Below, piece after piece: positions 1 to 64,000 of a stretch of DNA of 64,000 nt (positions are counted from its first letter, which is position 1; every line of letters begins with the position of its first letter). This DNA is from an uncultured Chloroflexia bacterium. GTDB lineage: Bacteria; Chloroflexota; Limnocylindria; Limnocylindrales; CSP1-4. The notes beneath the pieces were generated by a model that worked only from the letters and a program-made list of their open reading frames with translations, made no database searches and was not told the origin of the DNA. The translations under genes were made by a program, and so were the position numbers. The DNA lies in the NCBI GenBank assembly GCA_963713975.1, contig OY970218.1:416001-480000 (forward strand), in the 5' to 3' direction.

Positions 1-276
1 GTTGCCGGTCGACGCACAGATCACGCTTCGGGCCCCCTCCTCCAGCGCCTTGGCAACCGCCATCACCATGCCCCGGTCCTTGAACGACCCGGTCGGGTTC
101 TGGCCCTCGATCTTGAGGTGGAGGTTGGGCACGCCGATCGCGGCACCCAGGCGGCGCGCGGGGACGAGCGGCGTGGCGCCCTCGCCCAAGGACACGACCG
201 GCGTGGCGTCGGTCACCGGCAGGAACTCGCGATAGCGCTCGACCAGGCGCGGGCGGGGCGGCAGCGTACGGGTCAC
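1..276 (-). CDS. thrC: Threonine synthase, N-terminal part (runs off the window edge)
   Basis: Manual translation: [21 protein letters not shown]...SLGEGATPL...[38 protein letters not shown]. Contains the PLP-lysine motif SFKDRG; lies directly downstream of hom. Confidence 0.93.
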
Positions 277-281
277 GAGGC

Positions 282-1403
282 TCAGTCCCCGAAGGGGTAG
301 CAGGCGCCGGACGGAGCGGTCACGCATTCCGCGGCGACCGGCCGGACCTCCAGGCCCGATAGTTCGACGGCGGGAGCGAGGCCGGCCCAGGTGGAGCCCA
401 CGCCGCGTGCGATGGCGACGAGATCGCCGAGTACCGCGGACGCCGCGGCAGCACCGCCGGCTCCGGGGCCCTCGAAGGCGATCCGGCCGACGGGAAGGGC
501 ATCGACCTCGACCCGGTTGAGCACGCCGTCGCAGCGCCCGAACGGCGATTCGGCCGGCACGGCCGTGGGCACGACCGACACCTCGATCGCGCCGTCCTCG
601 GTCACGCGGGAGGTGGCGACGAGGCGGAGCGTCCGGCCACCGTCCGCCAGCGCGGCAACGTCGTCCGCAGTCACGCCGGTGATGCCGGGGAGTCCCGCAG
701 CTCCGGTCGTGGTCCCCGGGCGGTTGCCGATGGCATCGACGCCGATCCAGTGCCCGAACGCGAGCCGGGTCAGGATCACGATCTTGTTGACCGCGTCCAT
801 GCCCTCCACGTCAGCCGTCGGATCCGCTTCCGCGTAGCCGCGTGCCTGCGCGTCCGCGAGCGCGTCCGCGTACGCGCGACCGTCGCGCGCCATCGCCGTC
901 AGCATGTAGTTGGTGGTGCCGTTGACGATGCCGCGCACCCGGACAACGCGATTCGGGGCGAGGTCCAGCGCGATGGGGCCCAGAAGGGGGATGCCTCCGC
1001 CCACGGCCGCCTCGAACCGGAGCATGGAGCCGGACTCGCGCGCCAGCCGCTCCAGCTCCGGCCCGTGGTGCGCGATCACGTGCTTGTTCGCGGTCACGAC
1101 GCTCTTGCCCGCCGCCAGCGCCGCGGCGATGAGGGTGCGGGCCGGCTCGGCGCCGCCCATGGTCTCCACGACGACATCGACCTCGTCGCTGGCGACCAGG
1201 TGCGCGGGCGCGTCGGTGAGCAGGGTCTCGGGGATCCCGGACGCGATCGCGCGGTCCGTGAACTTCTCCGCCACCGCGGTCAGGACGAGGGGTGCACCAT
1301 CGGCAGGCAGGAGACGCGGCGACCGGTCGAGGAAGGCGCGCACGACCTCGCGGCCGACGGTTCCGGCGCCGATGACGCCGACGCGCAGGGGCTGAACGCT
1401 CAC
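282..1403 (-). CDS. hom: Homoserine dehydrogenase (short form, no ACT domain)
   Basis: GVIGAGTVG Rossmann motif, [41 protein letters not shown] start at 1403 chosen within ORF 282..2018. Confidence 0.93.
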
Positions 1404-1514
1404 GGTGGGGATCTCGCAGCTTGGGGTTGAGTGTGGGCGCGATGGTATCGAACACGGGCCTGCGACGGGCCGGGGGCCGCATCGGGCGGGTCCGGTCCCG
1501 TACACTCCGCGGCG

Positions 1515-2534
1515 ATGACAGTCGAGATCCTTCCGACCCCGGCGCCCGCCGCAGCCGCTGCCCCCCGGCCGCGGATCTTCTCGGGCATCCAGCCTTCCGG
1601 GACCGTCCACCTGGGCAACGACCTGGGGGCCGTCCGGAACTACGTGATGCTGCAGTACGAGTACGAGGCGATCTACTGCATCGTCGACTACCACGCCCTG
1701 ACCAGCACCCACGACGCGGATGTCCTCCGGCGCCGCACGCGGGAGATGGCCGCGGGGCTGCTGGCACTGGGCCTGGACCCGGAGCGCTGCACGCTGTTCG
1801 TCCAGAGCCACCGGCCGGAGCACGCGGAGCTGATGTGGCTGCTGGCCACCGTCACGCCCGTGAGCTGGCTGGAGCGCACGCCGACGTACAAGGACAAGGT
1901 CGCCAACCAGCCGGACGACGTGAACCACGGGCTGCTCACCTACCCCGTCCTCCAGGCGGCCGACATCGTCATCTACAAGGCGTCGCTGGTCCCGGTCGGG
2001 AAGGACCAGGCCGCGCATCTCGAGCTATCGCGCGAGATCGTGCGGGCCTTCAACTACCGCTACGGGGAGACGTTCCCGGAGCCGCAGGCGGTGTACACGA
2101 GCGCGCCGGTCGTCCTGGGCACCGATGGCGTCAAGAAGATGTCGAAGTCGGTCGGCAACACGATCGACATCCTCGGCGACCCGGACGAGATCCGGCGCCA
2201 GGTCATGAGCATGGTCACCGACACGAAGCGGGGCCTGCGCTCGGAGCCGGGCCGGCCCGAGGTTTGCAACGTGTGCCAGCTCCACCGGTTCTTCGGTGAC
2301 GACTACGAGGAAATCTGGGACGGCGAGCGGACCGCCCGGACGGGGTGCGTCGACACCAAGAAGCTGCTCGTGGAACGGATCACCTCGCACTACGCGGCGG
2401 CCCGGGAGCGCTACGCGGAGCTGATGGCCGACCCGGCCGAGGTGGACGGGATCCTGGAGGCCGGCGCCGACCGGCTCAAGCCGATGGCCGCGGCCACGCT
2501 GGCCGAGGTCAAGGAGAAGATGGGCCTGCGCTAG
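1515..2534 (+). CDS. trpS: Tryptophan--tRNA ligase
   Basis: FSGIQPSG, HLGN (HIGH motif), YPVLQAADI, VPVGKDQ, KMSKS. ATG lies 8 nt after TACACT. Confidence 0.96.
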   Translation: MTVEILPTPAPAAAAAPRPRIFSGIQPSGTVHLGNDLGAVRNYVMLQYEYEAIYCIVDYHALTSTHDADVLRRRTREMAAGLLALGLDPERCTLFVQSHRPEHAELMWLLATVTPVSWLERTPTYKDKVANQPDDVNHGLLTYPVLQAADIVIYKASLVPVGKDQAAHLELSREIVRAFNYRYGETFPEPQAVYTSAPVVLGTDGVKKMSKSVGNTIDILGDPDEIRRQVMSMVTDTKRGLRSEPGRPEVCNVCQLHRFFGDDYEEIWDGERTARTGCVDTKKLLVERITSHYAAARERYAELMADPAEVDGILEAGADRLKPMAAATLAEVKEKMGLR

Positions 2535-2576
2535 ACACCCCGCCGCATGGACCGCCGCGGCCCTAGACTGCACCGC

Positions 2577-3839
2577 ATGCCGATGGATCCTCTCACCGCG
2601 CGTCAACGTCGCCTGGTCGACGCCGTCCTCGTCCTTGCGGTCATCGCCCTCGGATTCATCGTCATCAACGACTTCGCGACGGTCTTCTACGCGTTCTTCG
2701 ACGTCCTGCTGCTGTTCTTCCTGGCCTGGCTGCTCTCGTTTGCGCTGCTGCCGCTGATCAAGGTGGTGGCCCGGGTCCCCAAGGTCCCCCAGGCGGGCGC
2801 CGTGATCATCGTCTACCTCTCGATCGTGGGCGTGCTGCTGGGCCTCCTGGTCCAGGCGTCGGCGACTCTGGCCTCCTCGATCAGCGAGTTCATCCGGGAG
2901 TCCGCGAGCTTCGAGGCCCAGCTGACTAGCCTGCTGGCAGACCTCCAGTCCCGCCTGTCGGCGCTCGGGCTCGGCGTCGACCTGGTCAGCCAGGCGCCGG
3001 TCATCGTCACCAACCTCCAGCAATGGGCGGTGGAGCTCGTAGGGCCGCTCCAGTCGGTGGCCGTGGCCAGCATCGGCATCTTCGGCAACATCCTGATCAC
3101 CGTCATCCTGTCGATCTACATCGCGCTCGATCGTGAAGGCATCCTCGCCTTCGTCTACCGCCTCGTGCCGCCCTCGCTCGTGCCGCAGGCGCGGATCCTC
3201 CAGGCCAGCGTGTCCAGGTCGTTCGGCGGGTTCCTGCGCGGCCAGCTGATCCTGGGCCTGGTCTTCGGCGTATTCACGGCGGCCGTCAACATCATCTTCG
3301 GGCTGCAGTACGCGGCCCTCACGACGGTGGCGGCCGGCCTGCTCCAGATGATCCCGTTCTTCGGGCCCTTCGTGTCCTGGCTGCCACCCGTCCTGGTCGT
3401 CCTGATCATGCCCGACGGCCCGGTGCTGCCGGTCATGATCCTGATGGGCGTCGCCTGGTTCGTGGTGATGAACGTCCTCCAGCCGCGGCTCATGTCCGGC
3501 TCGGTGGGGATCCACCCGATCATCGTGCTGGGGTCGGTCATCGTCGGCGCGAAGATCGCCGGAATCCCGGGCGCGATCTTCGGCATCCCGATCGCCGCCG
3601 TCCTGTCGGCCCTGTTCTTCCACTGGGTCGCGCGATCGAGGGAAGGCGGCACCGTGGCGGACCGGGCCACGCAGCGTCTCGCCGCCCGAGAGGGGCGCGA
3701 GGTGCGACGCCCCCGCGAGCCCGTGCCGGGGGTCGACGCGGACGTCGACGAGGTCGTCCTGGGGCGGGTCTCCCAGGCCCATCCGCTCGAGGCCGACGAG
3801 GCGGAGCCGCTCGAGGCCGACGACGAGACCGGGTCATGA
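2577..3839 (+). CDS. AI-2E family transporter (PerM/YhhT-like permease)
   Basis: Multiple TM segments; GFLRGQL, IPFFGP and LQPRLMSGSVGIHP motifs are typical of the family. Confidence 0.88.
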   Translation: MPMDPLTARQRRLVDAVLVLAVIALGFIVINDFATVFYAFFDVLLLFFLAWLLSFALLPLIKVVARVPKVPQAGAVIIVYLSIVGVLLGLLVQASATLASSISEFIRESASFEAQLTSLLADLQSRLSALGLGVDLVSQAPVIVTNLQQWAVELVGPLQSVAVASIGIFGNILITVILSIYIALDREGILAFVYRLVPPSLVPQARILQASVSRSFGGFLRGQLILGLVFGVFTAAVNIIFGLQYAALTTVAAGLLQMIPFFGPFVSWLPPVLVVLIMPDGPVLPVMILMGVAWFVVMNVLQPRLMSGSVGIHPIIVLGSVIVGAKIAGIPGAIFGIPIAAVLSALFFHWVARSREGGTVADRATQRLAAREGREVRRPREPVPGVDADVDEVVLGRVSQAHPLEADEAEPLEADDETGS

Positions 3840-4897
3840 GCGACGAGCCGGAGGACGTCGGCACGGAACGCGGTGGTCCGGACGGGGATCCAGCGGCCGG
3901 TGGCCAGGCACCCGACATGACGCGCGAGCGGGCCCGTGCGGAGCGACGGGACCTGGACAAGGAGCGCGGCGAGCCGGTCGCGGGGTCGCGCGGCAAGCCC
4001 CGTTCGCTCAAGCGCGTGGGGCGCGCTCTCGGCGACTGGACCACGCGGCCGCGGATCCTCGTCACCAACGACGATGGGATCGAGTCCAGGGGCCTCCTGG
4101 CCCTCAAGCTGGCGCTGGATCCCATCGGGGACGTCACCGTGGTCGCGCCGGACATGAACCAGTCGGCCGTGGGCCACCAGAAGACGCTGATGCGTCCACT
4201 GCGCGTCCGGGAGCGCACGCTGGCGGATGGCTCGACCGGGTACTCCATCGACGGCTCCCCCACCGACTGCGTCTCCCTCGCCTTCCTCGGGTTCTTCGAG
4301 GAGCGCTTCGACCTCGTTGCGTCGGGCATCAACTACGGCGCCAACCTGGGCGACGACATCACCTACTCCGGCACGGTGTCGGCGGCGATGGAGGCGGTCA
4401 TCAACAGCTGCCCGGCCTTCGCCATCAGCCAGGAGTACGAGGAGCACATCGACTTCGCGCTCGCCGCCAGGGCCGCCGCCATCACGGCGCGCAACATCCT
4501 GGAGCACGGCCTCAAGCGGGGCGAGCTGCTGTCGGTCAATGTGCCGGCGGTGTCCGTCGAGGCCTGTGAGGGGTTCGAGGTCACGCGCGTCGGCCGCCGC
4601 GTGTACCAGGACGAGCTGATCCGGCGCGTCGACCCGCGGGGGCTCCCCTACTACTGGATCGGCGGGCCGCCGCCGTCCGGCATCAGCGTGCCCGGGACGG
4701 ACTTCAACGCGGTGGTCAACCGGCGCGTCTCCGTGACGCCGATCCACCTGGACCTCACGGGCCGACGGCTGCTTCGGCAGCTGCAGGGCTGGGACTGGGC
4801 GCTCGAGAGCTCCGCGGCCGGCGAGGACGATGTGCCGGTGACGAGCCCCGTGGAGCAGGACCGGATCGCCGAAGAGGTCCAGATCGAGCGCCGCTAG
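3836..4897 (+). CDS. surE: 5'/3'-nucleotidase SurE with an N-terminal low-complexity extension
   Basis: ILVTNDDGI, GSPTDCV, SGINYGANLG, YSGTVSAA. ATGA overlap with the upstream gene. Confidence 0.93.
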   Translation: MSDEPEDVGTERGGPDGDPAAGGQAPDMTRERARAERRDLDKERGEPVAGSRGKPRSLKRVGRALGDWTTRPRILVTNDDGIESRGLLALKLALDPIGDVTVVAPDMNQSAVGHQKTLMRPLRVRERTLADGSTGYSIDGSPTDCVSLAFLGFFEERFDLVASGINYGANLGDDITYSGTVSAAMEAVINSCPAFAISQEYEEHIDFALAARAAAITARNILEHGLKRGELLSVNVPAVSVEACEGFEVTRVGRRVYQDELIRRVDPRGLPYYWIGGPPPSGISVPGTDFNAVVNRRVSVTPIHLDLTGRRLLRQLQGWDWALESSAAGEDDVPVTSPVEQDRIAEEVQIERR

Positions 4898-5119
4898 CCG
4901 AGTCAGCCTCGGCCGCGTCGCTCACCACCATCACGGCGACGACGAACGCGTACGGCTGCCACACCCCGCCGCACGGTCTCGGGGCTGATGTGCTCCCAGC
5001 GCTCGTCCACGGGCCGGCCCGCCCGGCCGCTCGCGTGGTCGGCGCCCGTTCGCTCGTTGATGGCGAGCAGCGACCGTCCATGCGCCGCCGATTGACCCGG
5101 TCCACTCGCCAATGGCGAG

Positions 5120-5303
5120 CGAGGCGTCGTTCATGGACCGCGAACAGGCCGCCCAGCGAGCGCCGGGGAGCGCGGCGGCCCGCGCTATCGCCCTACGGCG
5201 GCCCCCAGGTGAACGCGAGGTGGTCCCAGACGAGCAGCGCGTCCCAGCCCGCAGACGTGGCGGACCGCGCAAGGTCGCCACGAGCCGGGCGTCCGCGAAG
5301 CCG
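5120..5303 (-). repeat. 184-bp repeat, copy 1 (inverted copy at 52609..52792)
   Basis: Base-by-base comparison: the reverse complement of 5120..5303 is identical to 52609..52792. Confidence 0.95.
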
Positions 5304-5331
5304 CCGAGGTTCATAGGGACAACCCGGAGCG
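5193..5331 (-). pseudogene. Frameshifted N-terminal remnant of an LLM-class (luciferase-like) flavin-dependent oxidoreductase
   Basis: Joining frames gives RSGLS-L-MNLGGFADARLVA-DLARSATSAGWDALLVWDHLAFTWGPP*, which resembles the LLM N-terminus (A..AGWD...WDH). Two frameshifts plus a TAG stop. Confidence 0.7.
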
Positions 5332-5383
5332 CGTCGGCGCCTCCTTGCGCATGGGCGGGCCCGAGCCCGTAAGTCCTTCCGGC

Positions 5384-6997
5384 TCAGCGCCGGCGCTTCT
5401 TCCGGTCGGCGATCACCTCGCGAGCCGCGTTGCGGCCGGGCGTGGCGGTGACGCCGCCACCCGGGTGCGCGCCGGAGCCCGCGAGGTACAGCCCGTCGAC
5501 CGGCATCCGGTAGCGCGCCCAGCCGAGCAGCGGCCGCCACAGGAAGAACGAGTCGAGGGCCGGCTCGGCATGGAGGGGATGACCACCGGTGAGCCCGTAC
5601 TCGTGCTCGAGGTCCGCGGGTGTGAGCACCTGGCGGGCGGTGACGCGGGAGCCCAGTCCCGGGGCCACCGTCTCCAGCGTCCGGATCGCCAGGTCGCCCA
5701 CCTCGTCGCGTCGGCCGGCCCATGCGTCGGGCGTCAGGCCCGGCGGCATCCACTGCATGAGCACGCTCATGACGTGCGTGCCGTCGGGGGCATCGGCGAC
5801 GAGCGACGGGTCGACGAGGGACGGGATCGTGGCCTCGAGCACCGGCGACGCCGGCAGCAGGCCGTACTTGGAGGCGTCGAACGCCCGCTCCATGTCGTCG
5901 ATGGCGGTCGTGCCCACCTGGATCCGGCCACGCAGCTTCCTGGCGTCGCCGGCGGCGGCCGGGAACTCCGGCAGCCCATCAAGGACCAGGTTGACCTTGG
6001 CGACCGTCCCCGGCGTCCGGATGTTGCCGGCCCGCCAGCGCATCGACGGCCCGACCGTCACCGGATCGACCAGCGACGTCAGCAGCTGCTTGGGATCGAG
6101 GCCCGAGACCACGGCCGGGGCCACGATCTCCTCGCCCGATGCCAGCGCCACGCCGGTGACCGCGCCATCCCGCGTGGTGACGGCGACGACCTTGACCCCG
6201 GTGCGGATCTCCGCGCCGGCGGCGCGGGCAGCGGATGCCAGGGCGTTGGACACGGCGGACGGGCCGCCCTTCGCGTAGACCGTCTCGCCGGCCGCCCCGC
6301 CGTCGTTGCCCGCGGCGTCGGCCAGCAGCACGGCGGTCGTGCCCGCGGACCACGGGCCCATGGCGGTGTAGCGGACGCCCCGCCAAGCGGTGGTTGCCCG
6401 GATTGACTCCGAGCTGAACGACTCCGCCACGAAGTCCGCGGCCGCCATCGCCAGCACGCGCAGGATCGTGCGCCCGTCGTGCCTGCCCAGGCCGCGGAAC
6501 GCGCGACCGAGCCGCAGGCCCAGCAGCGCATCGCCAAAGCCGGGTCCCTTGATGTCGGGCGGGGCCTCGTCGCCGAGGTCTGCGAGGAAGGTCGAGAGCG
6601 AGCGGACGCGCCGGTCGTACTCGACGAACGAGGTGGCGTCGTCGTCCGAGAAGGCGCGCAGCGCCTCGACGCTCTTGGCCAGGTCCGCGTACAGCGTCAC
6701 GGCTCGACCGTCGGCCTGGGGCGCGAAGACGCGGACCTCCGGCGCGACCAGCGCCAGGCCGTGCTGCGCGAGCTCCAGCTCGCGGGCGACCGATGGCCGC
6801 AGGCGGCCGACGGTGTGGGCGAGCGTCGGGACACGGGCACCGCCCAGGTCCTCGGTGACGGCCGCGCCGCCGACGATGCCGCGGGCCTCGAGCACGAGGA
6901 CGCGCAGGCCGGCCCTCGCCATGTAGGCCGCCGAGGTGAGGCCGTTGTGGCCCGCCCCGACGACGATCGCGTCGTAGGTGTTCATCACGTGGGCCAT
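5384..6997 (-). CDS. FAD-dependent oxidoreductase, phytoene-desaturase/PYROXD2-like (second paralog)
   Basis: IVVGAGHNGL FAD motif, GGAAVTE, TPADLEHEYGLTGGH, LYLAGSGAHPGGGV. Confidence 0.88.
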   Translation of the reverse strand: MAHVMNTYDAIVVGAGHNGLTSAAYMARAGLRVLVLEARGIVGGAAVTEDLGGARVPTLAHTVGRLRPSVARELELAQHGLALVAPEVRVFAPQADGRAVTLYADLAKSVEALRAFSDDDATSFVEYDRRVRSLSTFLADLGDEAPPDIKGPGFGDALLGLRLGRAFRGLGRHDGRTILRVLAMAAADFVAESFSSESIRATTAWRGVRYTAMGPWSAGTTAVLLADAAGNDGGAAGETVYAKGGPSAVSNALASAARAAGAEIRTGVKVVAVTTRDGAVTGVALASGEEIVAPAVVSGLDPKQLLTSLVDPVTVGPSMRWRAGNIRTPGTVAKVNLVLDGLPEFPAAAGDARKLRGRIQVGTTAIDDMERAFDASKYGLLPASPVLEATIPSLVDPSLVADAPDGTHVMSVLMQWMPPGLTPDAWAGRRDEVGDLAIRTLETVAPGLGSRVTARQVLTPADLEHEYGLTGGHPLHAEPALDSFFLWRPLLGWARYRMPVDGLYLAGSGAHPGGGVTATPGRNAAREVIADRKKRRR

Positions 6998-6999
6998 GG

Positions 7000-8628
7000 T
7001 CAGGCCACCTTCCGGCCGCGGGACTTGAGGACCTCGAGGGCCGCCAGCCGGCCGTTGGCACCCATCAGGCCACCCCCGGGATGCGTGGACGAGCCCGACA
7101 GCCAGAGGTTCTGGACGGGGGTCCGGAACCTGGCGTAGCCCGGGACCGGGCGGTTGAAGAACAGCTGCTCCAGGGTGAGCTCACCCTGGAAGATGTTCCC
7201 CTCCGTGAGCCCCATCGTGCGCTCGATATCGAGCGGGGTGAGGACCTGGCGGCCGATGATGATGTCCCGGATGTTGGGCGCGAACTCCGCGATCCGGTTG
7301 ATCACCGCGTCGCCGAACGCCTCCCGGTTGCCGTTCTCGTCCCACGTTCCCAGCTCCGGCGCCAGCTTGTACGGCGCGTACTGGACGAAGCAGCTGATGA
7401 CGTGCTTGCCGGGAGGGGCCATCCCGGGATCGACCAGGGTGGGGATGATCATGTCCACGTACGGGCGGTTGCTCCAGTGGCCGTACTTGGCGTCGTCGTA
7501 GGCCTGCTCCATCTCGCGGGTCGAGGGGCTGAAGGAGACGGCGCCACGCAGGTGCTCGCCCTCACCGGGGAGGCAGGTGAAGTCGGGCAGGCGGTCGACC
7601 GCCAGGTTGACCTTGCCCGAGCTGCCGCGGAACTTGAAGCGCCGGATCTCCTGCTCGAACTCGGGCTCCAGGGTGCCCGGCTCCAGCAGGTCCAGGAAGG
7701 TGACCTTGGCATCGGTGGACGCGAGGACGACCGATGCCTCGATCTCCTCGCCCGACTCGAGCGCCACCCCGGTGGCGCGGCCGCCCTTGACGATGATCCG
7801 GGCGACGGGTGCCTCGGTGCGGATCTCGGCGCCCAGCGCCTGCGCGGCGCGGGCGATCGAGTAGGAGACGCCGCCGGTGCCGCCCTTGGGGATGCCCCAG
7901 GCCCGGAACGCGCCGTCGATCTCGCCCATGTAGTGGTGCAGCAGGACGTAGGCGGTGCCGGGGCTCCGGATGCCCTGGTAGGTGCCGATGATGCCGGACG
8001 CGGACATCGTGGCCTTCAGCGGGTCGGTCTCGAACCACTGGTCCAGGAAGTCCTTGGCGGACATCGTCATGAGCTGGACGAAGACCGCCTGCTGGCGCTC
8101 CGGCAGCTGCGCGAAGCGGCGGGCGAGGCTCGCCAGCGGCATCATCGGACGCGGGTCGTTGTCGGTGGGGTCGGCTGGCACGATGCCCAGGATCGGCTTG
8201 ATGAAGCGGGCCATCTCCACCATGAGCTGGCCGTACTCCTCGTACGCCTCGGCGTCGCTCTTGCTCCAGCGGCGAAGCTCGCGGACGGTCCGGCCGTGGT
8301 CGTTGACGCGCCACAGGTAGTCGCCGCCGCCGCCCTTCGGCCCCTCGCCGGGACGGAGCGGGGTGAACGTGCCGTCGAGCGGGAGGATGTCCAGGCCGTG
8401 CTTGGGGAGGTCCAGGTCCCGGATGATCTCCGGCCGCAGCAGGCTGACGACGTAGCTGGCCACGGAGAACCGGAAGCCCGGCACGATCTCCTCGGTGACC
8501 GCGGCACCGCCCAGGACGTGGCGCCGCTCGAGGACCAGCGTCTTGAGCCCGGCGCGCGCCAGGTAGGCGGCGGAGATGAGGCCGTTGTGCCCCCCGCCGA
8601 TGATCACCGCGTCGTAGCGCTGCGCCAC
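7000..8628 (-). CDS. FAD-dependent oxidoreductase, phytoene-desaturase/PYROXD2-like (first paralog)
   Basis: IIGGGHNGL, GGAAVTEEIVPGFRFSVASYVVSLLRP, GTAYVLLHHYMG, TPLDIERTMGLTEGNIFQG, GSSTHPGGG. Confidence 0.92.
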   Translation of the reverse strand: MAQRYDAVIIGGGHNGLISAAYLARAGLKTLVLERRHVLGGAAVTEEIVPGFRFSVASYVVSLLRPEIIRDLDLPKHGLDILPLDGTFTPLRPGEGPKGGGGDYLWRVNDHGRTVRELRRWSKSDAEAYEEYGQLMVEMARFIKPILGIVPADPTDNDPRPMMPLASLARRFAQLPERQQAVFVQLMTMSAKDFLDQWFETDPLKATMSASGIIGTYQGIRSPGTAYVLLHHYMGEIDGAFRAWGIPKGGTGGVSYSIARAAQALGAEIRTEAPVARIIVKGGRATGVALESGEEIEASVVLASTDAKVTFLDLLEPGTLEPEFEQEIRRFKFRGSSGKVNLAVDRLPDFTCLPGEGEHLRGAVSFSPSTREMEQAYDDAKYGHWSNRPYVDMIIPTLVDPGMAPPGKHVISCFVQYAPYKLAPELGTWDENGNREAFGDAVINRIAEFAPNIRDIIIGRQVLTPLDIERTMGLTEGNIFQGELTLEQLFFNRPVPGYARFRTPVQNLWLSGSSTHPGGGLMGANGRLAALEVLKSRGRKVA

Positions 8629-8700
8629 GCCACCCTCCAGTCGGGACGGTGCGACCGGGCTTTGCGCTCCATGCGATGCGCACGGAGCCGATCGCTTATT

Positions 8701-8726
8701 CAGCCTGCATCGTGTTGATGCAGTCT
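8701..8726. promoter_or_regulatory. Palindromic operator CAGCCTGCATC-N5-GATGCAGTCT upstream of the oxidoreductase pair
   Basis: TGCAT-N7-ATGCA dyad overlapping a minus-strand TAGACT -10-like hexamer. The same motif recurs at 12274..12299. Confidence 0.6.
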
Positions 8727-8762
8727 AGCGCGAGACGGCCGGCGCCCCGGAGGCATCGATCC

Positions 8763-11705
8763 CTACCATCCCTCGCCCAGCGCCAGCTCGAGGGCCGTGA
8801 CCACCACGTCCGCGCTCTCCCGGGTCAGGCACAGCGGCGGCTTCACCTTCAGGACGTTGTTGCCGTCGCCCGTGGGCTGGATGACCACGCCAAGCTCCAG
8901 CATCCGCTCGCAGATCGCGAGTGCCTCCTCTGTGGCGGGCTCGAGCGTCCCGGGATCCCGGACGAGCTCCACACCCAGGTAGAGGCCTATGCCGTGCACG
9001 GCGCCAACGATCGGGTGTCGCGCCGCCACGGACTCGAGACCGGCCCTCAGGTGCGCCCCCACGACGCGGGCGTTGTCCTGGAGGCGCTCCCCATCGATCG
9101 TCTCAAGCACCGCGATCCCGGCCGCACACGTCACAGGCGACCCCCCGACGCTGGAGAAGAACGAGCCCTCGGTGGTGAAGGCGTCCGCGATCTCCCTGGT
9201 CGTGATCACGGCGCCAACGGCCATCCCATTCCCGGCCGCCTTGGCGATGCTGACGATGTCGGGGATCACGCCCTGCTGCTCGAACGCCCACCGGTGCTCG
9301 CCCAGGCGGCCGTAGCCCGTCTGCACCTCGTCCGCGATGGCCACGCCCCCGGCCGATCGCACAGCCGCATACGCCTGCACGAGGTAGCCGTCCGGCAGGA
9401 CCACGCCACCCGCGTTGCCGAACAGCGGTTCGGCGATGAACGCGGCCGGTCGGCGGCCCTCGGCGGCCAGGCGGGCGATCGTCGCCCGGACGTCATCCGC
9501 GTACCTGGTGCCGGCGTCCGCGCCGCGATGGGTGCCCCGATAGGTGTTGGGTGCATCCACCAGGTGTACCCATGCGGGCCGGGTTCCCGCGGCATGCGGG
9601 TTGTCGGCGTGCGAGGTGGTGATGGCGTCGGTCGCCCCCGTCCAGCCGTGGTAGGCACCGCGCACGGCGAGAACGTCGGTCGCACCGGTCGCCGTGCGGG
9701 CCAGGCGAAGCGCGAGCTCGTTCGCCTCGCTGCCGGTGTTGACCAGGAAGACGGTGTCGAGCGAGGCGGGGAACCGTGCCGCGAGCGCCTCGGCAAGCTC
9801 GACCATCGCGGCGTAGAGGAACCGGGAGTTGGTGTTGAGCCGGGCGAGCTGGCGGCGGACGGCCGCCTCGACGGCCGGGTGGCTGTGCCCCAGGACGGCG
9901 ATGTTGTTGACGACGTCGACGTATGCGCGGCCCCGGCTGTCCACCAGGTGGTGGCGCCATCCGCGCTCGATGCGGGGCGGGTCCCCGAAGTACTGCACCT
10001 GGACGCCCGCAAGGACGCGCTCGCGACGGGCGAGGAGGTCGGCGGCGTCGTCCGGCGGAGCGACGGCCAGGCCCGGCGGGAGGCCCAGCAGCACCGATGG
10101 ATCCGGGCACAGCGCCAGCCAGGCGCCCGCGAGGGACGCGACCGCGACGCGGGGAGCTTCGAGACCTGGCGCCGCGATGCGCTGGACGTGGACGTGAGGC
10201 GGGAGGCCGTCCGGTCCGTCGGTCGCCACGACGCCGAGAGCATTCCCACAGGAGACCTCGACGCCGTCCTCCGGCGCCGGATCGAGCCCGTCGAGACGGA
10301 GGTCGAAGGCCCCGGCCGCGATGACGACACCGGCTGGCGTTCGTCGCACGGTGCCGCCGATCGGGGCGGCAACGGGGGTCCCGGCCGCGGCGAAGACGTC
10401 GACCCCGAGGTGGATCGTGGCCGGCTCGTCGACGGCGTCGAGGACCGTGTCCACCAGCCGCGCCTCGCCCCAGCGTCCGACCGGCGTCCCGTCCACGGCG
10501 CTCACGATCGCGGCTGCGGCGCCCGGGTCACCCGTCGCGCTGCCCGGCAGGGCGTCGGCCGTGGTCGACAGATCGATGGCCACGGGCTCGCCCGTCCATG
10601 CGAGCAGTGGCGCCGTGGATAGCCTCGTCGACGGGCGCTCGCCCGAACCCATGCCCGCTGCTTCCCGCAGCACCTCGGTGGCGAGATCGAACGGCACGGC
10701 GGCGACCGCCTCGAGTGCCGCCCATTCCTCCTCCCGCGTCTCGTGGACGTACACGTTGTCCCGCTCCAGCGCCGCCTGCTGGTCCCCGCTCACCGCCACG
10801 GCTGCCGACCTGGCGACCACCATCGGCCAGATGGCGGCCAGCTCGACGCCCGTCAGGGGCAGCAGGGGCAGGAAGCCCCGCGCCACGTCGCGCGCCAGCT
10901 GGAGCGGACGCTCGAGGGCATGGGCGGCATCGGCTGCGATCGTCACCGCCAGCTCCGCGGCCAGCCAGGTGCGTGAGAGGTCGCCGAAGTCGATCAGGCC
11001 AACGGGCATCGGCCGGCCGGCCCCGTCGCGGCGGGTCACGGTGTTGAGGTCGGTCACGTCCTGGTGGACCACGCCCGTGCGCAGGTCGGGCCCCAGCCTC
11101 GCCAGCACTGCGCCTGCCTCGTCCATCGACGCCTCCGCGAGCCGGCGGCGAGCTTGGGTGGACGCGTAGGGCAGCAGCGCCTCAACGACGGAGGCCGCAT
11201 GACGCAGGTCCCACTGGAGGTGGCGGTCAAGCCCCGGGTGATCCCACCCGTCGAGCGCCAGGGCGATCCGCGCCGACATCTCCCCGTGGGCCCGGAGCAC
11301 GACCGGTGCGAGGTACCCGGCCCGGTCCATGGGCTCACCGTCGATCCAGGACACGAGCCGGAGGTCATGGGGCTCGCCCGCCGTGGTCTGCGCCCGGGCG
11401 ATCAGCGACCCGTCAACCGCCGGCTGCGGCACCGGCACCTCGAACGGCAGCCCGGCGGACGCCGCCCGGAGCATCGCCGCGTTCTCCGCCTCCAGCTCCC
11501 GGCGGCCAAGGCCCTGGCGTGCCACCTTGAACACGAAGCGGCCGTCCGCCGCGTCCACCAGGTAGTTGCGGTCCTGGTGGCTGCCGAGTTCGCGCCTCAG
11601 GCCATCGCGCCCGAAGTGGCGACGGAGGAGGCGCGCCGCTTCGGCGGCATCGGTGTCCGGCCGGCGGTGCTCGTGGCCGTCGAAGGGGTTGAGGCGTTCC
11701 GTCAT
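8763..11705 (-). CDS. Fusion of APH-like phosphotransferase, M23-like domain and class III aminotransferase (hydroxylysine kinase / phosphohydroxylysine phospho-lyase type)
   Basis: LGSHQDRN, HQDVTDLN and IDFGD (kinase); HLGVD and HVH (M23); NTGSEANELA, IADEVQTGYGR and SIAKAAGNG (PLP class III). Confidence 0.88.
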   Translation of the reverse strand: MTERLNPFDGHEHRRPDTDAAEAARLLRRHFGRDGLRRELGSHQDRNYLVDAADGRFVFKVARQGLGRRELEAENAAMLRAASAGLPFEVPVPQPAVDGSLIARAQTTAGEPHDLRLVSWIDGEPMDRAGYLAPVVLRAHGEMSARIALALDGWDHPGLDRHLQWDLRHAASVVEALLPYASTQARRRLAEASMDEAGAVLARLGPDLRTGVVHQDVTDLNTVTRRDGAGRPMPVGLIDFGDLSRTWLAAELAVTIAADAAHALERPLQLARDVARGFLPLLPLTGVELAAIWPMVVARSAAVAVSGDQQAALERDNVYVHETREEEWAALEAVAAVPFDLATEVLREAAGMGSGERPSTRLSTAPLLAWTGEPVAIDLSTTADALPGSATGDPGAAAAIVSAVDGTPVGRWGEARLVDTVLDAVDEPATIHLGVDVFAAAGTPVAAPIGGTVRRTPAGVVIAAGAFDLRLDGLDPAPEDGVEVSCGNALGVVATDGPDGLPPHVHVQRIAAPGLEAPRVAVASLAGAWLALCPDPSVLLGLPPGLAVAPPDDAADLLARRERVLAGVQVQYFGDPPRIERGWRHHLVDSRGRAYVDVVNNIAVLGHSHPAVEAAVRRQLARLNTNSRFLYAAMVELAEALAARFPASLDTVFLVNTGSEANELALRLARTATGATDVLAVRGAYHGWTGATDAITTSHADNPHAAGTRPAWVHLVDAPNTYRGTHRGADAGTRYADDVRATIARLAAEGRRPAAFIAEPLFGNAGGVVLPDGYLVQAYAAVRSAGGVAIADEVQTGYGRLGEHRWAFEQQGVIPDIVSIAKAAGNGMAVGAVITTREIADAFTTEGSFFSSVGGSPVTCAAGIAVLETIDGERLQDNARVVGAHLRAGLESVAARHPIVGAVHGIGLYLGVELVRDPGTLEPATEEALAICERMLELGVVIQPTGDGNNVLKVKPPLCLTRESADVVVTALELALGEGW

Positions 11706-11781
11706 GGCGCCATCGTGGCAGAGCCGCGGGCCGCGGGTTCGGCTTACCGGCCCGGTGCTCCCTCGTGTACCGTCCCGTCTC

Positions 11782-12222
11782 GTGAGCAACAAGCGGACGC
11801 GACCGGGCGCCAGTGAGCCCACCGGTGCTGGGACCTCGATGGGTGTCCGCCTGCGCTCGGGCACGGGGATGCTGATCGTTGGCGGGACGCTGGCTGCCGT
11901 CGGGGTTCTGCTGCCCTGGTTCGACATGCCTGGAGGCGTGACCACGGCCGGCGTCGAGTCGATGGCCGGAGTTGGCGCGCTCGTGCTCGGACTGGTCGCC
12001 GCCGCCATCGGCGCCTTCCTGCTGCGCCGGCCAGGTCACCCCGCCACCCGCGTGATGGCCTGGGTGGCGCTGATCGCGTCGCTCGGGATCCTGGGTCTCG
12101 CCCTGCTCGCCGTCTCGATCGCCGGCCCCGACGGTGGCACCGGTGCCACGGGGCTGCTGCTCTCGGTCATGGGAGGAGTGGTCGCCACGATGGGCTGCCG
12201 CGGGCTGCTCACGCGCTACTGA
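11782..12222 (+). CDS. Small 4-TM membrane protein
   Basis: Four hydrophobic stretches including LLPWF. GTG lies 8 nt after TACCGT; alternative ATG at 11839. Confidence 0.65.
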   Translation: MSNKRTRPGASEPTGAGTSMGVRLRSGTGMLIVGGTLAAVGVLLPWFDMPGGVTTAGVESMAGVGALVLGLVAAAIGAFLLRRPGHPATRVMAWVALIASLGILGLALLAVSIAGPDGGTGATGLLLSVMGGVVATMGCRGLLTRY

Positions 12223-12273
12223 GTGGCCGGCCGCTCGGGCGATCGGCGCCAGGGCCGGCAAGGGCTCGTGATC

Positions 12274-12299
12274 CAGCCTGCATGCATCTCATGCATACT
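12274..12299. promoter_or_regulatory. Palindromic operator CAGCCTGCATG-N5-CATGCATACT upstream of the GcvT-like gene
   Basis: TGCAT-N7-ATGCA dyad whose first 10 nt are identical to the 8701 site; it overlaps a CATACT -10-like hexamer. Confidence 0.6.
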
Positions 12300-12327
12300 C
12301 ACCGGGGTCACCAGCAGGAGGAGCCTC

Positions 12328-13518
12328 GTGAGCGTCGGCACCGCGTTCCATCCCCGCACTGCCCCCCTCAACAGGAAGATGCAGTGGCGGGAGTGGGCGG
12401 GCTTTTTCGCGTCCTCCGTGTACGCCGACTTCCACGACATCGAGTACAACGCGATCCGTGAAGCCGCCGCAGTCATCGACGTCAGCCCGCTGTACAAGTA
12501 CCGCGTCAGCGGGCCGGACGCGCTCCGCCTGGCCGACCGCGTCATCACGCGGGACGCCACGAAGCTGAAGGTGGGCCAGGTCTTCTACACGCCGTGGTGT
12601 GACGAGCACGGCAAGGTGATCGACGACGGGACCGTCCACCGCACGGGCGAGCAGGAGCTCCGCTGGACCGCCGCCGACCCCCAGTTCCGCTGGCTGACCC
12701 TGAACGCCGCGGGTCTCGACGTCGAGATCGAGGACGTCAGCGAGTCGGTCGGCGCGCTGGCCCTCCAGGGACCGTTCAGCCGGGCCGTGCTGGAGGCGGC
12801 GACGGGCGAGGACTTCGCGGACCTGCGCTACTTCCGGCGGCGTGCGAGCCGGATCGGCAAGGTCGCCATCGACGTCAGCCGCACGGGCTACACGGGTGAT
12901 CTGGGCTACGAGCTGTGGGTGCCTGCCGAGGCCGCGCCCGAGGTCTGGGACGCGCTGTTCGCGGCCGGCAAGGCCTACGCCATCCGCCCGGCGGGGATGC
13001 TGGCGCTGGACGTGGTCCGCCTCGAGGCCGGGCTGATCATGCTGGACGTGGACTACACGTCGGCCCGCCACGCCATGAACCCCGAGCAGAGCTACAGCCC
13101 ATACGAGATCGGGCTGGGCAACCTCGTCTCGTTCGACAAGGGCGACTACGTCGGCCGACGCGCCCTCCAGGCCGAGGTTGCAGCGGGCGGACCGCCGCGT
13201 CGCCTGGTCGGCCTCCAGATGGACTGGTACGACATCGAGGGCCTGTTCGACGCCCAGGGCCTGCCGCCCGGGTTGTCGCCCTATGTGGACCGCTCGCCGG
13301 TTCCCGTGTTCGCCGACGGACGCCAGGTCGGCAGGGCCACCTCGCTCGGCTGGAGCCCGATCCTCAAGCAGGCGCTCGCGCTCGCATTCGTGCCGGCTCG
13401 TCACGAGCGAGTGGGTTCCCGGCTCCAGGTCGAGTGGACCGTGGAGGGTCGCCGAGGGCGCGTGGCGGCCACGGTCGTGGAGCTGCCGTTCCTGGATCTC
13501 GACCGCAAGCGGACCTGA
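12328..13518 (+). CDS. Aminomethyltransferase (GcvT/DmdA-like folate-binding) family protein
   Basis: IDVSPLYK, GKVIDDG, LALQGP, SRTGYTGDLGYELW, RLEAG. AGGAGG SD precedes the GTG. No gcvH or gcvP nearby. Confidence 0.9.
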   Translation: MSVGTAFHPRTAPLNRKMQWREWAGFFASSVYADFHDIEYNAIREAAAVIDVSPLYKYRVSGPDALRLADRVITRDATKLKVGQVFYTPWCDEHGKVIDDGTVHRTGEQELRWTAADPQFRWLTLNAAGLDVEIEDVSESVGALALQGPFSRAVLEAATGEDFADLRYFRRRASRIGKVAIDVSRTGYTGDLGYELWVPAEAAPEVWDALFAAGKAYAIRPAGMLALDVVRLEAGLIMLDVDYTSARHAMNPEQSYSPYEIGLGNLVSFDKGDYVGRRALQAEVAAGGPPRRLVGLQMDWYDIEGLFDAQGLPPGLSPYVDRSPVPVFADGRQVGRATSLGWSPILKQALALAFVPARHERVGSRLQVEWTVEGRRGRVAATVVELPFLDLDRKRT

Positions 13519-13593
13519 TCCGCGAGGTCGCCGCGGGAGGCCTCAGCGCCCGCCCTGCCCGGGTGACGTGGGTGCTGCCGGGGAGGCCTGCGC

Positions 13594-14298
13594 TCAGCCT
13601 CCCTGGATGGTTGCACCGGAGGTGGTCTCCACGGACACGGATGCAGGCTTCCTGATGAGCACCACGGACGAGCCACCGCTTGCGGTCCCGCTCAGCGCGC
13701 CGGTGACGGTGAGCTCGGCGGTCGACCCGTCGTTCATGCTGATGGTCGCGTTGCCGGCCGTCAGCTCGCCCAGCAGGGCCTTGCCGCCGGCCGCGGTCGT
13801 CAGCGTCAGGTCGGGCGTGGTGCCGATCGCGGTGATGGAAGCACCACCCGACGCATCGAGGTTGAGCGGCCCGCCGGTGTGCTCGACATAGCCCTGGGCC
13901 CCGCTCGAGAGGGCGACCGACGTGAGTTCGGGGACGCGCAGCGAGAGCGACATCGGCTCCGTGGTGGTCACGCCGGGTGACGGGATCGTCACGATGAGCT
14001 GCCCATCCACGACCTCGGTCTTGATCAGGGGCAGCAGGTTCGGCTGGGCCTGCACCGTGACGCTGGACTTGTCCCCGACGCCGACGACCACCTTCATCCC
14101 CACACCGACGCTGACGCGGCTGAACGCGGTCAGGTCCCGCACCTCGGTCTGGACGTCGCCCTCACCCGCGGCCGGGCTCACCTCGGAGGCCACGGGGTTG
14201 AGCGGGCCGCAACCGGCGATGACCGGTGCGAGACCGAGCGTCGCGACGACGGTGAGGCAGAGGAGGAGGGAGGCGCGGCGTGGCGCGCGAGCGGGCAT
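13594..14298 (-). CDS. Lipoprotein with DUF2807 (GIN / beta-helix adhesin-head-like) domain
   Basis: Lipobox-like VIAGC; EVRDLTAFSRVSV, QPNLLPLIKTEVVDGQLIV and repeated S/G-rich beta rungs. Confidence 0.78.
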   Translation of the reverse strand: MPARAPRRASLLLCLTVVATLGLAPVIAGCGPLNPVASEVSPAAGEGDVQTEVRDLTAFSRVSVGVGMKVVVGVGDKSSVTVQAQPNLLPLIKTEVVDGQLIVTIPSPGVTTTEPMSLSLRVPELTSVALSSGAQGYVEHTGGPLNLDASGGASITAIGTTPDLTLTTAAGGKALLGELTAGNATISMNDGSTAELTVTGALSGTASGGSSVVLIRKPASVSVETTSGATIQGG

Positions 14299-14421
14299 AT
14301 CGGGACTCCGTGCAATGAGCGCACCGGGAGGATGCCTCCGGGAGGGGCCGGCACCGGAGAGCCGGAGGGGCCAACTCCACGGGCCGCTGGTCCCCGTGGT
14401 GGGGGCCGGTCGGGCCGGTCG

Positions 14422-15552
14422 TCAGGACTCTCTGCCCAGGACGCGGTCGGCGAAGGCCTCCAAGCCCGCGAGCGCGACGGGGAGATCCACCCTGCCGAAG
14501 CCCAGGCGGAAGTGGTTGCCGGCGTGGCCGAAGATCGAGCCGGGGGCGATCAGCACGCCCTCCGCCTCCACCAGGTCCTGGGCGAACCGGTCAACCGGCA
14601 CCGGGCCCCGAAGCTCCGGGAACCCGACCGGGGCACCGCGCGGCCGCACCCACGCGAACTGGTCCGGCCGCCGGAGGAAGAAGTCGTCGAGCAGCGCCAG
14701 GTTCGCGTCCACGATCGAGCGGGAGCGGGCAAGCACGCGGTCCCGGGCGCGCAGGGCGATCAGCGACAGGATCTCGGCCGGCGCAGAGGCACAGATCGTC
14801 GTGTAGTCCTTGAACCGGGCAGCCCGATCCAGCAGCCGTGCGTCGCGCGTCGCCAGCCAGCCGATCCGCAGGCCGGCCAGCGCGAACGATTTGGACATCA
14901 CGCCGACGCTCACGCCGTGCGGCCCCACGTCGGCGCCGGCGGGGAGCCGGTCAGTGCCGTCGTGCTCGAGGAAGCGGTACACCTCGTCGGACAGGAGCGT
15001 GGCGCCCGCATCGGCGGCGATGTCCACAATCTCGAGGTAGGTCGTGGCGTCCGGAACGTGGCCCGTGGGATTGTGGGGAACGTTCACGACGATCAGCCTG
15101 GTGCGTGGCGTGACCTGGGAGCGAAGGAGATCGAGGTCGATGGCCCAGCCGTTTTCGGCGCGGAGCTCGTGGAGTGTCACGTCGGCACCGGTCGCGCGTG
15201 CGACCTCGTGCAGGGACTGGTACGCCGGCCAGGTCACGATCGCGTGGTCTCCCGGGCCGAGGAGGACGTTGGCCGTCACGAAGATGGCCTCCTCCGCCCC
15301 ACTGAAGACCAGCACGTCGTCCGGGGTGATCGATTCGTAGAGCCCGGCGATCTCGCGCCGCAGGAGCGGGTGTCCGGGAGCCTCCGTGTAGCCGAGGCGC
15401 AGGCCGCGCCACAGGTCGGACGTATCGGCATCGGCCAGGGCGAGCAGGTCGGCCATCGGCCAGCCCTCGACGTCCGAGGCGCACAGGAGGTGGCGCACCG
15501 AGAACTCGTAGCGTGCGAAGAACCGCTCGAGCTCGAAGTCCTCGATCCGCAT
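14422..15552 (-). CDS. Class I/II PLP-dependent aminotransferase-fold enzyme
   Basis: NVPHNPTG, SDEVYR and MSKSFALAGLRIGW (PLP lysine). Confidence 0.92.
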   Translation of the reverse strand: MRIEDFELERFFARYEFSVRHLLCASDVEGWPMADLLALADADTSDLWRGLRLGYTEAPGHPLLRREIAGLYESITPDDVLVFSGAEEAIFVTANVLLGPGDHAIVTWPAYQSLHEVARATGADVTLHELRAENGWAIDLDLLRSQVTPRTRLIVVNVPHNPTGHVPDATTYLEIVDIAADAGATLLSDEVYRFLEHDGTDRLPAGADVGPHGVSVGVMSKSFALAGLRIGWLATRDARLLDRAARFKDYTTICASAPAEILSLIALRARDRVLARSRSIVDANLALLDDFFLRRPDQFAWVRPRGAPVGFPELRGPVPVDRFAQDLVEAEGVLIAPGSIFGHAGNHFRLGFGRVDLPVALAGLEAFADRVLGRES

Positions 15553-15563
15553 GGCGGGTGGGA

Positions 15564-16265
15564 CTACCCGGGAACTACCGCGAGGGCCTGCGCGAACGCA
15601 CGCGTGGTCGCCTCGTCGAGCCCGTGGGTCACGAACAGCCAGCTCGGGTTCTCGCCGCGGGCGGCGACGATCGCGTACCCACCGTCGTCGAGGGTCGAGA
15701 TCGTCCCGTCGAGGGGACCCAGGGCCGCCTCCCCGATCTCCGTCCCGGACGGCACGCAGCCGGTTTCGTCGGCGCAGAACGCGCCCTCGGTCAGGGCAAT
15801 CGTGGCGCCGGCCGGACCCTTGTAGCCGATGAGCAGCTTGCCGCCGTTGGCCTGCCGATAGGTGCCCTGGGACACGAACCAGCCCTTCGGCAGGACGCCG
15901 CACAGGACCGGCCAGTCCGTGACGCGCGCGAAGCCCGCGAAGAACTCCTGGTTGCCGGCGTTGCCGCTGCACTCGCCATCGGCGGCCTGGGTCGCAGCGG
16001 CAGACGGCGTCGCGCCCGGGGCCTCCGACTCCACCACGGGCTCGGTCTCCGCCGGGAGCTCCGTCTCGCCGGGCGTGGCGGATTCGACGGGTGGCTCCGA
16101 CTCGGTGGGGGCGCCGGTCGGCTCAGCGGTGGCGCCGGGAGGCTCGGAGGCCCGCGGTGATTCGGTCACGGGTGCCGTGGTGGCCGCGCTCGACGGCGTG
16201 CCGGTGCCGCAGGCGGCGAGGAGCCCGGCGATCACCACGAGGAGCGTGACACGGAGGCGGAGCAC
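15564..16265 (-). CDS. Hypothetical lipoprotein with a P/T/E-rich linker
   Basis: Lipobox LLAAC, low-complexity linker, then a Cys-containing globular C-terminal domain. GTG lies 6 nt after TACCCT. Confidence 0.75.
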   Translation of the reverse strand: MLRLRVTLLVVIAGLLAACGTGTPSSAATTAPVTESPRASEPPGATAEPTGAPTESEPPVESATPGETELPAETEPVVESEAPGATPSAAATQAADGECSGNAGNQEFFAGFARVTDWPVLCGVLPKGWFVSQGTYRQANGGKLLIGYKGPAGATIALTEGAFCADETGCVPSGTEIGEAALGPLDGTISTLDDGGYAIVAARGENPSWLFVTHGLDEATTRAFAQALAVVPG

Positions 16266-16328
16266 GGCCACAGGGTACCGGCCGCGCGCCGGCACCGCTC
16301 CGCACGGACCGGTCACGGCCCGGGCGGG

Positions 16329-17096
16329 TCAGTCACCGCTCACCCCGGCAGCCAGGCGCACGAGGGCCGGCTCCACCCCGAAGACCTCCCGGATGACCTC
16401 GTCGGTGAGGACCTCGGCCGGCGGACCGTCCGCGAGGATGCGGCCGTGCGCGATGATCACGAGCCTCGGGAAGAAGTGGGCGGCCAGGCCGAGGTCGTGG
16501 AGTACGGCGACCAGCGTGGTGCCGTCGCGCTCATTGAGATCGCGCAGGAGCTCCATGGCCTCCACCTGGTGACGCAGGTCGAGGTGCACGGTCGGTTCGT
16601 CCAGGAGCAGGATCGGCGCCTCCTGGGCCACGGCGAGCGCCAGGAGCACCAGCTGGCGCTCCCCGAGCGACAGCTCCCGGGCGTCGCGGCCCATCAGGTG
16701 GCCCAGGCCGACGCGCTCGATCGCGGCCGCCACGGCCGCGCGATCCCCCGGCGTGGCGCCACGAAGCGTCGCCTCGTGTGGGAGGCGACCGAGACCGACG
16801 ACCTCCTCCACGCGCATGGCGAACGGGAACGCGGTCTGCTGGGGCACCACGGCGAGGCGCCGGGCGATCTCGGAGCGCTCGAGGGTCCCCAGCGGCACGC
16901 CGTCCAGTTGGACCCGGCCGACGGACGGCTTGAGGGTGCCTGCGAGCACCCGCAGCAGCGTGGACTTGCCCGCCCCGTTGGGACCGATGAGCGCGACCCG
17001 CTCGCCGTGCTCCAGGGTCAGGGTGACATCGCCCAGGATGGCGCGGCCGCGGACCTCGACCGTCACGCCGTCCATCGCCAGCGCGGGCGAGGTCAC
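16329..17096 (-). CDS. btuD: Cobalamin/Fe-siderophore ABC transporter ATP-binding protein (BtuD-like)
   Basis: GPNGAGKS, LSLGERQ, LLLDEP and VLHD motifs; last gene of the riboswitch-led operon. Confidence 0.85.
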   Translation of the reverse strand: MTSPALAMDGVTVEVRGRAILGDVTLTLEHGERVALIGPNGAGKSTLLRVLAGTLKPSVGRVQLDGVPLGTLERSEIARRLAVVPQQTAFPFAMRVEEVVGLGRLPHEATLRGATPGDRAAVAAAIERVGLGHLMGRDARELSLGERQLVLLALAVAQEAPILLLDEPTVHLDLRHQVEAMELLRDLNERDGTTLVAVLHDLGLAAHFFPRLVIIAHGRILADGPPAEVLTDEVIREVFGVEPALVRLAAGVSGD

Positions 17097-18175
17097 AGCT
17101 CGTACCCCGTGCGGGCGCGCCGCAGCAGCACCAGGAAGAACGGGGCGCCGATGACGGCCGTGACCACGCCGACCGGCACGCCGCCGAGCATCCGGGCGAC
17201 CACGTCGGCCGCGGCCAGGAGGCTCGCCCCGAACAGCGCGGAGATCGGGAGCACGAGACGCGCGTTGGGCCCCACGATCAGCCGCACCAGGTGGGGGATC
17301 ACCAGGCCGACGAACCCGATCAGGCCCGCGACGGCGACGCCCGCCGCCGTCACGAGCGATGCCAGGGCCAGCAGGATGACCCGCTCCCGGCGCACGTCGA
17401 TGCCAAGGTGGGCGGCAGCCTCCTCACCCAGCAGGAAGCCGTTGAGGACCCGCGCCCGGTAGAGGATGGCCAGCGTGCCCCCGATGATCAGGGGCGCCGC
17501 CACCGCGAAGCGGAGCCACGACGAGCCGTCGAAGCCGCCCAGCAGGTAGCTGAAGATCTGGCGCAGCCCCGTTCCGGACAGGTACATCGCCATCGCGAGT
17601 CCCGCGGCCAGGAGGGAGCCCACGGCGTACCCGGTCAGCAGCAGCGAGGTCATGGGCGACAGCGCGCTCGTCCGGGCGAGCTTGTAGACCACGGTCACGG
17701 AGATGAGCGCACCCGCGAAGGCCAGCCCGTGGAGGAGGCCGAACTCCAGGAACACGCCGCGCACCGGCAGGATGACCGCGATGGCGGCTCCCAGCGCGGC
17801 TCCGGAGGCCGTGCCCAGCACGTACGGGTCGGCGAGGGGGTTTCGCAGCAGGCCCTGGAACGTGGCGCCGGCGACGGCCAGGCCCGTGCCGACCACCATC
17901 GCGGTGAGCACGCGCGGCAGCCGCAGGTCCACCACGATCGCCTCGGCGGTGGCGGCCCAGTCGAGCCCCAGGTCCAGGCCAAGGAACCGCCTGACCAGAA
18001 TGGCGATCGTCGTCGTGGGCGCCAGGTCCGCCGACCCGAGCACGATCCCGCCGATGAGCACCACGAACATGGAGACAACCCCCGCCACCGCCAGCCAGCC
18101 CGCGCGTCCGAGGCGCGTGGGAACCAGCAGCGCCGTGCGGCGCCGGGCTTCAGCGGAAGCGGGGGTGGTCGACAT
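17093..18175 (-). CDS. btuC: FecCD-family permease (BtuC-like)
   Basis: LRLPRVL, RNPLADPYVLG, GEEAAAHLGID, IGFVGLVIPHLVR. Confidence 0.88.
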   Translation of the reverse strand: MSTTPASAEARRRTALLVPTRLGRAGWLAVAGVVSMFVVLIGGIVLGSADLAPTTTIAILVRRFLGLDLGLDWAATAEAIVVDLRLPRVLTAMVVGTGLAVAGATFQGLLRNPLADPYVLGTASGAALGAAIAVILPVRGVFLEFGLLHGLAFAGALISVTVVYKLARTSALSPMTSLLLTGYAVGSLLAAGLAMAMYLSGTGLRQIFSYLLGGFDGSSWLRFAVAAPLIIGGTLAILYRARVLNGFLLGEEAAAHLGIDVRRERVILLALASLVTAAGVAVAGLIGFVGLVIPHLVRLIVGPNARLVLPISALFGASLLAAADVVARMLGGVPVGVVTAVIGAPFFLVLLRRARTGYEL

Positions 18176-18178
18176 CGA

Positions 18179-19219
18179 CTACTGGGTCGTGACCGGGAGG
18201 ACGAGGTCCGGGTGGATCGCCTGGGCGAGGGCCCGGATGCCGTCAGCGAGCCGGGGGCCGGGGCGCGTGACGATCACGTCGTCGATCGGGCGGACGTCAC
18301 CGTTCTTTACCGCGCTCAGCGTCTCCCAGCCGGATCGGGCCGCAACCTGGTCGGGGGTGACGCCGTACGCCGCATCGCCGAGGAGGATCACCTCGGGGTC
18401 GAACGACAGGATCTTCTCGGAGTCGATCTGGTAGACGCCGTCCGTGCCGCTGGTCAGCGGATCACCGCCGGCGACGCGGATCATCTCGGTCCCGAAGTAG
18501 TCGGGCGCCGGACCGAAGTAGCCGCTCGAGGCGTCGAGCTCGTAGAAGACACGCGCGGTGGGCTGGTCCGCAACCGCGGTGGCGACGTCGGCGAACGCCG
18601 CCTCGATGTCGTTGGTGATCGCACCCGCCTCCGTCTCGCGGCCGACCGCGCGGCCGATGAGCCCGATGTCGTCCAGGGCCGTCGAGATGTCCGGGGCGAA
18701 GACCACCAGCACGGGAACGCCGAGCGAGCGCAGCTTCGCGATCGCGTCCGGCGGGTTGAAGTTGTCGCCGCCGGCGATCACGAGGTCAGTGCCCAGGGAC
18801 ACGATCTTCTCGACGTCCACGGAGCCGTACTTCGCCACGTCCGGCACCGCCGCGGCCTCGGGCGGATAGACGCTGAAGTCCTCGACCTTGCCGACCAGGC
18901 GGTCTCCCACGCCCAATGCGAACAGCGTCTCGGTGGCCGCTGGCGTGAGCGAGACGATCTTCATCGGCTCCGCCGGGATCAGGGCCGTGCCGCCCTCGTC
19001 ATCGGCGAGCTCGACCGGGAACGCCGGGGTCTCGGTGGGGGCGGCGGTGGCGACTGCGGCGGGCGACGGGGATGACACAGCGGGTGTCGCAGCGGCGGGC
19101 GTCGCTGGCGCAGGTGTGGCGGCGGGTGTCGCCGAGCAGGCGCCGAGCGCGACGGCCAGCAGGAGGCCGGACAGGACAGCGATCAGGCCGGTGGTTCGGC
19201 CCGTACGACGGGTCGACAT
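18179..19219 (-). CDS. btuF: Cobalamin-binding lipoprotein (BtuF-like)
   Basis: Lipobox LGAC; KIVSLTPAATETLFALG, EKIVSL and RPGPRLADG; lies downstream of the cobalamin riboswitch. Confidence 0.88.
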   Translation of the reverse strand: MSTRRTGRTTGLIAVLSGLLLAVALGACSATPAATPAPATPAAATPAVSSPSPAAVATAAPTETPAFPVELADDEGGTALIPAEPMKIVSLTPAATETLFALGVGDRLVGKVEDFSVYPPEAAAVPDVAKYGSVDVEKIVSLGTDLVIAGGDNFNPPDAIAKLRSLGVPVLVVFAPDISTALDDIGLIGRAVGRETEAGAITNDIEAAFADVATAVADQPTARVFYELDASSGYFGPAPDYFGTEMIRVAGGDPLTSGTDGVYQIDSEKILSFDPEVILLGDAAYGVTPDQVAARSGWETLSAVKNGDVRPIDDVIVTRPGPRLADGIRALAQAIHPDLVLPVTTQ

Positions 19220-19270
19220 GCGATTGAGGCTTGGGCGTGCGTCCACGGGAACTCCGACAACGGGTTGGAA

Positions 19271-19312
19271 GGAAACAGAAGACCCCTCGCTTCGGGGGAC
19301 GAAGCAGGGGTC
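19271..19312 (-). terminator. Intrinsic terminator/attenuator in the btuF leader
   Basis: Minus strand reads GACCCCT-GCTTCG-tcccc-CGAAGC-g-AGGGGTC followed by TTCTGTTTCC. Confidence 0.75.
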
Positions 19313-19365
19313 AGGCGGTGGATCGCACGGGTTACGCCTGACCTTTCTCTCGAAGGCTCGAGCGG

Positions 19366-19475
19366 CGACGGCAGGTCGGCGACCGGACTTCCGCCCCATC
19401 GGGGCGGTCACCGTAGCGGGACTGTGCCGGAGTCACACCGGCTTCGCGACCAAACCGCGTCGGTTCTGCAGGGAC
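19366..19475 (-). ncRNA. Cobalamin (B12) riboswitch, compact form
   Basis: Minus strand reads GCGAAGCCGGTGTGACTCCGGCACAGTCCCGCTACGGTGA...AAGTCCGGTCGCCGACCTGCC, matching the B12-element core. It precedes btuFCD; a TG-n-TACGCT extended -10 lies at 19502..19510. Confidence 0.88.
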
Positions 19476-19592
19476 CGCGAGGGCCCCGGTTGATGGGACG
19501 GAGCGTACCACTCCGCTCCGGCCCGGATACACGGATGTGGTACCCACCCCCGATCCCCACCTGCATCAGACCACGCTCGGAGGCGTCAAGGT

Positions 19593-19645
19593 GATGCGGC
19601 TGTGGATCGGATCGCGCGGCGGCGAGCGTCGCGGCGTCCGCCAAC
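19593..19645 (+). repeat. 53-nt dispersed repeat, copy A (copy B at 52944..52996)
   Basis: 24 identical nt GATGCGGCTGTGGATCGGATCGCG, 46/53 identity overall, no gaps. Confidence 0.8.
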
Positions 19646-19970
19646 GGCGCTTCGCCTCCTGCACCGCTCCGAGTTCGCGAAGGCGGACAAGCAGTACCGC
19701 GAGACGCTCGATGAACTTGGGCAGGGCAGAGCCGCCGATGCGATCACCGATGCTGGCGCCACCCTGCAAGAGGTTCTTGAAGCCCTCCGGTCCGAAGGCA
19801 ACCAACTTGGCGATCTCACGGAATTGGCGAGGAAGAAGGGCCTGCTTGGCGCGCACGACACGTCACTCGTCGATGCCATCGAGAAGACGATGAACTGGTC
19901 GCCGCCGACCGCAGCGAGATGGGCGATGCCCTCCACGCGACGGAGAGGGCAAGCGCGCAGCAGATGCGGG
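19644..19970 (+). pseudogene. 5'-truncated, frameshifted remnant of an abortive-infection (Abi_C/HEPN-like) family protein
   Basis: ALRLLHRSEFAKADKQYRETLDELGQGRAADAITDAGATLQEVLEAL...GNQLGDL..LARKKGLLGAHD...IEKTMNW, then a frameshift to VAADRSEMGDALH. No credible start codon. Family assigned from recalled resemblance only. Confidence 0.5.
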
Positions 19971-20080
19971 GCCCACGTTGGACGGCCGTGCCCGAGATCG
20001 ACAACCCGCCTGCCGGCAGCGCACCCACCGCGACGTCGGACGGTTCTCGCCGAGAGTGCTGGGACCAGCCGCCTTGGGGG

Positions 20081-21166
20081 TCAGCGCCGATCGCGGAACG
20101 TTCGTGCCGTCGCTCGAAACACGTCGATCAACGTGGCGGCGTCCTTCGCTTCGACCTTGCCCACCATCAGGACGTAGCCCTGATCTCCCGCCAGCAAGAC
20201 GCTGTAGATGGAGATCGCCCTGCCATCATCCGCTCGCTTCGCGGTCGCCGTCAGCTCGACCCCCTCGCGCCCATCAATCGTGACCGGAGTGGCACTGGTG
20301 ACGGTCAGGTCCACGACCTCGGGCAGTTGCCCGAGTCGTTGGCGCGCGAACGTCTCGAGGTCGCCCACGGGCACGTCCCCGATAGATGGTGCGACGACCA
20401 GGGTTGGCTCCTTCGGGTCCGCCGACGGGGTCTGACCGCTGGTGTTGAGAAGAAGGGCGTTGGCAACCGTTCCAGCGCGCCTGAGCGGGGCAACCGGATC
20501 GATCTCGAACGTGAGACCGTCCGATGCGCCGGTCGAACCCTCGGGATCGAACACGACGCCGCGAAGCGCGGTTTCGATGAGGCCCCGCAGCTCCTGGTCC
20601 CCGTCGGGCCAAGCGCCGTTCACCAGGGCGGTTAGCTCGCTCGTGCCCACGACGAGCATCCAGCGTCCGAAGTCGCCCGCCGCCGTTGTCTGGGTGCCCT
20701 CGATAAGGAGGGCCTGACGGCCGTTCAGGGTCATGTCGCTACGCTCAATGAGCGTGATGCCCTTGCTCGCCAATCCCTCGGGCGTCAAACCGGCAGTGAC
20801 CTCGGCGAAGGGCCCGGGCAGCTCGGCCACCAGAATGGAGGAGCCGGACGCCGCCTCCTGAAAGCCTGGGAAGCTGCTCGCCACTTCCCATCCGGGGGGA
20901 GGCACGAGCGAGACGTGGCTCCCGGGGACGCCGACTACGCCATCAGGTGTGGCAGGCGCGACTGGGCCGTCTGAAGGCTCGCCCGAAGCTGGTGCTGGGA
21001 TGTCCGAGCGTGTAGGGGTCGCCACGGGCTGTGTGGAACCCTGACTGGGACCGATCGCGGTGCCGCCACAGTTGGCGACGACGATGATCGTCAACGAGAT
21101 CGCTGCGGTGCCTCGCAGCCGCCTTCTGACGCCCAGAAGTCTGCGGTCTCCGCGGCGCAGTGACAT
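20081..21166 (-). CDS. Hypothetical lipoprotein with two PsbP/DcrB-like beta-sandwich domains
   Basis: Signal ending VVANC, a Pro-rich linker, VSLVPPPGW and two similar segments (MTLNGRQALLIEG / VTIDGREGVELTA). Visibly more A/T at third codon positions than its neighbours. Confidence 0.7.
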   Translation of the reverse strand: MSLRRGDRRLLGVRRRLRGTAAISLTIIVVANCGGTAIGPSQGSTQPVATPTRSDIPAPASGEPSDGPVAPATPDGVVGVPGSHVSLVPPPGWEVASSFPGFQEAASGSSILVAELPGPFAEVTAGLTPEGLASKGITLIERSDMTLNGRQALLIEGTQTTAAGDFGRWMLVVGTSELTALVNGAWPDGDQELRGLIETALRGVVFDPEGSTGASDGLTFEIDPVAPLRRAGTVANALLLNTSGQTPSADPKEPTLVVAPSIGDVPVGDLETFARQRLGQLPEVVDLTVTSATPVTIDGREGVELTATAKRADDGRAISIYSVLLAGDQGYVLMVGKVEAKDAATLIDVFRATARTFRDRR

Positions 21167-21505
21167 TGCCCCTACCCCCCTTCGGCCAGCACGTTCGCTC
21201 TCTCGGGAAAGCTCGGCTCGATTGTAGGCGCTGGCGCTCGTGGCCCGAAGGTCGTACTGCCGACAGCACATCCCTGCCCCAAGTGGCGCGCCAACCGAAA
21301 GCTGGACGGGCCACGCCATGTCCCCACCGCGTCCGCGCTTCCTACCGGTCTCATCCAGGCCTCATAGCCGCGTCGTTGGTGGGTCCGGCGGTCGCTGCAC
21401 CTACCGACGATCCGGCGCGTAAGTGGCAGGTAATCGGTCATGTCGATCATGGCCATCTCGCCCTCCTCCCGCCCACGAGCCAATCCCGCCGGAGGAGGTA
21501 CCTCG

Positions 21506-22606
21506 ATGGAGGCGCTTCGGTGGATCCGGATCACCCCCCTCGCGATCATGCTCGCCGCAGGCGCGATCGGCCCGGGCAAGCCCGTGCTCTCGGCGGTTGG
21601 AGATCCGCCGTGGGACCCGCCCCCGTGTCCGGGGACGGTGACCGGTGACGCGCGCGCGGGCATCGGCGCCTGGTACCGGCTGGACCCGCTGCTGGACCAG
21701 GCCGGGACGCTGGTCGGACAGCACCTCGCCATCGGAGCGGACGGCGCTCCGGAGCGCTGGCTGGACCTGGCCCCGGAGGCGTTCGCATCGGGACCGGTCG
21801 GCGGGCTGGTGGTCATGGGCGAGGACGACGGCGCGACCTCGAGCCTGCGGCTGCTGGACCCGGCCCGGGGCTGCGCCACGACCATGGCCACTGAGACCGA
21901 CGTGATCCGGAGCGCCGTCATGGCCGCCGACGGGCGGTCGACCTACGAGCACCGTGTGGATCGGGCGACCCGGAGCGACCTGGGTGTCTGGCGCCGGCAG
22001 GTCGACCGGAACGGCGGTGGCGCGACGATGACCGCGGTCCGCGTCCTGGATGGCCTGGCACCGGACCGCACGCTGGGGCGGGCCTTCGCGACGGACCTGG
22101 TCGCGGCACCGGACGGCCGGCTCGTGGTGAGCTCCTGCGCGGAGCGCGCGTGCCGGGTGCGTGTCCTTGATGCCGGGGGCGGGACGCCGGACCCGGTCGA
22201 AGGCGTCGGGCCGGCCCTCGGCGTGACGGGCGGGCGGCTGATCGTCCGTGAGGCCTGCCAGGGGCTGCCCTGCGCGGTGGTGGCGGTGGATCTCGTCGAC
22301 GGCCGGCGCTCGACGCTGGTCGCGGCAGCCGGCGCGGCCGCGCTCGGTGGCCGGGACAACGCCGAGCTGGTGTATGCGGACCCGGACGGCCGGGTCTCGA
22401 CCGTGAACGCCTTGACGGGCCGCCGGGGCCCGCTGGCCTCGACCCGGGACTGGCCCCTCCGCGCCGGCTCTACGGCGACGAGCGGCGTGGAGGAACCGCC
22501 CGGCATCGTGGCCGTGGGTCCGGGAGGACGCGTGGACGGTGGCCCCCACCTCGGGTTCGATCCCGAGCGCGGTACGACCGTCGTGATCGGGAAGGAAGGA
22601 TCGTGA
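21506..22606 (+). CDS. Secreted hypothetical protein, probable beta-propeller (TolB-like)
   Basis: GGAGGAGG SD, N-terminal signal-like stretch, blade-like repeats (MAADGRSTY, AAPDGRLVV, ADPDGRV) and several Cys pairs. First gene of a 3-gene overlapping operon. Confidence 0.72.
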   Translation: MEALRWIRITPLAIMLAAGAIGPGKPVLSAVGDPPWDPPPCPGTVTGDARAGIGAWYRLDPLLDQAGTLVGQHLAIGADGAPERWLDLAPEAFASGPVGGLVVMGEDDGATSSLRLLDPARGCATTMATETDVIRSAVMAADGRSTYEHRVDRATRSDLGVWRRQVDRNGGGATMTAVRVLDGLAPDRTLGRAFATDLVAAPDGRLVVSSCAERACRVRVLDAGGGTPDPVEGVGPALGVTGGRLIVREACQGLPCAVVAVDLVDGRRSTLVAAAGAAALGGRDNAELVYADPDGRVSTVNALTGRRGPLASTRDWPLRAGSTATSGVEEPPGIVAVGPGGRVDGGPHLGFDPERGTTVVIGKEGS

Positions 22607-23634
22607 ACGTGACGCGGAAGCAGCGGCGGGTGCCGGCGGGGATCGTGGGGATTGTGACGGCCATCCTGGTGGCCGGGCACGTCCTCGCGGCGACACCGGA
22701 TCCGTTCATGGGCAACCCGTTCAACCAGAACCAGGAGCTCGACTACCGGTGGGGCGCCGGCGGCACCCCGCCGGCCGCGATGAGGACCGCGATCAACGCC
22801 GCGGCGGACGACTCGAACGCATCCCGGCGCAGCAAGGCACCCGTGTTCGACTTCGCCAGCGGTGCCAGCAACACCATCTACTACGGCGTCGACGTCCCGT
22901 GCGGCGTCAACGGGCTTGCCTGCTTCCGGCGCGATGCACCGGACTGGTTCGGGATCTGGCTGCGCGAGGACGGCCATCGCTACGATTGGGGCGTCCTGCG
23001 CTGGTGTGAGGTGGCGGGTGATCCCAACGGGTGCTACGACGCCGAGAACATCACGCTCGACGAGCTCGGTCATGTGCTTGGCTTGGATCACCACGTCAAC
23101 AAGTCCGACGACAGCGACTACGGCGACGCCGTCGTCCAGACCTACTCGAGGACGAAGCCCAAGGCGTTCTACGATGCGCACGTGTTCGGACGCTGCGACG
23201 TGGCCACCCTCCAGCAGGTGTACGACGTCGCGAACTCCACCACCCCCTACAGCACCTGCCTGGACGTGCCGACCGAGCTCTCCATCTCGGCCTCGAAGAC
23301 GACTGTCGTGGCGGGATCGATGGTGACGTTCACCGCCAGCCTCGGCAGCAGCGGGACCGGAAGGCTGTCGAACAACCTGATCTCGAGCCGCGTGGTTGTG
23401 CTCCAGCAGCGTGGTGCCTCGGGCTGGTCCGACGTGCTGACGATGAAGGCCGGATCATCGGCCGGCACCTACTCGGCCTCGCTCACGATGCGGGCGACCA
23501 CGGAGCTGCGGGCACTGTTCCGCAAGCCATCGGGGGAGGGCCTCAGGACCTCCTCGTCCGCGTCGACCCGAGTGACCGTCACGGCGGCCTGCACGGGGCT
23601 GTGCCCGCAGTCCAACCCTGGCCCCGTCCAATGA
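22603..23634 (+). CDS. Secreted matrixin/metzincin-like protein with a variant zinc motif and a C-terminal Ig-like domain
   Basis: Signal peptide; YDAENITLDELGHVLGLDH; CDVATLQQVY; C-terminal beta-rich domain. GTGA overlap with the upstream gene. Confidence 0.78.
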   Translation: MNVTRKQRRVPAGIVGIVTAILVAGHVLAATPDPFMGNPFNQNQELDYRWGAGGTPPAAMRTAINAAADDSNASRRSKAPVFDFASGASNTIYYGVDVPCGVNGLACFRRDAPDWFGIWLREDGHRYDWGVLRWCEVAGDPNGCYDAENITLDELGHVLGLDHHVNKSDDSDYGDAVVQTYSRTKPKAFYDAHVFGRCDVATLQQVYDVANSTTPYSTCLDVPTELSISASKTTVVAGSMVTFTASLGSSGTGRLSNNLISSRVVVLQQRGASGWSDVLTMKAGSSAGTYSASLTMRATTELRALFRKPSGEGLRTSSSASTRVTVTAACTGLCPQSNPGPVQ

Positions 23635-24206
23635 CCACGCGGCGTCTGGCACTCGTGCTGTGCGGCGTCCTGGCAGCCCTTCTGGCAGCCGGGTGCACTG
23701 CCGCGGCGGGCCCGTCGGCGACGGCGCGGCCGGTTGAGGCGACATCCGAGCCTGCGATGGAGGAAACGGCCGGCCCTGGGATCGAGACGGCGTCCCCCGC
23801 CCCGCTCCTGCCAACCATCGATCCGGGCGACACTGCCGGCCCGCCGGTAGCCACGCTCGCCGGCCCCGGCGGTGCGCCCGTCGACGGGATGCTGGGGAGT
23901 TACACCTGGGACGACGCGGGCTCGGACGCACCGTGGCTCGTTCCGCCGGTCGGGCAGGCAATCCGTGGGCCGGGACCGTTCGCGGTGGCGTTCTCGCCGG
24001 ACCTCGCCGCGGCGTCCTGGACGGCCCGCTGGGCGCCGGTCGTGGACGGTGTGGCGGACGAGCCGGCCCTGTCGTCGTCGGGCGGTCCCGGGCGGATCCT
24101 CGTCCCTGCTCCGGGCGGACAGGGCACGTGGAGCCTCCAGCTGGACGTCAGCTTCGCCGACGGCGGACGGGCCGCCTGGTACTGGAGGCTCGGCCCGGTT
24201 CCGTGA
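23631..24206 (+). CDS. Hypothetical lipoprotein
   Basis: Lipobox LAAGC, Pro-rich linker, GMLGSYTW and AAWYWRL C-terminus. ATGA overlap with the upstream gene. Confidence 0.75.
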   Translation: MTTRRLALVLCGVLAALLAAGCTAAAGPSATARPVEATSEPAMEETAGPGIETASPAPLLPTIDPGDTAGPPVATLAGPGGAPVDGMLGSYTWDDAGSDAPWLVPPVGQAIRGPGPFAVAFSPDLAAASWTARWAPVVDGVADEPALSSSGGPGRILVPAPGGQGTWSLQLDVSFADGGRAAWYWRLGPVP

Positions 24207-24221
24207 CGCCCTGGAATCGAA

Positions 24222-24249
24222 CCGCCGCCGGCCTTGGGGCCGGCGGCGG
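24222..24249. terminator. Perfect 12-bp GC hairpin between convergent genes
   Basis: CCGCCGCCGGCC-TTGG-GGCCGGCGGCGG, with no U-tract. Confidence 0.6.
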
Positions 24250-24264
24250 GCTCGCCGGGAACGC

Positions 24265-24543
24265 TCAGGCGGTTGCCCCGGCGGGCACAGCGTTGAAGAT
24301 CGAGACCTGCGCCTCCTCGGGCAGCATCACGCCGAAGATCTTCTGCAATGCGAGGAGGTGCACGCAGGAGCCCCAACTCTCGAAGTAGTGGCACGTGCAG
24401 TGCCACTGGCCGGCGTCGAGGCTGACGTGATGGGTGTCGTTGTCACCACGGAACGTCAGGGCGACACGCTCGAGCGAGATGCGGTCCAGCTCACGAGCGT
24501 AGCGATTCGCCTTCTCGACCTTGCCGATGAGAGAGGAGTGCAT
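24265..24543 (-). CDS. Small SWIM zinc-finger protein
   Basis: WHCTC-x8-CVH (CxC...CxH); GGAGG SD; upstream TG-TAGGCT -10-like element. Confidence 0.85.
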   Translation of the reverse strand: MHSSLIGKVEKANRYARELDRISLERVALTFRGDNDTHHVSLDAGQWHCTCHYFESWGSCVHLLALQKIFGVMLPEEAQVSIFNAVPAGATA

Positions 24544-24696
24544 CGCCGATCTACCTCCAGTCGCCCTCTATGGGGCGTCCACGAGGGCCGCCGTCCGGTC
24601 GGACCCGCGGGCCGGTGATGGCGGTCGCACAGTCGAAGCCTACACCCCCGGCGGCCGGCGGTCAGCCCCGCAATTCGTCCCGTTCCGCGTGGGGCG

Positions 24697-26178
24697 TCAG
24701 CCGCCCCTGACGACCCGTTCGCCCAGCAGCACGAGCTCGTCGCGGAGCTCCGGTGAGCTGGCCTCGGTGTAGACCCTCACGAGCGGCTCCGTGCCGCTGG
24801 CGCGGACCAGCAGCCAGGACCCGTCGGCGAGGAACCACTTGAAGCCGTCGTTGGTGGACAGGACCTGGGTGCGGACGATCGGCTCGCCGGCGAGCTCGGC
24901 GGGCGGCTGGTCGCGGAGCTCGCCCAGGACCCGCGCCTTGACCGCCTCGTACGAGGGACGGTCGAAGTGGACGTCGATGCGGCGGTAGAACGAGGGTCCG
25001 GCCAACTCGTGGAACAGCTCCACGGCTCGCGAGACAGGCCAGTTGCCGCGTGCCTTCTCCCTGAGGAACAGGTCCAGGAGCATGAGGTCCGCGTAGATCC
25101 CGTCGCGCTCGGGCAGGTGCATCCCGAACCCGTAGCCGCCCGACTCCTCGGCCCCCATCATCGCCCCGGTCTCGATCATCCTGGGCCCGATGAACTTGAA
25201 GCCGACCGGGACCTCATGGGTCTCGATACCGTAGTGCTCTCCGAGATGTGCCGCCGTGGAGGTGTTGTTCACGCTGACCACGACGGGATCGCGCATGCCG
25301 CGATGCTCGGCGAGGTAGTACATCAGGAGCCCGGTGACCTCGAGCTGGTGCAGGAACGTGCCACGCTCGTCCGCCGCGCCGGCGCGGTCGGCGTCACCAT
25401 CGAGCAGCAGGCCGAGGTCGTAGGCGCCGTCGGCCATCATCGCCAGCGCCTGGTCCACGTGCGGCCTGATCGGCTCCGGGTTGACGCCGCCGAAGTACGG
25501 GTTGCGCTCGCTGTGGATCTCGGTGACGCGGATCCGGCCACCCGCCAGCAGCCGCGGGATCCAGCCCGAGCCGGAGCCGTACAGCGGCTCGACCAGGACG
25601 GAGGCATCCGCGGCCTTGAGCTCGTCGAGGTCGATCGTCCGCCGCACGAACTGCTCGTACCCATCGAACGGGTCGAACCGCTCGACCATGCCGGCGGCCT
25701 CGGCATCCGCGAACGGACGACGCCCGATGGCCCGGCCGGCGTTGGCGACGATGCCCGCCTCGACGACCGAGAGGATGTCGGCGCCGGCCGCCGCGCCCGT
25801 GGGCGCCTTGATCTTGAAGCCGTTGTCGGTCCACGGGTTGTGCGATGCGGTGATCACGACGCCGGCAGCAGCACCGCGTTGCACGACCTCGAAGGAGCTC
25901 ATCTGGGTGGGCATCGCGGTCTCGCCAAAGGCGACAGGGATGCCGTACGCGAGGAGGACCTCGGCGGCCGCCATCGCGAAGTGCTCCGAGGCGAACCGCC
26001 GGTCGTAGGCGAGGACCACGCCCTTCGCCTCGGCCCCCATGCCCACCACGTAGCGAGCGACGCCGTCCGCGCAGCGGCGCACGTTCTCGAACGTGTACTC
26101 ATCCGCGACGCGAGCCCGCCAGCCGTCGGTGCCGAACACGATGCGGGTAGGAGTGGACGCCTCCACCTGGTTGGTCAC
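24697..26178 (-). CDS. manB: Phosphoglucomutase/phosphomannomutase
   Basis: FGTDGWR, TASHNP (phosphoserine), DGDADR, AEESGG, RASGTEP. Confidence 0.92.
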   Translation of the reverse strand: MTNQVEASTPTRIVFGTDGWRARVADEYTFENVRRCADGVARYVVGMGAEAKGVVLAYDRRFASEHFAMAAAEVLLAYGIPVAFGETAMPTQMSSFEVVQRGAAAGVVITASHNPWTDNGFKIKAPTGAAAGADILSVVEAGIVANAGRAIGRRPFADAEAAGMVERFDPFDGYEQFVRRTIDLDELKAADASVLVEPLYGSGSGWIPRLLAGGRIRVTEIHSERNPYFGGVNPEPIRPHVDQALAMMADGAYDLGLLLDGDADRAGAADERGTFLHQLEVTGLLMYYLAEHRGMRDPVVVSVNNTSTAAHLGEHYGIETHEVPVGFKFIGPRMIETGAMMGAEESGGYGFGMHLPERDGIYADLMLLDLFLREKARGNWPVSRAVELFHELAGPSFYRRIDVHFDRPSYEAVKARVLGELRDQPPAELAGEPIVRTQVLSTNDGFKWFLADGSWLLVRASGTEPLVRVYTEASSPELRDELVLLGERVVRGG

Positions 26179-27260
26179 GCACGGACCTCCGCTGCGGCGC
26201 ACCGGTCGAGCAGAGCCTGCACGACGGGTCGTGCGGCGCCCGCCGCTCGGAGATGCGCGATGGGTTCTGGGATCCTGATCGTACCTGTCCCGGCCTCCCG
26301 GACGACCAGCCCGTCCGGCCCGCGTTCCACGAGGAGGTCCCCGGCCGCCACGCCGACCGTCGCGCCCGCCTCGACGACACCGCCGTTGATGCCCGACACT
26401 CCGAGCACCTCCAGCAGCGCAGGCCACGTCCCGATGTCGCTCCAGCCGACCTCGAGCCCCGCCATGACGACGTGGCCCGCGGCCCCGGCGGGCTCCATCA
26501 CGGCATAGTCGATCGAACGGGAGGGAAGACCGGCATACGCGGTGGCCAGGTCGCCCGCAGCCAGCCCGGCCGCCACGCCCGCGACCACCTCCGGGGCATG
26601 ACGCTCCAGGGCCGCCCGGATGGCCCTGCGCCGCCACAGGAACATGCCGGCGTTCCAGGCCACGCCGGGCGAGGCGACCAGTGCCTCCGCGTCGAGTGAC
26701 CCAGGCTTCTCGCGAAACGCGGCCAGGGGATAGGCGCGCAGCCCCTGCACGTCCGCACCGTCCTCGACCCGCGGCACGAGGTAGCCGTACTGGGTGGACG
26801 GGCTGGTCGGCTTGATACCCAGCGTGACGAGCGGCGCCTCCACGCCGAACGCGCCCGTGGCCAGGCAGTCCCCGGCCGTCCGCAGCACCGAGCGGAACCG
26901 GACCTCCCGGGCCGGGTCGATCCGGTGGTCGGCCGGCAGGACGATCATGACCTCGTCGTCGTCCCGCTCCACGGCGAGGGTCGCCAGGGCGATCGCCGCC
27001 GCCGTGTTGCGGCCTTCGGGCTCCACGACCACCTCGATGCCCGGCACCTGCTCCCGGACCAGGGGCGCGTACGCCGCCGAGGCGACGACACGGATGTCCG
27101 CGTCCGCCAGGTCCAGCTCGGGCCCGCGCAGGCGTGCAATGGTTCGCTGGAGCAGGGTCTCGCCCGTGGGCAGGAGCGGCAGGAACGGCTTGGGTCGGGC
27201 CGCGGTGCTGAGGGGGCGCAGTCGCGTCCCGCCGCCCCCGGCCATGATCACCACGTACAT
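26175..27260 (-). CDS. manC: Mannose-1-phosphate guanylyltransferase
   Basis: IMAGGGGTRLRPLS, PKPF, EPEGRNTA, LPADH, FREKP, WNAGMF, SIDYAVME, WSDIGTW. Confidence 0.9.
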   Translation of the reverse strand: MYVVIMAGGGGTRLRPLSTAARPKPFLPLLPTGETLLQRTIARLRGPELDLADADIRVVASAAYAPLVREQVPGIEVVVEPEGRNTAAAIALATLAVERDDDEVMIVLPADHRIDPAREVRFRSVLRTAGDCLATGAFGVEAPLVTLGIKPTSPSTQYGYLVPRVEDGADVQGLRAYPLAAFREKPGSLDAEALVASPGVAWNAGMFLWRRRAIRAALERHAPEVVAGVAAGLAAGDLATAYAGLPSRSIDYAVMEPAGAAGHVVMAGLEVGWSDIGTWPALLEVLGVSGINGGVVEAGATVGVAAGDLLVERGPDGLVVREAGTGTIRIPEPIAHLRAAGAARPVVQALLDRCAAAEVRA

Positions 27261-27401
27261 CCCGGCATTCTACGGGGCGGCCCCCGACCGCACGGCGAAG
27301 CCAGAGCCGATCGGATCATCCGCGCGGGACGGAGGACGTGAGATTCGTACCAACCAATGCCGCACAACACGAAATCCGCATGCTTCGGATGCGACATCGC
27401 G

Positions 27402-27430
27402 TTGACTCGAGGCGGTTCGATCCGTACCAT
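27402..27430 (+). promoter_or_regulatory. Sigma70-type promoter of the polyamine ABC operon
   Basis: TTGACT-17 nt-TACCAT. Confidence 0.75.
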
Positions 27431-27479
27431 CCGGGCACCGCTGAACCTGGCCGCTGGCCCCCGAGCCGAGGATGACCGT

Positions 27480-28724
27480 TTGACGAATACGGCGAAACCC
27501 GACGCATCCCCTGCCTACCACCAGCACGTGGCGGACGGGGAGGCCCCCGCGGCCCACCCGGACACCCTTCGCCACCCCGAAGGGCTCCACGCGGACCACG
27601 ACGCCGTCCCGGACGTCGAGATCCTGGACGTCACGAAGCGGTTCGGCGGCGTGGTGGCGGTGGACTCGATGCGGCTCTCGGTGGCCCGCGGATCGTTCTA
27701 CTCCTTCCTCGGTCCATCCGGCTGCGGCAAGACCACCACGCTGCGGATGATCGCGGGCTTCGAGCAACCGACATCGGGCGAGATCTATCTCGCGGGCGAG
27801 CCGGTGGCGGGCGTGCCCCCGTATCACCGGCACGTGAACACGGTGTTCCAGCACTACGCGCTGTTCCCGCATATGGACGTGGCCCGCAACGTGGGCTATG
27901 GCCTGCGCCAGACGAAGGGCACGTCAAAGGCGGAGGAGGCCCGGCGGGTCGGCGAGGCGCTGGAGCTGGTCCGCCTCAGCGGCTTCGAGCGGCGCCGCAC
28001 CTGGGAGATGTCGGGTGGCCAGCAGCAGCGCGTCGCGCTGGCCCGGGCCCTGGTCAACCATCCCACCGTCCTGCTCCTCGACGAGCCGCTGGGCGCGCTC
28101 GACCTCAAGCTGCGCAAGGAGATGCAGCTCGAGCTCAAGGCGCTGCAGCGGGAGGTCGGGATCACGTTCGTCTACGTGACCCACGACCAGGAGGAGGCGC
28201 TGACCATGAGCGACGTCATCGTCGTCATGCAGCATGGCCGCATCCAGCAGCAGGGCGCGCCGGCAGAGCTCTACGAGCGGCCGGTCAACCAGTTCGTGGC
28301 CAACTTCATCGGCGTGTCCAACCCGATCGAGGGGAAGCTGGTCGAGCACAACCCGGCGACCGGCCGTGCCGTCGTCGAGAGCGAGCGCGGCCTGAGACTC
28401 ACCGGCGTCGTCACCGATCCGGACGCGCGGCCCACGATGGGCCAGCAGGTCGTCATCGCAGTCCGGCCGGAGCGCATGCGCGTTGAGCCGGCGGACCATC
28501 GCGCAGCGGCTCCCGACAACGGATGGACCAGCATCGATGGACGCATCCGCCAGGGCACGTATCTCGGCGAGCAGACCGAGTTCCGCATCAGCACGGACCA
28601 GGCGGGCGAGGTCGTCGCCCGTCGCCAGAACGCCAGCGGCGCCACGGAGACGCTGGGCATCGGGCCCGGTGACCCCGTGGTCATCCGCTGGGAGGATTCA
28701 GCGAACTTGATCCTCGTCGCCTGA
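27480..28724 (+). CDS. potA: Spermidine/putrescine ABC transporter ATP-binding protein
   Basis: GPSGCGKTT, VNTVFQHYALFPHM, MSGGQQQRVALARAL, LLDEP and a TOBE-like C-terminus. TTG start follows GAGGA. Confidence 0.92.
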   Translation: MTNTAKPDASPAYHQHVADGEAPAAHPDTLRHPEGLHADHDAVPDVEILDVTKRFGGVVAVDSMRLSVARGSFYSFLGPSGCGKTTTLRMIAGFEQPTSGEIYLAGEPVAGVPPYHRHVNTVFQHYALFPHMDVARNVGYGLRQTKGTSKAEEARRVGEALELVRLSGFERRRTWEMSGGQQQRVALARALVNHPTVLLLDEPLGALDLKLRKEMQLELKALQREVGITFVYVTHDQEEALTMSDVIVVMQHGRIQQQGAPAELYERPVNQFVANFIGVSNPIEGKLVEHNPATGRAVVESERGLRLTGVVTDPDARPTMGQQVVIAVRPERMRVEPADHRAAAPDNGWTSIDGRIRQGTYLGEQTEFRISTDQAGEVVARRQNASGATETLGIGPGDPVVIRWEDSANLILVA

Positions 28725-28749
28725 CGTCCCAGAACCTGGAGGAGCAGAC

Positions 28750-29904
28750 ATGGCCGAGAACCTGGAGGAGATCCTGCAGCGCGCAGCCCAGAACCGCGTT
28801 CCGCGGCGGAGTTTCCTCGCCGCGGCCGGCCTGCTCGGCGGCAGTGCGGCGTTGGCGGCCTGCGGTGGCAGCAGCAGCGCCACGGCGGGGGCGAGCACGG
28901 CTGGCGGCGGTGACGTCGAGAAGCAGCTGTACGTGTACAACTGGTCCGAGTACATCTCGCCCAACAACATCGAGGCGTTCAAGCAGCAGTTCGGCGTCGA
29001 GAAGTTCCAGTACGACATCTTCGCCAACAACGAGGAGCTGCTTGCCAAGCTCCAGGCGGGTGCGACCGGCTACGACATCTCGGCACCGACCGCGGAATAC
29101 GTCCCCGCGATGGTCGAGGGCGGCTACATCCAGAAGCTGGACTGGTCGCGCATCCCGAACGCGCAGTACATCGATCCCGCGTTCAAGGGTCTCGCCTGGG
29201 ATCCCAACGACGAGTGGCAGCTGCCCAAGGACTTCGGCACGACCGGCGTGATGTACAGGTCCAAGCTGGTCAAGGAGCCGCTGACCTCCTGGCAGGAGTT
29301 CTTCGACCTCGCGAAGGGCAAGTACTCGGGCAAGGTCGTCGTCGTGGACTCGATGGGCGACGTGTTCGTGATGCCGCTCAAGATGATGGGCAAGTCGCTC
29401 AACTCAACGGACAAGGCAGACCTCGACGAGGCGCGCAAGATCCTCCTGGACTTCGCGCCCCACGTGCTCGCCCTCGACTCGGACACCTACCAGCTCAAGC
29501 TCGCCAGCGAGGAAGCCGCGATGGCGCTGAGCTGGACGGGCGGTCTCGTCGAGCTGCGAGGAGACCCCGCGACGGCGGACGTCCAGTACATGGTCCCGTC
29601 GGAGGGCACCCTGTTCTGGCTGGACACCTGGGTGATGATCAACGAGGCACCGAACCCGAACGCGGCCTACGCGTGGCTGAACTTCATCCACGACCCGGAG
29701 ATCCAGGCCGAGGAGACGAACTACAACGGCTACGGCACACCCAACGACGAGGCCAAGAAGTTCATCGACCCGGAGATCCTCGCCGACGAGGCGTTCTTCC
29801 CGTCGGAGGCGGCGATGAAGAACCTCGAGGGCGCCGAGGACACGTCGAGCAACCAGCAGCGGATCGACATCTGGCAGGAGTTCAAGTCCGCCATCGGCGG
29901 CTGA
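28750..29904 (+). CDS. potD: Polyamine ABC transporter substrate-binding protein (Tat lipoprotein)
   Basis: RRSFL twin-arginine motif plus LAAC; YNWSEYI, NEELLAKL, GYDI, PSEGTLFWLD, NAAYAWLNF. Confidence 0.92.
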   Translation: MAENLEEILQRAAQNRVPRRSFLAAAGLLGGSAALAACGGSSSATAGASTAGGGDVEKQLYVYNWSEYISPNNIEAFKQQFGVEKFQYDIFANNEELLAKLQAGATGYDISAPTAEYVPAMVEGGYIQKLDWSRIPNAQYIDPAFKGLAWDPNDEWQLPKDFGTTGVMYRSKLVKEPLTSWQEFFDLAKGKYSGKVVVVDSMGDVFVMPLKMMGKSLNSTDKADLDEARKILLDFAPHVLALDSDTYQLKLASEEAAMALSWTGGLVELRGDPATADVQYMVPSEGTLFWLDTWVMINEAPNPNAAYAWLNFIHDPEIQAEETNYNGYGTPNDEAKKFIDPEILADEAFFPSEAAMKNLEGAEDTSSNQQRIDIWQEFKSAIGG

Positions 29905-29943
29905 TGACACACCCGCGGTGACGAGGCCAAAGCCAGCCCAGCC

Positions 29944-30861
29944 ATGATCAATCCCCCGGTCTCAAACGCGGCCACGCCGCAGAGCGCGGGCAAGCCGCGG
30001 CGTGGCCTCAACGCGCTGCTGACGACGCTGCTCATCGCGCCAGCGGGACTGTGGTACCTGCTGCTGCTCGTGGCACCGCTCGCCATCGTCACCGTGTTCA
30101 GCTTCGGCAACCGTGCCAGGAACGGAGGCTGGGAGCCCGCGTTCACGCTCGACAACTACCTCCTGCTGATCGGCAACCCGGATCGCCTGGCGCCGTTCAT
30201 CACGTCGCTGTGGATGGCGGTCATCGGCACCATCGGCTGCCTGCTGGTCGGGCTGCCACTGGCCTACTTCATCGCCAGCCGCGGCGGCAGGCGCAAGGGC
30301 CTGTTCATCCTGCTCATGGTGATCCCGTTCTGGACGAGCTTCCTCATCCGCACCTACAGCTGGTTGATCGTCCTTGGCAAGGACAACCTGGGCGGCCTCA
30401 TCGGGACGATCATCGGTGACCCCGAGTTCCGGATCCTGGGCACCCCGCTCTCGGTGCTGCTGGGCCTGGTCTACGGCTACCTGCCGCTGATGGTCTTCCC
30501 CCTGTACGTGACCCTGGAGCGGATGGACTGGACGCTGGTGGAGGCGTCCAAGGACCTCGGCGCTGCCCGGTGGGCGACCTTCCGCCAGATCACGCTTCCG
30601 GTGGTCCTGCCCGGCCTGATCACGGGCAGCATCCTCGTGTTCATCCCGATGATGGGCGAGTACGTCATCCCCGCGATCCTCGGCTACGGGCGCACGTTCC
30701 TGATGGGCAATGCGCTGGTCGACGCCTTCATCCAGACCCGCAACTGGCCGTTCGGGTCCGCGATGGCAGTCGGCCTGATCCTGATCATGCTGGTCACCGT
30801 CTCGTTCTACGTGTGGTTCGTGAACCGCGGCAGGAGCGGGCGCGAGGTGAGCGTCCTGTGA
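29944..30861 (+). CDS. potB: Polyamine ABC transporter permease
   Basis: IPFWTSFLIRTYSW, YGYLPLMVFPLY, LVEASKDLGA, NWPFGSA. Confidence 0.92.
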   Translation: MINPPVSNAATPQSAGKPRRGLNALLTTLLIAPAGLWYLLLLVAPLAIVTVFSFGNRARNGGWEPAFTLDNYLLLIGNPDRLAPFITSLWMAVIGTIGCLLVGLPLAYFIASRGGRRKGLFILLMVIPFWTSFLIRTYSWLIVLGKDNLGGLIGTIIGDPEFRILGTPLSVLLGLVYGYLPLMVFPLYVTLERMDWTLVEASKDLGAARWATFRQITLPVVLPGLITGSILVFIPMMGEYVIPAILGYGRTFLMGNALVDAFIQTRNWPFGSAMAVGLILIMLVTVSFYVWFVNRGRSGREVSVL

Positions 30862-30871
30862 GCGCCACCCG

Positions 30872-31807
30872 ATGACCGCCCCGGCGATCCAGGCGGCCGG
30901 CGCCACCACCCGGCCGCGGCGCCCGAAGGTCGGTGTGGACCACTGGAACGGCGTGGTGGAGCTCTGGCTCCGGGCCCACACGACGCTGGTCTACGCCTTC
31001 CTGTACCTGCCGATCCTGATCGTCGTCATCTTCAGCTTCAACGCCAACCGCCTGGCGACGATCTGGACGGGCTTCTCGGTCGACTGGTACGCGAAGGCGC
31101 TCGGTGACCAGGTCGTCATCGGCGCGCTCCAGAACAGCTTCTCGGTCGCGCTGCCCAACGCCATCCTGGCCACACTGTTCGGGACGATGGCTGCGCTCGG
31201 CCTCCAGCGCGTGCCCAAGCGGCTCCGCCTGGGGTTCGACGCTCTGACCTACACCTCGATCATCGTCCCGGAGATCGTGATCGCGCTGTCGACGCTGGTG
31301 CTGTTCGCCTCCAGCTTCGGCTGGCTCAACGACCTGACCGGACTGCGGCTGCAGCTCGGCATCCCGACGATCATCGCGGCGCACATGCTGTTCAACATCA
31401 GCATCGTCCTGCTGCTGGTCCGCGCCCGGCTGTCCGGCATGGACCGGACCCTGGTGGAGGCGTCGGGCGACCTCTACGCAACCCCCTGGCGGACCTTCCG
31501 GCAGATCACGTTCCCGCAGCTGCTGCCCGCGATCGTGGCGGGCTTCCTGCTGTCGTTCACCTTCAGCTTCGACGACTACGTGATCACGTCGTTCGTGTCG
31601 GGGCCCGGGTCCTCCACGCTGCCGATCTTCATCTTCGGCCAAGTGAAGCGTGGCGTCAGCCCCGAGACCAACGCCGTCGCGACCATGATGCTGGTGATGA
31701 CGCTCGCCCTTCTCGCGATCGGGCAGCTCGTGCTGTCCCGCAACGCGAGGCGCAGCAGCGGATCTGCCGGCGGCGGCATGGCCGGGATGATCGCCGAGCA
31801 GCGCTGA
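30872..31807 (+). CDS. potC: Polyamine ABC transporter permease
   Basis: FLYLPI, FSFN, PEIVIA, LVEASGDLYA, FTFSFDDYVI, TLPIFIF. Confidence 0.92.
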   Translation: MTAPAIQAAGATTRPRRPKVGVDHWNGVVELWLRAHTTLVYAFLYLPILIVVIFSFNANRLATIWTGFSVDWYAKALGDQVVIGALQNSFSVALPNAILATLFGTMAALGLQRVPKRLRLGFDALTYTSIIVPEIVIALSTLVLFASSFGWLNDLTGLRLQLGIPTIIAAHMLFNISIVLLLVRARLSGMDRTLVEASGDLYATPWRTFRQITFPQLLPAIVAGFLLSFTFSFDDYVITSFVSGPGSSTLPIFIFGQVKRGVSPETNAVATMMLVMTLALLAIGQLVLSRNARRSSGSAGGGMAGMIAEQR

Positions 31808-31825
31808 CCCGGTCCGCGAGGGCGC

Positions 31826-33004
31826 TCAGCCCAGCTCGGGCTCCGGCAGGCCCGCGTCCGCGGCCAGCGCGGCGGCGCGGTCCGTCCGCTCCCACGGCAG
31901 GTCCAGGTCGTCCCGGCCGAAGTGGCCGTAGGCGGCCGTCTGGCGATAGATCGGACGCAGCAGGTCCAGGGCCTCGATGATCCGGGCGGGCCGCAGGTCG
32001 AAGTGGTGGCGCAAGAGCTGCAGGATCCGCTCGTCGTCCACGCGACCGGTCCCGAACGAGTCGACCGAGAGCGACAGCGGCTCTGCGATGCCGATGCCGT
32101 AGGCGATCTCGAGCTCGAACCGGTCCGCGAGCCCGGCCGCCACGACGTTCTTGGCAACCCAGCGCGCGGCGTAGGCCGCGGAGCGGTCCACCTTCGTCGG
32201 GTCCTTGCCACTGAAGGCGCCGCCACCATGGCGAGCCATGCCGCCGTAGGTGTCCACGATGATCTTGCGACCGGTGAGGCCAGCATCGCCCATGGGGCCG
32301 CCCGTCACGAAGCGACCGGTCGGGTTGACGTGCATGACCGGGTCCACTGGACGAAGCGCCTCGGGGATGATCGGCAGGATCACCGCGCCGATGATGTCGT
32401 CGCGGATCCGGTCCTCGGTCCCCTCGTCCTGCTGCGAGGAGACGACCACGGTGCGCACCTGCTTCGGCACGCCCCGCTCGTACTCGACGGTGACCTGCGT
32501 CTTCCCATCAGGGCGGAGGTACGGCAGCTCGCCGGACTTGCGGACCTCGGCCAGCCGTCGGGCGAGGCGATGGGCCAGCGCGATCGGCAGCGGCATCAGC
32601 TCCGGCGTCTCGCGACAGGCGAACCCGAACATCATCCCCTGGTCGCCGGCACCGAGCTCCTTGCGGTCCACGCCCTGGGCGATATCGTGGCTCTGCTCCT
32701 TGATGCTGACGATCGTGCCGCACGTCTCGTAGTCGAACCCGTACTCGGCCTTCGTGTAGCCGATGTCGCGGACGGTATCGCGGACGACGTTCTGGAACTC
32801 GACGTACTTCGTGGTGGTGATCTCGCCGAACACGAGCACCAGGCCCGTGGTAGCCGCGGTCTCGCACGCGACGCGCGCCCCGGCGTCGACGGCCAGGATG
32901 CTGTCCAGGATCGCATCCGAGATCTGGTCGCACATCTTGTCAGGGTGACCCTCGGTCACGGACTCCGATGTGAACAGGTACTGGGACGCGTCGAGGATGC
33001 TCAT
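31826..33004 (-). CDS. metK: S-adenosylmethionine synthetase
   Basis: [49 protein letters not shown]. Confidence 0.97.
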
Positions 33005-33107
33005 GGGTCTCCGGTCTCGAGCCGCTCTGGGAAGGTCACGGGAGCGTATCACCGCGAGCGGCGATCCCACCTCGGACGCGGCCGTGGGACATCAGTCGCG
33101 TGCGGCC

Positions 33108-35117
33108 TCAGAGCCCGGGGATCTCCAGCGTCCCCACGTCGTCCGCGGGCGTGAACCCGAGCACGCGGCCGAGGAAGGCCAGCTCGGCGCGGTAGACCGC
33201 CATCTTCGTGTCCGCGCGGCGGAAGCCGTGGCCCTCGCCCTCGAACGTCACCGCGACGTACGGGAGCCCCCTGGCACTGAAGGCCGCGACCATCGAGTCC
33301 AGCTGTGACGGGGGCACGACGCGGTCATCCAGGCCCTGGAAGATGAGCAGCGGCGCACGAACCCGGTCCAGGAAGTGGATCGGCGAGCGTGCCCTGAAGA
33401 CCTCGCGACCCTCCGGCGTCCACGGCGCCAGCAGCCCCTCGTCGTACCGGGATTCGAACTTGTGCCCGTCCACGTGGATCAGCTCGAGATCGGCGATGCC
33501 GTAATGGCTGATGCCGGCCGCGAACACCTCCGGACGGAACGTGAGCGCTGCCAGGGCGGTGTAGCCGCCCGCGCTGCCGCCGCGGATCACGAGCCGCGCC
33601 GGGTCAACGGATCCCCGCTCCACGAGGAAGCGTGCGGCCGCGACGCAGTCCTCCACGTCGACGATCCCCCACTCGCCCTTGAGCGCATCACGGTACGGGC
33701 GGCCATAGCCGGTGGACCCGCGGTAATCCACGTCCACCACGGCGATGCCCCGGGAGGTGAAGAACGCCCGGTCCAGCGACAGCGCCGACGAGGCCGCGCT
33801 GGTCGGACCGCCATGCGCCAGCACGAGCAGCGGGGGCAGCTCTCCGGCGGGTGCCCTCCAGGTCTCGTTCGTCGGAGCGAAGTACAGCGCTCGAGCCGTC
33901 GCCCCGTCCGCGGTGGAGAACGCGATCGACTCGGCGACCGGGAGGACCCGGTGGTCCAGGGGCACGGTCAGCGACCGTGCAAGCACCCCGCTTGGCGTGC
34001 CGCTGACCGGATCCAGCCGCATGACCGCCGCACCGTCATGCGGCCCGGACGCGATGGTGACCAGCGCGCTATCAGCCGCCCTCAGCCCCTCGAACTCGGT
34101 GCAGGCGCTGTCCACGTGGGCAGGCGACCCGTCCGGCTCGACGCGCAGGAGGCCGTCGCGCCCATCGGCGCGGGCGACCGCGAGGATGGCCCCGTCGGGC
34201 AGGAAGGCGTACGAGGAGCGACCGAAGACCCAGGCCGGATCGCCCAGCTCGGCGTCCATGGGCGCAAGGTTGCGCGCCGGCCCTTGGAGCCCGTCTGGCC
34301 CGTCGAACGCATACACGTTCCACCAGCCCGTCTCGTCCGAGACGAAGTGGAGCACCCCGGACGGGCTCCACGCAGGCTGCACGATCGAGATGCCCGGCCC
34401 GCCGGCAAGGGTCCGCGGCTCCCCGATGGATCCATCGGCGAGGACTTCCGCCGCCCGGAGGCGGACGGAATCCCAGGGCATCTCCGGCAGGTCCCACTCG
34501 AGCCAGGCCAGCGTCCCGCCGTCGGGCGACGGGCGCGCTCCGGCCACGAAGTCCACCCCGCCGACCAGAAGCCGGCCTTCGGCATCGCTCCCGTCGAGGG
34601 CCAGGCCCACCACCTCGTTGACCACGTGGTCGGGTCGGTCTGGCTCCGCGGCATCGTGCGTCTCACGGATCGCGTACAGCCGCGGGGAGCGCGGGTCGAA
34701 CCACAGGTCCGCGAACCGCCACGGCCCGGCCGGCGTGATCGCCACCGGGTCCGCGACGGCGTCCCGGTCCAGCCGCCAGACGCGATTGTCCGCACCAAGT
34801 GACGCGACGACGATGCCGCCGCCCACCGCGAACGAGCCTCCGCCGTACTCGTGGACGCGCGAGCGCACGTTGAACGGGTCCGGCGTGAGCTCGCGGGTAA
34901 CGCCATCGAGACCGTGGCGCATCAGCGTCCGCCGCCCGCCCTGGGCGGCCCGCGTCTCCAGCCAGTAGGCGTCGTCCCCGTCCAGCCACGGCTCCGCGAG
35001 CCCGATCGCCGTCCCGGCAACGAGCTCCACGTCGATGGGCGACGGCCAGCTCCCGTACGGCGCGACCCGCGGCTCCGCGGTCACCGGCTCGTCGTGGCCG
35101 CGCGCTCCATTCGCCAT
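33108..35117 (-). CDS. S9 (prolyl oligopeptidase / acylaminoacyl peptidase) family peptidase
   Basis: APYGSWPSP, HEYGGG, HGGPT, DYRGSTGYG, GGSAGG nucleophile, QGLDDRVV, EGHGF. Confidence 0.93.
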   Translation of the reverse strand: MANGARGHDEPVTAEPRVAPYGSWPSPIDVELVAGTAIGLAEPWLDGDDAYWLETRAAQGGRRTLMRHGLDGVTRELTPDPFNVRSRVHEYGGGSFAVGGGIVVASLGADNRVWRLDRDAVADPVAITPAGPWRFADLWFDPRSPRLYAIRETHDAAEPDRPDHVVNEVVGLALDGSDAEGRLLVGGVDFVAGARPSPDGGTLAWLEWDLPEMPWDSVRLRAAEVLADGSIGEPRTLAGGPGISIVQPAWSPSGVLHFVSDETGWWNVYAFDGPDGLQGPARNLAPMDAELGDPAWVFGRSSYAFLPDGAILAVARADGRDGLLRVEPDGSPAHVDSACTEFEGLRAADSALVTIASGPHDGAAVMRLDPVSGTPSGVLARSLTVPLDHRVLPVAESIAFSTADGATARALYFAPTNETWRAPAGELPPLLVLAHGGPTSAASSALSLDRAFFTSRGIAVVDVDYRGSTGYGRPYRDALKGEWGIVDVEDCVAAARFLVERGSVDPARLVIRGGSAGGYTALAALTFRPEVFAAGISHYGIADLELIHVDGHKFESRYDEGLLAPWTPEGREVFRARSPIHFLDRVRAPLLIFQGLDDRVVPPSQLDSMVAAFSARGLPYVAVTFEGEGHGFRRADTKMAVYRAELAFLGRVLGFTPADDVGTLEIPGL

Positions 35118-35120
35118 GCC

Positions 35121-36398
35121 CTAGGTCCCGTGCTGCCAGGAGGAGACGTACTCCAGTTGCTCGGGCGTCATGGGATCAAGCGTGATCCCCAGGGCCGCGA
35201 GCTTCAGGCGGGCCACCTCGGCGTCGATCGCCTCGGGCACGACATAGACCCTGGCCTCGAGCTCCGAGTGGTGCTGTGCGACATACTCGGCGGCGAGCGC
35301 CTGGTTGGCAAAGCTCATGTCCATGACCGCCGCGGGGTGCCCTTCGGCGGCACCGAGGTTGACGAGGCGCCCCTCCGCCACGAGGTTCAGCCGCTTTCCG
35401 CCCAGGTCGAACTCCTGGACGTTGGGCCGGACATCGCGAACGTGGCCCTCGGCCATCTCCCGCAGCGACACGAGGTCCAGCTCGGCGTCGAAGTGGCCGG
35501 AGTTGGCCATGATCGCGCCGTCCTTCATCGAGGCGAAGTGCTCACGCCTGAAGACGTTGACGTTGCCCGTGGCGGTGACGAAGAGGTCGCCCCAGCCGGC
35601 GGCCTCGCCGACGGTCATCACCTGGTACCCGTCCATCAGCGCCTCGATGGCCCGAACCGGGTTCACCTCCACCACGGCCACGTGGGCGCCATGCCCCGCC
35701 ATCCGTGACGAGATCCCCTTGCCCACCCAGCCGTAGCCCGCGACGACCACGTTCCGGCCGGCGATCAGGATGTTGGTGGCGCGCAGGATGCCGTCGATCG
35801 TCGACTGGCCGGTCCCATAGCGGTTGTCGAACAGGTGCTTCGTCTCGGCCTCGTTGACGGCCACGACGGGGAAGCTCAGGGCGCCATCGGCCGCCATCGC
35901 GCGCAGGCGGATGACGCCGGTCGTGGTCTCCTCGGTCCCGGCCAGGATCTCCGGCAGCTGGTCGCGGCGCTCCTTGTGCAGCAGCGTGACCAGGTCGCAG
36001 CCGTCGTCCATGGTGATCTGTGGATGCGTGTCCGCGACCGTGCGCAGGTGCGCGTAGTAGGTGTCGTTGGCCTCGCCGCGCCGGGCATAGGTGGCGATGC
36101 CGTACGCCGCGACCAGCGCCGCGGCCGTCGCATCCTGGGTTGAGAGCGGGTTGGACGCCGCCAGGTGGACCTCCGCCCCGCCCGCCTTGAGCGTCCGCAT
36201 CAGGTTCGCGGTCTCCGTGGTGACGTGCAGGCACGCCCCGATGCGCAGGCCGGCGAGCGGGCGCTCGCGCTCGAAGCGCTCCCGGATCAGGCGCAGGACG
36301 GGCATCTCGCGCTCTGCCCACTCGATACGACGAACGCCGTCGTCGGCGAGCGAGAGATCGGTCACGTCGTGGGGGACGATGGCGGCGGCGTCGGTCAT
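35121..36398 (-). CDS. ahcY: Adenosylhomocysteinase
   Basis: [69 protein letters not shown]. Confidence 0.97.
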
Positions 36399-37357
36399 GC
36401 GGGCTCCTTGGCGGTGTCGTCGGCCACGATTGCGGCAGGCGGCGGGACGGGCTCGGTGGGCATGGGATGGGCCTGGTAGGGCCCCGGCGGCGTGGCGGGC
36501 GGCGGGCGGTGTCCGGCGAAGAGGCGGCGGAAGGCCGCCCCGAGATCGGGCCAGCCGGACGCGGTGCGTCGAGCGAGGCGTTCCTCGAACCGGCAGTGAT
36601 CCTGGTAGCCCAGTCGGGTGTAGGCGGCGATCGCCGGCGGGTTGTCGGCCCGCACGTTGAGCGCGACCTGGTCACACGAGCGGAGCAACTCCGCGGTCAC
36701 GGCGCTGGTGACGGCCTTCGCGTAGCCGCGCCCACGGTGATCGGCGTGGGTCAGGACGTTGCCGACCACGGCCATCCCGACATCCCGGCCGATGACGTGC
36801 GTGCCCGCGGCCGCGATCAGGCGACCGTTGATGCGGATGCCGTAGTAGACCCCTTCGGCGATGGCCGCCGCCGACAGCCAGGCGGCGAAGCCCAGCTGGT
36901 ACAGCCGGTTGAGATCTCCCGCGTCCCCGGGCAGGAGACGCTCGACGCGGTACGGGAAGGGCCGGAAGGTTCCGCGATCCACCCACATGCGGACCATCTC
37001 CGGCCCGGGCTCGATCTTGTAGTGGACCGCAACCGCGGGCAGGACCTCCCGTCGTGCCGCCACGAACGCGGCGCGGGGTCGGACGACGTCACGGAGGATC
37101 GCCGCGATCCCGTCCGGCTCACCCATCACGAACATCGACTGCGGCGTGATGCCGCTGTACTCGAGGGCGACGGCGATCATCTCGTTGCCGTCCGTCGCGA
37201 TCCCCCAGCGCGTCCTCGGGAACTCGCGGTCGCCCAGGTCGCAGATCGCATAGGCGGCGAACAGCCGGTCCCGCTCGAGGAACTCACGCAGGCGCACCCG
37301 GTCCGTGGTGCTCCTGGCAAGCACCGAGCCGCGCGACCCGATCGCGACCGTGGCCAT
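36395..37357 (-). CDS. GNAT (FR47-like) acetyltransferase
   Basis: [16 protein letters not shown] (acetyl-CoA motif A), [23 protein letters not shown] overlap with ahcY. Confidence 0.88.
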
Positions 37358-37360
37358 CGG

Positions 37361-38803
37361 TCAGGCTCCCATCGTCCGGGCCGGGTCCCGGAGCGCGGCG
37401 ACGTCGACCGGGGTGCGGTCCGCCGCCACGGTGTCTGCGGCGGCGGGGTCGGCGGCGGCAGCGGCCTCACGCCGGGCAAGCAGGGCCGCAAAGCCCGGCG
37501 CCGAGGAGCGGCGCGCGGCCGCTTCGGCCATCGCGGCCTCGATCGCGGGCCCGAACGGGGACCTGAGCACGCCGGTCTCGGTCACGATCGCGTCGACCAG
37601 CCCCACCGGCACCAGGTCCTGCAGCGGGTTGCGGACCTGCGTTCCCTCGGGGGCGACGCGGGTGCCTGCGGCCCGCAGGACGAGGTTCGGGCGGCCCTGC
37701 TCGATGGTTGCCGCGTCGCCGTCGCCGGTCGTCGGATCGATGGCCGTGGTGGCGGCGCACACGACGAACGGGATCCCCGCCGCCGCGGCGGCAAGGGCGA
37801 GGGGATAGGCACCGGCCGTGGTGATCACATCCCCGTTCGCGGCAATCCGGTCTGCCCCCACGAGGACCATGGACACCTCGCCGGCGGTGATGCACCCGGG
37901 GGCCGCGGCGTCCGTGACGATGGCGTGGGGCACGCCGGCCTGGCGCAGCTCCCAGGCGGCGATCCTCGATCCAACGAATCCCGGCCGACCCTCGGCCACC
38001 AGCGCGTGGACCGGGCGTTTCGCGTGGTGGGCGGTCTGCACGGCCGACAGGGCGGTCCCGAACTGGCCGCCGCCCATGGCCCCCGTGCTGCCGGCAACGA
38101 GCAGGTTGAGCTGGGAAGCCGGCGAGCCCGGGAGGATGTCGAGCAGGTGGCCCACGAGGGCCCCGTGGTCGTCCGACGCCTCGGCGATGATCAGCTCCGC
38201 CTCGGCCGACAGGGCGGCAGCGAGCGGCTCGCCCTCCGCCTCCGACCCCAGCAATTCGAGCACGGCCAGCATCCGGTCGAGGGACGCGGCCATGGCGGCA
38301 GACCCGGGCCGGGCGAGGCGCAGCGCGTTGGCGGCACCGCGGATCGTCGCTCGCCGGGCGAACGGCCGCGAGCCGGCGCTCCTGGCGGCGAGGATCGCCA
38401 GCGTCACGGCGGCCACCTGTGCCTGAACCGGAGACCCCACGATCGCGCCATCGTTGATGGCGGTGACGGCATCGGCGGCACTGCGCAGCTCGACATCCAC
38501 GAGGACGTCCGGCAGGCGGCGCTGGTCCACCACGCGGCAGACATCGCGGTCCCAGCGGAACGGCGCCCGCCAGCCGGCCGTGGACGCATCGGACTCCAAA
38601 AGTGCCGGTCGGGCCCCGAACCCGCCGCCCTGCGCCGGAGCGGTCGGGTCGTTGCCAAGCAGCTCCCGCGCGGCCTCGGCGGAGGTCTGCTGCAGGGTCT
38701 GCGCCGCGCCCAGCACGCTGCCCACGGACGTGACCACATCGCCGGCAAACTGCCGGAAGAAGCGTCGCCGGTCGGGATCGGGGGGCTGGACGGGATCGGT
38801 CAA
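37361..38803 (-). CDS. Divergent MtnA / eIF-2B-like family protein (catalytic residues altered)
   Basis: VDQRRLP, AWEL, VGADRIAANGD and IVTETG identify the fold, but the canonical RGAP, THCN, ETRP..QG and NKIG motifs are changed. Confidence 0.85.
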   Translation of the reverse strand: MTDPVQPPDPDRRRFFRQFAGDVVTSVGSVLGAAQTLQQTSAEAARELLGNDPTAPAQGGGFGARPALLESDASTAGWRAPFRWDRDVCRVVDQRRLPDVLVDVELRSAADAVTAINDGAIVGSPVQAQVAAVTLAILAARSAGSRPFARRATIRGAANALRLARPGSAAMAASLDRMLAVLELLGSEAEGEPLAAALSAEAELIIAEASDDHGALVGHLLDILPGSPASQLNLLVAGSTGAMGGGQFGTALSAVQTAHHAKRPVHALVAEGRPGFVGSRIAAWELRQAGVPHAIVTDAAAPGCITAGEVSMVLVGADRIAANGDVITTAGAYPLALAAAAAGIPFVVCAATTAIDPTTGDGDAATIEQGRPNLVLRAAGTRVAPEGTQVRNPLQDLVPVGLVDAIVTETGVLRSPFGPAIEAAMAEAAARRSSAPGFAALLARREAAAAADPAAADTVAADRTPVDVAALRDPARTMGA

Positions 38804-38848
38804 TGCAGGTCCGGGCGCCGGGGGCGTGCGCGGCCGCGCCTCACCGGT

Positions 38849-39370
38849 TCAGTAGGAGATGACGCTCGTCACCTTGCGGCCCTCAAGGCGGTCGCGACCC
38901 TTGAGGAATTCGAGCTCCACCAGGAACGCGAGCCCCACGACTTCGCCCTTGAGGCGCTCGATCAGCTCGATCGTGCCGCGGACGGTGCCGCCGGTCGCCA
39001 GGAGGTCGTCCACGATCAGGACGCGCTGCCCGGGCTCGATGGCGTCGCGGTGGATCTCCAGGGTGTTCGACCCGTACTCCAGCGCGTACTCCACGGTGAG
39101 CGTCTCGGCCGGCAGCTTGCCCAGCTTGCGCACGGGGACCAGGCCTGTCCTGAGCTCGTAGGCCATGGGCGCCGAGAAGATGAACCCGCGCGATTCCATG
39201 CCCACGACGATGTCCACCTGCTCGTCCCGATAGGGCTCGAGCATGAGGTCGATCGACTCCTTGTAGGCGGCCGGATCCTTGAGCAGCGTGGTGATGTCGT
39301 AGAACAGGATGCCGGGCTTCGGGAAGTCAGGGATCTCGCGAATCTTCGCGCGAAGCGTCTCGGCGGACAT
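38849..39370 (-). CDS. apt: Adenine phosphoribosyltransferase
   Basis: IPDFPKPGILFYDIT, ESRGF, RKLGKLP, YALEYG, IVDDLLATGGT. Confidence 0.97.
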   Translation of the reverse strand: MSAETLRAKIREIPDFPKPGILFYDITTLLKDPAAYKESIDLMLEPYRDEQVDIVVGMESRGFIFSAPMAYELRTGLVPVRKLGKLPAETLTVEYALEYGSNTLEIHRDAIEPGQRVLIVDDLLATGGTVRGTIELIERLKGEVVGLAFLVELEFLKGRDRLEGRKVTSVISY

Positions 39371-39436
39371 GGAGTTCGAGAACCTCCGGTACTGGCGCGA
39401 TGGGCAGCGCCGAGAGCCTGCGGACAGGCCGAGCCG

Positions 39437-40876
39437 CTAGTCTACCGCAGCCGAAACCGCGCTCCGCGGCGCGACGAAGGTCCAGACCCTGCCGGACGCG
39501 AGCACGCCCAGCACGGCGGCGCCGATCGACACGGCGAAGACCGCCGCGAGCGCTGCGCCCAGGCCGTCGGGCCCGCCGCGCACACCCGCCGCCGTGACGG
39601 CGCCCGCGACCCCCGCGCCGAGCGCCGTGCCCAGGATGTCGCTCAGCTGCAACGACGACGATGCGCTGCCCTGCTCGCTCTTGTCGACGCCACGCAGGAC
39701 CACCAGCGTGACCGCCGAGTACATGAAGCCCATGCCGAGCCCGGGGATCGCCCAGGTGATGATCGTGATCTCCGGCGGCACCCAGGCCAGCAGGGCCGGC
39801 AGCGTGAGGAGCCCCCCGACTACCAGGCACGCGAAGCCGAGGGCCACGAAGCGACCCGGCCCGTAACGGTCGATCCGGCGGGCCTGCGCCCAGGTGCCGA
39901 TCGTCCAGGCGATCGTGGTAACGGTGAAGACGACGCCGGTGAGCGTGGCCGGCGTGCCCCTCCAGGTCTGCAGCAGCAGCGCGATGTAGGCATCGGCCGC
40001 AAAGAACGAGAAGGTCATCAGGCCGCGCAGCAGGACGGCCGCCGGCACGCCGCGGGCGAGACGGAGCGTCCCCGGTGGGGTGAGCCAGCGGAACGCCGGC
40101 AGGAGGAGTGCGCCACCGAGGGCAACGCCCGCGACCAGGATCGGCGGGCTGGTGGCACCCAGCGCGGCGACCAGGATGGCGGCGCCGGCGGCCGCGACCA
40201 GGGCCACGGCCAGTCGTCGCAGGTTGCCTGCAGGCCGAGGGTCGCCGCTTCCGATCCGTGCCACGGCCGGGGGGACGCGGCGCAGAGCGCTGAACGCGAC
40301 CCCACCCGCTACGACCAGCAGGGGGATCAGGCCGAGGAAGACCCATCGCCACCCGAAGAACTCGCCCACGACCGCCGCCAGCGAGGGCCCCAGGACCCCG
40401 GGCACGACCCACGCGGTCGACAGCATGGCGAACATGCGCGGCTGGAGCTGATCGGGGAGGCTGCGACCGATCGCGACGTACGCGGCCGGGGTCACGGCGC
40501 CCGCCCCCAGGCCCTGGAGGAATCTCGCGCCGATGAGCACCGGCATCGATGGGGCGAGTCCGCCGATCGCCAGCCCGAGACCGAACAGCGCGAGGCCGAC
40601 GGCGAAGGGCCGGTGGAGGGGCACCCGGTCGAGCACCCCTCCCGAGATCACGATCCCGATCAGGCTGCCCAGGAAGAACGCCGTGTAGACCCAGCCGTAC
40701 AGCGCGAGATCGCCAAGCTCGTCCGCGACGATCGGCATCACCGTTCCGATGGCCAGCGACTCGAGCGCAACGAGCGTGATCGTCGAGACGAGGCCGAGCG
40801 TCAGGCCACGCAGGCCGGGCGCGAAGAGATCGGACGTGCGCGCCGGTGCGGCAGGGGCGCTCTCGGTCACGGACAC
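39437..40876 (-). CDS. MFS transporter (DHA2-like efflux)
   Basis: About 14 TM segments; GARFLQGLGAG, GWRWVFL. Confidence 0.9.
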   Translation of the reverse strand: MSVTESAPAAPARTSDLFAPGLRGLTLGLVSTITLVALESLAIGTVMPIVADELGDLALYGWVYTAFFLGSLIGIVISGGVLDRVPLHRPFAVGLALFGLGLAIGGLAPSMPVLIGARFLQGLGAGAVTPAAYVAIGRSLPDQLQPRMFAMLSTAWVVPGVLGPSLAAVVGEFFGWRWVFLGLIPLLVVAGGVAFSALRRVPPAVARIGSGDPRPAGNLRRLAVALVAAAGAAILVAALGATSPPILVAGVALGGALLLPAFRWLTPPGTLRLARGVPAAVLLRGLMTFSFFAADAYIALLLQTWRGTPATLTGVVFTVTTIAWTIGTWAQARRIDRYGPGRFVALGFACLVVGGLLTLPALLAWVPPEITIITWAIPGLGMGFMYSAVTLVVLRGVDKSEQGSASSSLQLSDILGTALGAGVAGAVTAAGVRGGPDGLGAALAAVFAVSIGAAVLGVLASGRVWTFVAPRSAVSAAVD

Positions 40877-40924
40877 GTCGGCAATTCTGCCCGAGACCGG
40901 GGGCGCGCGCGGGCGGGGGACTTC

Positions 40925-41773
40925 TCAGTAGTTGCGGTCGAGCGCCACCCGTGCGAGCTTCACGGCGATGCTGCCACCGGGCACGAGGAGCCCGACCGTG
41001 TCGGCACCGATGTCGAACAGGGCGTCCCGGCTGACCATCCGCGTGAACTGGCTGACCTTGAGCGCTCCGGCGGTCCGGGTCTCTCCCGTCAGCGCATCGA
41101 CCTCCACCACGCCCCGCTTGTCCTTGGCCGGCAGGTGGTATTCGAAGGCCCACACCGGCCGGTAGAACAGCTCCAGGTGCTCGACAGCCAGCGACTCCTC
41201 GAAGACCGTGTCCGCCTGGAGCGGCCGCAGCACCTTGGCCAGCAGCTGGCGGACGATCGCCGACGCCCGCTGCTCGGGCGGGACGACCATGGTCTCCTCC
41301 CCGGCGAGCGCCAGCGGGTCCTCGACCTCCGTGCGAACGCCGGCGGTGAGTGCAGCTCCATTGCTCATCACAGCGCCGGTCAGGCCGTCCACGAACAGCT
41401 CGTCCCGGACGTCGTCCGCGCAGTGCTCGAGGATCTCGATCGCAAACGCGGTCGAACCCTTGCCGGACGGCACGACCGGGATGTCCGAGCCCAGGATCGT
41501 CACGCTGCGGACGTCGCTCGCGCTCGTGGGCACCGTGTACAGGCGACTCCGGTCGTAGACGTAGTGCGCAGTGCAGGCCACGTGCCAGAACGGCTCCACC
41601 CGGCGCTGGGTGGCGGCGAGGATGACGTCCTCCGCCTTCGGTCGCTGCAGCAGTCCGCCGAAGCCGGAACCGAGTGCGCCCACCCTCTTCTCGTCCGCGC
41701 GCCGGCGCAGCTCTTCGATCGGCAGTCGCGGCTCGAGGCCGTAGATGCGCGGTTCACCGAGCGAGATGTCCAT
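40925..41773 (-). CDS. Conserved-looking hypothetical soluble protein
   Basis: 282 aa with strong GC3 codon bias; EPFW, LFYRPVWAFEY, VDALTG and LFDIGADTVGLLVPGG segments. Confidence 0.75.
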   Translation of the reverse strand: MDISLGEPRIYGLEPRLPIEELRRRADEKRVGALGSGFGGLLQRPKAEDVILAATQRRVEPFWHVACTAHYVYDRSRLYTVPTSASDVRSVTILGSDIPVVPSGKGSTAFAIEILEHCADDVRDELFVDGLTGAVMSNGAALTAGVRTEVEDPLALAGEETMVVPPEQRASAIVRQLLAKVLRPLQADTVFEESLAVEHLELFYRPVWAFEYHLPAKDKRGVVEVDALTGETRTAGALKVSQFTRMVSRDALFDIGADTVGLLVPGGSIAVKLARVALDRNY

Positions 41774-41886
41774 GTGCGCCCCACTGCTTCGTTCGTCACC
41801 CCGGATGGGCGAACGATAGTCGAGCCGGAAGGCGGAGATGGGGGCGATCGCGGCCGACCCCGCGCGGACCCCCTGCTCCGGGCACA

Positions 41887-42921
41887 TCACCCCGGACCCC
41901 GGCGCAGGAACCAGATGTGCGGCCCGCCGCCGGGGGCGTCCGCCTCCGCCATCACCTCGAAGCCGAACCGCCGGTACAGCGCCAGGTTGCCGGGCACACC
42001 GGTCTCCAGGAACAGCGGCACGCGATCGGCATCGGTGCGGTGAATGGCGTGGCGGATCAGCGCCCCGCCGATCCCGCGCCCCTGCGCCGCAGGCTCCACG
42101 GCGAGCTGGTCCAGCATCCAGTGCGGCTCGTCGGGGAACATGGACCCGATCCATGCCCACAGCCGGTCATGTCGCTCGCCACCATCGGGAAACAGGCCGG
42201 CAAGCGCGGGCGCTGCCATCGCCGCCAGCTCCTGCTCCCGGGCCACGCTCCCGGGCGGCAGCAGCGCCATCACGCCCAGGCCGTCGGCTGCCTCCAGGAT
42301 CCAGCCCTCCGCGGCGTACGGCGTGTCGACGGCCTCGAACATGGCGCGGATCCGGGCGGTCAGGTCGTCGCTCGTGACCAACGGCCAGGTCGTCATCGAG
42401 TCCCGGGCGAAGGCGCGGGCGAGCACGCCGGCCAGTGCCGGGACCTCCGCTGGACCCACCTTGCGGACCGCCACGGGGCCCGCCGGTCCATCCAGCCGGG
42501 TGACGACGCGGAACCGTTCTGCCGCGATCAACGTGTCGTCGGTGATCGCGAACGCCGGATCACGGAGGCTCGCCCGGAGGTCGTCGAGATAGCCGTTCCA
42601 GAACCGCTCGTGGGCCACGCGGAACTCCGCGGCATTCGCGTAGCCCTCTCCCTCGTCGATGGCATGGCGGTCATCGACGTCCGCCAGGCGGACAACGCTG
42701 CAGGCGACCGTCTCGAGGATGGCGACCGGCCGTTCGGCCGAGTCTACGAGGATCGACCGCTCCCCCGCCGTCGGCACGGCCTCACCGTCCAGCTCCATCT
42801 CGACGACCAGGCCGGCGGTCGTCGTCTTCGTGCCGGCCACCGCCAGCGCCGTCAGCTCGTCCCGGAGGCTGCCCGGAAACGCGAAGCCCCAGCGCGGCAG
42901 GTCGGAGGGATCGCCGTTCAT
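41887..42921 (-). CDS. ASCH domain (YhfF-like) fused to a GNAT acetyltransferase
   Basis: AGTKTTT, IDEGEG and HERFW (ASCH); LAVEPAAQGRGIG, LETG and NLALYRRFGF (GNAT). ATG lies 7 nt after TACGAT. Confidence 0.85.
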   Translation of the reverse strand: MNGDPSDLPRWGFAFPGSLRDELTALAVAGTKTTTAGLVVEMELDGEAVPTAGERSILVDSAERPVAILETVACSVVRLADVDDRHAIDEGEGYANAAEFRVAHERFWNGYLDDLRASLRDPAFAITDDTLIAAERFRVVTRLDGPAGPVAVRKVGPAEVPALAGVLARAFARDSMTTWPLVTSDDLTARIRAMFEAVDTPYAAEGWILEAADGLGVMALLPPGSVAREQELAAMAAPALAGLFPDGGERHDRLWAWIGSMFPDEPHWMLDQLAVEPAAQGRGIGGALIRHAIHRTDADRVPLFLETGVPGNLALYRRFGFEVMAEADAPGGGPHIWFLRRGPG

Positions 42922-43012
42922 GCCGCGGATCGTACGTCGCGGGAGGGCCGCGGGCAGTCCGCGCGCAGTCCCGAGGGTGACGCCTTGCCCTCCGATCGGC
43001 GACACTGCGCCC

Positions 43013-43579
43013 ATGGATCCAAACGAAGCGCCCTCGCATCCACCCGCTCGCGACCTGGACGTGCACCTCGGCCACGTCCTGTCATCGCCCCATGACGCCG
43101 CCCCGCTGGAGCTGATCGTCGCTCGCCCCGCCCCTGGCGAACGCCTGGTCTTGGACGCAGGCAGCCTGGACGGGGCACACGGGCTCGTCGGGGACGGATG
43201 GCTCGCCCGCGGCAGCCGCTCGACGCTGGACCACGCGGCCAACCCGGCGGCCCAGCTCACGCTCATGAGCACCCGCGTGCTGGCCGCCATCGAACCCGAC
43301 AGCGCGCGCTGGCCGCTCGCCGGGGACCAGCTCTACCTGGACATGGACCTGTCGGCCGAGAACCTCCCGGCCGGGACGCGGCTGACCGTCGGGAGCGCGG
43401 TCCTCGAGGTGACGGACCTGCCGCACACCGGCTGTGCCCAGTTCAGCGCCCGCTTCGGCGCCGATGCACTGCGCTGGATCAGCACGCCGGTCGGGCTTGC
43501 GGCGCGGATGCGCGGGATGTACGTCCGCGTGGTAGCGGACGGACCGGTCAGGGTGGGCGATATCGTCAGGAAGGCCTGA
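43013..43579 (+). CDS. MOSC domain protein
   Basis: GLVGDGW, AGDQLYLD, PHTGCAQF, RGMYVRVV..GPVRVGD. Confidence 0.85.
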   Translation: MDPNEAPSHPPARDLDVHLGHVLSSPHDAAPLELIVARPAPGERLVLDAGSLDGAHGLVGDGWLARGSRSTLDHAANPAAQLTLMSTRVLAAIEPDSARWPLAGDQLYLDMDLSAENLPAGTRLTVGSAVLEVTDLPHTGCAQFSARFGADALRWISTPVGLAARMRGMYVRVVADGPVRVGDIVRKA

Positions 43580-43624
43580 GCGTTCGGCGGCCCAGGGGAC
43601 GCTGCGCCCGGACTTGGGACCCGC

Positions 43625-43990
43625 TCAGCCCTTCCCGGCCGCGGCGGTCTCGTCGAGACGGATCTTCACGATCCGCGCGATCAGGACCAGCGGCAGCGGC
43701 CTGTCGGCTGGAAACTGGAGCGTACCCCTCCCCTTGACGAAGGGGGCGACCTCGTCGCCAAGGGTGTCGATGATCACCTGGCTCGCCGGAAACATGCTGT
43801 AGTGCCGTTTGTAGGCGCCGAACGACACCATGAACCGGCCACTCAGGCGGTAGGCAGGCATGTCGTAGGCGATGACCTCGACCGCCTCGGGTGCCGCCGT
43901 CACGACGGTCCGGCGCAGGTCCTGCAGCCCTCCCCGGCGATCCTCGGGGGCGGCCGCGATGTAGGCATCGACGGTGTCCGGTTTGGCCAT
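43625..43990 (-). CDS. DUF1801 (YdhG-like) protein
   Basis: TVDAYIAA, APEAVEVIAYDMPAY, KRHYSMFP, GTLQFP. Confidence 0.88.
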   Translation of the reverse strand: MAKPDTVDAYIAAAPEDRRGGLQDLRRTVVTAAPEAVEVIAYDMPAYRLSGRFMVSFGAYKRHYSMFPASQVIIDTLGDEVAPFVKGRGTLQFPADRPLPLVLIARIVKIRLDETAAAGKG

Positions 43991-44201
43991 GGCGTGCTCC
44001 TCGATCGGGACTCCTGGGACGCGGCCGCGATCCGGGTCGAGCGTACCGCGGGACGCCCACGCCGGCACGCCGTGGGCGGGTGCCGCCAACCGTAGACTGG
44101 GCACGCGACCTTGACGACCGATTTCGGCCTGGGCTGCGGGGCACGGGAGATCCACGATCTCGACCTTCATCGACTGGCTCGAGCGCCGTTCTCCACGGAG
44201 C

Positions 44202-45017
44202 GTGGTCGCGGCCGCCTTGGCCCTGGCGCCCCTGCTCGGCATCATCGACGCCCTGACCGGCTTCGAGATCTCGTTCTCGTTCTTCTACCTGCTGCCGGTG
44301 GCCCTCGCCGCGTGGGCGGCCGGGAGACGCGCGGGCACGTTCATGGCGGCGCTCTGCGCAATCATCTGGCTGGTCGCCAACCAGCTCGCCGGCGAGGCAT
44401 TCTCGGCACCTGGCGTCGCGTTCTGGAACACGATCACCCGGTTCGGCTTCTTCGTGGTCGTCGCCATCCTGCTCTCGGAGTTCCGCCGGCTCCTCCGCGT
44501 GGAGCGCGGGCTCGCCCGCTCCGACCAGCTGACGGGCCTCCTGAACAAGCGGGTCTTCTACGACATCGTCGAAGCGGAGCTCGATCGGTCGCGGCGGTAT
44601 CCGCACACGCTGACCCTCCTGTATCTCGATCTCGACAACTTCAAGGAGTACAACGACTCGCGGGGCCACGAGGCGGGCGACCGCCAGCTGACCCGCGTGG
44701 CAAGCGCGATCAGGGCAAGCGTCCGAGCGGTCGACTCGGTCGCTCGACTGGGGGGCGACGAGTTCGGGGTCCTGCTGCCAGAGACGGACCAGGTCGCAGC
44801 CCGGGCTCTCGGGGACCGGCTCCTGGAAGCACTCCGCACGCCCGGTGCCGACGGGTCTCCATCGCTGACCGCGAGCATCGGCGCGGTGACCTGCCGGGTC
44901 CTGCCCGAGAGCGTGGGTGAGCTCGTGGCGGCGGCGGATGCGCTCATGTACGAGGTCAAGCGCTCGACTCGCGATGACGTGCGCTACCTCGAGTACGCGG
45001 GCCCGCAGGCCGGCTGA
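44202..45017 (+). CDS. Membrane-anchored diguanylate cyclase (GGDEF)
   Basis: N-terminal TM region; DQLTGLLN, DLDNFK.YND..GH..GD, RAVD I-site and intact GGDEF. Start uncertain (possibly 44157). Confidence 0.9.
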   Translation: MVAAALALAPLLGIIDALTGFEISFSFFYLLPVALAAWAAGRRAGTFMAALCAIIWLVANQLAGEAFSAPGVAFWNTITRFGFFVVVAILLSEFRRLLRVERGLARSDQLTGLLNKRVFYDIVEAELDRSRRYPHTLTLLYLDLDNFKEYNDSRGHEAGDRQLTRVASAIRASVRAVDSVARLGGDEFGVLLPETDQVAARALGDRLLEALRTPGADGSPSLTASIGAVTCRVLPESVGELVAAADALMYEVKRSTRDDVRYLEYAGPQAG

Positions 45018-45072
45018 CCGGCCACCCGGTGGCGTCGCGGCCCAACGCGGGACGCCCACCCCGGTACGTGGT

Positions 45073-45582
45073 TCAGCCGGTGGGCGGATCCTCGGCCAGG
45101 CGCCCATCGCCCCAGGCGAAGTCCCAGGCATCGATCGCGGGGGGCTCGATCCCGAGCGCCGTGAGCGCCGTGCAGATCTGGCTGCGGTGATCGGTCCCGT
45201 GGTGCAGCGCCTGCGCCAGCCGGATGGTGAGCGGCGCGTGACTCGCCGAGCCGTCCTCGCGATGCCTGGTGACGATGGTGCCGGCGTCGAGGTCGCCCGC
45301 CATGAGCGCGGCCCAACCCGACCCGTGGCGGTCCATCACGTCGCGAAGCTCGGCCAGGCCCAGCTGCTCCTCGTCGATGTCGGGCGTCTGCCCATCGGTC
45401 AGGACGGAGAGATACGAGGCGTCGGCGCCGACCAGGTGGCGCATCGTCTCGAGGATCGAGCCGAAGGTTCCCGGGACCCCGGAGGCCAGCTGCTCGGGGT
45501 CGAGCGCCAGGCATGTGTCGATCAACTTCTTCGTCGCCCACACGTGGTGCGCGAACGCGTCTGCAAGCAGTGAGCCGTTCAT
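45073..45582 (-). CDS. DinB family protein
   Basis: HHVWAT, SILETMRHL, HHGTDHRSQI. Confidence 0.88.
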   Translation of the reverse strand: MNGSLLADAFAHHVWATKKLIDTCLALDPEQLASGVPGTFGSILETMRHLVGADASYLSVLTDGQTPDIDEEQLGLAELRDVMDRHGSGWAALMAGDLDAGTIVTRHREDGSASHAPLTIRLAQALHHGTDHRSQICTALTALGIEPPAIDAWDFAWGDGRLAEDPPTG

Positions 45583-45617
45583 CGGCGCACCCTACCACCC
45601 CGTGTCGAGCACCCTGG

Positions 45618-46070
45618 CTAGCCGCCGCCCGGCTCGTCGCTGCGGTGGCCCTGGATGTTCAGGGCCGTGCTCGGGACGAACAGCACGAGATAGAGCGCCC
45701 AGGCGGCCGGCGCGATGTTCCAGAGCGGCCACCACATGAACATCTGGGCGGCGAAGTAGAGCGCGAGGTATGGAAGGAAGATGCGCCAGGTGATCGGCGG
45801 GCGGCGCCACTGGCTCGGCCGCCAGAGGTCGACCAACGCGCCGAACAACGCCCAGCCGCCCATCAGGAGCGGACCGGTGAACAGCCTCCAGGACTGCCCG
45901 TCAAGGACGAGCCACGCCCCGAGCGGCAGGCCCAGCATCGAGAAGGCATACACCGCCCAGCCGTAGCGCTGCGCAAGATGCGGCGACCAGCGACGCGCCG
46001 CGAAGAAGCCCAGCAGCAGCGCCTGGGACGCGACGCCGAACGCCGCGAACGCGATCTCGGGCCCGGTCAC
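45618..46070 (-). CDS. Small membrane protein (about 5 TM)
   Basis: Hydrophobic and aromatic-rich ORF; GGAG SD before the GTG. Confidence 0.7.
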   Translation of the reverse strand: MTGPEIAFAAFGVASQALLLGFFAARRWSPHLAQRYGWAVYAFSMLGLPLGAWLVLDGQSWRLFTGPLLMGGWALFGALVDLWRPSQWRRPPITWRIFLPYLALYFAAQMFMWWPLWNIAPAAWALYLVLFVPSTALNIQGHRSDEPGGG

Positions 46071-46135
46071 CTGTGCTTCTCCACGGAGAGATCGTGGACA
46101 GGCCCGGTGTCGGGCTCAAGATGCGAACGACCCGT

Positions 46136-47377
46136 CTACCCCCATGGCGATGGCAGGTGGGTCAGCGGCTCGCGGTCCGGCAGGACGTCGGTCTGCAGCG
46201 ATGGGTCCGCCGCCGGCACGTAGCGCTCCGGGAGCCCGAGCTCCTTGAGGACGATGTTGCGCGCCTGCGCGATCGCGGTCGCCTTGTAGAACGCGACCGT
46301 CCGGTTGAAGCCCTGGCGGCCGAACCCGCAGTCGCTCGACAGGATCAGCTTGTCGGCCGGGATCGCCTCGAGCGCCCGCCGGATCCGCCCCGCGACGACG
46401 GGTGCCATGTCCGCCTGGAGCGTCCGGTGGCTGACCATGCCGACCGCGACCTTCTTCGCGAGATTGCCGGCGTACGGCTTGAACAGGTCGATCCCGGCCA
46501 GCTCGTTCTCGGTCGCCTCGACGGTCCAGACGTCGCCCTTGAGCCGGTTGAGGTAGATGTCGATCGAGTTCGCGTACGACTCGCCGCTGTAGACCTTCTG
46601 CATGTTCGGGTTGCCCCAGCAGGTGTGGATCCACAGCTCGACGTCGTCGAGGCCCTCGACCTCGTGGTTGAAGGCATCGACCATGAAGTCGAGCAGCTCG
46701 GTCTGTTCGGGGTGGAAGCAGGCCGTGAAGTGGATCGTCGGCTCCTCGATCTGGATCACCTTCGCGCCAGCCGCCGCGAGCTGCCGAAGCTCGAGGTTCA
46801 TCGCGGTTGCCATGTCCCAGATGAGCTGCTTCTTGTCGTCGAGGTCGTACTCGGCGGTGTGGCTGTCGAGGAAGATCGAGAGCACCTGCGACGAGCACGT
46901 CCCGAACTTGACCGGCTTGCCGGCCCGCGCCTGGGCGATCCGCCACAGCTTCGCGTACTCGAGCGGGTTCCTCGGGTTGGGTTCCACCTTGCCGACGACA
47001 CGCGGCCAGCGCCACGTCGTCTCGATCTCGTTCATCAGCGATCCGGGCGGAAAGGCGAGGAGCGAGTCGCGCGAGCGCTCGTACTGGAGCTCCTCGTGCT
47101 CGAGGCCCGTCCAGCGCTGGAGCGGGTAGTGGTGCCACGAACGACCCGCGAAGTCCTCGTCCAGGTGGTAGTCGCCGTTGGTGAGGATGTCGAGCCCGGC
47201 CCGCGTCTGGTCGGCGATCACGGTTGCGTGCGCATCGAGGAACTGCTCGCGAAAGCGAACGTCGAGGAGGGCCGTGTCGAGCGGGCGGCCCCACAGTCCT
47301 TGGTCGTACCAGCGCGGCCGCGGCCACGATCCGGTGACGGTCGCAGGGAGCATCAGGTCCTTGGTGGCCGTGAGCAT
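46136..47377 (-). CDS. Cobalamin-independent methionine synthase II / MetE C-terminal-only family Zn thiol-alkyl transferase
   Basis: TGSWPRP, AGLDILTNG, IQIEEP, HTCWGN (HxC) and SSDCGF; single barrel of 413 aa; AGGAGG SD. Confidence 0.88.
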   Translation of the reverse strand: MLTATKDLMLPATVTGSWPRPRWYDQGLWGRPLDTALLDVRFREQFLDAHATVIADQTRAGLDILTNGDYHLDEDFAGRSWHHYPLQRWTGLEHEELQYERSRDSLLAFPPGSLMNEIETTWRWPRVVGKVEPNPRNPLEYAKLWRIAQARAGKPVKFGTCSSQVLSIFLDSHTAEYDLDDKKQLIWDMATAMNLELRQLAAAGAKVIQIEEPTIHFTACFHPEQTELLDFMVDAFNHEVEGLDDVELWIHTCWGNPNMQKVYSGESYANSIDIYLNRLKGDVWTVEATENELAGIDLFKPYAGNLAKKVAVGMVSHRTLQADMAPVVAGRIRRALEAIPADKLILSSDCGFGRQGFNRTVAFYKATAIAQARNIVLKELGLPERYVPAADPSLQTDVLPDREPLTHLPSPWG

Positions 47378-47504
47378 CGCGGGGGCCTCCTCCTCGGGAT
47401 CCAGAGCGCGTGCAGTCGCCGCGATGGCTCGTCATGCTAGCTGTCGGGTGCAAGCGGGGCGACGCCGTATGTCGCCACGTGGCCGGCCGCGATGGCCGCC
47501 ATGA

Positions 47505-47696
47505 TCAGCGGTTGCCGCCCTTGCCGTTCTTGCGCGTCCGCTCGAAGCGCCGGAGCGTCTCGGGGTCGATGTCGGCCGGCCGATGCCCGTCGATGTCCGG
47601 CGGAGGTGCGTCGTCCGTGGGCGCGTCGGGAAGCAGGCTCCAGATGCCCCGGGTGGCTCGCCTGATGGTCCGCAGGGCAGGCGCGAAGACAGACAT
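47505..47696 (-). CDS. Small hypothetical protein (63 aa)
   Basis: GGGAGG SD 5 nt before the ATG; fills the gap between mfd and the metE-like gene on the same strand. Confidence 0.55.
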   Translation of the reverse strand: MSVFAPALRTIRRATRGIWSLLPDAPTDDAPPPDIDGHRPADIDPETLRRFERTRKNGKGGNR

Positions 47697-47823
47697 CGGG
47701 TCCTCCCGGGCCCATGCCGACGTTGATCGCCAGCCCGGGCCTCGCGCGACCCGTCAACCATGCGCTGCACCGGCCGCGGCGACCAGAGGCACATGGCCCG
47801 TGAGGCCCGTGGCGGGCGGAGGG

Positions 47824-51677
<3,854 letters not shown>

Positions 51678-51681
<4 letters not shown>

Positions 51682-52418
51682 CGCCCGCTCCGCCCGTCCT
51701 CATCAGGCTGCGGATCGCCCGTGCCGCCGGCGCCGCCCATGATCCGGCGCCAGCCCGTCTTCGTCCTGCGGACGCCCGAGTCGTCGGGAGGGCCGCCCAC
51801 CTCGCCCGGCTTCGGGGCCGCCGGATCTCCATCGCCCGGCGCCGCGGGCGCCTGCAGCTCGAAGCTGTTGAACCGGTTCGCGGCCTTCGACGTCCCCTCC
51901 CGCGCCCACGCCTCCACCGCGTCGGCGGCGGCATCGAGCAGGATCGGCAGGCGCGTCCGCTCGTCGGCGGCGAACTTGGACAGCACGTGGTCGACGGCGC
52001 CCCGTCCCGGCTCGCCGATCCCCACCCGCAGCCGGCTGTACTTCTCCGTCCCCAGCTCGTCGATAATCGAGCGCAGCCCGTTGTGGCCCCCGTGCGAGCC
52101 CGCCTCGCGGAACCGCAGCTTGCCGAACGGCAGGGCGAAGTCGTCGGCGACCACCAGCATGTCGATCAGAGGTACCCGCTCCCGGGCCAGGAGCTTGCGC
52201 ACCGCGATCCCGGAGTCGTTCATGAACGTCTGCGGCTTGGCCAGGACCAGCTCCAGGCCCTTTGTCCGTAGCTCGATCGTCGAGGACGCGTCGCGCTGGC
52301 GGCCGCGGCCGGCTCGCCCGTGCCGGTCCGCGAGCCGGTCCAGCACCATCCAGCCGATGTTGTGGCGCGTCTCCGCGTACTGGTTGCCCGGGTTCCCCAG
52401 GCCGACGACGAGCTTCAC
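51678..52418 (-). CDS. pth: Peptidyl-tRNA hydrolase (with C-terminal extension)
   Basis: GLGNPG..YAETRHNIG, KPQTFMN, GGHNGLRS, RLRVGIG. Confidence 0.96.
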
Positions 52419-52608
52419 CGAACACCTCGAACGGCCCCGGCAGGTTCTGCGCGGGGCTCGGAGCGATGGTACCCGGCGCGCAGGAGGGGGTGCGCGCGGC
52501 TGCGTGCCGTCACGGCTCGGGTCCCGCCACGCTGGGAGGTCCCGCGCGCTGCGAGCGCCCGATTCCCAATCCCCTGCATGTGCGCAGGCTCACGGAAAGC
52601 GACCGGCC

Positions 52609-52792
52609 CGGCTTCGCGGACGCCCGGCTCGTGGCGACCTTGCGCGGTCCGCCACGTCTGCGGGCTGGGACGCGCTGCTCGTCTGGGACCACCTCGCGTT
52701 CACCTGGGGGCCGCCGTAGGGCGATAGCGCGGGCCGCCGCGCTCCCCGGCGCTCGCTGGGCGGCCTGTTCGCGGTCCATGAACGACGCCTCG
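52609..52792 (+). repeat. 184-bp repeat, copy 2 (carries the same LLM-oxidoreductase fragment)
   Basis: Identical to the reverse complement of 5120..5303. Confidence 0.95.
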
Positions 52793-52943
52793 GGCGTTTG
52801 CGAGGGACGGTTGGGCCGCCAGGGAGCCGCGTGGCAAGGCGGCCGGGAGGTCGTGGGCGGGGCTTACGTGGGCGCCCGCGGAGTGACATGGACGCGTTCG
52901 TGGTCCTGCGCTGTTCCGGGCTGCTACAAGTCAACCCTCCGAC

Positions 52944-52996
52944 GATGCGGCTGTGGATCGGATCGCGGGTCGACGAGCGTGGCGACGTACGTCAAC
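52944..52996 (+). repeat. 53-nt dispersed repeat, copy B
   Basis: 46/53 identity with 19593..19645, same orientation. Confidence 0.8.
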
Positions 52997-53170
52997 CGTG
53001 ACCTCCGGCTCTCCGCCACGCTGCGGAGTCACGCATCTCATCCCCACCTGTGCGTAGGCTCGACTCGGCCAGGTTCACTGACCGGAGCCCTGCCGAGGGT
53101 GTTTATGCGTGCACGATCCGACCGAGTGTCACGCGCCCGTCTCGGCATCGGCGGATCGCCCCGCGCGCGG

Positions 53171-53716
53171 TCAGGGGCGCTCGAGCAGCTCCAGTTCGAG
53201 CGCCCGCATCGCCATCTCCTCCGTCGGCTCCGCGTGGTCCCAGCCGCACACGTGCAGCGTCCCGTGCGTGACCAGCAGCCGCAGCTCGTCGCGGGCGTCC
53301 CAATGGATGTCGCCGGTCTGGCCGCCGCGGCCGGCCGCCGCCTGGTCGATCGCTCGCTCCACGGACACCACGATGTCGCCCAGGTGCGGGCGCGCGCCCG
53401 GCGGCAACGGGAATGGCTCCTCGGCGTCGTCATCGGCAGCCTCGACCTTCCCGCGGTGCGACGGATAGGCATCCGGTGGCAACAGCGGGAACGAGAGGAC
53501 GTCCGTGGGGCCGGTCTTGCCCATGTGGATCGTGTTGAGCTCAGCCAGCTCCGCGTCGCCCGAAAGGATCAACCCCAGCGATGCGGGTCGGGGCGCACCC
53601 GCGGCGTCCAGGGTCGCGGCCGCTACCCTCCCGAGGACCGTGCCCGGAACCAGGCGCGTGACGCCGTCACGCCACTCGACGTCGATCCTCCACGGGCCCA
53701 GGTAGTGGCTGCGCAC
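53171..53716 (-). CDS. ybeY: rRNA maturation RNase YbeY
   Basis: LN..HMGKTGPTDVLSFP, LGDIVVS and HGTLHVCGWDH (H3xH5xH). Start approximate. Confidence 0.92.
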   Translation of the reverse strand: MRSHYLGPWRIDVEWRDGVTRLVPGTVLGRVAAATLDAAGAPRPASLGLILSGDAELAELNTIHMGKTGPTDVLSFPLLPPDAYPSHRGKVEAADDDAEEPFPLPPGARPHLGDIVVSVERAIDQAAAGRGGQTGDIHWDARDELRLLVTHGTLHVCGWDHAEPTEEMAMRALELELLERP

Positions 53717-53727
53717 GGGCGGCGAGC

Positions 53728-55878
53728 CTACCTCTCGTCGCCCGAGGCGCGCCGCGACTCCAGCTCGACCACCTTGTTCTGCGGGTACGCAACGCGCTGG
53801 TGGTACATGCCGAGCAGCTGCTTCACGAACACCTCGCGGATCGTCTCGATATCGCGCAGCGTGAGGTCGCACTCGTCGAACTGGTCGTCGGTGATCCGTT
53901 CCTCGATGATCCGCGCCACCATGGCCCGGATCGCGCTCTCGTCACGCGCTGAGAGGGACCGCACGGACGCCTCCACGGAGTCGGCCATCATGATGATCGC
54001 CGCCTCGCGGGACTGGGGCTTGGGACCGCCGTGCCGGAACTTGCGGATGTCCACCGCGTCCGCCGCCTTGCGACCCTCGGCCGTCTCGAGGCCCCCGAAC
54101 GGCGCCGCCGCCTGCTCCTTCGCCCGGGCGTAGAAGTAGGACATCACGCCCGTGCCGTGGTGCTGCGGGATGAAGGCGATCAGCGCCTTGGGAAGCCCGC
54201 TCTTGTAGGCGATGTCGATCCCGGCGCTCACGTGGCTCTTGAGCAGCTGGGCCGAAATCTCGGGGTCGAGATCGTCGTGGATGTTATCGCCGCCGGCCTG
54301 GTTCTCGATGAACGCGGCCGGGTTGGAGAGCTTGCCGATGTCGTGGTAGTACGAGGCCACGCGCGTGAGGAGCGCGTCAGCACCGACGGATTCCGCGGCC
54401 CGCTCGGCGAGATTGCCCACCATGAGCGAGTGGTGGTACGTGCCCGGCGTCTCCACCAGGAGCCTGCGCAGGAGCGGCTGGGACGGGTTCGCCAGCTCCA
54501 GCAGCTGGAACACGGTCACGATCCCGAACACAGACCCGATGACGGCGAAGCTGCCGACGGCGACAACCGATGCCCCGGCAGCCGATACCGCCGCGGCACC
54601 CAGCAGCTGCACGATCCCGGTGATGTCCTGGTCCCCCAGTAGCGCGAACGTCGCCACCACCAGCGCCTGCACGACGAACACGCCGATGCCAGCCTGGACG
54701 AACACGACCAGGCGGTCACCCCTCCGCACCCCCACGATGCCGGCGATCCCGCCCAGCATCACGTACGCGGCGAGCTCCAGGCCCGTGCCGTTGACGGCCG
54801 CGGCGAGGATCGCGATCAGGGCGGTCATCACCATCGCCACGCCGCCGTCGAGCAGGACCGTGACCAGCATGCCCACGGCGGCGAGCGGCAGCGCATACGG
54901 CAGCCAGGCTCGCTCCGCGGTCAGCTTCAGGACGAGCACCGCCAGCAGGAGCATGAGGCTCAGGAGCAGCAGGACGTTGTTGCGATGCCAGAACTCGCGA
55001 CGGAACCGCCAGGTCCACGTGAGCATCAGCCCGATCACCAGCATCGAGAGCACCACGAACCCGATCAGTCGCGCGACATCGAGGCCGCCCTCGTTCAGGC
55101 CGAAGTAGTCGATCGCCTCGACGGCCACGGGGTCCACGCGATCCCCGACCCGGACGATGGTCTCGCCGCGCTCCCACTCCTTGGTGACGTCCACCACGCC
55201 CTCGGCCGCGCGAGTGCGGGCCTGCGCGGTCAGCTCGGCGGAGAACGAGGAGTTGGGGACGATGAGTGGCTGGATCAGGGCCGCCGCCAGCGAGGCCTCC
55301 CCGGCGGTCAGGTTGCCGGCGATACGGCTCTCGATCGCATCGCGGACGGGAGCCACCTCCGTGTCCCGCAGCTCGGATCGCTCCACGGTGTCCAGGACGC
55401 GTGCCGCCTCGGAGCGGACCGCGGCCCATCGCTCGGCGTCCAGGGCAAGCAGGATCTCCCGATCGCTCTCCCCGAGCTCCCCGGCCATGGCGCCGGCGAG
55501 GATCGCGGCGCGGTCCTCCGGGGTCACGCCGTCAACGAACGCCGCGTCGGTGGCCGCGACCGTCCGGTCCAGCAGGCCGAGCTGCTGCGCCGCGACGGAC
55601 GCGCCGGCCGCGATGGTGAAGTCGTACTGCGGCTCAACGGCATCGCGGGCCACCTGGCGTTCGCGCTCGGTCAGGAACTCGCTGACGTACTGCGATGCCC
55701 GTGGCGCCTGGAGGCTGGCAGTGGCAGGCTTGCCCAGCTCGAGCTGCGTCTGCGCCGGAAGGATGTCGACGCCGAGGATCACCGACATGGCCGCGACCAG
55801 CAGGATGGTCGCGGCGATCAGCCGACCCGCGTCACGGCGGGTGAACTCGTTCGGGTGTTCGCCGGATCGAGCAAGCAT
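53728..55878 (-). CDS. 7TM-HD phosphohydrolase (PgpH-like cyclic-di-AMP phosphodiesterase)
   Basis: Extracytoplasmic domain plus 7 TM; PGTYHHSLMV, YYHDIGK, QHHGT, MADSVEA. Firmicutes-like gene order with ybeY. Confidence 0.9.
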   Translation of the reverse strand: MLARSGEHPNEFTRRDAGRLIAATILLVAAMSVILGVDILPAQTQLELGKPATASLQAPRASQYVSEFLTERERQVARDAVEPQYDFTIAAGASVAAQQLGLLDRTVAATDAAFVDGVTPEDRAAILAGAMAGELGESDREILLALDAERWAAVRSEAARVLDTVERSELRDTEVAPVRDAIESRIAGNLTAGEASLAAALIQPLIVPNSSFSAELTAQARTRAAEGVVDVTKEWERGETIVRVGDRVDPVAVEAIDYFGLNEGGLDVARLIGFVVLSMLVIGLMLTWTWRFRREFWHRNNVLLLLSLMLLLAVLVLKLTAERAWLPYALPLAAVGMLVTVLLDGGVAMVMTALIAILAAAVNGTGLELAAYVMLGGIAGIVGVRRGDRLVVFVQAGIGVFVVQALVVATFALLGDQDITGIVQLLGAAAVSAAGASVVAVGSFAVIGSVFGIVTVFQLLELANPSQPLLRRLLVETPGTYHHSLMVGNLAERAAESVGADALLTRVASYYHDIGKLSNPAAFIENQAGGDNIHDDLDPEISAQLLKSHVSAGIDIAYKSGLPKALIAFIPQHHGTGVMSYFYARAKEQAAAPFGGLETAEGRKAADAVDIRKFRHGGPKPQSREAAIIMMADSVEASVRSLSARDESAIRAMVARIIEERITDDQFDECDLTLRDIETIREVFVKQLLGMYHQRVAYPQNKVVELESRRASGDER

Positions 55879-55901
55879 GGCGTGGCCCTCCGTGGTGGAG
55901 G

Positions 55902-56378
55902 TCAGTGCTCCGTGTCGTGGGCGGCCAGGTCCGCGCCGGCAAGGGCCTGGGCGACCATGCCGGAGGCGACCTTGCCGTCCGCACGACCGCGGATCCGGGG
56001 CGACAGCCAGCCCATCACCTTGCCCATGTCCCGGGCAGAGCTGGCGCCGGTGGTGGCGACGCCCTCGTTGACGAGCGTGCGCAGCTCATCGTCGGTCAGG
56101 GGCTGCGGGAGATAGTCGGCGAGGATGGCGATCTCTGCCTCCTCCTTCGCGGCGAGGTCCTCGCGACCACCCTTGCGGAAGGCCTCGATGCTCTCGCGGC
56201 GGGTCTTGACCTCCCTCGTGACGACACCGAGGATCTCGTCCTCGGTGAGGGTGACCTTCTTCGCCTTCTCGATGTTGTAGATGGCGTTCTGGACCATCCG
56301 CAGCACATCGCGGCGCAGCGAATCACCCGACCGCATGGCGGCGGTCGTATCAGCCTGGAGTCGATCGCGAAGGGTCAC
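55902..56378 (-). CDS. yqeY: GatB/YqeY domain protein
   Basis: AAMRSGD, KTRRESIEAF..GGREDL, YLPQPL, DMGKVMG, GRADG. Confidence 0.93.
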   Translation of the reverse strand: MTLRDRLQADTTAAMRSGDSLRRDVLRMVQNAIYNIEKAKKVTLTEDEILGVVTREVKTRRESIEAFRKGGREDLAAKEEAEIAILADYLPQPLTDDELRTLVNEGVATTGASSARDMGKVMGWLSPRIRGRADGKVASGMVAQALAGADLAAHDTEH

Positions 56379-56553
56379 CGGATGGCTCCTCGGGCGTCAC
56401 GGCTGCGTCGGTGTGCCCCGACGGGATGCCGTGCCCGCGAGCTGCGCCGATGGTGGGATCCGGGACGGGTTCCCGGGTCGACGCCGCAGGTTGGCCGTGG
56501 GGACCGCGGCTCGGGTTCGCCATGACGGCGACCGGCCGCGGGACCCGGGCGGC

Positions 56554-56739
56554 TCAGCCCTGGCTCGCGCGCGCGTTCTTCTTGCGCTTCGCTTCCTTGC
56601 GCTTCCGCTTCACCGACGGCTTCTCGTAGTGCTCGCGACGGCGAGCCTCGGCGAGAATCCCGCTCTGCTGGATCTTCTTGTTGAAGCGACGGAGGGCGCT
56701 CTCGAACGTCTCGTTCTCACCCACTCGGACTTCGGCCAA
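56554..56739 (-). CDS. rpsU: 30S ribosomal protein S21
   Basis: [15 protein letters not shown]...[19 protein letters not shown] start lies 8 nt after AGGAGGTG. Confidence 0.96.
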
Positions 56740-56861
56740 ACCCGGTTCACCTCCTCGGGCAGGAGTCTCGTACCCGCCCTCCGCACGCGATGCCCGACGG
56801 CGCGGTGGGCGTCCCGACCAGCAGACGTGCACGCACGCCAACCCGGCCGGCAGGCCGCCGG

Positions 56862-56890
56862 AGTGTACGCGCGCTCCCGGAAGGGGTCAA
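56862..56890 (-). promoter_or_regulatory. Sigma70-type promoter of the rpsU operon
   Basis: Minus strand TTGACC-17 nt-TACACT. Confidence 0.78.
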
Positions 56891-57133
56891 ACGCGGCGGA
56901 CCAGCCGTGTCAGCGCTGGCTCACCGGCTACTCAACGCGGTGGCACCTGGGCGATACGTGCGGCTCGTTTGCGAGCCCGCCACCGGCCCCGAGATGACGA
57001 TCGCGTCTGCCGCGCAGCCGCGCGATCTGGCAGACTCGATGGCGTCCCGAGTCCGAGGCCGCGCGATGCTGCGGCTCCAACCACCTCACAGCGTCCCGCA
57101 CCAGACGGTGCATTCGACACTGGGAGTGTGCGC

Positions 57134-57400
57134 GTGACCTTCGAGGAGATGCAACGCCGGCAGCTGCGCCTGAGCCTCGGCCTTGCCACCGTGTTCCTGC
57201 TGAGCGTGTTTACCATCCCGATCCTCAACCACGTCGTTCCGGACGTGATGCTCACGCCGGTCCTCGGCATCCCCTTCGTCTGGCTCTACGTGGGCGTCGT
57301 GCTGCACCTGGAGTTCTGGGCCATCGCGATCAGCTACACGGTGCTCTCCAACCGCTGGGAGAAGGCCGTCGCGGCCACGGAGGTCGAGACCGGTGAGTAG
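57134..57400 (+). CDS. DUF485-type small membrane subunit of the solute symporter
   Basis: Two TM segments, MQRRQLRLSL; GGGAG SD; overlaps the actP-like gene. Confidence 0.8.
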   Translation: MTFEEMQRRQLRLSLGLATVFLLSVFTIPILNHVVPDVMLTPVLGIPFVWLYVGVVLHLEFWAIAISYTVLSNRWEKAVAATEVETGE

Positions 57401-58955
57401 CCAGCTCCCGTTCCTCGCCGCGATGGCGGTGCTCATCGCAACGGTGGCCATCGGCCTGTACGCGTCCCGTGGCGCCACGACGCTGAGCGGCTACTGGGTC
57501 GCCGGTCGGGCGGTAGGCGTGTTCACCAACGCCTCGGCGATCTCCAGCAACTACCTCAGTGCCGCCTCGTTCCTTGGTGTCGCCGCCTTCATCTGGGCGT
57601 CCGGCTTCGACGGGGTCTGGTATGCGACCGGCTTCGCTGCGGGCTACGTCCTGCTGCTGCTGTTCATCGCGAGCCCGCTCCGCCGGTTCGGCCAGTACAC
57701 GATCCCGGACTTCTGCGCGGGGCGCTTCGGCTCAGTGCGTCTGCGCCGCGTCGGGATCCTGTGGACGGTGGTGATCTCCTCGCTCTACATCGTGGCCCAG
57801 ATGGTCGGGGTCGGCACCCTGATGGAGAACGTCGCCGGCATCCCGTGGGCGTGGGGCGTAGTGCTGCTGGGCGGGGTGATCATCGTGTACGTCGCCGTCG
57901 GTGGCATGACCGGGGTGACGATCACCCAGATGCTCCAGTTCTGGATCATGCTGGTGGCGATCCTCGTGCCGCTGGTCGTGCTGATGTCCCAGCACAGCTA
58001 CCCGGACCTGCTCGCCTTCGCCCTCGGGGACACGAGCGGGACCACGATCACGGGCCAGCCGGCGTTCTCGACCGCGGAGCAGGCCGCCATCCCGACCCTC
58101 GCCCAGTGGCTGCAGCCATTCAACCGCTACGACCTCCTCGGCAGCATCTCGCTCCTGGTGGCCCTCGTGTGCGGGACAGCCGGGCTGCCTCACATCCTCG
58201 CTCGCTTCTACACCAACCCCAACGCGGCGAAGGCCCGCTGGTCCACCGTCTGGGTGCTGATCTTCATCGGGATCTTCTACATGGTCACACCGGTGTGGGG
58301 CGCCTACGCTCGGCTGGTGCTCGGCCCCACGGCGGTGCTGGCGGAGGCCGGCGTGCCGGACCCCAACTCGATGATGCTGGTCACGAGTGGTGAGGCCGGC
58401 GAGTGGGCCACGGCGCTCGTGGCGGCCGGCGCGATCGCGGCGCTCCTGTCGACGGTGGCGGGCCTGCTCATCGCGCTCAGCTCGGCGTTCGCCCACGACT
58501 TCTACGGGTCGATCCTGCGGCCCGAGGCAACCGATCGCCAGAAGATCATCGCGGCCAAGGTCGCGGTCGTCGTGTTCGGAGTCCTCGCCATCATGGTGGG
58601 AATCGGGCTGCGGGGCGTGAACATCGCCTGGATGGTGGGCCTCGCGTTCGCGGTCGCGGCCAGCACCTTCTTCCCGCTGCTCACGGCCGGGATCTGGTGG
58701 CGCAAGATGACCGAGCGGGGGGCCCTGGCCGGACTCATGGTGGGCGGTACGATCGCCGCGCTGGTGGTCGTCGGCAAGCTGGCAGGCCTGTGGACGTTTG
58801 ACCAGCCTGCCCTCTTTAGCGTTCCGGCGGCCTTCATCGCGATCGTGGTGGTCTCAAAGGCGACCTACGGAGGGCAGCCAACGGAGGTCCGTGAGGCGCT
58901 CCATGCGGCGTTCACGGCGCTCCACACGCCGGAACGCAAGGTCACGACCGAGTAG
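57393..58955 (+). CDS. actP: Cation/acetate symporter (SSS family, ActP-like)
   Basis: YWVAGR, YLSAASFLG, GQYTIPDF, GTAGLPHILARFYT, AFAVAASTFFP. Confidence 0.88.
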   Translation: MSSQLPFLAAMAVLIATVAIGLYASRGATTLSGYWVAGRAVGVFTNASAISSNYLSAASFLGVAAFIWASGFDGVWYATGFAAGYVLLLLFIASPLRRFGQYTIPDFCAGRFGSVRLRRVGILWTVVISSLYIVAQMVGVGTLMENVAGIPWAWGVVLLGGVIIVYVAVGGMTGVTITQMLQFWIMLVAILVPLVVLMSQHSYPDLLAFALGDTSGTTITGQPAFSTAEQAAIPTLAQWLQPFNRYDLLGSISLLVALVCGTAGLPHILARFYTNPNAAKARWSTVWVLIFIGIFYMVTPVWGAYARLVLGPTAVLAEAGVPDPNSMMLVTSGEAGEWATALVAAGAIAALLSTVAGLLIALSSAFAHDFYGSILRPEATDRQKIIAAKVAVVVFGVLAIMVGIGLRGVNIAWMVGLAFAVAASTFFPLLTAGIWWRKMTERGALAGLMVGGTIAALVVVGKLAGLWTFDQPALFSVPAAFIAIVVVSKATYGGQPTEVREALHAAFTALHTPERKVTTE

Positions 58956-58976
58956 CGCCAGCGGGCCACCCGCGCG

Positions 58977-59513
58977 TCACGCTGCCAGCTGGCTCCGGAC
59001 CTTGAGCCGGGCCCTGCAGATCATGGTCCGCGTTGCCGTGTCCGAGCGACCGACCGCCGCCGCGATCTCCGCACCCGGATAGCCGCTCGCGGCCAACAGC
59101 AGGGCGGCGCGCGCGCGGTCGGGGAGGATGGCGAGTGCGGCTGCCAGCTCGGATCGGGCCTCCAGGTCGAGGACGAGATCCTCGGGCGTGTCGGGCTCGT
59201 CGCGGCGGACCAGCGCATCCGTGTGGCGCCGGCTGACCGTGGTCCGGCGCCCGAGGGAGACCGCGAGGTTCGCGACGACCCGGTGCAGCCATGCCCGGAC
59301 GTTGCGTGGCGGCCCGTTCGCGTCCGTCTCGAGCATCAGCCTCAGGAGGGCCTCCTGGACCAGGTCCTCGGCGGTCTCCGGGTCCCGGCAGGCACGGATG
59401 GCCGCGCGGACGAGCTCGTCGCGGTGCTGCTCATGCGCGGCTACCACGGTGTCGAGGGTAAGGCTGCTGGACGATGCGGCAAAGGTGGTGGTCGACATGA
59501 CCGTCGCGCTCAT
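58977..59513 (-). CDS. ECF-type RNA polymerase sigma factor
   Basis: Region 2: DPETAEDLVQEALLRL, RAWLHRVVAN. Region 4: LPDRARAALLL...AEIAAAVGRS...ICRAR. Start at 59513 or 59498. Confidence 0.9.
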   Translation of the reverse strand: MSATVMSTTTFAASSSSLTLDTVVAAHEQHRDELVRAAIRACRDPETAEDLVQEALLRLMLETDANGPPRNVRAWLHRVVANLAVSLGRRTTVSRRHTDALVRRDEPDTPEDLVLDLEARSELAAALAILPDRARAALLLAASGYPGAEIAAAVGRSDTATRTMICRARLKVRSQLAA

Positions 59514-59549
59514 GCGGGGTGTTGATGGCGACACCTTGCCCCGCGTCCG

Positions 59550-59588
59550 CTGCGGAACCACCGCGGGAGGACTGCGGCAATCCTGCGG
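59550..59588 (-). promoter_or_regulatory. Four hexamer direct repeats at exact 11-bp period (SARP/OmpR-type binding array) upstream of the ECF gene
   Basis: Plus strand CTGCGG at 59550, CCGCGG at 59561, CTGCGG at 59572 and CTGCGG at 59583 (CCGCAG on the coding strand). Confidence 0.7.
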
Positions 59589-59591
59589 TGG

Positions 59592-61601
59592 TCAGAGGTT
59601 GAGGCGCGCCAGGCCGGCAGCGGCCACCTGGGACCCATCGAGGGACCGGCTCACCGCCTCCCGGTACGCGGCCGCTGCGGACATGCGGTCACCGCCCGAC
59701 TCGTAGGCCTCCCCCAGTGCGATCAGGAGATCCCGGCAGCGGTCCCGAAGAAGCGCCCGGCGCTCCTCGCTGAGGGCACTGTCGCCGTAGTAGGGACAAT
59801 CGTCGAGATACTCGCCCCGGTAGAGGCGTCGTGCCTCCTCGAGGAGCCCGATCCTGGAGACGCGATCGCCGGTGGTGGCGGCCGCGTCGAGCGCCGCCAG
59901 GAACGCGTCCACGTCGGACCAGGCGACGATCGTGTCATCGAGCCGGTAGCGATCGCTGGCGAACTGGACCGCGGAGCGACCACCCTTGCGGTGCGCCGGG
60001 TCCAGGGACGATCTCAGACCCCCCATCGTCCGGTGGAAGGCGAGGTCGGCTCGCTCGAGATCGACGTCCGGCCAGATGAGCTCGAGGACCTCGTCCTTGG
60101 CCACACCGCGTTCGCCGCGGTCAAAGAGGAACGCAAACAGGCCCTGTGCCTGCCGACTGCCCGCCTTGTCCCCGCCCCAACGCTCGATCCGTGACCCGCC
60201 GCGCTCCACCCGCAGCGGTCCGAGGGCGTGGACCCGCAGGCCCGGCAGATCGCCCCTTCGCTCGACCAGCGCCGTGTGCAGGGCCTCCGCGTGGGAGTCG
60301 ACGGCTGCACGGGCCTCCGCGAGCTGGGCGAGCTCGGCCACCTGCTCGTCCTCCCGACGGCCGGTCCGCAGGGCGCTCGCCACGTACGACGCGGACAGCT
60401 CCAGGAGGCCGATGTCGTGAGCGCCCAGCGGAACCCCGGAGGTCGTCGCGCCAACGCGCAGCTCTCCGACTCGTTCGCTGCCTTCCAGGAGCGGGATTGC
60501 CGTGATCGCGTCATCGTCTGGAAGCACCCCCTCCGACGCGAGCAGGGACCCGTCCGCAGCGGTGACCGCGAGCCCGGTCACGTCCAGAGCCCGGCTGACA
60601 TGCGCGAGCGCCGGCTTGACGCCGGCGGCGGACGGGCTGGCTGCAAGCTCCCGCTCGTCGAGGGCCCGCAGCAGCCGGTCCCGTGCGAGCGCGTCCCAGT
60701 CGCCGCCGATGATCCGACGCCTGACCCTGGAACCGATGGGCCCATAGAGCGCGGCGATGACGACCAATCCCAGGGCGGGGAAGAAGGGGCCGTAGAGGCC
60801 CAGGACGTTCGAGCTCACGACCTGGATCGCGAGGAGCACGGCAATCAGCGCGACCACGACGAGAGCACCGACGACCGAGCTTCGGAAGGCGCGGGCCGAG
60901 ACCGACGGGCCGAAGAAGATGCCTGCGGCGAAGACGGCGTACGCCGCGCACACGACCGACAGCGTGATGAAGGAGGTCCCGACCCAGGGATCCGCGTCCC
61001 CGACCACGGGGAGGAAGCGCAGGCTGGCACCGAGCCCGGCGAGGGCGACCGTGGCGAGAGCCGCCCTGAGCTGGCGCAGCCGGAGCGCGGCGGCGTCTGG
61101 GGCACGCATGGCCTGCAGCAGCCATCCCGCCGCAAGGGCGATCGCGACAAGGCGCGCGACGATCCATCCCCAGCCGAACAGCTCACCTGGGACGGGGCCC
61201 AGGGAGAAGTGCGGTGGTTCGATCCGCACCGTCGGCTCGATGCGCAGGATGGTCGGGAGCGCGAACGCGAGCAGGACCAGGTAGACCGTGACCACCAGGG
61301 AGAGCTGCCGACGCGCGGGCCGGCCCTCGGTCGCCACCACCAGTGCGAACAGGGTCAGTGTCCCGAGCGCCAGCGCCGCCGAGAGGTCCTCGATGGACCG
61401 GGCGACGACGGAGACGTCGGCGGACGTCGTCAGGCGCTGGACGACGATGCTGCAGCTCCACGTCGCAGACAGGAGTGCGAGCCCCGTGAACACACGACCG
61501 ACCAGCAGGTGCGAGCGCGTGGCAACGGTCAGGGCAAGCCAGGTCGCCAGCAGGGCGGACAGCGCCTGCGCCTCGACCTCCAGCATCGTCGGCCCGTCCA
61601 T
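59592..61601 (-). CDS. Polytopic membrane sensor fused to GAF-like, winged-helix and BTAD domains (SARP-type transcriptional activator)
   Basis: About 8-9 N-terminal TM segments; GAF-like IPLLEGSERVGELRVG...DIGLLE; LRVHALGPLRV...KDEVLELIWPD...LRSSL (wHTH); DVDAF...LYRGEYL (BTAD). Start between 61586 and 61640. Confidence 0.88.
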   Translation of the reverse strand: MDGPTMLEVEAQALSALLATWLALTVATRSHLLVGRVFTGLALLSATWSCSIVVQRLTTSADVSVVARSIEDLSAALALGTLTLFALVVATEGRPARRQLSLVVTVYLVLLAFALPTILRIEPTVRIEPPHFSLGPVPGELFGWGWIVARLVAIALAAGWLLQAMRAPDAAALRLRQLRAALATVALAGLGASLRFLPVVGDADPWVGTSFITLSVVCAAYAVFAAGIFFGPSVSARAFRSSVVGALVVVALIAVLLAIQVVSSNVLGLYGPFFPALGLVVIAALYGPIGSRVRRRIIGGDWDALARDRLLRALDERELAASPSAAGVKPALAHVSRALDVTGLAVTAADGSLLASEGVLPDDDAITAIPLLEGSERVGELRVGATTSGVPLGAHDIGLLELSASYVASALRTGRREDEQVAELAQLAEARAAVDSHAEALHTALVERRGDLPGLRVHALGPLRVERGGSRIERWGGDKAGSRQAQGLFAFLFDRGERGVAKDEVLELIWPDVDLERADLAFHRTMGGLRSSLDPAHRKGGRSAVQFASDRYRLDDTIVAWSDVDAFLAALDAAATTGDRVSRIGLLEEARRLYRGEYLDDCPYYGDSALSEERRALLRDRCRDLLIALGEAYESGGDRMSAAAAYREAVSRSLDGSQVAAAGLARLNL

Positions 61602-61815
61602 CGATGGCCCTCGAGCACCTGCCGGTCCATGCGTGGACACTCTCGCGGAGGCGACGGAGCCGGCCGGGTGATCGATGGTGGGCCCGGCCCAGGAGACGGT
61701 CAGCGCGCCTGCGGCGGTCGTCGCGCGGGAACGGTACGCCCTTCGGGTAGCGGATACAACGGCCGACCGGACGGCACTTCCACACTTCGGTAGCGGCGAC
61801 TACCATCTCGCGATC

Positions 61816-63489
61816 ATGGAGACCCTGCTCGACCTCCTCGAGGGCAGCGCCGCGCGGTACGGGGACAGCAACGCGCTCGGCCTCCGTCTGGACGATGGCA
61901 GCACGACCCACTGGAGCTATCGCGAGATGCTGCGCCGCAGCCGGATCACCGCGTGGCGGCTCCGTGCGGCCGGCCTCCAGCCTGGCGACCGCGTCCTGAC
62001 CTGGTCGCCGTCCACGCCGGCGTTGCCGGCCGCCTACTTCGGCGTCATGTACGCGCGCCTCATCTATGCACCGCTCGACTCGCGGATGTCCAGCGATGCC
62101 ATCACCAACATCATCTCGGCGTCGGGCGCGACCCGGCTGCTCCTGGGTTCCGGCCGGGATGCTCCCGACCCGGGGGAGGTGGGTCTGGAACGCTTCCCCA
62201 CGACCTTGATCGAGGACCTGTCCTCGGATCCGGACGACACGTTCCCGCTCGACTGGGAGGCGCAGGTCGCGGCCTGGCATCGGCCGGCCACGGACGACAC
62301 GTTCCAGCTGGTGTTCACCTCCGGCACGACCGGCAACCCCAAGGGCGTGATGCTCACCCACGGTGCCGTCCTGGCCGGCGTGAGCTCCTTCCACCGGATC
62401 CTGAACCCGATGGAGCACCGGATCGTCTCGCTGCTGCCGCTCTCGCACTCGCTCGAGCAGGCGGTCTCGCTGTTCTACGGCATGGACGTCGGCGCCGACA
62501 CCGTGTACGTCCGGAGCCGGAGCCCGCGGGTCATCTTCGAGACGCTGCGGGAGCATCGCGTCACGACGATGCTCCTGGTCCCACAGCTGCTGGACCTGTT
62601 CTGGAGCGCCGTCGAGCGCGAGGTGGAGAAGCAGGGCCGGACGGCGACATTCAACCGGATGCGGCAGGTGGCACGGTGGCTGCCGTACGGCGCCCGGCGC
62701 GTCCTGTTCCGGAGCGTCCACCAGCAGCTCGGCGGCGGCGTGCGCCTGTTCGCCACGGCCGGGGCGTTCCTGCCGCCCGCGCTCCAGCAGGCGTGGGAGG
62801 ACCTGGGCGTGATCGTCCTCCAGGGGTACGGCTCCACGGAGACGGCGGCGGGCTGCTGCACCACGATGGACGACCACCCGCTGGGCTGCGTGGGCTGGCC
62901 GCCGAAGCCGATCGAGATGCGCATCGCCGACGACGGTGAGATCCAGTTCAGCGGTCCGAACGTGTTCAAGGCGTACTGGAACAACCCCGAGGCGACGGCC
63001 GCGGCCTTCACCGCGGACGGCTGGTACAAGTCCGGCGACCTGGGCCGGCTGGACGAGAAGGGGCGGCTCCACCTTCAGGGGCGCAAGAAGGACATCATCG
63101 TGCTGCCCAACGGGTTCAACGTGTACCCGGAGGACCTCGAGAACGCGTTGCGCGTTGCCGGGATCCGGGACTCCGTGGTGGTCGAGACGAGCCCCGGACG
63201 CATCGAGGCCGTCGTGCTCGCGCCCGCGACCCACGGGGCGCCCGGCGACACGTCGGCGACGCCGGCGATCGACGGCGTCCAACCCGAGGAGACCCGCAGG
63301 GCGATCGACACGGCCGTCAAGCAGGCGAACGGCGCACTGGGGCCGAGCCAGCGGATCGCGGGCTGGCGCCTGTGGCCCGAGGCGGACTTCCCGCGGACAC
63401 ACACGTTCAAGGTCAAGCGCGACCAGGTGCGGGCGTGGGCCGCGGTCGGGGCGCCGTTGCCGGTGGACGAGGACGGGCCAGCCGTCTAG
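61816..63489 (+). CDS. Long-chain acyl-CoA synthetase-like AMP-binding enzyme
   Basis: FTSGTTGNPKGVMLTH, LLPLSH, QGYGSTE, GWYKSGDLG, GRKKD, NVYPEDLE, FPRTHTFKVKR. Confidence 0.92.
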   Translation: METLLDLLEGSAARYGDSNALGLRLDDGSTTHWSYREMLRRSRITAWRLRAAGLQPGDRVLTWSPSTPALPAAYFGVMYARLIYAPLDSRMSSDAITNIISASGATRLLLGSGRDAPDPGEVGLERFPTTLIEDLSSDPDDTFPLDWEAQVAAWHRPATDDTFQLVFTSGTTGNPKGVMLTHGAVLAGVSSFHRILNPMEHRIVSLLPLSHSLEQAVSLFYGMDVGADTVYVRSRSPRVIFETLREHRVTTMLLVPQLLDLFWSAVEREVEKQGRTATFNRMRQVARWLPYGARRVLFRSVHQQLGGGVRLFATAGAFLPPALQQAWEDLGVIVLQGYGSTETAAGCCTTMDDHPLGCVGWPPKPIEMRIADDGEIQFSGPNVFKAYWNNPEATAAAFTADGWYKSGDLGRLDEKGRLHLQGRKKDIIVLPNGFNVYPEDLENALRVAGIRDSVVVETSPGRIEAVVLAPATHGAPGDTSATPAIDGVQPEETRRAIDTAVKQANGALGPSQRIAGWRLWPEADFPRTHTFKVKRDQVRAWAAVGAPLPVDEDGPAV

Positions 63490-63941
63490 CGGACGCGTCC
63501 CTCGCGCATCAGGGCGATCGCCTTCTGCACGCGGCGCGACCTCGTCTCCGGGTTGCTGGTCCCCTCGACGCTCAGCGTGAACACGCGCCTGTTGCTGTAG
63601 GAGAGTCCGTCGAAGAAGGCCTTGGCCGCGGGGTCGGCGTCGAGAGCGGTGGCCAGCTCCGGGGGGACCTCCAGCTCGCGCGGAGCCATATCCAGCTCGA
63701 GCGTGACCTGGACCTCGTCTCCCGCCTTGAGGCCCGACGCCTCCCGCTGGTCCGAGTTGACACCCACCCACCATGCACCGCCCATGGGCGCGACGGTGGA
63801 CCGATAGGTGTAGCCGTTCAGGGTGACCACGACGGCCGGGCGCTTGCTGCCGCCCAGGCCAAGCACCGCGGCTTCGGGCACCTCAATGCCGCACGCGGTC
63901 TTGCCCGTCTGCTGGATCGTGGCACGGAAGGCCTGGGTCAT
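63486..63941 (-). CDS. DUF1905 + YdeI/OmpD-associated domain protein
   Basis: GIEVP, VTLNGYTYRST, GLKAGD, VPPELATAL..DPAAKAFF..LSYS, PETRSRRV. Confidence 0.88.
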   Translation of the reverse strand: MTQAFRATIQQTGKTACGIEVPEAAVLGLGGSKRPAVVVTLNGYTYRSTVAPMGGAWWVGVNSDQREASGLKAGDEVQVTLELDMAPRELEVPPELATALDADPAAKAFFDGLSYSNRRVFTLSVEGTSNPETRSRRVQKAIALMREGRVR

Positions 63942-64000
63942 CGGTGGACGGGCGTCCCCAGCGACCCCAGGACGGCGGCCATGTCCGCGACCCGCGGGTC
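63938..64000 (-). CDS. C-terminal end of a gene entering from beyond the window
   Basis: Open frame DPRVADMAAVLGSLGTPVHR* whose TGA overlaps the next ATG (ATGA). Confidence 0.5.
   Translation of the reverse strand, partial: DPRVADMAAVLGSLGTPVHR

Follow-up and report, generated by a model that had tools for sequence, protein, structure and literature searches.

A PYROXD2-type flavoprotein pair linked to a stand-alone GcvT-like protein: a putative split, folate-coupled N-demethylase in an uncultured Chloroflexota bacterium

A three-gene core encoding a PYROXD2-type flavoprotein (A), its diverged paralogue (B) and a stand-alone GcvT-like folate-binding protein is supported as a conserved, co-regulated unit in the genome of an uncultured bacterium of the Limnocylindrales, and is proposed, with a probability of about 0.55, to constitute a putative split, three-protein, folate-coupled oxidative N-demethylase. 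The genes lie in a window of 64,000 nucleotides (the whole stretch of DNA that was analysed, from contig OY970218.1), in which the features are arranged as follows:

5384-6997, minus strand: flavoprotein B, 537 aa, PF01593 (Amino_oxidase), diverged paralogue of A
7000-8628, minus strand: flavoprotein A, 542 aa, PF01593 at 56 bits, PYROXD2-type
8706-8722: operator copy 1, TGCATCGTGTTGATGCA, 77 nt 5' of the A start codon
8763-11705, minus strand: APH/class-III PLP fusion, 980 aa, accessory
11839-12222, plus strand: small predicted membrane ORF, ~127 aa, hydrophobic, of uncertain relevance
12279-12295: operator copy 2, TGCATGCATCTCATGCA, 32 nt 5' of the GTG start of the GcvT-like gene
12328-13518, plus strand: GcvT-like folate-binding protein, 396 aa, stand-alone copy

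The four genes and the shared operator described in the initial annotation are all present, with two gene starts corrected. The flavoprotein paralogues are confirmed to be in tandem, B trailing A by 2 nt on the minus strand, with the GcvT-like gene divergent from A, and domain matches bear out the siting of an APH and class-III aminotransferase fusion between the two transcription units. The start of the GcvT-like gene is most likely the GTG at 12328 and not 12223, given that an AGGAGG stands 6 nt upstream and that the operator falls inside the longer ORF from 12223. The start of the fusion is most likely 11705 (MTERLNPF) and not 12008, given that its match to NF004800 takes in the long ORF only from residue 110 onwards and that third-codon-position G+C drops upstream of 11705. 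The ORF at 11839-12222 has a third-codon-position G+C content of 0.87, no Pfam family, and a counterpart in only one of 20 related loci. An Rfam search over 5384-13518 and the gene-poor stretch 4898-5383 returned no RNA element. An ABC transporter was considered as the substrate importer of the trio and rejected, since an AdoCbl riboswitch (19332-19470, minus strand) precedes it and marks it as a cobalamin-type importer.

Conservation of the neighbourhood was assessed in 80 loci, the top-ranking ones among at least 592 matches; they represent Chloroflexota, Actinomycetota and Acidobacteriota, together with one MAG labelled Chlamydiota. Within these best 80, all 78 evaluable loci have a paralogue directly downstream of A, and 67 of 72 have a GcvT-like gene on its upstream side, with none found in the other five (L053, L083, L085, L095 and L105); the loci include many close kin, so these counts are not independent. 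The GcvT-like gene is within 500 bp of A in 44 of the 67 loci, divergent from it in 63 and co-directional with it in four, and in a sister genus with streamlined genomes of 1.0-1.4 Mb it is directly divergent from A-B in 6/6 loci. The linkage between the flavoprotein pair and the GcvT-like gene, on which the initial annotation had staked its interpretation, is thus conserved rather than absent. When the ORFs of five reference loci were compared by tblastn, no further neighbour proved to be conserved with the trio, nor did any transporter or pathway gene indicative of a substrate. The lysine-type substrate first put forward is still a guess.

The operator ahead of both units is likewise real. 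The palindrome TGCAT-N7-ATGCA has only two matches in the 3,624,741 bases of the genome, one before each transcription unit, where ~0.5 would be expected from base composition by our own estimate. In close Limnocylindria-type loci it precedes A in 22 of 34 and, among the 30 that are evaluable for the GcvT-like gene, precedes that gene in 16, with two other matches in 610,709 bases. Since both units stand behind the same palindrome in this lineage, one regulator probably governs both. No transcription-factor gene adjoins the locus; one TetR and one Crp-like gene occupy the slot between the units, in two relatives only.

A second, independent module elsewhere in the genome consists of a further GcvT-family gene (GcvT2) followed 14 bp downstream by flavoprotein C, and is kept in all 12 relatives examined. 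Fused forms were also encountered: P0130 (957 aa) joins GCV_T (16-267) to Amino_oxidase (441-946), and P0124-P0128 are five A-B-type fusions with two flavoprotein units each. The fused proteins could be gene-calling or assembly artefacts, given that all are singletons (P0130, P0140, P0144, P0124, P0125, P0126 and P0127; the five members of P0128 lie on one contig).

The assignment of A as PYROXD2-type is borne out by end-to-end similarity and by a common motif. With a bird protein named PYROXD2 by its source (P0134), A is 39% identical along 96% of its own length (E 4e-122), whereas B exhibits 30% identity (207 bits) and flavoprotein C 36%. The N-terminus of A possesses the FAD-binding motif GGGHNGL, and the protein also carries LLHHYMGEIDG. 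At the site where the initial annotation had contrasted the paralogues, A indeed has SPGTAYVLLHHYMGEIDG and B has SAGTTAVLLADAAGNDGG. The LLHH motif, which is read from these alignments and is not a published family definition, follows an SPG(T/S) turn in both A (GTAYVLLHHYMGEIDG) and the bird protein (GSGYVLLHHVMGELEG); C has LLYH at this position, and B, which keeps the FAD motifs, lacks LLHH and has LLAD instead. Orthologues of A in three phyla are 66-94% identical, and the A alignment contains 247 columns that are at least 90% conserved; the B alignment contains 112, of which 71 are common to A, and B is much less constrained than A while its FAD motifs are still present. Atlas neighbours of A carry automatic PYROXD2-like names, which are a lead only.

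Binding of A to the GcvT-like protein is supported by a predicted complex. The model has an ipSAE of 0.74 (0.72-0.76 across runs), with the best of three controls at 0.00, and in a benchmark 116 of 157 solved complexes and 2 of 215 mismatched pairs attained this level. The partners have a pLDDT of 92 or more, and the runs have 85% or more of their contacts in common. The model was built on custom-made unpaired alignments and may borrow from solved enzymes in which a flavoprotein is joined to a GcvT domain. A hand check found ~16 of 31 interface residues of A conserved versus roughly 42% of the protein overall, with no clear enrichment. The interface foreseen in the initial annotation was thus predicted and not missing.

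The family to which A and B belong also contains carotenoid enzymes, and it could be argued that both are CrtI-, CrtO- or RetSat-like proteins acting on the C-C bonds of a lipid or polyene, with the GcvT neighbourhood being mechanistically meaningless. The CrtO ketolase model NF045689 is the best NCBIfam match to both and aligns end to end, but its scores of 288.7 (A) and 213.3 (B) bits are far under the cut-off of 1000, and those for the phytoene desaturase model TIGR02734 (crtI_fam), 109.7 and 95.8 bits, are far under 238.1; genome-wide, TIGR02734 gives 18 matches, none above the cut-off. In a fold search with the A model, carotenoid desaturases are nearest (4REP, with a query-length-normalised TM-score of 0.72, and 4DGK) and amine oxidases are close behind; both kinds of solved fold are only 14-18% identical to A, such that the fold cannot decide between C-C and C-N chemistry. 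CrtI, CrtD and CrtO have the fold and FAD-binding architecture in common with A, whereas A is at 17% identity to the carotenoid desaturases and ketolases, misses the family cut-offs widely, and resides in a host genome where phytoene synthase was not detected. The absence of carotenoid genes reported from the window holds more broadly, as a search of the whole genome, which is 92% complete, detected no phytoene/squalene synthase (PF00494). Action on C-C bonds is also at odds with a GcvT linkage that is held over three phyla and duplicated inside the same genome, and with the modelled A-GcvT complex, and is considered very improbable.

The GcvT-like protein is a member of the GcvT superfamily, with GCV_T at 200.6 bits (cut-off 25.6) and GCV_T_C at 54.4 (cut-off 25.9). 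It is not the glycine cleavage T-protein: TIGR00528 scores 151.2 bits against a cut-off of 235.85, and gcvH and gcvP adjoin another GcvT copy. The canonical gcvT-gcvH-gcvP cluster lies ~2.9 Mb away (G000:C1:3313754-3317848), in agreement with the stand-alone status first ascribed to the gene. The best solved match is the folate domain of trimethylamine N-oxide (TMAO) demethylase, Tdm (9Q5A, 4.5e-53), followed by T-protein (2e-43) and dimethylglycine oxidase (9e-30). Methyl-transfer types are lower, with DmdA (3TFH) at 1.2e-22 and LigM (5X1I) at 7e-17. The Tdm model NF053776 gives 286.8 bits against a cut-off of 1100, matching model positions 385-760 of 763. Judged by sequence similarity, the closest solved kin of the GcvT-like protein are one-carbon-capturing folate domains.

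In the proposed mechanism, A, as the bacterial PYROXD2 counterpart, would take a secondary or tertiary amine and oxidise an N-methyl group on it, giving an iminium or formaldehyde equivalent, and the A-bound GcvT-like protein would trap the one-carbon unit on tetrahydrofolate as 5,10-methylene-THF. B may be a partner subunit, whether for a second demethylation or in a structural or electron-transferring capacity. In this explanation the inferred elements are the chemistry, what B contributes, the substrate and the electron acceptor. Relative to the initial interpretation, which had placed an oxidative N-demethylase alongside a hydroxy-amino-acid degradation route, the conserved trio, the PYROXD2 type and the A-GcvT binding are retained, whereas the membership of the fusion, the 5-hydroxylysine assignment and the lysine-type substrate are not. 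Retention in genomes of 1.0-1.4 Mb and an A identity of 66-70% across phyla would also fit a housekeeping role in place of nutrient catabolism.

The GcvT-like protein could instead be a THF methyltransferase of the DmdA/LigM type, acting on an S-, O- or N-methyl compound to yield 5-methyl-THF. Because this product is also a tertiary amine with an N-methyl group, the flavoproteins would be the enzymes that oxidise it to 5,10-methylene-THF, unless they oxidise the demethylated compound instead. Stand-alone demethylases of the GcvT family do match the protein, at the DmdA and LigM values given above, and a tight A-GcvT complex, as modelled, would suit a hand-over of folate. The protein is nevertheless far closer to the members that capture formaldehyde or an aminomethyl group, namely Tdm, T-protein and dimethylglycine oxidase, and to our knowledge no flavoprotein of the A/B family acts on folates. 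THF-dependent demethylases are described as requiring a partner enzyme that oxidises methyl-THF (PMC11868366), a role that A and B could fill. Taken together, this route is regarded as decidedly unlikely.

Oxidative N-demethylation by the trio would resemble several known systems. Dimethylglycine oxidase, dimethylglycine dehydrogenase and sarcosine dehydrogenase (1PJ5, 4PAA and 5L46) combine a flavin-containing amine-oxidising unit with a GcvT-type one-carbon trap, as proposed here, and their folate domains match the GcvT-like protein at 9e-30 to 3e-27. In these enzymes, however, a single chain carries a DAO-family FAD domain fused to the folate domain, whereas the locus described here encodes a flavoprotein of the CrtI/PYROXD2 family, in two paralogues, and a separate folate polypeptide, with no fused DAO domain; by analogy, the likeness is one of working principle and not of family membership. 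Heterotetrameric sarcosine oxidase, SoxABDG (2GAG and 1VRQ), is a multi-subunit folate-linked N-demethylase whose alpha-subunit GcvT-like domain matches at 1e-22, but it has another flavoprotein family and subunit set, and no counterparts of SoxD or SoxG are conserved with the trio. Among solved structures, none is closer to the GcvT-like protein than the C-terminal folate domain of Tdm (9Q5A and 9Q59), whereas Tdm has an N-terminal catalytic domain where the trio has a flavoprotein partner. Tdm is reported to channel formaldehyde from an N-methyl compound (PMC13619132).

In the fusion that separates the two units, an APH-type kinase domain and a phospho-lyase-type class-III PLP domain flank a middle region that shows a weak M23-like signal. 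The score of the fusion against PRK06149 (NF004800), over residues 110-1081 of the long ORF, is 1159.9 bits, above the cut-off of 973. The best solved matches of the PLP domain are ETNPPL (6TOR, 7e-102) and a phospholyase (5G4I, 1.7e-86), with the next class-III enzyme at 2e-54, placing the domain, on sequence grounds, closer to phospho-lyases of the ETNPPL/PHYKPL type than to transaminases of the same fold. The kinase domain can be placed only in the general APH family (E 2.7e-20), and a search with the N-terminal 540 residues of the fusion returned no solved structure with an E of 0.01 or lower. The APH-type kinase and phospho-lyase-type class-III PLP domains recall HYKK with PHYKPL, ETNPPL (6TOR) and A1RDF1 (5G4I), whereas here, unlike in HYKK and PHYKPL or ETNPPL, the two domains reside in one chain of 980 aa with an extra middle region. 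Such bacterial fusions were reportedly noted in the 2012 paper that identified the human enzymes (HYKK and the phospho-lyases). The fusion would first phosphorylate an amino alcohol of the ethanolamine or hydroxylysine type and then degrade it by PLP-dependent elimination. Among solved structures, its PLP domain is nearest to phosphoethanolamine phospho-lyases, which does not favour the 5-hydroxylysine assignment made initially.

The 8 kb stretch might nevertheless encode a single pathway, in which the trio demethylates an N-methylated amino alcohol and the fusion phosphorylates the product and eliminates phosphate and ammonia, candidate substrates being N-methylethanolamines or, following the initial annotation, methylated hydroxylysine. 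Such a pathway would suit the kinship of the PLP domain with phosphoethanolamine phospho-lyases and the position of the fusion, which, where present, always sits between the two units behind the operators and is read in the direction of A-B. A consensus scan of 8500-12500, which detected no sigma-70-like site and is uninformative, also revealed no terminator-like site between the fusion and A. The distribution of the fusion argues the other way: in other genomes it occurs in only three of the 80 loci that rank highest among at least 592 matches. Within the genus, 10 of 25 genomes have it whole, seven have it truncated or fragmented and in eight it was not found, while in the streamlined sister genus it was found in none of 16 genomes. 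The genome-wide motif scan found no operator copy ahead of it. In relatives the slot between the units holds other genes, namely a PLP decarboxylase in three loci, an M20 peptidase in one and pieces of a class-III aminotransferase in two, and, in others, toxin-antitoxin pairs and IS110 transposases; these unrelated genes suggest a permissive insertion site. The slot genes that act on amines or amino acids are counted in favour of N-demethylation by the trio. With so patchy an occurrence and so variable a slot, the fusion does not belong to the conserved system in which it was first placed and is, as far as its distribution indicates, a lineage-specific accessory add-on; a single pathway across the stretch is thought unlikely.

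Genetic evidence ties PYROXD2, a human mitochondrial flavoprotein, to the levels of methylated amines and to a severe disorder of infancy. Its variants are associated with N2-acetyl,N6,N6-dimethyllysine and trimethylamine, in passages that give no reaction for the protein (PMC13352909). A literature search, with most subscription journals outside its coverage, returned neither a reaction for PYROXD2 nor a link between a phytoene-dehydrogenase-like protein and a GcvT-type demethylase. Among vertebrate PYROXD2 proteins, the bird protein aligns with A over 96% of the length of A, with LLHH in common, whereas we know of no GcvT-type partner or second paralogue for the animal protein. It is conceivable, at somewhat less than even odds, that the A/GcvT pair represents the ancestral mode of the PYROXD2 family, in which demethylation of a secondary or tertiary amine is docked to a folate protein of the GcvT fold; compounds of the dimethyllysine, dimethylamine or trimethylamine type are its equally tentative substrates.

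If that ancestral mode is true, human PYROXD2 would be an N-demethylase and may also pair with a mitochondrial partner of the GcvT family, and the diverged B would mark a new heteromeric form of amine-oxidising flavoenzyme. With a bacterial PYROXD2 counterpart tied across phyla to a folate one-carbon catcher, the reaction of PYROXD2 becomes directly testable. The trio itself, if the proposed chemistry is true, would feed methylated nitrogen compounds into the folate pool by a route that is widespread, has gone unrecognised and is kept even in genomes of 1.0-1.4 Mb.

The source genome (G000; 3.62 Mb, 71% G+C), which the names given to near-identical proteins and loci place among Limnocylindria-type Chloroflexota, encodes, within the window (G000:C1:416001-480000), two tandem flavoproteins, a kinase/phospho-lyase fusion and a stand-alone GcvT-like folate protein, arranged as follows:

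5384-6997, minus strand: flavoprotein B (537 aa), a diverged paralogue of A
7000-8628, minus strand: flavoprotein A (542 aa), PYROXD2-type
8763-11705, minus strand: APH kinase/class-III PLP fusion
11839-12222, plus strand: small hydrophobic ORF
12328-13518, plus strand: GcvT-like gene (396 aa)

The flavoprotein pair, GcvT-like gene, fusion and repeated operator described in the initial annotation were all borne out, with corrected, most likely starts for the GcvT-like gene (GTG at 12328, preceded by AGGAGG) and for the fusion (11705, a position that agrees with the onset of both the NF004800 match and the codon-position G+C signal). A and B are separated by 2 nt and both match PF01593. The gap of about 490 bases between SurE and B (4898-5383) differs in length among relatives; none of its ORFs shows the codon-position G+C pattern of coding sequence, and Rfam gave no match there.

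A is matched in 38 of 41 related genomes, and in a sister genus with streamlined genomes (1.0-1.4 Mb) the GcvT-like gene lies directly divergent from A-B, with no fusion between them, at all six loci. When one genome per species was scanned with a pattern, at least 592 relatives emerged; the best 80 of them share 66-94% identity with A and are drawn from Chloroflexota, Actinomycetota and Acidobacteriota, plus one Chlamydiota-labelled MAG. Among these best 80, a second paralogue directly follows A in 78/78 evaluable loci and a GcvT-like gene lies upstream of A in 67/72, counts whose independence is overstated given the many kin among the loci; the linkage of flavoproteins to GcvT that had been proposed from the window is therefore recovered in gene neighbourhoods. 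The GcvT-like gene is within 500 bp of A in 44 of the 67 loci and within 2 kb in 58, and is divergent in 63 and co-directional in four; it was not found upstream of A in L053, L083, L085, L095 and L105. When the ORFs of five reference loci were compared with the best 80, no other neighbour was widely conserved, the next commonest occurring in 25/80 loci and all others in eight or fewer. One Gaiellaceae-labelled MAG (L066:7420-9919) carries a tandem pair of GcvT-like genes upstream of the flavoprotein pair.

The palindrome TGCAT-N7-ATGCA has just two matches in the whole G000 genome, one ahead of each unit: the copy at 8706-8722 lies 77 nt from A, and that at 12279-12295 lies 32 nt from the GcvT-like gene. 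In relatives, a site was scored if it lay within 260 nt upstream of A or of the GcvT-like gene.

Occurrence of TGCAT-N7-ATGCA at related loci
34 close Limnocylindria-type loci: before A, 22/34; before the GcvT-like gene, 16/30 evaluable; elsewhere, 2 in 610,709 bases
6 loci of the streamlined sister genus: before A, 0/6; before the GcvT-like gene, 0/6; elsewhere, 0 in 101,144 bases
60 loci of more distant groups: before A, 0/59 evaluable; before the GcvT-like gene, 0/51 evaluable; elsewhere, 11 in 1,068,175 bases

The half-sites are conserved and the spacer is variable, and at L048, where the units stand back to back, a single site is common to both. The palindrome is a lineage-specific putative operator for some regulator. 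It was not found in the divergent spacer of about 90 bp between the GcvT-like gene and A in the streamlined genus (L021-L026), which holds a different conserved, partly palindromic element, with TAGGCGGTACC at its start and GCATCCTA at its end.

A Pfam search of G000 identified five GCV_T genes, one of which belongs to a canonical gcvT-gcvH-gcvP cluster at 3.31 Mb. Another, GcvT2 (400 aa), is separated by 14 bp from the downstream gene for a third flavoprotein, C (541 aa), which is 48% identical to A, in a second module:

L121:7695-11255 (G000:C1:286694-290254): small LiaF-like membrane protein, then GcvT2, then C, a single PYROXD2-like flavoprotein

The GcvT2-C pair, with the LiaF-like protein ahead of it, is kept in 12/12 relatives examined.

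The best named model for A and B is the CrtO ketolase, at 289 and 213 bits respectively, far under the cut-off of 1000. As modelled by AlphaFold (mean pLDDT 84.6), A has as its nearest folds the carotenoid desaturases 4REP and 4DGK and an archaeal oxidoreductase, with nicotine, monoamine and putrescine oxidases just below, all at 14-18% identity. Phytoene synthase was not detected in the G000 genome, and none of the CrtI-family matches there exceeds the cut-off, which makes a carotenoid role for A and B unlikely. Among the proteins found by searching for longer relatives are ones labelled PYROXD2 at source (bird, oomycete, Perkinsus, sundew and coral). Bird PYROXD2 is 39% identical to A across 96% of A's length, including the LLHH motif, 36% identical to C, and 30% identical to B, which lacks LLHH. 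B retains the FAD motifs (N-terminal G-GHNGL and C-terminal HPG-G), and column conservation indicates far greater constraint on A than on B (247 and 112 columns at least 90% conserved, 71 of them common). PYROXD2 variants have been associated with N2-acetyl,N6,N6-dimethyllysine and trimethylamine in a 2026 GWAS, whose passages on PYROXD2 state no reaction (PMC13352909). Among the papers listed in full-text literature searches, none connected the PYROXD2-like flavoprotein family with GcvT proteins or demethylation.

A complex of A and the GcvT-like protein, modelled with a 29-row alignment for each, gave an ipSAE of 0.74 (runs 0.72-0.76; best control 0.00), a value reached by 116/157 solved complexes and 2/215 mismatched pairs. 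Part of the score may be carried over from solved enzymes in which a flavin domain stands beside a GcvT domain. The runs had at least 85% of their contacts in common, with a partner pLDDT of at least 92. The anticipated interface was predicted, which supports binding, short of demonstrating it. The longer-relative search also yielded five proteins with two flavoprotein units (1037-1064 aa), one clean GcvT-flavoprotein fusion of module-2 type (P0130; 957 aa, with 48% identity to GcvT2) and two further fusions that are less clear; being singletons, these may be artefacts.

Among solved structures, the GcvT-like protein matches the TMAO demethylase folate domain best (4.5e-53), then T-proteins proper (2e-43) and, at about 1e-29, dimethylglycine oxidase or dehydrogenase, all of which outscore the methyl-transfer types DmdA (1e-22) and LigM (7e-17). 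This ranking favours, without proving, capture of a formaldehyde/iminium unit over direct methyl transfer.

The fusion scores above the NF004800 cut-off, and its PLP domain matches two phospho-lyases, the human enzyme for ethanolamine-phosphate (6TOR, 7e-102) and a bacterial one for phosphoethanolamine (5G4I, 1.7e-86), much more closely than any transaminase (2e-54 or weaker). For the kinase half, the sole match is to the APH family in general, and no solved relative was found. Residues 431-457, between the two domains (10330-10420), give a weak Peptidase_M23 match under cut-off (E 0.0028). Across 25 genomes of the genus, the fusion is whole in ten, always at the trio locus, truncated in one (G020), in two to four pieces in six (G006, G007, G012, G013, G017 and, across contig ends, G023) and represented only by paralogues of at most 42% identity in eight. 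In G006, G007, G012, G013 and G017 the pieces are adjacent and the flanking trio genes intact, reflecting either gene decay or assembly frameshift errors. None of 16 sister-genus genomes has more than a 36% paralogue, and just 3 of the best 80 wider loci carry the fusion. In other relatives the interval separating the GcvT-like gene from A is occupied by a PLP decarboxylase (three loci), an M20 peptidase, a methyltransferase, TetR or Crp-like regulators, toxin-antitoxin pairs or IS110 transposases. Given this patchiness and varied content, the fusion is an accessory gene of a variable slot, outside the trio core. Limnocylindria-type loci in which a group-II PLP decarboxylase (three) or M20 peptidase (one), both amine or amino-acid enzymes, replaces the fusion are L055:8394-9842, L046:7225-8667, L050:7426-9177 and L052:2167-3597.

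Beyond the GcvT-like gene lies a transporter operon:

16329-19300, minus strand: Peripla_BP_2/FecCD/ATPase operon
19332-19470, minus strand: AdoCbl riboswitch (53.8 bits against a gathering score of 50)

This transporter adjoins the GcvT-like gene across Limnocylindria, and it is also found beside that gene in the streamlined genus. It was considered as an importer of the trio substrate and rejected, since the preceding riboswitch identifies it as a cobalamin-type, BtuFCD-like importer. In many relatives a class I/II PLP enzyme (here at 14422-15600, minus strand) separates this transporter from the trio region; the models that match the enzyme best (PRK07324, GntC cyclodehydratase and capreomycidine synthase) all score under their cut-offs.

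The initial annotation had joined an N-demethylase to a hydroxy-amino-acid degradation route. That interpretation is partly supported: the conserved trio and the A-GcvT binding model speak for the first part, and the fusion is an optional neighbour. Together, the two flavoproteins and the GcvT-like protein make up a unit that is conserved, co-regulated and probably held together physically; its best reading, with a probability of roughly 55%, is a split N-demethylase of the PYROXD2 family that is coupled to folate.
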